Under the pieces are notes generated by a model. It made no database searches. It was not told the origin of the DNA and saw only the letters and a list, made by a program, of their open reading frames with translations. From Octopus bimaculoides (taxonomy: Eukaryota): 64,000 nt of DNA. Each line of letters starts with the position of its first letter. The stretch's first letter is position 1. The position numbers were made by a program, and so were the translations under genes. The DNA is taken from positions 47,661,873 through 47,725,872 of the forward strand of contig NC_068994.1 of the NCBI RefSeq assembly GCF_001194135.2, given 5' to 3'. Positions 1 to 64,000 of this stretch are shown here, one piece after another.

Positions 1-62
1 GTCCCCTATTGAGTTTTCTCACATGCATGTGTGCCACATGCAATATATACATACTAGTGTAT

Positions 63-109
<47 letters not shown>

Positions 110-530
110 AGTGTTAGTATGTGCATATGTGTGTGTGTTTGGGGGAAGGGGTATGTCTTGATAATGTTATTGGTTGGTACATTCCATTACCCATACCAAG
201 AGCTCTTTTCAAGATCACTCTACAGATCTGGCTTGTATTATAAAAAGAATCAAGATAACTTACAATCATGAGGTCATTCTACAACAAGGTCATTTTGTTC
301 ACACACACGTGAAAGCCATTCTCTCAAATGAAGAAGGAATACATGAAAATAAAGAGAGTGAGAGAGAGCGAAAGAGAGAGATGGGTGCCTTATTGTTTTA
401 GCATTGATATATAAGACAGATGATGCATTAGTATGATTTTGCAGTTGACCATAATGTGTAAACTATGCGACACTTAATGTGGATGATGCCATATTGTGAT
501 TCTGCAGTTTTATGCTACATTTTGTTGGTA

Positions 531-735
531 TACTCTTACTCTTTTACTTTTTTCAGTCATTTGACTGCGGCCATGCTGGAGCACCGCCTTTTAGTCGAGA
601 AAATCAACCCCAGGACTTATTCTTTGGATGCCTAGTACTTATTCTATCGGTCTCTTTTGCCGAACCGCTAAGTTATGGGGGACGTAAACGCACCACCATC
701 GGTTGTCAAGCGATGTTAGGGGGACAAACACAGAC
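531..735 (-). mobile_element. SINE family A (3' part), reverse orientation
   Basis: cagtcatttgactgcggccatgctggagcaccgcc...cttattctatcggtctcttttgccgaaccgctaagtta is the reverse complement of the 3' half of the copy at 21201-21590. Confidence 0.75.
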
Positions 736-741
736 ACACAA

Positions 742-784
<43 letters not shown>

Positions 785-874
785 NNNNNNNNNNNNNNNN
801 NNNNNNNNNNNNNNNNNNNAACGCACCACCATCGGTTGTCAAGTGATGTTAGGGGGACAAACACAGACACACAA

Positions 875-922
<48 letters not shown>

Positions 923-2149
923 ATATTAGGGACAAAATCCAAAATTACAGGTAAAAACTCAATTAAAATCAATTTATAAAAAATTAAAATTAAATTGAGC
1001 CTTATAGATAAAATATATATAAAATATATAGTTTTAGGGAAAATAACCAAGTTTCAAGAACTCATCGATGAAAATCCACTATCACATATAGAAAAATTAA
1101 TAATTAAAAGCACAATAAATGAGTATAATATAAAGTAAAGTAAATATCATAAGATGAATATAATATATACATATATACGAATATGTGTTTTATCATGTGG
1201 TCCTCTCCCACTTAGAAATGGTACGATGTGGCCCTCTGTTGAAGAAAAGTTGCCATCCCTGATTTAGAGTATCATCTCTGTTGTTTTAGCTTTTATTTGG
1301 AGCTTTATTCTGCCCAGGTTGACTTCACTGCAGCTCATAGAGTCGACATCACTTTCATATCTACTTTCCTTATTTTTTTGGCATGATTTTTCTGGCTGGA
1401 TGCCAGTCATGTCATTAACCATTTTCAGTAGGGACTGGGCACGTTTTATTGCACCACTAGCACTAGAGAAGTTGTCTACCAGGTCTAAAGTGTCCCCTTT
1501 ACACCATAATAGTGGTTGTATTCTGTCTGTATATCTGTCTATCAATCTATGTCTGATTGTCTGTTTATCTGTCTGTCTGTATGTAAAAATGAAGTGACAG
1601 AGTAATCTCTTTGAAAAGATTAATTTTTATCTGTCCACCAATGACAGTGATGGCGGCAGCGGCGGCGTGGTAGTGGTGGTGGTGGTGGTGATACAAGATT
1701 ATCGATTTTAATGCTAATGATAACTGGTGTGGTTGGTAATAATAACATCGATGATGACGATGATGATGATGATGATAAGGAGCAGGAGAGGGAGAAAAAG
1801 AGCAGTAGTGGTGTAATGGTGATGAAACATGATTTGATTATGATTATGATTAAATATAGTAATTTTGATGACAATGATCATGATTATGATAATGATGATG
1901 ATGGTGCTGATCAGATGACAGCAATGAAGAAGTTCAATAAATGACAGTGAGGATGAGGAAGAGGAGGCAGTGATAGTGGTGTATTTGTCGTTGTTGTCAG
2001 TCTTGATCAATCACATAGATTACTGACACTCCAACTGAGACCATCCTGCTTTTCTTTTTGTACCGCAGCTCCTCTTTTGTTCTATATAGTAAGGTGTGAT
2101 TTCAAGGAGATTTGGTTGCTGTTTCTAGCAAACTTTCTTTTAACTTTTT

Positions 2150-2540
2150 ATTTTCATTATTTTTTACTTGTTTCAATCATTGGACAGTGGCCATGTTGGG
2201 GCACTACCTTGAAGGGTTAAGTTGAACAAATCAATCCTAGTACTTAAGCGTTTTTAAGGTTGGTACTTATTCTATCATAACTGGCAAGGTGAACGGCAGA
2301 CGTAAAAAAGGCAGACCACCCACTTCTTGGCTGAAAGACATCGCAGCCACAGGATTGTCTTTATTCTCAGCTGTCCATGGGGTAGAGGACAGGAGAAGGT
2401 GGCAAGACCACAGCATCGCATAGTGCAACACCTGCCTAGAAGAAGAAGACTTATTCTGTCCCTTTTGGGGAGCCACAAAGTTATGAGGACATAGACAAAC
2501 CAACACTGGTTGTCAAGCAATGGTGTGAGGTACAAAGAAA
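2150..2540 (-). mobile_element. SINE family A copy interrupted by a LINE fragment
   Basis: Same sequence blocks as 531-735, split at acttattctatc. Confidence 0.7.
2277..2448 (+). mobile_element. 5'-truncated RTE-clade LINE 3' end with (AGA)n tail and 12-bp TSD
   Basis: Reads GKVNGRRKKGRPPTSWLKDIAATGLSLFSAVHGVEDRRRWQDHSIA*, matching the RTE/BovB-type C-terminal G-K-x-x-G-x-R-x-x-GRP-x-x-W...DR-x-x-W pattern. Tail agaagaagaag. TSD acttattct[a/g]tc at 2265-2276 and 2449-2460. Confidence 0.8.
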
Positions 2541-2583
2541 AAATGCACATGCATACACACACACACATATAATATATATATAA

Positions 2584-2614
<31 letters not shown>

Positions 2615-4110
2615 NNNNNNNNNNNNNNNNNNNNNNNNNNNNNNNNNNNNNNNNNNNNNNNNNNNNNNNNNNNNNNNNNNNNNNNNNNNNNNNNNNNNNN
2701 NNNNNNNNNNNNNNNNNNNNNNNNNNNNNNNNNNNNNNNNNNNNNNNNNNNNNNNNNNNNNNNNNNNNNNNNNNNNNNNNNNNNNNNNNNNNNNNNNNNN
2801 NNNNNNNNNNNNNNNNNNNNNNNNNNNNNNNNNNNNNNNNNNNNNNNNNNNNNNNNNNNNNNNNNNNNNNNNNNNNNNNNNNNNNNNNNNNNNNNNNNNN
2901 NNNNNNNNNNNNNNNNNNNNNNNNNNNNNNNNNNNNNNNNNNNNNNNNNNNNNNNNNATATATATATATATTTATGTATGTATGTATGTATGTATATATA
3001 CCAAACTCATTCACGAGGCATTGGTCAGTCTGAGGCTGTAGTAAAAGATACTTGCCCAAGGTGCCATGCAGTAGAACTGAACTCAAAACCATGTGGTTGC
3101 AAAGCAAGCTTCTTAACCACACAGCTGAAGAATTCGTCAAAATAGCCTGACTCGTATTAAGCTGGTGTCTGGAACATAAATTAACATGAAAGTTTGATGT
3201 AAGGTTTTATTCAACTTATAACCCCTTAAAACAGGTAATTTGTATCATAAAAGTAGGCGTGCTTACAGTTGGGTTGATATCAAAAGGGTTTAAGAAGTGT
3301 CAGAGATAGTATTATCTGCAGAAGAGTGTGTTGCTAGAATTTGTGTCAAATGGGTTATTACTGCAGAGAAAGAAGAGCGCTTAAGTCACAACTAAACCAT
3401 GAAGTACTCAATGAACCTAGCATTGCAAGCTAAACTAATACTCGTCAGCATTAGACTACTGCTACGGAGAAAATGAGTTGTTTCCTACTCTATGAAACCT
3501 ATTTAGTAACATACTGGATTGGACCATGTCAGAACTATATTTTTTCAGCCACTAATACAATACAGTACCAATGACAGAATGTAAACTCCTAACCTCTTGG
3601 CTTGTTGTCTGCTACCATATCTACTCACCCATCTGTACTGTCATTCTTTCCAAATGTATCTGATCAGAATAAAAAAAAACTATGCTAAATCACAGCTGTT
3701 ATTGCCTCTGGAAGCTTCCATTGCCAGAACTGGAATTCATGCAAATAAAAATACACACACACACGCACATCCTGCAATGAAATGATATCTCTTGCAGCAA
3801 GTGGTTGCAGCAGTAGTGCAATACTGCAACTGTTCTTGGATATCTCCCTTGTGCATTGACATTTTATGTGCTTCTGTTATATATAAATTAATCTAAGAAA
3901 GAGGAAGGTGCAATGCTCATCGTCTCTACAGTCTATCTTAGACTCAGGGATGAAGAATATATTTGGCATAAATTAATGCAGTAAATGTAGTATTTTATAT
4001 TTTGCAGGTTTGTGTGTATATGCATGTGTATATATATATATAGATAGATAATTAGATAGATAGATAGATACATAGATAGATACATAGATTTATATGTATA
4101 TATGTGTGTA

Positions 4111-4169
<59 letters not shown>

Positions 4170-4170
<1 letters not shown>

Positions 4171-4365
4171 AGGGGTGGGGTGCTGAAAAGTTCCTGGCTT
4201 TGAGTAAAAAAAATACAGGAGGATCATTTAATTATTATTTTTTCCAACATATTCCTGTCTCAGATTCACACACTTATTGCACCAGTCCTTCAGTTTTTCT
4301 AAACCCTGTAAAAGAAGTTGGAAGGTTGGGTCTCCAACCAGGCCGTTTACAATACCCTTAAACCC
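4170..4365 (-). mobile_element. Mariner-derived element end (MITE-like)
   Basis: TIR-like ggggtgctgaaaagttcctggc next to (TA)n. Minus strand reads LQGLEKLKDWCNKCVNLRQEYVGK, similar to the mariner transposase C-terminus (G-I-x-KL-x-x-RW-x-KCV-x-x-x-G-x-YVE). Confidence 0.7.
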
Positions 4366-6379
4366 CAGTATTAATTATTTTTTTAAAGNNNNNNNNNNNN
4401 NNNNNNNNNNNNNNNNNNNNNNNNNNNNNNNNNNNNNNNNNNNNNNNNNNNNNNNNNNNNNNNNNNNNNNNNNNNNNNNNNNNNNNNNNNNNNNNNNNNN
4501 NNNNNNNNNNNNNNNNNNNNNNNNNNNNNNNNNNNNNNNNNNNNNNNNNNNNNNNNNNNNNNNNNNNNNNNNNNNNNNNNNNNNNNNNNNNNNNNNNNNN
4601 NNNNNNNNNNNNNNNNNNNNNNNNNNNNNNNNNNNNNNNNNNNNNNNNNNNNNNNNNNNNNNNNNNNNNNNNNNNNNNNNNNNNNNNNNNNNNNNNNNNN
4701 NNNNNNNNNNNNNNNNNNNNNNNNNNNNNNNNNNNNNNNNNNNNNNNNNNNNNNNNNNNNNNNNNNNNNNNNNNNNNNNNNNNNNNNNNNNNNNNNNNNN
4801 NNNNNNTATATATATATATATATATATATATTTATTTATTTAGTTAGTTAGTTAGTTAGTTAATTAGTTAGTTATCATCATCATCATCATCAATTAATGT
4901 CTGGTTTTATATGTTAGCATAGATTGGATGAGAAGTCACAGACCAAGTCAAATTTTATTCAAAGTTGCTTCCCCCTAAGACAGAGACCATCTCTCATTCA
5001 TACATTCCTTTACAGCATGTTTCCTATGGCTGGATGCCCTTCTTATCGCCAACAACTTTACAGTGTATTTATACTTTATTGTGGTCCAGCACTAAAGAGT
5101 TGTCTTGTCCCTTCTGAATCCTCTCTACTGAATCCTCTCTACCCTGTGTGTCTCCTTCCAGTCATTCACCAGCACCAGAAGGTTGTCTTGTCTCTTCTTT
5201 ATCAGATAAAAGAGAGAATGATGAAAGAGAGACAGAGCAAGGGAATTATAGCGATGAAAGTAATGGAGGGGAACCGGGGTGATTGGAGCAAAAGGGTGAC
5301 AGAGGAGAGTATTAAGCGAGAGAAAGTGTGATAGGTTGCTGCATGCGGATTATTGGTAAGGAGATTGAATATAAATAGCATAAGTGATGTGATGAGAAAA
5401 GAGATTGATAAGAAAGACAAAGGCTGACAGAAGAGGAAGTGAGAAAGTATGATTGATGTCAGTGATGAATAGTTAGAATAATGTCAGAGACAGTAATGGA
5501 TAACAGTGAAGGTAAGAGATGATGGTAAGAGAGTATATGTCATGGATGTCAGTAACAAATGATAAGGGATGGAGTAATGGAAGAGAATGTGTGATGGTTT
5601 GCAATAAAGAAGGGATGATGGTAGAGGAGAATTCAGTATAAACAAATCCAATGTGATGTCATCCTGCATTACACAGATGGCAGGACAGGAGACAGATGGT
5701 GCAATAGCAAGGAGGTACATTGATAAGAAGGAGAGTGAGTTATAGATGAGAAAGTAATGAAGAAAAGAGAGGAAAAAATCAGTATATGGAGATATGATGT
5801 GAATATAATGGCTGGGAGTGACTCATATGTAGAAACACATCCCAATCTCCATCACCACTACCATCATCATTTCTGTGTCTGTTTTCCTTGCTTGCAAGTA
5901 CTAGGTGGGTCATCTCTAGCTCAGTTCTTCATCTCAGTTCTTTGTCATCTTTGTATGAGGTTAAACTTCTTAAAATCAGTCTTCTTCACTTTGTCCCATA
6001 TGTTCTTAAGCCTCCTATTTCCTCTGCAGCTTTCATCCACCAAGAGCGCTTGACACTTCTTTTCACAACCAGCTTTCTCCTTACACATCGCATGACTGCA
6101 CCAGTTTAATTTTCTCCGTTACATACATACATCTGATTTATCAAATATCCAGCTTATCTCTTAGCTTATTCGTGCTCCATTGTTCATGGACACAAACACT
6201 ACACATCCAGCAGAAAAATGCTTTTTTTTATTACTTTCTAAATTTCACAAATCCTTCACATCGAAGACCCATATTTTACTATTACACAGCATCAGACTTC
6301 ATATATATCTGCTTCATACAATCTACCCTTTGCTGCCAGCATAGCTACCTGAATTTTTATGCCTTGTTCTTATTCTGGC

Positions 6380-6580
6380 AACTATACTGTTAATTAGGTT
6401 ACCTAAGTAAGACAAGCCGTCAACTACTTTTAGGGAGCCTTTTGAGCATTGGAAGGAATTCATTTCACATATACTCTTACTGTTAACTACTTCAGTGCAT
6501 TTGATACATATGAAGCCTACCTTACCTATCAGCTTACCTGTGATCCTGCTACACATCTTGTGCATCCATAGTTAACAGTA
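6380..6580 (-). mobile_element. Degraded LINE (RTE-like) post-RT fragment
   Basis: ORF 6323..6565 HKMCSRITGKL...FICIKC...LKVVDGLSYLGNLINS..ARIR resembles the WxHxxC...CxxC...LEVVDxFxYLG segment of LINE ORF2. Confidence 0.6.
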
Positions 6581-8122
6581 CATACATTTTATTGTGACAC
6601 CAACACTAGAGTGGTTACTATGACCTCAACAAGACTAAAAGGTCTTCTTGTCCACCCACCCCTGTTTATTGCTCACTCACTAACCACCTTAAAGAGTGTC
6701 CTGGATGGCATCTATATTAGAGAGATAGTCGTGTCCTTTACAAGACTAAAGGATCTTCTCAACTTCATTTGCCAACCACTTTACAGAGTGTCCTGGGCTC
6801 CACCAACACTACAAAGGATGCTATGTCTGTTACAAGTTTAAAAAGGTCTTCTCAACCCCCACTTTACAGAATGCACTGGATGACCAGCCATTTTTCTTTT
6901 TACAGCTATAGAATATCTAGAACTACTTTATCTAATATAAGCATTCTTTTTTAAGACACAAGATGTGGCTGTTATTTCTAGCAGGGCAAAGAAATCACAT
7001 AGGGACTCCTTCATTGGCTTGACCATTGCATGAATTTAAAATTTGTTATTGTTGCTGCTACTTAACTCCAGGTCAGCCCTTATCAAAGGCGTTCTAGTTA
7101 TAGCTATTCTGTTATTCCCTGTGTGATGGTATATCAGAATCACATTATACTCTGTGTCCTTTTCTAAGACAATGGATATGATTTTAAAAACATTTAATTA
7201 CTACTTTTAGCAAGTTAAGCAGCCATTTAGAGAGTCCTTGTGTTTAACAGCTGTTTCTACAAAAGTTGTAAGTACATATATTCTGCATCTGTAATTTAAG
7301 GTTAATTAAAAGATTGGGTGGGATACATATACGAGTGTGAGGTGGTTTATTAACTATCCTAAGGAAGGAGTTGTAATCATAGCTTGTCCAGGCCTTATTG
7401 TATATAGGTAACAGAATTATTGTATTCACATTGAACTTTTGAAGGTCAGTGATTTAGAAGGAAAAGCATATATGAGGAGCCTTCAGAGCTGGGCGAAACA
7501 AGTTGATTTTGTTGTGGAGATGGGGTGTTAGTGATATTTACTCAAGGAATAGACTAGTGAATGGCTATAGAACTTTTGATCCTAGCCGATGCTCTCTCTC
7601 TCTCTCTCTCTCTTTGAGTCTTTTTCCTCTTTTAATAAATAACAATTCAAACAACAGTTGCTATGGCTACCAGACCAGCAATAACAAATAGTGTGGGTGA
7701 AGGAATTGACTGGAGTATAATTGATAATCTCTAGGCATGGATGTGTGTGCGTCTGTGTGTCTGTGCACATGTGTGTGTATGTGTGCATGTGTTTGTGTAT
7801 ATATAAGTGAGTATGTTGTGCATTATGCTTGTATCTGTTGCATATGTATCCTGCCTCTCTGCACATACATGTGCATCTCTGCAACTGTGGGTGTATTCAC
7901 AAATCATGTGTTTGTGTGTGTTTGTATGTGTGTGTATGTCTGTGTTTGTCATGTGGCATTTGTGCATGCTTGTTTTGCTTATGTGCTTGTATACTGTTGT
8001 TGTTGCTTCTGCTGTTGTTGTTATTTTTGTTGTTGAGCCCCAAATCAATCAAACTTGATTATGCAGAATTATAATTAGAGGTATTCTCACTGTAATTCTA
8101 ACAGGTCAAGCAACCATAAGGT

Positions 8123-8327
8123 CAGAAGTTCTCAACCTTTTTAATATTCAGGTCAGTCTCAAAACCTGGATTTTTATCAGGGGAGGGTCACACCAAAAAA
8201 AGTCAAATACAAATCAATAAAAGAAAAATTTATTATATTTATCGAGAGAAGACCATCGAGGGTCACCAGCAAGGTCACCAGCATGCAGGCTGCATGTGGC
8301 CCCAGGAGCTGTAATTGAGAATTGCTG
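8123..8327. mobile_element. hAT (Charlie/MER5-type) MITE remnant
   Basis: Ends cagaagttctcaacc ... aattgagaattgctg are imperfect inverted termini of the cag-N-ggttctcaacc type. Confidence 0.5.
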
Positions 8328-8660
8328 AGTCAGACACTCCCTTGTTGTTTATTACCAAAATCTGACCTGGTCAGTTGACATAGTATTCCAGTGTTTCTGC
8401 TGGAAGTTGATCGTGACTAATCTATTGAATGTCAGTGACCAGGTCACAGTAGACGTATGACGAATGTAATATTAGTATTATATTCTGTCATATATAATAA
8501 TATTGTTTATTACATATAGACGCTTTCTTAATGACACGCACACGCAAACACACACACACACACACACACACATACACACATTTTTCCATTCAGACATACG
8601 CATAAACTTAAGAAATATGCACATTCATGTACACATACATACATACATACATACATACAT

Positions 8661-8691
<31 letters not shown>

Positions 8692-9619
8692 TGCATATGT
8701 ACATACATACATACATACATTTCTACTGAAATACACTCATAAATATACACACAACCAAANNNNNNNNNNNNNNNNNNNNNNNNNNNNNNNNNNNNNNNNN
8801 NNNNNNNNNNNNNNNNNNNNNNNNNNNNNNNNNNNNNNNNNNNNNNNNNNNNNNNNNNNNNNNNNNNNNNNNNNNNNNNNNNNNNNNNNNNNNNNNNNNN
8901 NNNNNNNNNNNNNNNNNNNNNNNNNNNNNNNNNNNNNNNNNNNNNNNNNNNNNNNNNNNNNNNNNNNNNNNNNNNNNNNNNNNNNNNNNNNNNNNNNNNN
9001 NNNNNNNNNNNNNNNNNNNNNNNNNNNNNNNNNNNNNNNNNNNNNNNNNNNNNNNNNNNNNNNNNNNNNNNNNNNNNNNNNNNNNNNNNNNNNNNNNNNN
9101 NNNNNNNNNNNNNNNNNNNNNNNNNNNNNNNNNNNNNNNNNNNNNNNNNNNNNNNNNNNNNNNNNNNNNNNNNNNNNNNNNNNNNNNNNNNNNNNNNNNN
9201 NNNNNNNNNNNNNNNNNNNNNNNNNNNNNNNNNNNNNNNNNNNNNNNNNNNNNNNNNNNNNNNNNNNNNNNNNNNNNNNNNNNNNNNNNNNNNNNNNNNN
9301 NNNNNNNNNNNNNNNNNNNNNNNNNNNNNNNNNNNNNNNNNNNNNAAAACCATCTACACACACACACACACACACACATACCACACTGACAAATTCACCA
9401 ATGACATTCAGCTGATTCTATGTGTCTGCTCCTCTCCTGCCAGTGCCACCACCCTGCATCAAGTTAATCCATCATACCAGGCATTACCTCCCCCAGATCT
9501 CCACGTCTGCCTGCCGCCTCCCTCTCTACTAATAACCCAATCCACTCTGATGACTGGATCCTTCCTCTTCCTCTCCCTCACCTCCGCTCTCCCCTCTTCC
9601 AACTTCTCTCCACCCAACC

Positions 9620-9812
9620 ATCACCCACCCTCATGGACCCAATTCAGGCCACTACCATCATCATCATGGCTACCATCATCATCATGGCTACTATCATCAT
9701 CATGGCTACCACCATCACCACCATCATCATGGCTACCACCATCACCACCATCATCATCATCAACTACTACTACTATTATGACTGCTGCTGCTGCTGCTGC
9801 TGCTGCTGCTTC
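9620..9812. repeat. Triplet-derived 18-bp minisatellite (ggctaccatcatcatcat)n followed by (CTA) and (CTG) runs
   Basis: Read directly from the sequence. Confidence 0.85.
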
Positions 9813-10131
9813 TAGGTCACTTGACCTACAAGAAATAACAGTCACATTTTCCTTAAATCACGTTCGACCATCTTATAAAAAAATATATTTTTAAGACTAC
9901 ATCTGGTAATGGATTAAGGAAATACTCCATGCTGATGAAAAGAAATGGCTGGACAGTCATGGCTGGACAGTCATGGCTGGGTAGTCATAGCTGGAACACT
10001 TTTGATCATAGGTCTGCTCAGTAGGAGCTGACCGGTGGGGCTTAACAACAGCAACAACTACTACTACTACTACTACCACCACCACCACCACCACCACTAC
10101 TACTACTACTACTACCACCACCACCACCACC

Positions 10132-10190
<59 letters not shown>

Positions 10191-12284
10191 NNNNNNNNNN
10201 NNNNNNNNNNNNNNNNNNNNNNNNNNNNNNNNNNNNNNNNNNNNNNNNNNNNNNNNNNNNNNNNNNNNNNNNNNNNNNNNNNNNNNNNNNNNNNNNNNNN
10301 NNNNNNNNNNNNNNNNNNNNNNNNNNNNNNNNNNNNNNNNNNNNNNNNNNNNNNNNNNNNNNNNNNNNNNNNNNNNNNNNNNNNNNNNNNNNNNNNNNNN
10401 NNNNNNNNNNNNNNNNNNNNNNNNNNNNNNNNNNNNNNNNNNNNNNNNNNNNNNNNNNNNNNNNNNNNNNNNNNNNNNNNNNNNNNNNNNNNNNNNNNNN
10501 NNNNNNNNNNNNNNNNNNNNNNNNNNNNNNNNNNNNNNNNNNNNNNNNNNNNNNNNNNNNNNNNNNNNNNNNNNNNNNNNNNNNNNNNNNNNNNNNNNNN
10601 NNNNNNNNNNNNNNNNNNNNNNNNNNNNNNNNNNNNNNNNNNNNNNNNNNNNNNNNNNNNNNNNNNNNNNNNNNNNNNNNNNNNNNNNNNNNNNNNNNNN
10701 NNNNNNNNNNNNNNNNNNNNNNNNNCTGGACAGTCATGGCTGGGTAGTCATAGCTGGAACACTTTTGATCATAGGTCTGCTCAGTAGGAGCTGACCGGTG
10801 GGGCTTAACAACAGCAACAACTACTACTACTACTACTACCACCACCACCACCACCACCACCACCACCACCACCAAACTATCACCACTACTATTACAACTG
10901 CCAGCAATACCACCAACGACTAATGTCAACAGTCTGTGTCTGTGAAAGAGAAAATACAAGAAACTATTGATTTTTGCATGTGATGGAACAGACAGTGTAA
11001 AGTGTATGCGATGGAGACATTGTACACGTGTGTGTGTGTGTGTGTCTCTGTGTGTATATGTGTTTGTGTATTTTTGCATGTGTGGAGGTTGTTCTGGTGT
11101 GAGATGGACGTGAACAAATATGACCACTGCTTGCAACATATGGTATTAGTGCGAGTGGGACCTGGTGTTTGATGTGGAAGGGGAAATCTCCAGGAAACAT
11201 GGAGAGAGAGAGAGGGGGGGAGGAGGGGGGGAGACAGAGATGATTTATACTGCTGATTAAGTGCCATCAGGCACTAGTTGATTCAGACAGCTAAAGTTCC
11301 TGAGAGTCCATCCATTTTGCAAGTGGAGATTGGATTGACATCTGAAGTCTGCTTACATGGGCTGGCTGAATATGTAATTTCAGGCATTGTTTCACTACCA
11401 GATGCCCTTCCTGACACTAACTCTACCTGTTTTTTTTTTGTTTTTTTTTTAGATAAGAGATCACTTATTCCACACAACTTCAAAGGCATGAAATACCCAG
11501 ACAATTTGTTAACTGAAGAAACTGATAATGCCATCACCCCCTCCATCCACACACACAAATATTATATATAAATACATTTTATATACATACATNNNNNNNN
11601 NNNNNNNNNNNNNNNNNNNNNNNNNNNNNNNNNNNNNNNNNNNNNNNNNNNNNNNNNNNNNNNNNNNNNNNNNNNNNNNNNNNNNNNNNNNNNNNNNNNN
11701 NNNNNNNNNNNNNNNNNNNNNNNNNNNNNNNNNNNNNNNNNNNNNNNNNNNNNNNNNNNNNNNNNNNNNNNNNNNNNNNNNNNNNNNNNNNNNNNNNNNN
11801 NNNNNNNNNNNNNNNNNNNNNNNNNNNNNNNNNNNNNNNNNNNNNNNNNNNNNNNNNNNNNNNNNNNNNNNNNNNNNNNNNNNNNNNNNNNNNNNNNNNN
11901 NNNNNNNNNNNNNNNNNNNNNNNNNNNNNNNNNNNNNNNNNNNNNNNNNNNNNNNNNNNNNNNNNNNNNNNNNNNNNNNNNNNNNNNNNNNNNNNNNNNN
12001 NNNNNNNNNNNNNNNNNNNNNNNNNNNNNNNNNNNNNNNNNNNNNNNNNNNNNNNNNNNNNNNNNNNNNNNNNNNNNNNNNNNNNNNNNNNNNNNNNNNN
12101 NNNNNNNNNNNNNNNNNNNNNNNNNNNNNNNNNNNNNNNNNNNNNNNNNNNNNNNNNNNNNNNNNNNNNNNNNNNNNNNNNNNNNNNNNNNNNNNNNNNN
12201 NNNNNNNNNNNNNNNNNNNNNNNNNNNNNNNNNNNNNNNNNNNNNNNNNNNNNNNNNNNNNNNNNNNNNNNNNNNNNNNNNNNN

Positions 12285-12327
<43 letters not shown>

Positions 12328-12360
12328 TATATTACAAACATTAACATATATATATATATA

Positions 12361-12595
12361 GTGCCGCTGGACTGACTCCTGAGCTTGGTTGTTGCCAGTA
12401 CCACCTGACTGGCCCTCGTGCCAGTGGCACATAAAAGCACCCACTACACTCTCGGAGTGGTTGGCATTAGGAAGGGCATCCAGCTGTAGAAACTCTGCCA
12501 GATCAGATTGGAGCCTGGTGCAGCCATCTGGTTCGCCAGTCCTCAGTCAAATCGTCCAACCCATGCTAGCATGGAAAGCAGATGTTAAACGACGA
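12361..12595 (+). mobile_element. Interspersed repeat family C (SINE/LINE-tail-like)
   Basis: ggttggcattaggaagggcatccagctgtagaaactctgcc core. Related copies at about 5020-5060 (-), 11380-11420 (-), 19205-19260 (+) and 48800-48960 (+). Confidence 0.65.
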
Positions 12596-13850
12596 TCAAC
12601 ATGACTATATCAAACAATGTGCCATGACTGGAGCATCGTATGCATTACATATGGTGCCAGAATAGAAGACTAATTCTTATTCCTAATCTACAGATTAGAT
12701 ATGTGTGTGGACAGACATAAACAATAGGCACATCTGGAAAGTACTTTTATTATTGAATACTTTCATATTTTAATACTTAAGGCATTGGTTGGATATATTC
12801 ATTAGTCCCATTGTCTGGCTCTTATAGTTGACCTAATTTCTAGAGATATATTCTATTTCAAAATTTATCCACTTTCAAATATGGATAATGAATCACTAAA
12901 GAATTTTTCTGAGAAGAATTATGAAGTCAAACATTATTAAAAATGGTAAACTAACACCTGAACAGAAACATCTTCAACAGTATAGTGACACAAAATATAA
13001 TTATTAAAACATTTTGAACCACAAGATATAGCAGGAAAAAAAAATGGTTGAGTGGTTGTTTGATAAAATGTTGAACCTGTTGTTTCTCATAATTTTGTTT
13101 TCTGAAGGTAAGGAACAAATGTTTTAAGTAAACACAAGGAATCTGCTGTGCATTGTTTCAGAGTGATAAGGCTCATTGTTGACAGTTTATGTTATTAGTT
13201 TTTTCTGCCTCCCCTGAGTATTTGTGCATGGTGCGTGACTGATGCATACAGATACATAGACACATAGATACACACACACACACATACACATACATATACA
13301 TGTCTTTATAAGAATGTGTGTGCATATACATGTATATATATGTATGTATGCAACACATTTTTTACTTAAGTATGAAACCATAGTTAATTACAGAAGAAGA
13401 TAAGAAATGGAAAAACTCTCAAAGAAATGACTTTGTGAGGTTTTTTTTGTTCACCCCAGAGATATTAGCAAAGTAACTGAAAATATATTGTAGTAGAGAA
13501 TTGATATTATGTCCCAGACACTGCCATTTCATGAGAATCTTACCATTTGTTTATCACACCTAGCACCTAATTTTGCTATATGTATCTGAGTGATTTTTGT
13601 ATGTGTTTGTGTAGTAAGTAAAGAAATTGTTGGTATTTTTACTTGTTTAGTGTTATCTAAAAGAATGCGTTTGGTAAATATTTCTTCAGCTTGTTCTTTT
13701 TTTAATGTTTGTTTTGTTTGTCTCAAAGAAATATAGTATGTGTCTTTCTCTCCCACTCTCTACTCTCTCATTTGATGTGTGTGTGTTAGTGTCTGTTCAC
13801 ATGCATACATATATATACATGCATATACATACACATATACACACATGCAC

Positions 13851-13885
<35 letters not shown>

Positions 13886-13939
13886 CAATCAGACATACAG
13901 ATGTGTGTGTATACTGAAGGGTAATTCCATAGCCTAGGA

Positions 13940-14345
13940 TGATTCTATAAAGATAGCATCAAAGGTTTTGTCTATATATTTTATAAGACAAGTAACTTCT
14001 GTGCAGATAATTTCCACAACATTGCATGTGAATATGGTGGCTGTCTGATCTGGAGAATGTTGTGCTTGGCCAAAAACTGCTGAATGGGCAGGTGTGTTGT
14101 CATGGCAATATTGCCACTCACTGGATACATGCAATTCTGTTTGATAACTTTATGCTACAGACTTGAACATGAAGTAGCATAACCAATGTTTTCCATTCAG
14201 ATGGTGATGCATATAGGCAAGTATTATAGACTGTGCACAGAACCTGCCCCCTATGCACTACAGAAAAATTCAGCATAATCACTGAAACCTCAGTCTCACT
14301 AAACAAGAAAACCGAACTCATATCATGTTGCAGACACCAAAATAA
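13940..14345 (-). mobile_element. Degraded mariner transposase fragment
   Basis: Minus-strand ORF 13934..14134 has WQYCHDNTPAHSAV (mariner W-x-x-H-H-DNAPAH-x-A, second catalytic Asp) followed by a frameshifted HSPD (YSPDLAP-like) and VVEII. Confidence 0.65.
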
Positions 14346-27846: not shown

Positions 27847-28020
27847 CTATATTTGACGACTTATAAGGTGCTTTTTGATTTTTGTTTTTTTTTAATATAT
27901 TCCAGAAAATTAGCCTGCATCGGGTTTTAGGGTACTGACAGTTGGTGGTGTGAGAAAGGGCCCACCAAGATTAAAGGTGTGTCTTACAAGTCTAGGCACC
28001 TTATAAACCATCAAATACAG
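27847..28020. mobile_element. pogo/Tigger-type MITE
   Basis: 25-bp TIRs ctatatttgacgacttataaggtgc and gcaccttataaaccatcaaatacag (21/25 match), TA on both sides. Confidence 0.65.
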
Positions 28021-29919
28021 TAATAGGTGAAACATTAATAAATAGTTTCTAAGGGATAGAGACAAAGTGATTTTCTAGTTTCTTCTGATGTTCATAAGAT
28101 TTCTATATTTCAGAGATGAGCTGTTGTAGGATGGTAAAAATTGCTTGGACTAACAAATCTCATCATTTGTGTTTTTGTCATCATTAATTGTTAGAAGCAG
28201 TGACCAGGATTTTCTTTATTCTCCTGGATTTTCTTGATTTTAGTTATTGGGTTCTGGGAAATTTCAAATTGTTAAAATCTAAAAATACAGTTTTGTTTTT
28301 ATGTACAAAAAATCAAAAATGAGGACAAAGAAAAATTTTTTTAATTTTAAAAAATTAAAAGTTTAAAATAAAATAAGAATTCAGAATTCATATAAATATT
28401 TTATAAACAAGCAAAAAACTGAAATTTAACCTTGAATCAATAAAAAAATATTGCATTGCCAATTTTTATTGAAATAAAACTTTTATTTCTTATATCAATA
28501 TGAATTTTCAAACTGAAAATTAAAATAAAATGGAAAACAGCTTTAAATAGAAATTTTTATCATAGATTCCATCATTTTCATTCAAAGAGTTTGGTAGCAA
28601 ATATCTTCTGTCTTTCATGTTTTTAATCAATAGAAATGCTATGTTATGGTTCTATTTGTTACAGAACTTTACGAAAGACACAATGCAAAGTAAAATATCG
28701 ATTCTCTCTCTTTCTCTTTCTTTCTCTCTTTCTCTTTCTTTCTCTCTTTCTCTTTCTTTCTCTCTTTCTCTCTTTCTCTCTCATTTGATCTGTCTCTCAG
28801 TCAATTTATTACCACAAGTGACCATTTACACTACTGATCATCATTGATTTAGTGTAAAAAGGATGAAATAGTATTATACAAAATTATCACCAACTAGAAA
28901 TTTTAAGAATAAGTAAACAAAATAATGTAATAATAATAATAATAATAATAAGTAAACAAAAAAGATTTTGCATCTTTTACCTAATAATTCCTTAATTTCA
29001 AATTCAGATTTCTAATCCCACCAAATATTATGAAGAAATAATTATCTTCCAAGTAAAAACTGCAGCCACTAGGGAAAATGACACCTATTTGAAATACATA
29101 AAAGATGAGATTAAAAGTCCAATCAATCTTTAAGATCCTAAAAGACTTGCTAATTAACTACAGTGTAACAATTAATTATAGCGTTATAGTGTCCAGTTAT
29201 TCTAGACATGAAACGGTTAACCATCATCTTATATTAAAACAAAAGCAAAAATTATATTTTTCTTAAATTAAACAAAATTGTTTTGCTATATTTTGATTGG
29301 TTAATTCGTTGCTTGGTCAGTTGGCTGGTTGGTTTGTTGGCTTGTTTGTTTGATTTCTTTACTCAGCGGTTTGTGCCGCCAATCTCTTTGCAAACATAGT
29401 AGTCCATTGCCTGCAGCCAATTCTTTGTTCCAGTGGGACGACATTTGCTCCGTCGAGGGAAAAGGTCAGCAAGATTGCTGAGCCACAGACTAAACATTGG
29501 TCAGAAATTGATTGCAGGTTAGTTTTTGGTTTGATTAATTAATTAATCATTGGTTTAAATCTGTTTAATGATCTTGCTGCTGATGCTGCTCATGAGTAGT
29601 TGTTGTTATTGTTTCTGTTGTTGTTGCTGATGTTGTACTAAAAAAAAAAAAAAAAATTAACAATACTTCCAAATTTGTTCAGCATGGCATGCAACTGTTA
29701 CTATGATGTGACTGTATTTTCCTAAACAAAATGTCTCTTCCTTCTGCAGTCTTGGACAAAATTCTGTTGTTTTCTCATGTTAAAAGTTGATGAAACACTT
29801 TCATGTAGTGATGATGTTAATGGTTATGTTGATGATGATGAGGAGGAGGAGGAGGAGGATTTCTAATAAAGATCCGATGCAAAAACTTCAGATAAATGGA
29901 GTGGGATCAGGTAGAGAAA

Positions 29920-29958
29920 CAGTTGGCTAAATTGACTAAGGGTCAATTTAGCCAACTG
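29920..29958. repeat. Perfect 17-bp inverted repeat with 5-nt loop
   Basis: cagttggctaaattgac-taagg-gtcaatttagccaactg. Confidence 0.95.
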
Positions 29959-30892
29959 ATTGCTACTTGTTTTCCCTTCATGTAAGGAATCTTTTATTAT
30001 CATTATTGGTGAACCAGCAGAATCACTAGGAGTCAATAAATTAAATACCAGTTAATGTAATCAACTAGTGCCCTCACCTCAAATTTCAGGCATTGTGCCT
30101 TTAGTAGGAAGGTTTTATTATTATTTTTTTTATCATCATCATCATCATCACCATCATCAGAAGGATGGAATAATTTATAGAGCACTGAATCAAAAAATGC
30201 CCATTCATCTACTTTCTAAGTCTAAATACCACCAAAACAAATTTTGCCTTTCATATTTCCATGGTCAACATGTAAGTACCAGTTAATTACTACGGTTCAT
30301 TTAATTATATGAGCTCTTCTCCTTTTATTTGTGACTTTATATCTATGTTAGGAATTCTTACTATTACAATTATCAGGTGATTAACGAATTTGCAGACTTG
30401 CTAGAGAGGCAAACAAAATGCATTTTGATATTTAGCTATGTTGCTTTACTTTCTGACTTCAAATCTTACTGGAACCATCTTTGCTTTTTATATTCCCTCT
30501 GTGTATGTATATATTTAGTTGAGAGTGATGTACTGAGTGACATGTGCAAATAAATTTCATTTGAAACAACTGTAAATGTCCTTCCCAGTTGGAGAAAGAC
30601 AACAAATAGAGAGCTGTAATTGCATCAACAAAGGCATCGTGTGCATATAAGCACTCTGCAACTATAATTTATTGAATACTATATTTGACAGCATAAAAGA
30701 CACACAGGTATATTAGACACAACCCAATTTCAACAATACATATTCAGAAAAATGGTTTTTGGGAACATTAAAACATAATATAGGTCAAACTTCACATAGA
30801 GGGCTCAGAATGATATTTTTGAGACTATTTTTTGAAAAAAGTACATTTTATATGCTCTTAAATATGGTAATTTCCTGAGTTATGGTCTATTT

Positions 30893-31144
30893 TAGTGGTT
30901 CGCAATTGGGGCCCATATGACCCTTGGAAGTCCATATAAGATTTCTTTGTGGAAATTTATGTGCAAGAAATTGGTTTCATGCTTCTAAACTACACGAAGT
31001 ATTTTAGCATTTTTTTAACACAATTCTTAATAACAATTATAAAAATATAATAGGACTTTTTAAACAATGAACGGTTATGCAGGTCCACCCAAATAAAATT
31101 TGAATCAAAATGATCCATAAGTAAAAAATGGTTGAGAACCACCG
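30893..31144. mobile_element. hAT (Charlie/MER5-type) MITE
   Basis: Termini tagtggttcgcaat ... ggttgagaaccaccg match the cagtggttctcaacc TIR type. Confidence 0.65.
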
Positions 31145-31196
31145 GACTATGCAATCTATGATTAAGATATATAACTTGTGTGTATGAATGTGAGTT

Positions 31197-31248
<52 letters not shown>

Positions 31249-31679
31249 TGCATATACTCACACATGCACAAACATGAAGAAATGAACTTAAATACATAAA
31301 ATATAGTAAATAATAAAAATAATAGCAATTAAAATGAGATTGTAAAATCATGTCTTTCTTTTCCTCTTTGTTTCAATCACATACACTCACACACACACAT
31401 ACACTTATATATATTGTAAATCTTTTCGATACAAAAGAGAAAAGTTTTACATTTTTTCTCTCTTTTCAAATGATTTCTTAAAATGTTATGAATTTTACNN
31501 NNNNNNNNNNNNNNNNNNNNNNNNNNNNNNNNNNNNNNNNNNNNNNNNNNNNNNNNNNNNNNNNNNNNNNNNNNNNNNNNNNNNNNNNNNNNNNNNNNNN
31601 NNNNNNNNNNNNNNNNNNNNNNNNNNNNNNNNNNNNNNNNNNNNNNNNNNNNNNNNNNNNNNNNNNNNNNNNNNNNNNN

Positions 31680-31715
<36 letters not shown>

Positions 31716-31827
31716 CTTGGTTTCCACTTCCCTTGGTCTGCATTTCTCTGACATGCAACTTCTACCATTCTCATGGACATGAAAATTACCATCATCATCA
31801 TCATCACCATTTTCATTATTATTATTA

Positions 31828-31874
<47 letters not shown>

Positions 31875-32070
31875 GGCAGAATTCGAACTTCCGTCAAAAT
31901 GCCTTCTGGTATTTAGTTACAGTCCTTTGAGCTTTGAGTTCAAATCTCATTGAGATCAACTTTGATCCTTCCAGAGTCAATAGAATAAGTACCAGTTGAG
32001 CACTAGGGTTGATATAATTAACTAACCCTACCCCTAAAATTGCTGGCCTTGTGCCAAAATTGAAAGAATT
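31875..32070 (+). mobile_element. SINE family B, older diverged copy
   Basis: tggcagaa...tgagttcaaatctcattgagatcaacttt...aagtaccagttgagcactagggttgat...gctggccttgtgccaaaa. Confidence 0.65.
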
Positions 32071-32297
32071 ATTATTCTTATTATTATCATTATTGTTCAG
32101 TAGTTTTATTTTTATAATGTGCTTTCACTTCACTACCGAGCGCAGCTCTGTGCACCTTGGGTATGTGCTGTGGTGCTCTTATGTTTACTGTATTGAAAGT
32201 GTTTTGCGTAGAATGTGTGCAGTACCCAGTAGTGCAATTTTCTGTATGTTATATATATTTGTAAGTCCTGGTATTTTTGTTATTATTATTATTATTA

Positions 32298-32343
<46 letters not shown>

Positions 32344-33382
32344 GCTATTTACCAAATGGTATGATGGACAAATTTCTTACGTGTTACAATGATTTGAATT
32401 CAATAGCTAAGTCAGCATACATACTGTCATAGATTTATCTGCTCATTTTCTGCATGACATTATTATCATTCATTCATCAGTCAGTATTTCTATGTCGATC
32501 ATTAAAATATTGGAATTTTTATTTTTATGTTATGTAAAATTATTGTCAGGTTTGTTGTGGAAAAAAAAAAAAATTCTCAAAAACCAAGCAAAAATAATAG
32601 AATATATGTTGATATTGTTATTGCTGTTGTTGTTGTTGTTTTTCTACTTCTTCTTATTATTGCTACTACTATTGTTCTTTACCTTTTTTTTCTGCATTTT
32701 CTTTCTTCATAAACTCACCTTTAAAATATTTTAAAGTGTGTCCTCTATCTCTATCTGTTAAATCCATAATGTTTCTGTTATCAATGTTATATTTGTGATG
32801 CACACATAGTCACAACACACATACATGCATACACATTTTCTCTCTCTATTTCTCTCATGCAAGCATATAGTGGGAACAGTGGTTGAATAAGCCACAGCAA
32901 TGAGCTGGGGACAGATTAATACAGCATTCAATAATATGATATTTTGGGTGAAAATGCCCCTACTCATAGAATGAGGAGAATGAGAGAAAACCTCTATGCC
33001 CATTACAGTTTAAATGATCTGACAATCAGCCATCACACCATTCTCTGATAGCTAGAATTAGTTCTCTCATAACATGAAATCCTCTTTATGGTCATTCAAT
33101 CTGCTATAAACAGAAACCAAATTTTGCTTGAAATTTCACTCTCCCATCTTCAAAAGACTAAAATGACACTTTGGATGGTGTGATGAATGTGTTGAGTAAA
33201 AAAATAAGATGGTCATCATTTTGACCATAGGTGATCTTTTTGGTCAGGGCTAACTAAGAGTTAAACAACAATGGGTTAGTGAAAGAGAGATAGTCTTTGT
33301 CAAACTGATTTACCCATACGTATTACATAAAGACAAAAGTCCTCCTTTGATATTTGTTTTTCTTATCTAAACCACACACTGG

Positions 33383-33413
<31 letters not shown>

Positions 33414-33920
33414 TTCCACTCTTGCTTGATAGGGCTAAGGTTAGCAATACTAGAGATGTCATTATGTGTAGAACTGACCAGGTCCACCAGTGCCCTCCAT
33501 CACTGGTGGTCACATGTCAGTCTCTATTCATCCTTCAAGGAGATCAGATCTAGAGATCTTTCTTAATCACAAACAACCATCTGGTGCAGGGCCTACCACA
33601 GAGCCTCCTCCTGCCTGCAGCTGCTGTATCAAATGAAAGTAAGACCCTGGTAGGAGACGGGGGGGGGGGGGAGACATGTCCACACCACACTGGTCCAATG
33701 AATAAAATTCCTTGATGATGCTTAAATTTTTTGACTGCTGACATTTCCTTTTAAAAAATCCAATACCTATTTCCATCACCACAACGAAATAGACTGAAGC
33801 AATGTAGAGAAAAATGTCATTCCAAGAAACACATTTGCAACACTTGTAACAGATCTGAAATACGAAATTCTCTGAGCAGGTCGTTCTGGATTACTTTTTG
33901 ATTCTTTCTTCTGTTGTTCT

Positions 33921-34115
33921 TTTATCTTTTACTTGTTTCAGTCATGAGATTGTGGCCATGCTGGAGCACTGCCTTGAAGAACTTTTAATCAGATGAACTG
34001 ACTCCAATACTTATTTTTTTTAAGCCTGTTACTTATTCTGTCAGTCTCTTTTGCCAAACTGCTAAGTTATGGGAACATAAACACACCAACACCAGTTGTC
34101 AAGTGGTGGTGGGGA
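33921..34115 (-). mobile_element. SINE family A (3' part), reverse orientation, just upstream of exon 2
   Basis: ttttacttgtttcagtc...gtggccatgctggagcactgcc...cttattctgtcagtctcttttgccaaactgctaagtta. Confidence 0.75.
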
Positions 34116-34118
34116 CAA

Positions 34119-34150
<32 letters not shown>

Positions 34151-34257
34151 GTTATATAAAAAAATAAAAATAGAATAAAATGTGCAAAACAGTAAAAAGA
34201 AATCGTTCCCTAATTATCATTACAGCGTTTAAGATGTTGTCCTTTATGCTTTTTCAG

Positions 34258-34379
34258 ATAACGAAGAAGAAGACTCTAAAAGCTCAAAATCAAAATCTTC
34301 CATGACAGTCACAGAAGTCAAAATTCCTTCTTATGCCACATCAGCCATCATTGGCACAAACAGATCAAGTTTACAGCGA
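34258..34379 (+). CDS. TDRKH: Coding exon 2: acidic linker and start of KH1
   Basis: Acceptor ttttcag|AT; reads (D)NEEEDSKSSKSKSSMTVTEVKIPSYATSAIIGTNRSSLQR; donor CGA|gtaagc. Too short for the ORF track. Confidence 0.85.
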
Positions 34380-34639
34380 GTAAGCCTTAAAATATTTCAA
34401 TATATTTGACCGTTTTAACTGAACTTGATGCCATAAACTGACCCTAACCTAGCTTTTGACCTGACCTTGACTTTACTTGACTTGACATTAAATCTGTGGT
34501 ATTGAACAGAATATTTGCAGTAGCCCATCTTTTTATACTAAGACAAAATGTACATGATAACACTTCCAATCAGTTAAGACCAGAAGCCATGAAAGTCACT
34601 GCCTGGTATTGTGTCAGGGCATTTATTATTATTTTATTA

Positions 34640-34696
<57 letters not shown>

Positions 34697-34774
34697 GATT
34701 ACATTTTTTATATTTCATTTGATACAGGTTCATTTAAAAAGTATTTAAAAAAACTCTGGCTTCCTTTGTTTCAG

Positions 34775-34976
34775 TTACAAAATAGCTGTAATGTCCAAAT
34801 AGATCTCAAACAAGATGGTGACACATCCTCAACAGAAGATCAAACACTATGTATACGAGGAAGTTTAGAAGCAACCCAGCAGATTGAACTCAGAATCCAG
34901 CAAATCATTTCTGATATTTCAACAGTCGCTTCAGAAGACATGTATATTCCAAGTTCATCAACTATTTCACTTATTG
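34775..34976 (+). CDS. TDRKH: Coding exon 3: rest of KH1 and start of KH2
   Basis: Acceptor tttcag|TTA; reads LQNSCNVQIDLKQDGDTSSTEDQTLCIRGSLEATQQIELRIQQIISDISTVASEDMYIPSSSTISLI+G; donor G|gtaagt. Corresponds to the 3' part of ORF 34496..34993. Confidence 0.88.
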
Positions 34977-35013
34977 GTAAGTTTGTCTTTTGAGTCCAAA
35001 GACATATGTAAGT

Positions 35014-35232
35014 TATTTCTTTACTGCCCACAAGGGGCTAAACACAGAGGGGACAAACGGATTAAGTCGATTATATCGACCCCAGTGCGTAACTGGTACT
35101 CATTTAATCGACCCCGAAAGGATGAAAGGCAAAGTCGACCTCGGCGGAATTTGAACTCAGAACGTAGCGGCAGACGAAATACCGCTAAGCATTTCACCCG
35201 GCGTGCTAACGTTTCTACCAGCTCGCCGCCTT
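35014..35232 (-). mobile_element. Young SINE family B copy with TSD
   Basis: Reverse complement of aaggcggcgagctgg...ctgagttcaaattccgccgaggtcgactttgcc, CpG-rich. TSD acatatgtaagt at 35002-35013 and 35239-35250. Confidence 0.88.
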
Positions 35233-35755
35233 TCAAATACATATGTAAGTGTGTGTCTGCAAATGAATATATATATGTGTATCTATGAATGTATGTACGC
35301 ATACATATTTATGTAAATACTGTGTGCATGTATGTGTGTCTGTCTGTCTGTCATTCTGTCTGTCTCTTTAATTCTTTCAAATATTACTCTAAAGAAAAAC
35401 TTGATTTCAGTCAAAGAAACTAAGTTCTACCTTTTGAATTCAGATAACTAAACAGATTATGAGTTTCACATTACATTTTAGAGAAGTCTTGCATATTTTT
35501 CACAATTCTACTGACTAAATATCAAATTTTCATAGATGTATGCATGCATATGAATGTATGTATGCATGTATGTATGTAATGATGTATGCATGCATGTGTG
35601 TGTGTGTGTGCGTACTGGCAATATTAATTACAATGTTGTATTTAAGTATGGTAAAGTAATGCAGTTATTCTTCGTTGTAATTCTTCAGAGTCTATGTGTC
35701 ACATGAAGACACTCAATTATCATCACTTACCTTAATTAATTTTTATCTATTCCAG

Positions 35756-35895
35756 GTAACAATTATCAAACTGTACGATATATTAACCGAGTGAGTGGTG
35801 CTAAAGTTCTCATAGACACAACAGAAAATAGAGATCCAAAACACATGCAGCTTGTCTCTATAGAAGGTTCAAGAGAACAAATAGAACATGCTAAG
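35756..35895 (+). CDS. TDRKH: Coding exon 4: KH2 core
   Basis: Acceptor ttccag|GT; reads (G)NNYQTVRYINRVSGAKVLIDTTENRDPKHMQLVSIEGSREQIEHAK; donor AAG|gtaagt. SGAKV-x-I and I-x-G-x-x-E-Q-I-x-x-AK are typical type I KH features. Confidence 0.9.
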
Positions 35896-35950
35896 GTAAG
35901 TGAAGTCTTCATTATGTGTTGTTTTGTCCCAGGTTGTTTCTGATCCATCA

Positions 35951-35991
<41 letters not shown>

Positions 35992-36446
35992 TCAAACACA
36001 TTCCAGCTGTAATTGTTTCTGTTATGTAGGGTTCACTTTTAAAACAGTAGTGTGTAATATGAGAGAGGTGGATGCTATTCTTATCAGGCTAAGCAGCCAC
36101 ATACAGAGAAATATAGTGTATCTAGGAATACATTATTCAATGTGACCTTGTTTGTTGTTTTCAGTTTTTTGTTCATTTGTTTTTTGGGATGGAGGTGGTG
36201 AAGCGCAAATTGAACCGAGTTGACTCTGATTTAAGCCTCTCTTCAACAAAAGATGTAAAATCAAATATGGATAGAAATGTTTTATCCCAATAAGAAAACA
36301 ATCCCCAGCTGGCTACAAATACCACCAGTTGTTTGATAGAAATAATGTCATGGTTAGCTATAACTGTGCCCAAAACTGGTGCAGCTCATTCTCTCTCCAA
36401 TTGTCATGTATTTGATGTTTTGCTGGGTGAAGGATTGAAGGGACAG

Positions 36447-36492
<46 letters not shown>

Positions 36493-36535
36493 CCTCCCTC
36501 TTTCAATCCATCTCCTATCTCTCCTTTCATTTCAG

Positions 36536-36650
36536 AAACTAATTAACGACGTAGTCGACAAGAACCTCACATTCCATGAAGAACCTTTGTCACAGTGTAG
36601 TAGCAGTGACACTGCAGCGCACCTCATGCATAGAGTGGCTCACACAAAAA
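36536..36650 (+). CDS. TDRKH: Coding exon 5: KH2 last helix and linker
   Basis: Acceptor atttcag|AAA; reads KLINDVVDKNLTFHEEPLSQCSSSDTAAHLMHRVAHTK+A; donor A|gtaagt. Phases 0 and 1 bridge exons 4 and 6. Confidence 0.8.
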
Positions 36651-36789
36651 GTAAGTAGTCTCTGTTGTTGTAATTAGATTATTCACGTGGTCGTGGGGAA
36701 CAGAGTCCGACAATAGGAGGTGTAAGGCAAGCAGTCTCTTGAAGCATAGTAACACAACATTATTCAATTTGCATTTCCATTTTTAAATA

Positions 36790-37215
36790 CAGTACCATGC
36801 AAAAGTCTTTGGCCACTTTAAACTTTTGTAAATTTCTTCTAATTGCCAACTTATAAGTGACTGTTTCATGTTGTGTTTTTTACAGATGAAACATTGGCCC
36901 TGTTGGAGTCATTTCCATACCTAATCATTATATTTTTTAGTAGCGGTTCTGAATGTAGGGAAGATGCATGATGACCACCAAAAATGGCCATGCAAAAGTT
37001 TTCAGCGACCTCACATAAACCAATCAAGATACAATGCTTTAAAACAGAAAAATGTCTATAATGAAGATTTATTACATAATGTTCATTTCAAGAAGTGACT
37101 GTACATTTTTAATATTTCATGTGGCTTCCCTTAGCTTGAATAATTGCTTCAATGCACCTGGGAAGAGATGCATACAAATCCTTCACCATCTTCACAGGTA
37201 TGAGATGCCATTCTT
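36790..37215 (-). mobile_element. Tc1-like transposon right end with IR/DR-like structure
   Basis: TA|cagtaccatgcaaaagtc terminus; inner direct repeat ccatgcaaaagt at 36988-36999. Minus strand reads KEWHLIPVKMVKDLYASLPRCIEAIIQAKGSHMKY*, the Tc1 C-terminus pattern (S-M-P-x-R-x-x-A-V-I-x-A-K-G-x-x-T-K-Y). Confidence 0.78.
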
Positions 37216-38192
37216 TGTGGCTGAGGGTAATGATTGAAATAGGAATATATACTGGTACAGTAGTGGTATACCAGCGGTTCTGTAGTGTTTTAGTAGTTAG
37301 TAGTTGGGATGATAATGTGAATAATTGCAATGTAGGACTTGTTCTTTTTGTTTTTTTTAGGACCTAACCTATTATGACTGAACTGACCTACAATCAATAG
37401 TAGCCCAATCATGGCCATCCTATCTTTCATTCAAACATAGTATACCTAGGTTCTCCATATAGCAATCCCATCTTAGATATTAAAGTGTAATTTAAGGGAA
37501 ATTTGGTTGCTATTTTTAGCAGATTGAGCAACTATGTAGCAACTCTCGAGCTCATGTAAATTTGTTGTTATTCTTATTATTGTCATGTAAACATTTTTAT
37601 TACTATTAATTTGTCTTTAGCTAACTTTTTGCATCATGTCAGGGTTTGTCTGTCTTCCTGTCCAAATATATGTATGCCAGTATTTTGATCTGTTTGACTA
37701 ACAGTCTAGACATATCTATTTTGTTTGTCCACTGTCTATTAATGTTTGTCCCTCAATATATTCGTATGTGTAATTAACAGTCTGTCTATCTATCTGTCTG
37801 TCTTCTACCTTGCTACCTGTAATTTATCTATTTATTTGTTTATTTCTTTCTACCTGTCTGTCTATTCCAGTATCTATCTATCTATTTATTCATTTATCTA
37901 TCTATTTAGTTGTTATCTATTTGCCTGTCTACCAATTTTTATTTAACCATCTATGTGTCACTTTATCTAATTGTCATCTGTTTGGCTGTATATCTATGTT
38001 CTTGTCTATTCATCTACCCAGACATCAAAATTGTGATATTTGTTTGACAACAGATGAAGTATTGAACATACATGCATCCATTGTCTATTCTATTCTGTTT
38101 TTCCATATGTTCCTTTGTCATCCCCCGTGTCACATTTTTATAACTATCTATTTGCTTTGCTTATCAAACTATCTATCTATCTGTCTATCAAA

Positions 38193-38232
<40 letters not shown>

Positions 38233-38262
38233 TTATCTCTCAATTATCTATCTATCTTCTAG

Positions 38263-38468
38263 ATGCAGCTGCTAGAGATTCAGGAGAACATACAGTTCCA
38301 CTATCCCATTTAACCAAAGATGCTCCAACAGATCTTCTGGAACTGATGGTTGTGTCTGTGACAAGCCCTGGACATTTCTGGGCCCACATTCGTAATGAAA
38401 ATTTACCAAAATTAGTGAACCTACAGAAAAATATTGATGAATTTTACTCAGATTCAAAGCATTTTCAA
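38263..38468 (+). CDS. TDRKH: Coding exon 6: N-terminal SN-like strands and helix of extended Tudor domain
   Basis: Acceptor cttctag|AT; reads (N)AAARDSGEHTVPLSHLTKDAPTDLLELMVVSVTSPGHFWAHIRNENLPKLVNLQKNIDEFYSDSKHFQ; donor CAA|gtaagt. V-x-x-V-x-SPGHFW is the extended-Tudor hallmark. Confidence 0.9.
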
Positions 38469-38708
38469 GTAAGTTTTTGACAATTTTCATGTACCTTTCC
38501 TTTTACTGGTTTAAGTCAAAAGACTGCAGCTATGCTGGGAGACTGCCTTCCAAGAATTAGTTGATTGCATCACACCTGTTATTTAATTTATTAATCAAAG
38601 AAGGATAACAGGCAAAGTGTATCTAAGTAGAATTTTAAGTCAGAGGTGAAGAAATATAACCAAAATATTTTTTTGTCAGATGCTCTACCAATTCTGTTAT
38701 CTACTCAG

Positions 38709-38741
<33 letters not shown>

Positions 38742-39205
38742 ATATTTATTTAGATATTTACATATGTATTTATACGACACATGCATATCTTGTATTTGTG
38801 TTTGTGTATGTTGCTTAAGTTTTTTTTTATTCTCAAAAATACACAGACTTCTTAGACTGCATTAAAACAATACCAAAAAGCAATCTGGATGATTAATAAT
38901 ATTTCCTTACTAATAAACTATTAAAACAACACCTACTTCAGGGCATAACTCCAGGATTCTATCATGGTCATGAGAGGTCATGATGATCTTCTATGACCAT
39001 ACAGATCTCACATGACCACATATTGCCAAAAGTCATGTCGGTACTGAGCACCTACTAATATTGAGCTATGAAGACCTTTTTTATTTTTGTCTGAACCCTG
39101 TAGAAGCAGGATTCTGATGTTTAAAACTTACCTGTATGTGATGGTAAATAATAATTGTAGGGTTTTATGGGATTTCATAATATTTGTACTTTATCTATTT
39201 AACAG

Positions 39206-39378
39206 ACGTACCAATGTCAAGAAGTTGCTGTTGACGATATTGTGGCTGTATGCCTCTCTAACCAGTCACAATGGTACCGGGCTCGTGTCACCGCTGTGCT
39301 AAGCAATAGTTACAAAGTCTTCTGTGTTGATTATGGTTACAATGAAGAAGTGCCAAAAGACAATGTATGCCGTTTAAG
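39206..39378 (+). CDS. TDRKH: Coding exon 7: Tudor core barrel
   Basis: Acceptor ttaacag|ACG; reads TYQCQEVAVDDIVAVCLSNQSQWYRARVTAVLSNSYKVFCVDYGYNEEVPKDNVCRL+AG; donor AG|gtaagc. Contains the WYRARV and VDYG Tudor signatures. Confidence 0.92.
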
Positions 39379-39502
39379 GTAAGCCTCTCTCTCTCTCTTT
39401 CTGTCTTCCTATCTCTCTCTTCCTCTCTGTCAATCAAACTATATCCTTACCTCACTCTCTCTAGCCCTCTCTTTTTCCTCTTTATGTTTATTCACCTATA
39501 CC

Positions 39503-39504
<2 letters not shown>

Positions 39505-39533
<29 letters not shown>

Positions 39534-39570
39534 CTCTCTCTCTCTCTCTATCTCTCTATCTCTGTCTCTC

Positions 39571-39660
<90 letters not shown>
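39505..39660. repeat. Compound (GT)n(CT)n microsatellite
   Basis: Read directly from the sequence. Confidence 0.95.
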
Positions 39661-39661
<1 letters not shown>

Positions 39662-52688: not shown

Positions 52689-55600
52689 GTGCTAAATAGT
52701 GAGGGTTTTGGCAGCACCGAATCTTTAACAGACCCATTCCTAAAATCTCCCCCAACAGAAGAAACTCCCATTTCTTTACCGCCAGCTAACACAGGATGGG
52801 CTGATGACTTTCCATGGGCTTGGGCATACAATGAAGAAGAATCGGCCCCTGGAAAGGACGTTTGTGAAATGCAAACTCGCCTCAGCAATATACATTCTCC
52901 AACTGTGGAGATTCGACAGCCTGGGGCAGGAGACATTACCTCTCTTCAAGAAACAAATGCACTTACAAAGAAAACTTCCGAAACTTCAGATTTGGCAGAG
53001 CACAGTGAAGACAAAGATGGCAACACTGCTTCCAAAGCTGAGGAAGTAAGCAATGGTTTTTTTTATAATGGTATTTGCAGTGATGTAGATGCAGGACTGG
53101 TCAAAGCTACCAGTGACTTAAATGTTGATCATGTGACTAACAACGATTCTCTCGTAGAATCTCCTTCAGCGAATGAAAACTCAAAACTAAAGTATTTAGA
53201 TCGTAGAGAAGAAATATGCCCTAGCAGTGATTATGACACATCAGAGATGTTTGATTCAGGCCTCATGTCAGGTGATCTTAGTATTTCTACCCCCATATCA
53301 GAAACTTCGCATGAGTTTGACCATGAAAGTTTAGATCAATCCGATTTAGAATATGTTGCTCATAGCCAGTCTGATGTAACTAGAGTAGAAAAACCTGAAA
53401 GTGGCAGTGGTGGGGCTTTAGATTTAGGAGTAACTCAAGTCTCTGAAGACAATTACAGTACTGACATCTGTGAAAGTTCTATAACTGTCTCAAGAGATGA
53501 CGTATCTTCAGGCTTAGATTCCCTACAAGGAGACCAGATAAGGTTTAGTCAAGAAATGTCTAGTCTAGTTATAAAGGATGGTTCTCTTTTGGACCAAGCT
53601 ACATTACAAGCCACTAACACAAAAGAGTCTGATCCTTTATCCTTTCAAGAATCTTCAGTTAGCCCAATTTTAAAACAACCCCTAAAAATACAAAGTTTAG
53701 ATGGAGAAGAAACTGAAGATTATGAATTAGAACATACAGGTGAAAAACTGAATTCGCTAGGAGCTAAAGATGTTGTTTCTAGAAGAGACACAAACGTACA
53801 AAAATATGAGGAACTGAAAAGTTCTGAGAAGCTAATACCTGTTGAAGCTGATACCAACATTAGCCTACTCGACTCTGACAGAACACAAAAAACTACCCAA
53901 GAAATTGTCACAAGTGGAGAGGCTGCAGAAGCTTCTTTACAATCTACAGGTAAGCCAGAAGAGACCAAAACTTCAGACACTGTAGATGCCCAATTTAGCA
54001 GGTCTGATTTGGTCACTAATGTTTCCTCTCATACAGAAACATCTAGAGATGAGAGTGAATTAAACAACTTTGAATATATTTCAGTTGATCAAAAAACTGA
54101 TATGAAAATGACTGACACCACTAGTTCCATCTTAGTAAATCAGTCAGATAATATTCCTCAGTGGACTAATTTGGAGGACAAAACTTACCAAGTGTCCTCT
54201 AATCTTGATGACACTCAAACCCTACAACCACACCAATATATTACTGAAATATTATATGATATATGTCCTGTAACTAAAATGACATCAATAAGCAAGGACA
54301 TTATGACAAGCAAAGCTGGTTTAACCCAGCCAGAGACAAAAACATCATCAGAACCAGAAAATAATAGGCTTCCATCACACTCAGAGGAAGTTACTTTGAA
54401 TGTTTCAACTGGATTTGATGGGAGATCTAGTCCCATTGACCAAACTGTACAACCACATTCAGATTCTGTAACTTCAAATTTAGATACAGAATATAATGAG
54501 GTTTGGACAAAGTTTTATTCTCCGCTTGAGGAGGATAATGACTGGAATGAAAAGCCATGTCTTACTCTGAAAGAACCAAGTAAAGACAATAATGACACCA
54601 TGACATACTTACTGAAAGACGATTCTACACAATCTGAACCTTTGGAAAATGAAATAGAGCAAGAAGACATTTGGAAAATGTTTTACAATCCAATATCCAA
54701 CAAGGATTGGGAAGAGAAAGCTTTGAAAATAACCAGAGACAATGAAATTTGGAGGAAATTTTATGAAACAGATGAGAATACAGATGATTATAAATCACTG
54801 ATTGACAGAAATCAATATAGCACTGATTGGAAATACACTGTGTCTGAACCACTTGAAGAAGATCGAAAAGATCATTATATATGGTCAAGATTTTATTCAT
54901 CAGAAGATAGTTTCAAAGGTGTTGGAGACACGAAAACATCTGAAAGAAGAAAAGATCCTCAGGTTACAAAAGTTGAAAGTGACAGCCAGATAGGTGATAA
55001 GATCACTTCAGGAGTTGTCGAGTGCTCATCTCAAGGAACACAAGAACTGCTTGGCATTCATCACAGTGAAGTAAACAACATCACAACACAGGTGTTAATG
55101 GATGGAGATGATTCCCAAGACCCTGAAAGTTCTGGGAAAACAGTTCATTCTGTAGATAGAGAAATAAATACTAACAAATCTCATGAAATTTTCAAGAATG
55201 AAAATGTTTTAGATCCTTCTAAAAATGGAAACAAAGATGCAGTTACAGATGAGAAAAATCTTGAATATTCAGCTCTTGAAGAGGATAATGACTGTGAAGA
55301 GAAAGATCCGTCCAAACTACAAGTAGTTGAATATCATCAATTACCAGTGCAGACGTTCTTAGAATCTTGGAAAGACACTGCATCAGATCCTCTTGAAGAT
55401 GCTGATATTCTAACTAGAAATGCCGAAATACCAAACTATGACACCATTGACGATGGGAAAAACATAAATACTGTGATATATTCAAACATTCCAGACATTA
55501 GTACTCCCACTTCTGAAAATGTTATCAGGGAAGTAGGTGTTTCTAAGGTGATGTCTGTGCAAATTGACAACTTGGAATATTCAGCTCTTGAAGAGGATAA

Positions 55601-58600
55601 TGACTGGGACGAAAAAGGCCCCACATTATTTCAGGTAAAGCATCCAGATGAAAAACCTGTGGAGACTTTCTTGGAATCTTGGACAGACACTGTGTCAGAT
55701 CCTCTCGAAGATGCTGATATTCTGAGCACTGAAGACCACACACCTGATGACGGAAAAACCAAAGACCAAAATGTTAGTACAAAAAGTATTGATGTGAAGA
55801 AATTGGAATCAATATCTACATCAGAGAATATTGTCCACGAGAGTGTTGGTGATGATGTGACATCTGTCAGAATTGAACCATCAGATTACAACTTGGAATA
55901 TTCAGCTCTTGAAGAGGATAATGACTGGAAGGAGAAAGATCCCACTTTGGTTCAGGTAAGAACAAAAGTGGAAGAACCTGCAAAGACTTTCTTAGAATCT
56001 TGGAAAGACACTGTGTCAGATCCTCTTGAAGATGCTGATATTCTGNNNNNNNNNNNNNNNNNNNNNNNNNNNNNNNNNNNNNNNNNNNNNNNNNNNNNNN
56101 NNNNNNNNNNNNNNNNNNNNNNNNNNNNNNNNNNNNNNNNNNNNNNNNNNNNNNNNNNNNNNNNNNNNNNNNNNNNNNNNNNNNNNNNNNNNNNNNNNNN
56201 NNNNNNNNNNNNNNNNNNNNNNNNNNNNNNNNNNNNNNNNNNNNNNNNNNNNNNNNNNNNNNNNNNNNNNNNNNNNNNNNNNNNNNNNNNNNNNNNNNNN
56301 NNNNNNNNNNNNNNNNNNNNNNNNNNNNNNNNNNNNNNNNNNNNNNNNNNNNNNNNNNNNNNNNNNNNNNNNNNNNNNNNNNNNNNNNNNNNNNNNNNNN
56401 NNNNNNNNNNNNNNNNNNNNNNNNNNNNNNNNNNNNNNNNNNNNNNNNNNNNNNNNNNNNNNNNNNNNNNNNNNNNNNNNNNNNNNNNNNNNNNNNNNNN
56501 NNNNNNNNNNNNNNNNNNNNNNNNNNNNNNNNNNNNNNNNNNNNNNNNNNNNNNNNNNNNNNNNNNNNNNNNNNNNNNNNNNNNNNNNNNNNNNNNNNNN
56601 NNNNNNNNNNNNNNNNNNNNNNNNNNNNNNNNNNNNNNNNNNNNNNNNNNNNNNNNNNNNNNNNNNNNNNNNNNNNNNNNNNNNNNNNNNNNNNNNNNNN
56701 NNNNNNNNNNNNNNNNNNNNNNNNNNNNNNNNNNNNNNNNNNNNNNNNNNNNNNNNNNNNNNNNNNNNNNNCAGACACTGTGTCAGATCCTCTCGAAGAT
56801 GCTGATATTCTGAGCACTGAAGACCACACACCTGATGACGGAAAAACCAAAGACCAAAATGTTAGTACAAAAAGTATTGATGTGAAGAAATTGGAATCAA
56901 TATCTACATCAGAGAATATTGTCCACGAGAGTGTTGGTGTTGATGTGACATCAGTCACAATTGAACCATCAGATGACAACTTGGAATATTCAGCTCTTGA
57001 AGAGGATAATGACTGGAAGGAGAAAGATCCCACTTTGGTTCAGGTAAGAACAAAAGTGGAAGAACCTGCAAAGACTTTCTTAGAATCTTGGAAAGACACT
57101 GTGTCAGATCCTCTTGAAGATGCTGATATTCTGAGCACTGAAGACCAAACACCTTATGATGTAAAACCCAAAGACCAAAATATTGACACAAAAGGTATTG
57201 ACGTGAAGAAATTGGAATCAATATCTACATCAGAGAATATTGTCCACAAGAGTGTTGGTGAGGATGTGACATCAGTCACAATTGAACCATCAGATTACAA
57301 CTTGGAATATTCTGCTCTTGAAGAGGATAATGACTGGAAGGAGAAAGATCCCACTTTGGTTCAGGTAAGAACAAAAGTGGAAGAACCTGCAAAGACTTTC
57401 TTAGAATCTTGGAAAGACACTGTGTCAGATCCTCTTGAAGATGCTGATATTCTTAGTTCTGAAGACCAAATATCTGGTGATGTAAAACCCAAAGACCAAG
57501 ATGCAGATTTACCATCTGCATCTCACCACAAAGATGTCACAGATTCTTCTGAAGAGAAGACAACCCATGAGGAAACAGATGTTTGGTCAATGTTTTATAC
57601 ACCTATGACACCTAGAGAAGATGACAATAACTTGAAATATTCAGTTCTTGAAGAGGATAATGATTGGGAAGAGAAAGATGCCACTTTAGTTCAGGTAACA
57701 AGTGAAGTAGAAGAACCTATACAGACATTCCTGGAATCTTGGAAAGATACTGCATCAGATCCTCTTGAAGACGCTGATATTCTCAGTACTGAAGACCAAA
57801 TACCTGATGATGGAAAACCCAAAGACCAAGGTCTTGATACAAAAAATATTGCTACAAATAAATTGGAATGTATATCTACATCTGAGAGTATTGTCCGAGA
57901 GANNNNNNNNNNNNNNNNNNNNNNNNNNNNNNNNNNNNNNNNNNNNNNNNNNNNNNNNNNNNNNNNNNNNNNNNNNNNNNNNNNNNNNNNNNNNNNNNNN
58001 NNNNNNNNNNNNNNNNNNNNNNNNNNNNNNNNNNNNNNNNNNNNNNNNNNNNNNNNNNNNNNNNNNNNNNNNNNNNNNNNNNNNNNNNNNNNNNNNNNNN
58101 NNNNNNNNNNNNNNNNNNNNNNNNNNNNNNNNNNNNNNNNNNNNNNNNNNNNNNNNNNNNNNNNNNNNNNNNNNNNNNNNNNNNNNNNNNNNNNNNNNNN
58201 NNNNNNNNNNNNNNNNNNNNNNNNNNNNNNNNNNNNNNNNNNNNNNNNNNNNNNNNNNNNNNNNNNNNNNNNNNNNNNNNNNNNNNNNNNNNNNNNNNNN
58301 NNCTGCATCAGATCCTCTCGAAGATGCTGATATTCTGAGCACTGAAGAACAAATACCTGATGATGTAAAAACCAAGCAGCAAAATATTGACACAAAAGGT
58401 ATTGATGTGAAGAAATTGGAATCAATATTTATGTCTGAGAATATTGTCCACGAGAGTGTTGGTGATGATGTGACATCTGTCAGAATTGAACCATCAGATG
58501 ACAACTTGGAATATTCAGCTCTTGAAGAGGATAATGACTGGAAGGAGAAAGATCCCACTTTAGTTCAGGTAAGACCAAAAGTGGAAGAACCTGCAAAGAC

Positions 58601-61600
58601 TTTCTTAGAATCTTGGAAAGACACTGTGTCAGATCCTCTCGAAGATGCTGATATTCTAAGTACTGATGATTCTGACAATTTTATGCAATCTAGACATGCA
58701 GAGGTTGTTGCTAAATCTTCAACTTTTCCTATTAAGAGAAATTGGGATTCCGATGACAACATTTATGTGTCTGTTGATGACATTGAAAATGAACTTGGTA
58801 TAACAGAAGTAACTAGAAAATTACCATCTATATCTCACCACAAAATTGTCACAGAATCTTCTGACATATTGTTAGGTTCTTCTAATTCTGGTGGGAAACA
58901 TCAAGCACCTTCTCGAGATATTGAAGAAAATAGGAAAGAGAGTAATTCTGAAAAGGGAGAGATATCTGATGACAAAACATCTGCTGAAAATAACATCAGT
59001 GGTAGACATTTTGATCTTTCTCTCCTGTCAGACTCAATGCTTCAAGACAAAACATTAATATCTCAGAATATTTCTTTTACAGATGAATACAGTATTGATA
59101 GACGTGAGTCTTTTCTAATACCTGATACCAATTTCCGCACAATTGAACGAAGTTCCAAAAGTATTTCCGAAGATTTTATGAAGCCTCATGGATTCTTCCA
59201 GTCAGATACCACAAGTGAATCCAAAAGCATTGATCATATTGATGATTCACCTTCCAAACCTGAAGGTTCTTTGATTAAAGACACTGATATCAAGAAAATG
59301 ACATGTGACACCATCCAATTGGATGAAGAACCTTCAGGAAAAGCAGATGAAATAAAAACTTTGGAAGAAGAGTCTGATGAGAAAGGTGACGATTATGATG
59401 ATCAAGATGATGATGATATATGGTTGACTATGCTTTCTACTTCTCCAGAAAATGGTGAGATGGAAGAGTATGACAAGAATGAGGAAGTGATGTCTGATAA
59501 TGACGACTCATCTACTGACAAAGAAACTAGCAGTCATTATGAATATCAAGATTCAAATGCAATAGATACACAAACTAGTGTCTTTGAGAAAACATCTGTA
59601 CATCAGACAACTGAAGATGGGAAACTATTCTCAGAGAAAGAAATTGTTGAAAGAGAACATCAGGATTTATGTCACAAACAGACAACGGAAGACAGTGAAT
59701 ATTCAGATAAGGAAGATGCCGAATTTGTTGATGCAGAAGAGGAGCTTAAAATGGAGTTTGTTGATGCAGAGGATGGTAGTGAAACAGAAGAAAATACTTC
59801 ATACACTAAAGTGGATTATTCAGCTCTTGAAGAGGATAATGGCTTGAAAGAGAAAGACCCAACTTTAGCTCAGGAAAGACCAGAAGATGAAGAGCCTGCG
59901 GAAACTTCCTTACAATCTTGTGAAGATATAGTGTCAGGTCATCTTAAAGATGTTGATATTCTAAGAACTGAAGATCATCAAATATCTGGTGATTTAAATA
60001 CCAAGGGACAAGATTTTGAAACAAAGGCTTTTGGTAGATTGACTTCTGAAAATGTAGGCAGAGAGAGATTTGATGATCATGATGTGACATCAGTGAAAAT
60101 TGAACCATCAGATGACAACTTGGAATATTCGGCTCTTGAAGAGGATAATGATTGGGAAGAGAAAGATCCCACTTTAGTCCAGGTAAGAACAAAAGTGGAA
60201 GAACCTGTGCAGACTTTCTTAGAATCTTGGAAAGATACTGCATCAGATCCTCTCGAAGATGCTGATATTCTGAGTACTGAAGAACAAATACCTGATGATG
60301 TAAAAACCAAGCAGCAAAATATTGACACAAAAGGTATTGATGTGAAGAAATTGGAATCAATATTTATGTCTGAGAATATTGTCCATGAGAGTGTTGGTGA
60401 TGATGTGACAACATTCAGAATTGAACCATCAGATGACAACTTGGAATATTCAGCTCTTGAAGAGGATAATGACTGGAAGGAGAAAGATCCCACTTTAGTT
60501 CAGGTAAGACCAAAAGTGGAAGAACCTGCAAAGACTTTCTTAGAATCTTGGAAAGACACTGTGTCAGATCCTCTCGAAGATGCTGATATTCTCAGTATTG
60601 ATGATTCTGACAACAATGTGATACACTCAAGACATACAGAAGTTGTTGCTAAATCTTCAACTGTTTCTTGTACAAAACAATGGGATTCCGATGACAACAT
60701 CTATGTGTCTGTTAATGACATTGAAAAGGAACTTGGTATACCAGACAAAACTAGGGATTTACCATCTGCATCTCACTACAAAGATGTCACAGATTCTTCT
60801 GAAGAGAAGGCAACCCATGATGAAACAGATGTTTGGTCAATGTTTTATACACCTATGACACCTAGAGAAGATGACAATAACTTGGAATATTCAGCTCTTG
60901 AAGAGGATAATGATTGGGAAGAGAAAGATGCCACTTTAGTTCAGGTAACAAGTGAAGTAGAAGAACCTATACAGACATTCCTGGAATCTTGGAAAGATAC
61001 TGCATCAGATCCTCTTGAAGACGCTGATATTCTCAGTACTGAAGACCAAATACCTGATGATGGAAAACCCAAAGACCAAGGTCTTGATACCAAAAACATT
61101 ACTACAAAGAAATTGGAATGTATATCTACCTCTGAGAGTATTGTCCGAGAGAGTGTTGGTGATGATGTGACATCACTCAGAATTGAACCATCAGATTACA
61201 ACTTGGAATATTCAGCTCTTGAAGAGGATAATGACTGGAAGGAGAAAGATCCCACTTTAGTTCAGGTAAGAACAAAAGTGGAAGAACCTGCAAAGACTTT
61301 CTTGGAATCTTGGAAAGATACTGTGTCAGATCCTCTCGAAGATGCTGATATTCTGAGCACTGAAGACCAAACACCTGATGATGTAAAACCTAAAGACCAA
61401 AATGTTGACACTAAAGTTATTGCTACAAAGAAATTGGAATGTTTATCTACATCTGAGAGTATTGTCCGAGAGAGTGTTGGTGATGATGTGACATCTGTCA
61501 GAATTGAACCATCAGATTACAACTTGGAATATTCAGCTCTTGAAGAGGATAATGACTGGAAGGNNNNNNNNNNNNNNNNNNNNNNNNNNNNNNNNNNNNN

Positions 61601-64000
61601 NNNNNNNNNNNNNNNNNNNNNNNNNNNNNNNNNNNNNNNNNNNNNNNNNNNNNNNNNNNNNNNNNNNNNNNNNNNNNNNNNNNNNNNNNNNNNNNNNNNN
61701 NNNNNNNNNNNNNNNNNNNNNNNNNNNNNNNNNNNNNNNNNNNNNNNNNNNNNNNNNNNNNNNNNNNNNNNNNNNNNNNNNNNNNNNNNNNNNNNNNNNN
61801 NNNNNNNNNNNNNNNNNNNNNNNNNNNNNNNNNNNNNNNNNNNNNNNNNNNNNNNNNNNNNNNNNNNNNNNNNNNNNNNNNNNNNNNNNNNNNNNNNNNN
61901 NNNNNNNNNNNNNNNNNNNNNNNNNNNNNNNNNNNNNNNNNNNNNNNNNNNNNNNNNNNNNNNNNNNNNNNNNNNNNNNNNNNNNNNNNNNNNNNNNNNN
62001 NNNNNNNNNNNNNNNNNNNNNNNNCTCAGAATTGAACCATCAGATTACAACTTGGAATATTCAGCTCTTGAAGAGGATAATGACAAGGAAGAGAAAGATC
62101 TCACTTTAGTCCAGGTAAGAACAAAAGTGGAAGAGCCTGTGCAGACATTTTTGGAATCTGGGAAAGATACTGCATCAGATCCTCTTGAAGATGCTGATAT
62201 ACTCAGTACTGAAGACCAAATACCTGATGATGGAAAACCCAAAGACCAAGGTCTTGATACAAAAAATATTGCTACAAATAAATTGGAATGTATATCTACC
62301 TCTGAGAATATTGTCCACGAGAGTGTTGGTGATGATGTAACATCAGTCAGAATTGAACCATCAGATGACAACTTGGAATATTCAGCTCTTGAAGAGGATA
62401 ATGACTGGAAGGAGAAAGATCCCACTTTAGTTCAGGTAAGACCAAAAGTGGAAGAACCTGCAAAGACTTTCTTAGAATCTTGGAAAGATACAGTGTCAGA
62501 TCCTCTCGAAGATGCTGATATTCTGAGCACTGAAGACCACACACCTGATGACGGAAAAACCAAAGACCAAAATGTTGACACTAAAGTTATTGCTACAAAG
62601 AAATTGGAATGTTTATCTACATCTGAGAGTATTGTCCGAGAGAGTGTTGGTGATGATGTGACATCAGTCAGAATTGAACCATCAGATTACAACTTGGAAT
62701 ATTCAGCTCTTGAAGAGGATAATGACAAGGAAGAGAAAGATCTCACTTTAGTCCAGGTAAGAACAAAAGTGGAAGAGCCTGTGCAGACATTTTTGGAATC
62801 TGGGAAAGACGCTGTGTCAGATCCTCTCGAAGATGCTGATATTCTAAGAACTGATGATTCTGACAATGTGATACAATCTAGAGACATAGAAGTCATCCCA
62901 ATGTCCTCAACTGTTCCATGTAATGATAAATGCGACATTGGTGATGACATCTATGTGTCTGTTGATGACATTGAAAATGAACTTGGTATAATTGAAGGTA
63001 CTATGGATTTACCATCTGCATCTCACCATAATGAGGCAACAGATTCATCTGAAGCAAAGACAACTAGTGATGAAAATGATGTTTGGTCAATGTTTTATAC
63101 ACCTGTGACACCTGGTGAAGAAGATGACAACTTGGAATATTCAGCTCTTGACGCGGATAATGATTGGGAAGAGAAAGATCCCACTCTTGTTCAGGTAAGA
63201 ACAAAAGTGGAAGAACCTGCAAAGACTTTCTTAGAATCTTGGCAAGATAATGTGTCTGATCCTCTCGAAGATGCTGATATTCTCAGTACTGAAGAACAAA
63301 TATTTGATGATATAAAACCTAAAGACCAAAATGTTGATACTAAAAACATTGCTACAAAGAAAGTGGAATGTATATCTACTTCTGAGAATATTGTCCAAGT
63401 GAGTGTTGGTGATGATGTGACAACATTCAGAATTGAACCATCAGATGACAACTTGCAATATTCAGCTCTTGAAGAGGATAATGATTGGGAAGAGAAAGAT
63501 CCCACTTTAGTTCAGGTAAGAACAAAAGTGGAAGAACCTGCAAAGACTTTCTTGGAATCTTGGCAAGATACTGTGTCTGATCCTCTCGAAGATGCTGATA
63601 TTCTAAGTACTGAAGACCAAATATCTGGTGATGTGGAAACCAAAGAGTTTTCTACATCTGGAGGAAAAGAACATCGCATGAAACATTTAGCTCTTGAAGA
63701 GGTTAGTGACTGTGAAGATAATGTACCTATGGACTCTTCAGTAGAACATCATGAAATACTTGAATATGATTCAATTAGTGATAGTGAAAATGAAGAGAAT
63801 TATTCACCACCTTTACAATTTTCAGCTGACAACGACTGCCATTTAACCCAACTGAACCATGGTTTTGCGGGAAAAAAATCTTTAGTTACAAAAGCTGTAA
63901 ATACTGATGATAATGAAGTTTGGAATATGTATTTTACTTCCCATCAAAAAGACAGTGAATATGCAGAAATAGAGAAGTATCCACTGGAAGATGTGGAAAG
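52689..64000 (+). CDS. TDRKH: Giant coding exon 11 (at least 11.3 kb including gaps): acidic Ser/Thr/Asp/Glu-rich, probably disordered tail with tandem 107-aa repeats
   Basis: Acceptor ttttctaatatttgtaccatttctttacag|GTG, phase 0, 1015 nt after the exon 10 donor. Open in segments 52689-56045, 56772-57902, 58303-61563 and 62025-64000. The frame changes only across N-gaps, and the frame is still open at the window end (YAEIEKYPLEDVE). Confidence 0.8.
56046..56771. other. Assembly gap (726 N) inside repeat array
   Basis: Run of N flanked on both sides by DTVSDPLEDADIL repeat sequence. Confidence 0.99.
57903..58302. other. Assembly gap (400 N) inside repeat array
   Basis: Run of N flanked by repeat units. 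Confidence 0.99.
61564..62024. other. Assembly gap (461 N) inside repeat array
   Basis: Run of N flanked by repeat units. Confidence 0.99.

What the first reader, a model, noticed from the sequence alone, without database searches (positions are those of the whole stretch)
55260..63620. 107-aa tandem repeat with an invariant core under apparent coding constraint and higher-order structure
Seen: at least 18 units. The first about 52 aa (LEYSALEEDNDWKEKDPTLVQVRTKVEEPAKTFLESWKDTVSDPLEDADIL) are nearly invariant while the second half drifts. Differences in the core are often synonymous: the last Leu of DADIL is ctg, cta, ctt or ctc in different copies, and Ser in YSAL is tca, tct or tcg. All indels are multiples of 3. 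Long 438-441-bp variants carrying the DDxIYVSV[DN]DIE[NK]ELGI...DVWSMFYTP insert recur 2250 bp apart (60828 and 63078), which implies block duplication. Inference: a selected, multivalent binding module rather than neutral satellite DNA.
Basis: partly seen in the sequence, partly recalled or inferred. Interest (0 to 1): 0.75.

Follow-up and report, generated by a model that had tools for sequence, protein, structure and literature searches.

The report
Repeat array in octopus TDRKH giant exon
The 107-amino-acid tandem repeat is real protein-coding sequence: a disordered, acidic array of conserved short motifs inside a giant exon of the octopus version of TDRKH/PAPI (a mitochondrial piRNA-pathway scaffold), conserved in other cephalopods, with an unknown binding partner.

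Summary
The repeat is real and coding. Each of the four sequenced blocks between the N gaps has exactly one stop-free frame, and all four encode the same unit. The window holds 17 complete cores plus partial units at gap edges.

The array lies in a giant exon (52689 to beyond 64000). Two independent gene models splice this exon to Tudor exons of a TDRKH/PAPI-like gene (membrane anchor, two KH domains, extended Tudor) whose exons lie upstream in the window.

The gap-free Octopus sinensis locus has about 27 units. A distant cephalopod-like ortholog (35% identity) keeps the same core motifs with unrelated, shorter linkers.

dN/dS is 0.22-0.30 in the core and 0.5-0.8 in the linker, in three separate comparisons.

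The "invariant core" is really two motif blocks, unit residues 1-12 and 32-51. AlphaFold gives no fold (pLDDT 58-62), so this is a disordered array of short motifs, not a domain.

All three gaps break inside units, so copy number, frame continuity and the 2250-bp spacing cannot be read from this assembly.

Binding itself, the partner and transcription are untested. FFAT-type (VAP-binding) motifs in the variant units and the spacer are a lead.

The parts
20133..20225 (+). Exon 1 of the TDRKH/PAPI-like gene: start Met and hydrophobic N-terminal membrane anchor (MFDITTTGKLALFVALPTTFVLLYLLLRH)
   Evidence: tblastn of O. sinensis LOC118765947 (P0001), 97% identity
29427..29519 (+). Exon 2 (basic linker after the anchor)
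34251..35895 (+). Three exons (34251-34382, 34766-34978, 35743-35895) encoding the two KH domains
   Evidence: Pfam KH_1 has 2 stretches on the Argonauta ortholog P0004.
36533..36646 (+). Exon after KH2. It is the terminal coding exon in the O. sinensis 257-aa model.
38295..41398 (+). Four exons (about 38295-38471, 39203-39379, 40413-40478, about 41243-41398) encoding the extended Tudor domain
   Evidence: tblastn of P0002 and P0004. Pfam TUDOR 3.3e-25. The best solved-structure matches are human TDRKH, fly Papi and silkworm PAPI.
47839..47892 (+). Small linking exon VTWCNLWLRAYTKRAAAK, with canonical AG acceptor and GT donor, phase 0
   Evidence: It is joined directly to the giant exon in P0002.
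52689..64000 (+). Giant exon, open to the window end. The acceptor is tttctttacag|GTG at 52688/52689, phase 0. It continues about 2,800 codons further in O. sinensis.
54504..54902 (+). Single-copy proto-units upstream of the array: EVWTKFYSPLEEDNDW...SEPLENE, DIWKMFYNP, EIWRKFYETDE, DWKYTVSEPLEED...IWSRFYSS
   Evidence: A weak unit-HMM hit at 54516-54650 (E 3.8e-7), motif listing, and the same proto-unit in P0003 at aa 686
55260..58673 (+). Sub-array 1. Units start at 55260, 55572, 55893 (cut by gap), 56774 (partial), 56981, 57302 (short variant with DVWSMFYTP), 57632 (cut by gap), 58305 (partial) and 58506. N gaps lie at 56046-56771 and 57903-58302.
58674..59810 (+). Non-repeat, in-frame spacer between the sub-arrays. 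It begins with a long-variant segment and is very acidic (28% D+E over 58860-59810). It is conserved in the O. sinensis genome but is not matched in the gene model P0002.
   Evidence: (dN/dS 0.39)
59721..59768 (+). Two near-canonical FFAT-type cores, EFVDAEE (59721-59735 is the match to the EFVDA part) and EFVDAED (59754-59768), in acidic flanks
   Evidence: Conserved in L002 at 32325 and 32358, and as LEFVDAVEE in P0003.
59811..63686 (+). Sub-array 2. Units start at 59811 (degenerate), 60120, 60441 (long, 147 aa), 60882, 61203, 61524 (cut by gap), 62052, 62373, 62694 (long, 146 aa), 63132 and 63453 (last, truncated). An N gap lies at 61564-62024.
63687..64000 (+). Start of the non-repeat C-terminal part of the exon
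   Evidence: 96% aa identity to P0002 residues 3461-3563

Best explanation
The array is part of a giant coding exon at the C-terminal side of the cephalopod ortholog of TDRKH/PAPI. That protein has an N-terminal membrane anchor, two KH domains and an extended Tudor domain. From established knowledge of the family, it sits on the mitochondrial outer membrane and scaffolds piRNA 3'-end maturation.

The repeat region is an intrinsically disordered, strongly acidic tail (net charge about -15 per unit). Each unit carries two short conserved motif blocks:
- Block A: x-x-Y-S-x-L-E-E-D-x-x-W.
- Block B: T-F-x-E-x-W-K-[DE]-T-x-S-D-P-L-E-[DE].

Some units also carry a third motif, [DE]-x-W-x-x-F-Y-[ST]-P. 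Poorly constrained linkers separate the blocks.

The most likely mechanism is a multivalent docking array. About 20-30 copies of the same short linear motifs would hang from an organelle-anchored scaffold. They would bind many copies of one partner, or cluster it into a condensate such as nuage or intermitochondrial cement, by avidity.

Shown: the sequence is coding, it sits in this gene context, the motif blocks are under purifying selection, the blocks are deeply conserved, and no autonomous fold is predicted.

Inferred: that the blocks are binding sites, that multivalency is the point, and the subcellular location. The partner is unknown.
For: Coding:
- There is one stop-free frame per sequenced block, against 17-165 stops in the other frames.
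- The non-repeat stretches of 857 and about 380 codons in the same exon are also open.

Gene context:
- The acceptor at 52688/52689 is in phase with the upstream exon donor.
- The O. sinensis 6301-aa model P0002 joins Tudor to this exon.
- Argonauta hians GAB1604296.1 (P0004) joins anchor-KH-KH-Tudor to the first 120 residues of the exon.
- Pfam finds KH_1 twice and TUDOR. The best PDB matches are TDRKH/Papi/PAPI.

Selection:
- Window paralogs: core dN/dS 0.22, linker 0.58.
- Minimal-change counts: core 0.26 (p = 2e-5), with 0.88 and 1.60 in the two wrong frames.
- O. sinensis paralogs: core 0.30 (p = 2e-7), linker 0.80.
- Orthologous blocks of the two species: core 0.26, linker 0.52 (Fisher p = 0.02).

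Deep conservation:
- Y3, S4, L6, E7, W12, E14, F33, W37, T40, S42, L45 and E46 are kept in P0003/L003 (35% identity). Its units are 77-79 aa with unalignable linkers.

Disorder:
- AF2 on the unit gives pLDDT 57.7 and pTM 0.12.
- With a three-species alignment it gives pLDDT 62.4, pTM 0.13 and no secondary structure elements.
- Composition is 26% D+E with GRAVY -0.9.

No known domain:
- Pfam gives no credible match (only weak repeat-summed hits, rejected), and PDB by sequence and by profile gives none.
- Only 3 related proteins turned up among 1.84 billion representatives.
Against: - No binding, partner, expression or localisation data were available. The gene models are predictions, and I could not see the RNA evidence behind them.
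- In O. sinensis the KH part and the Tudor-plus-giant-exon part are annotated as two genes, so the full-length anchor-to-array protein is not proven in any Octopus.
- The O. sinensis assembly has two 1-nt deletions inside linker segments that shift the frame. I read them as homopolymer errors, because 759 and 4947 codons stay open after them. That reading is an inference.
- Paralog dN/dS is affected by gene conversion and by non-independence of the copies.
- AF2 on shallow alignments can miss small folds or folding on binding.
Confidence: 0.55

Rival explanations
1. Sticker-and-spacer tail with no dedicated partner. The acidic disordered tail would act as an entropic brush or spacer on the organelle surface, or drive phase separation through its aromatic residues. 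Conservation would reflect only the pattern of aromatic 'stickers' and the charge.
For: - Extreme acidity and predicted disorder.
- The most conserved residues include four aromatics.
- Linker length and sequence are free to change between lineages.
- Copy number differs between species, and O. sinensis has homogenised its interior units: 96% identity within the species against 90% between species.
Against: - Non-aromatic residues (S4, L6, E7, E14, T40, S42, L45, E46) and the exact spacing within each block are also kept at 35% overall identity. That is more than a composition or sticker model needs.
- The core dN/dS of 0.26 is half that of the equally acidic linker.
Confidence: 0.2
2. ER tether. 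The motifs that matter are FFAT-type motifs that bind the MSP domain of VAP-family ER proteins. These are the two EFVDAE[ED] cores in the spacer and the [DE]xW..FY[ST]P motif of the variant units, which resembles a Phospho-FFAT like that of STARD3. The giant tail would then link the anchored organelle or nuage to the ER, with the canonical units as spacers or regulators.
For: - EFVDAEE and EFVDAED match 6 of 7 positions of the conventional core EFFDAxE (PMC8306308). They sit in acidic flanks.
- They are conserved in O. sinensis and in the distant ortholog.
- The F-Y-S/T-P motif matches positions 2-5 of the STARD3 Phospho-FFAT (F207, Y208, pS209, P210; PMC7705450).
- It recurs 7 times in the window, 8 times in P0002 and 9 times in P0003, with acidic residues upstream.
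Against: - This is a resemblance only. The published scoring matrix was not held, so no FFAT score was computed.
- FFAT-like strings are common in acidic sequence.
- The idea does not explain blocks A and B, which are the most conserved and most numerous elements.
- LEYSALEE itself is a poor FFAT: E at position 2, A at position 4, L at position 5.
- No paper in the library links TDRKH and FFAT.
Confidence: 0.15
3. A small folded repeat domain, a new globular or folding-upon-binding module of about 50 residues, repeated like beads on a string.
For: - The conserved core has a fixed length (50-51 aa) in both lineages.
- AF2 places a short helix on F33-K38 in one run. pLDDT rises to about 75 around Y3-W12.
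Against: - pTM is 0.12-0.13 and mean pLDDT is at most 62 in both runs.
- No secondary-structure elements appear with the deeper alignment.
- Hydrophobic content is low, at GRAVY -0.87.
- Residues 13-31 in the middle of the 'domain' are as variable as the linker.
Confidence: 0.07
4. Non-functional sequence: a neutral satellite, a decaying pseudo-exon or an assembly artefact.
For: - There are three assembly gaps inside the array, with contig ends in repeat sequence.
- There are two frame shifts in the O. sinensis assembly.
- No expression data were seen.
Against: - The array exists at the syntenic place in an independent gap-free assembly. It also exists in a third, distant genome fragment.
- There are no stops in more than 3,200 sequenced codons.
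- dN/dS is well below 1 only in the real frame.
- The frames stay open for 759 and 4947 codons after each O. sinensis shift, and both shifts are 1-nt losses in short A runs.
Confidence: 0.03

Closest known systems
TDRKH / PAPI (Tudor and KH domain-containing protein; human TDRKH, Drosophila Papi, Bombyx BmPAPI)
   Same: The host gene has the family architecture: an N-terminal hydrophobic anchor, two KH domains and one extended Tudor domain. The best solved-structure matches of the Tudor region are exactly these proteins (6PI7, 5J39, 5YGB, 5VQG).
   Different: Described family members end shortly after the Tudor domain (my knowledge). Here a giant exon adds more than 6,000 residues in O. sinensis, including the 20-30-unit array. 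None of that extension has detectable relatives outside three cephalopod-type sequences.
GW182/TNRC6-type tryptophan-motif arrays (Argonaute- and CCR4-NOT-binding W motifs in disordered regions)
   Same: It works like these in outline: many Trp-centred short motifs in a long disordered region give multivalent binding. The small-RNA-pathway context is also shared.
   Different: There is no homology. The Trp residues here are flanked by D/N/S and K/E, never by Gly (NDWKEK, ESWKDT). The module is a longer composite that also has invariant Tyr, Phe, Ser and Leu. Binding to PIWI/Argonaute is untested.
FFAT and Phospho-FFAT motifs (VAP/MOSPD2 MSP-domain ligands, e.g. ORP1, STARD3)
   Same: EFVDAEE/EFVDAED in acidic flanks, and F-Y-S/T-P preceded by acidic residues. 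They lie in a tail that looks disordered and cytosolic, and they are conserved across species.
   Different: Position 3 is Val rather than Phe. No PWM score or binding test was done. The main repeated blocks A and B are not FFAT-like.
Giant-exon tandem repeats in scaffold proteins (e.g. giant ankyrins, from my knowledge)
   Same: A single very large exon adds a long disordered, internally repetitive segment to an otherwise conserved scaffold gene.
   Different: The gene family, repeat sequence and lineage are unrelated. Tissue specificity is unknown here.

Membership tests
TDRKH/PAPI family (host gene) | N-terminal hydrophobic membrane anchor | tested here: met
   The window exon 20133-20225 encodes MFDITTTGKLALFVALPTTFVLLYLLLRH, and P0004 has the same. 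Membrane insertion itself was not tested.
TDRKH/PAPI family (host gene) | Two KH domains followed by one extended Tudor domain | tested here: met
   Pfam gives KH_1 with 2 stretches (1.5e-17) and TUDOR (3.3e-25) on P0004. The corresponding exons map in the window.
TDRKH/PAPI family (host gene) | Tudor domain closest to TDRKH/Papi rather than to other Tudor proteins | tested here: met
   The top PDB hits are human TDRKH (5e-22), fly Papi and silkworm PAPI. TDRD1 is weaker, at 1e-12. No reciprocal search against AKAP1 was possible.
TDRKH/PAPI family (host gene) | Aromatic cage for symmetric dimethyl-arginine; PIWI and trimmer recruitment | not tested
   Cage residues were not aligned. The function is not testable with these tools.
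TDRKH/PAPI family (host gene) | The array and the KH/Tudor exons are on one transcript | tested here: inconclusive
   P0002 joins Tudor to the exon, and P0004 joins anchor-KH-KH-Tudor to the exon's start. Splice phases fit. However, O. sinensis annotates KH separately, and no cDNA was seen.
Known protein repeat or domain families (Pfam, PDB) | Significant profile match of a single unit | tested here: not met
   Only summed weak hits were found: Alpha_adaptin_C at 25.1 bits over many units but 12.6 bits (E = 0.15) on one unit, and LRRNT_2 at 20.9 bits. The best PDB match is the REV1 C-terminal domain at E = 0.03.
FFAT / Phospho-FFAT motif | Seven-residue core EFFDAxE (or S/T at position 4) with aromatic at position 2 and an acidic upstream flank | tested here: inconclusive
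   EFVDAEE/EFVDAED match 6 of 7 positions, with 4 acidic residues in the 8 upstream. FY[ST]P matches positions 2-5 of the STARD3 type. The published matrix was not held, so there is no score.
FFAT / Phospho-FFAT motif | Conserved across species, in an unstructured cytosolic region | tested here: met
   The motifs are conserved in L002 and P0003. Disorder was predicted for the units; it was not predicted for the spacer, and topology is inferred.
FFAT / Phospho-FFAT motif | Binding to a VAP-family MSP domain | not testable with these tools
   This needs peptide binding assays.
GW182-type Argonaute hook | Trp adjacent to Gly (GW/WG) in a disordered region | tested here: not met
   The contexts are NDW[KE]EK and ESWKDT in octopus, and DEWEEG and ENWKET in P0003. 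No GW or WG occurs at the conserved Trp positions.
LC3-interacting region (LIR) | [W/F/Y]-x-x-[L/I/V] with acidic or phosphorylatable neighbours | tested here: inconclusive
   Y3-S-A-L6, followed by EED and preceded by D/E, fits the loose pattern and is conserved. The pattern is of low specificity (my knowledge), and binding is untestable here.
Kinesin-light-chain W-acidic motif | [L/M]-x-W-[D/E] in an acidic context (from my knowledge) | tested here: not met
   The residue at -2 is N or D, never L or M. The residue at +1 is K as often as E in octopus.

The most novel reading that the evidence does not exclude
Cephalopods have turned the mitochondrial piRNA scaffold TDRKH/PAPI into a protein of over 6,000 residues. 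Its tail carries a lineage-specific, previously undescribed docking module (YSxLEEDxxW ... TFxExWKxTxSDPLE) in 20-30 copies, together with conserved FFAT-type motifs. The protein would be a giant organelle tether and condensate organiser that recruits many copies of a specific partner (a PIWI-pathway factor or an ER MSP-domain protein) to the mitochondrial surface.
Probability: 0.2. Interest if true: 0.7.

Novelty: new variant of a known kind. Interest (0 to 1): 0.5.

Why it matters
TDRKH/PAPI is a conserved core factor of piRNA maturation. A version carrying a giant repeat-bearing tail has not been described: the paper library holds nothing on cephalopod TDRKH, and its single octopus+TDRKH paper is unrelated.

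The core motifs are kept across deep cephalopod divergence while everything around them changes. That marks them as a defined, synthesisable peptide bait for finding a partner.

If the partner belongs to the piRNA pathway or to ER contact sites, this would show how a lineage rebuilt the architecture of nuage or of organelle contacts by amplifying a short motif.

On the practical side, the locus is a trap for annotation. The gene is split in one species. Units are skipped around probable 1-nt assembly errors. Summed weak repeat hits reach Pfam cut-offs.

Tried and rejected
- Word-indexed homolog searches found little. With 54300-56045 there were no hits. With the KH/Tudor exons only the O. sinensis KH protein came up. 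With the Tudor/giant-exon junction only Argonauta P0004 came up. No transcript-derived proteins were found, so there is no expression evidence.
- Alpha_adaptin_C (25.1 bits against a 25.4 cut-off) and LRRNT_2 (20.9 against 20.7) on multi-unit pieces are rejected. On single units the Alpha_adaptin_C score falls to 12.6-13.2 bits, E = 0.1-0.15, so the earlier values are sums of weak repeat matches.
- The REV1 C-terminal domain hit (E = 0.03) is not significant.
- Pfam on the 2,828-residue region after the array in O. sinensis found nothing.
- Fold search was not run. Both AF2 models are low-confidence, and matches would be meaningless.
Exons were mapped by tblastn instead.
- The FFAT scoring matrix (Table EV4 of PMC7705450) is not held.
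- Known motif classes checked by eye and not met: GW/WG hooks, KLC W-acidic, PP2A-B56 LxxIxE, PP1 RVxF, clathrin box, a conserved SIM.

Full report
**What the window is**

The window is eukaryotic: 13 N gaps, GC about 0.3 and microsatellites. It is syntenic with Octopus sinensis chromosome CM016872.1. Identity is 82-96% in most long alignments, introns included. It therefore comes from an octopus closely related to, but not the same as, O. sinensis.

**The gaps, tested first**

The finding spans three N gaps: 56046-56771, 57903-58302 and 61564-62024. Each of the four sequenced blocks has exactly one stop-free frame, against 17-165 stops in the other two frames. In each block that frame encodes the same repeat.

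In window coordinates the frames run 3, 2, 3, 3. This means nothing, because the N lengths (726, 400, 461) are estimates.

All six gap edges lie inside units. At gaps 1 and 3 the two contig ends share 41 nt (39 matching) and 53 nt (identical) of the conserved core; the gap 2 ends do not overlap. These are the usual short-read breaks at repeats. Continuity, frame across gaps, unit order across gaps and copy number cannot be read from this assembly.

In the gap-free O. sinensis locus (L002, no N) the corresponding intervals differ in length:
- Between the orthologs of blocks A and C: about 2857 bp, against 2262 bp in the window, of which 1126 are N.
- Between the orthologs of blocks C and D: about 2187 bp, against 1452 bp in the window, of which 461 are N.

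**The observation**

TRF finds 321-bp arrays with scores 1118-1348. A unit HMM finds 17 complete 51-aa cores plus partial units at gap edges, and weak single-copy proto-units upstream at 54072-54650.

Units are mostly 107 aa. Variants are 104, 110, 146 and 147 aa long. The array is really two sub-arrays, 55260-58673 and 59811-63686, separated by about 1.1 kb of in-frame non-repeat sequence.

The "invariant 52 aa" resolves into two blocks. Residues 1-12 have mean pairwise identity 0.92-0.94 and residues 32-51 have 0.93. Residues 13-31 (0.73) vary like the linker (0.78).

The 2250-bp recurrence spans gap 3, so it is not a measurement. A five-unit block similarity exists, at 83% over 1603 bp. It is weaker than many unit-to-unit matches (88-94%). 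Each of the two long variants also has its own ortholog in O. sinensis, so the duplication predates the species split.

**Coding constraint**

Four lines of evidence bear on this.

(i) Window paralogs, same eight canonical units, Nei-Gojobori:
- Core: dS 0.35, dN 0.079, ratio 0.22.
- Linker: dS 0.22, dN 0.126, ratio 0.58.
- The core has more synonymous and less non-synonymous divergence than the linker. Gene conversion alone cannot explain the conservation.

(ii) Minimal-change counts per codon column:
- Core: 21 synonymous and 21 non-synonymous changes, where neutrality expects about 1:4. The ratio is 0.26, p = 2.4e-5.
- The same DNA read in the two wrong frames gives 0.88 and 1.60.

(iii) An independent replicate in O. 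sinensis paralogs: core 0.30 (p = 1.8e-7), linker 0.80 (p = 0.29).

(iv) Orthologous blocks between the two species:
- Core 0.26 (p = 1e-7).
- Linker and variant parts 0.52.
- N-terminal non-repeat part 0.46.
- Spacer 0.39.
- Core against linker, Fisher p = 0.02.

The whole exon evolves like a constrained disordered protein, and the core is the most constrained part.

**Gene context**

On the + strand upstream lie exons for an N-terminal hydrophobic anchor (20133-20225), two KH domains (34251-35895) and an extended Tudor domain (38295-41398).

The giant exon starts at a canonical acceptor (tttctttacag|GTG, 52688/52689). It is in phase 0 with the donor of the small exon 47839-47892.

In O. sinensis a 6301-aa model (P0002) joins Tudor, that small exon and the giant exon. 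In Argonauta hians, GAB1604296.1 (P0004, 626 aa) joins anchor-KH-KH-Tudor to the first 120 residues of the giant exon.

Pfam confirms KH_1 twice and TUDOR. The best solved-structure matches are human TDRKH, Drosophila Papi and Bombyx PAPI. The host gene is therefore a TDRKH/PAPI ortholog with an enormous C-terminal extension.

One caveat applies. O. sinensis annotates the KH part as a separate 257-aa gene, and I saw no cDNA.

**The O. sinensis array**

L002 has about 27 units between 27284 and 37058, with the same spacer between two sub-arrays.

The frame changes twice, at about 28504 and about 30714-30720. Each change is the loss of one A from a short A run in a linker, making that unit 320 rather than 321 nt. 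After each change the frame stays open, for 759 and then 4947 codons. I read both as assembly errors. The gene model evidently skips around them: six genome-encoded unit segments are absent from P0002.

Edge units are one-to-one orthologs of the window's edge units. Interior units of sub-array 1 are homogenised within O. sinensis, at 96% identity within the species against 90% between species. The array therefore shows concerted evolution or recent expansion, while the core peptide stays the same.

**Deep conservation**

The exhaustive search of 1.84 billion representatives returned only three proteins: P0002, P0004 and P0003.

P0003 (2849 aa) comes from an ENA metagenome contig with cephalopod-like GC. 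It is 35-40% identical to the window in the non-repeat N-terminal part. It starts at the homologous exon boundary and carries at least 20 units of 77-79 aa, arranged as alternating pairs.

Its linkers are unalignable to octopus linkers. The core aligns without trouble. Y3, S4, L6, E7, W12, E14, F33, W37, T40, S42, L45 and E46 are conserved in all three species.

A third motif, [DE]xW..FY[ST]P, follows the core directly in half of the P0003 units. In octopus it occurs in the variant units and in the single-copy proto-units (EVWTKFYSPLEEDNDW). There it abuts block A, which suggests that LEYSALEEDNDW derives from FYSPLEEDNDW.

**Structure**

AF2 on one unit with 18 window units gives pLDDT 57.7 and pTM 0.12, with only two tiny helices (F33-K38, P44-D47). 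With a 39-row three-species alignment it gives pLDDT 62.4 and pTM 0.13, with no secondary-structure elements.

The unit has 26% D+E, net charge -15 and GRAVY -0.88. No Pfam or PDB family matches credibly.

This is a disordered array of short linear motifs, not a folded repeat.

**Mechanism**

Best supported is a multivalent docking array on an organelle-anchored piRNA scaffold. Shown steps are coding, gene context, selection, deep conservation of the motif blocks, and disorder. Inferred steps are binding, the role of multivalency, and location. The partner is unknown.

A concrete lead concerns FFAT-type motifs. The spacer holds two near-canonical cores, EFVDAEE at 59721 and EFVDAED at 59754. 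They are conserved in both other species.

The FY[ST]P motif matches positions 2-5 of the STARD3 Phospho-FFAT (PMC7705450; definitions in PMC8306308). This would make the tail a VAP-binding tether. It does not explain blocks A and B, and it could not be scored.

**Novelty**

The library holds no paper on cephalopods and TDRKH or on TDRKH and FFAT, and the single octopus+TDRKH paper is unrelated. The host family and the general principle (amplified short motifs in a disordered scaffold tail) are known. The module, its scale and its host are not. I rate it a new variant of a known kind, of moderate interest.

Noticed in passing
window 59721-59735 and 59754-59768; L002 32325 and 32358; P0003 aa 2503: Two near-canonical FFAT-type cores (EFVDAEE, EFVDAED) in acidic flanks lie in the spacer between the two sub-arrays. 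They are conserved in O. sinensis and, as LEFVDAVEE, in the distant ortholog. This is a possible VAP/MSP-domain binding site on a mitochondrially anchored protein.
   Followed up: partly
window 54504, 54672, 54750, 54882, 57584, 60834, 63084: A recurrent [DE]xW..FY[ST]P motif (KFYETDE at 54750) resembles the F-Y-pS-P core of the STARD3 Phospho-FFAT. In the proto-unit at 54504 it abuts LEEDNDW, which suggests that block A of the canonical unit derives from it.
   Followed up: partly
L002 ~28504 and ~30714-30720 (O. sinensis CM016872.1): Two single-A deletions in short A runs shift the frame inside linker segments of the array. The frames stay open long afterwards, so these are probably long-read assembly errors. 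The NCBI model P0002 appears to skip around them and lacks six genome-encoded unit segments, with no match to most of the spacer.
   Followed up: partly
window 20133-41398; L001/L002 gene calls: In O. sinensis the anchor-plus-KH part (LOC118765947, 257 aa) and the Tudor-plus-giant-exon part (6301 aa) are annotated as two adjacent genes. The Argonauta hians model joins them. This is either a split annotation or genuine alternative isoforms.
   Followed up: partly
L003 18481-19980: After the stop that ends P0003, the same repeat continues in another frame to the end of the contig. The distant ortholog's array is therefore longer than the called protein, through either a frameshift or an assembly error.
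   Followed up: no
window 58305-61562 and 62025-63998 (Pfam scans): Summed weak matches over many units bring LRRNT_2 just above its curated cut-off (20.9 against 20.7 bits) and Alpha_adaptin_C just below its own (25.1 against 25.4). The same faint LRRNT_2 label is attached to the O. sinensis protein. This is an annotation artefact of repeats.
   Followed up: yes
window 26404-26640, 31895-32073, 35059-35239, 45946-46120 and others: A dispersed element of about 170-240 bp recurs in both orientations in the introns of this gene. It matches several places in the O. sinensis locus at 70-85% identity and is probably an interspersed (SINE-like) repeat.
   Followed up: no
window 51569-51685: A stretch similar to an exon used in the Argonauta model (NINEELVKTGHAEW...) lies between the linking exon and the giant exon. 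The O. sinensis model does not use it, so it may be an alternative exon.
   Followed up: no
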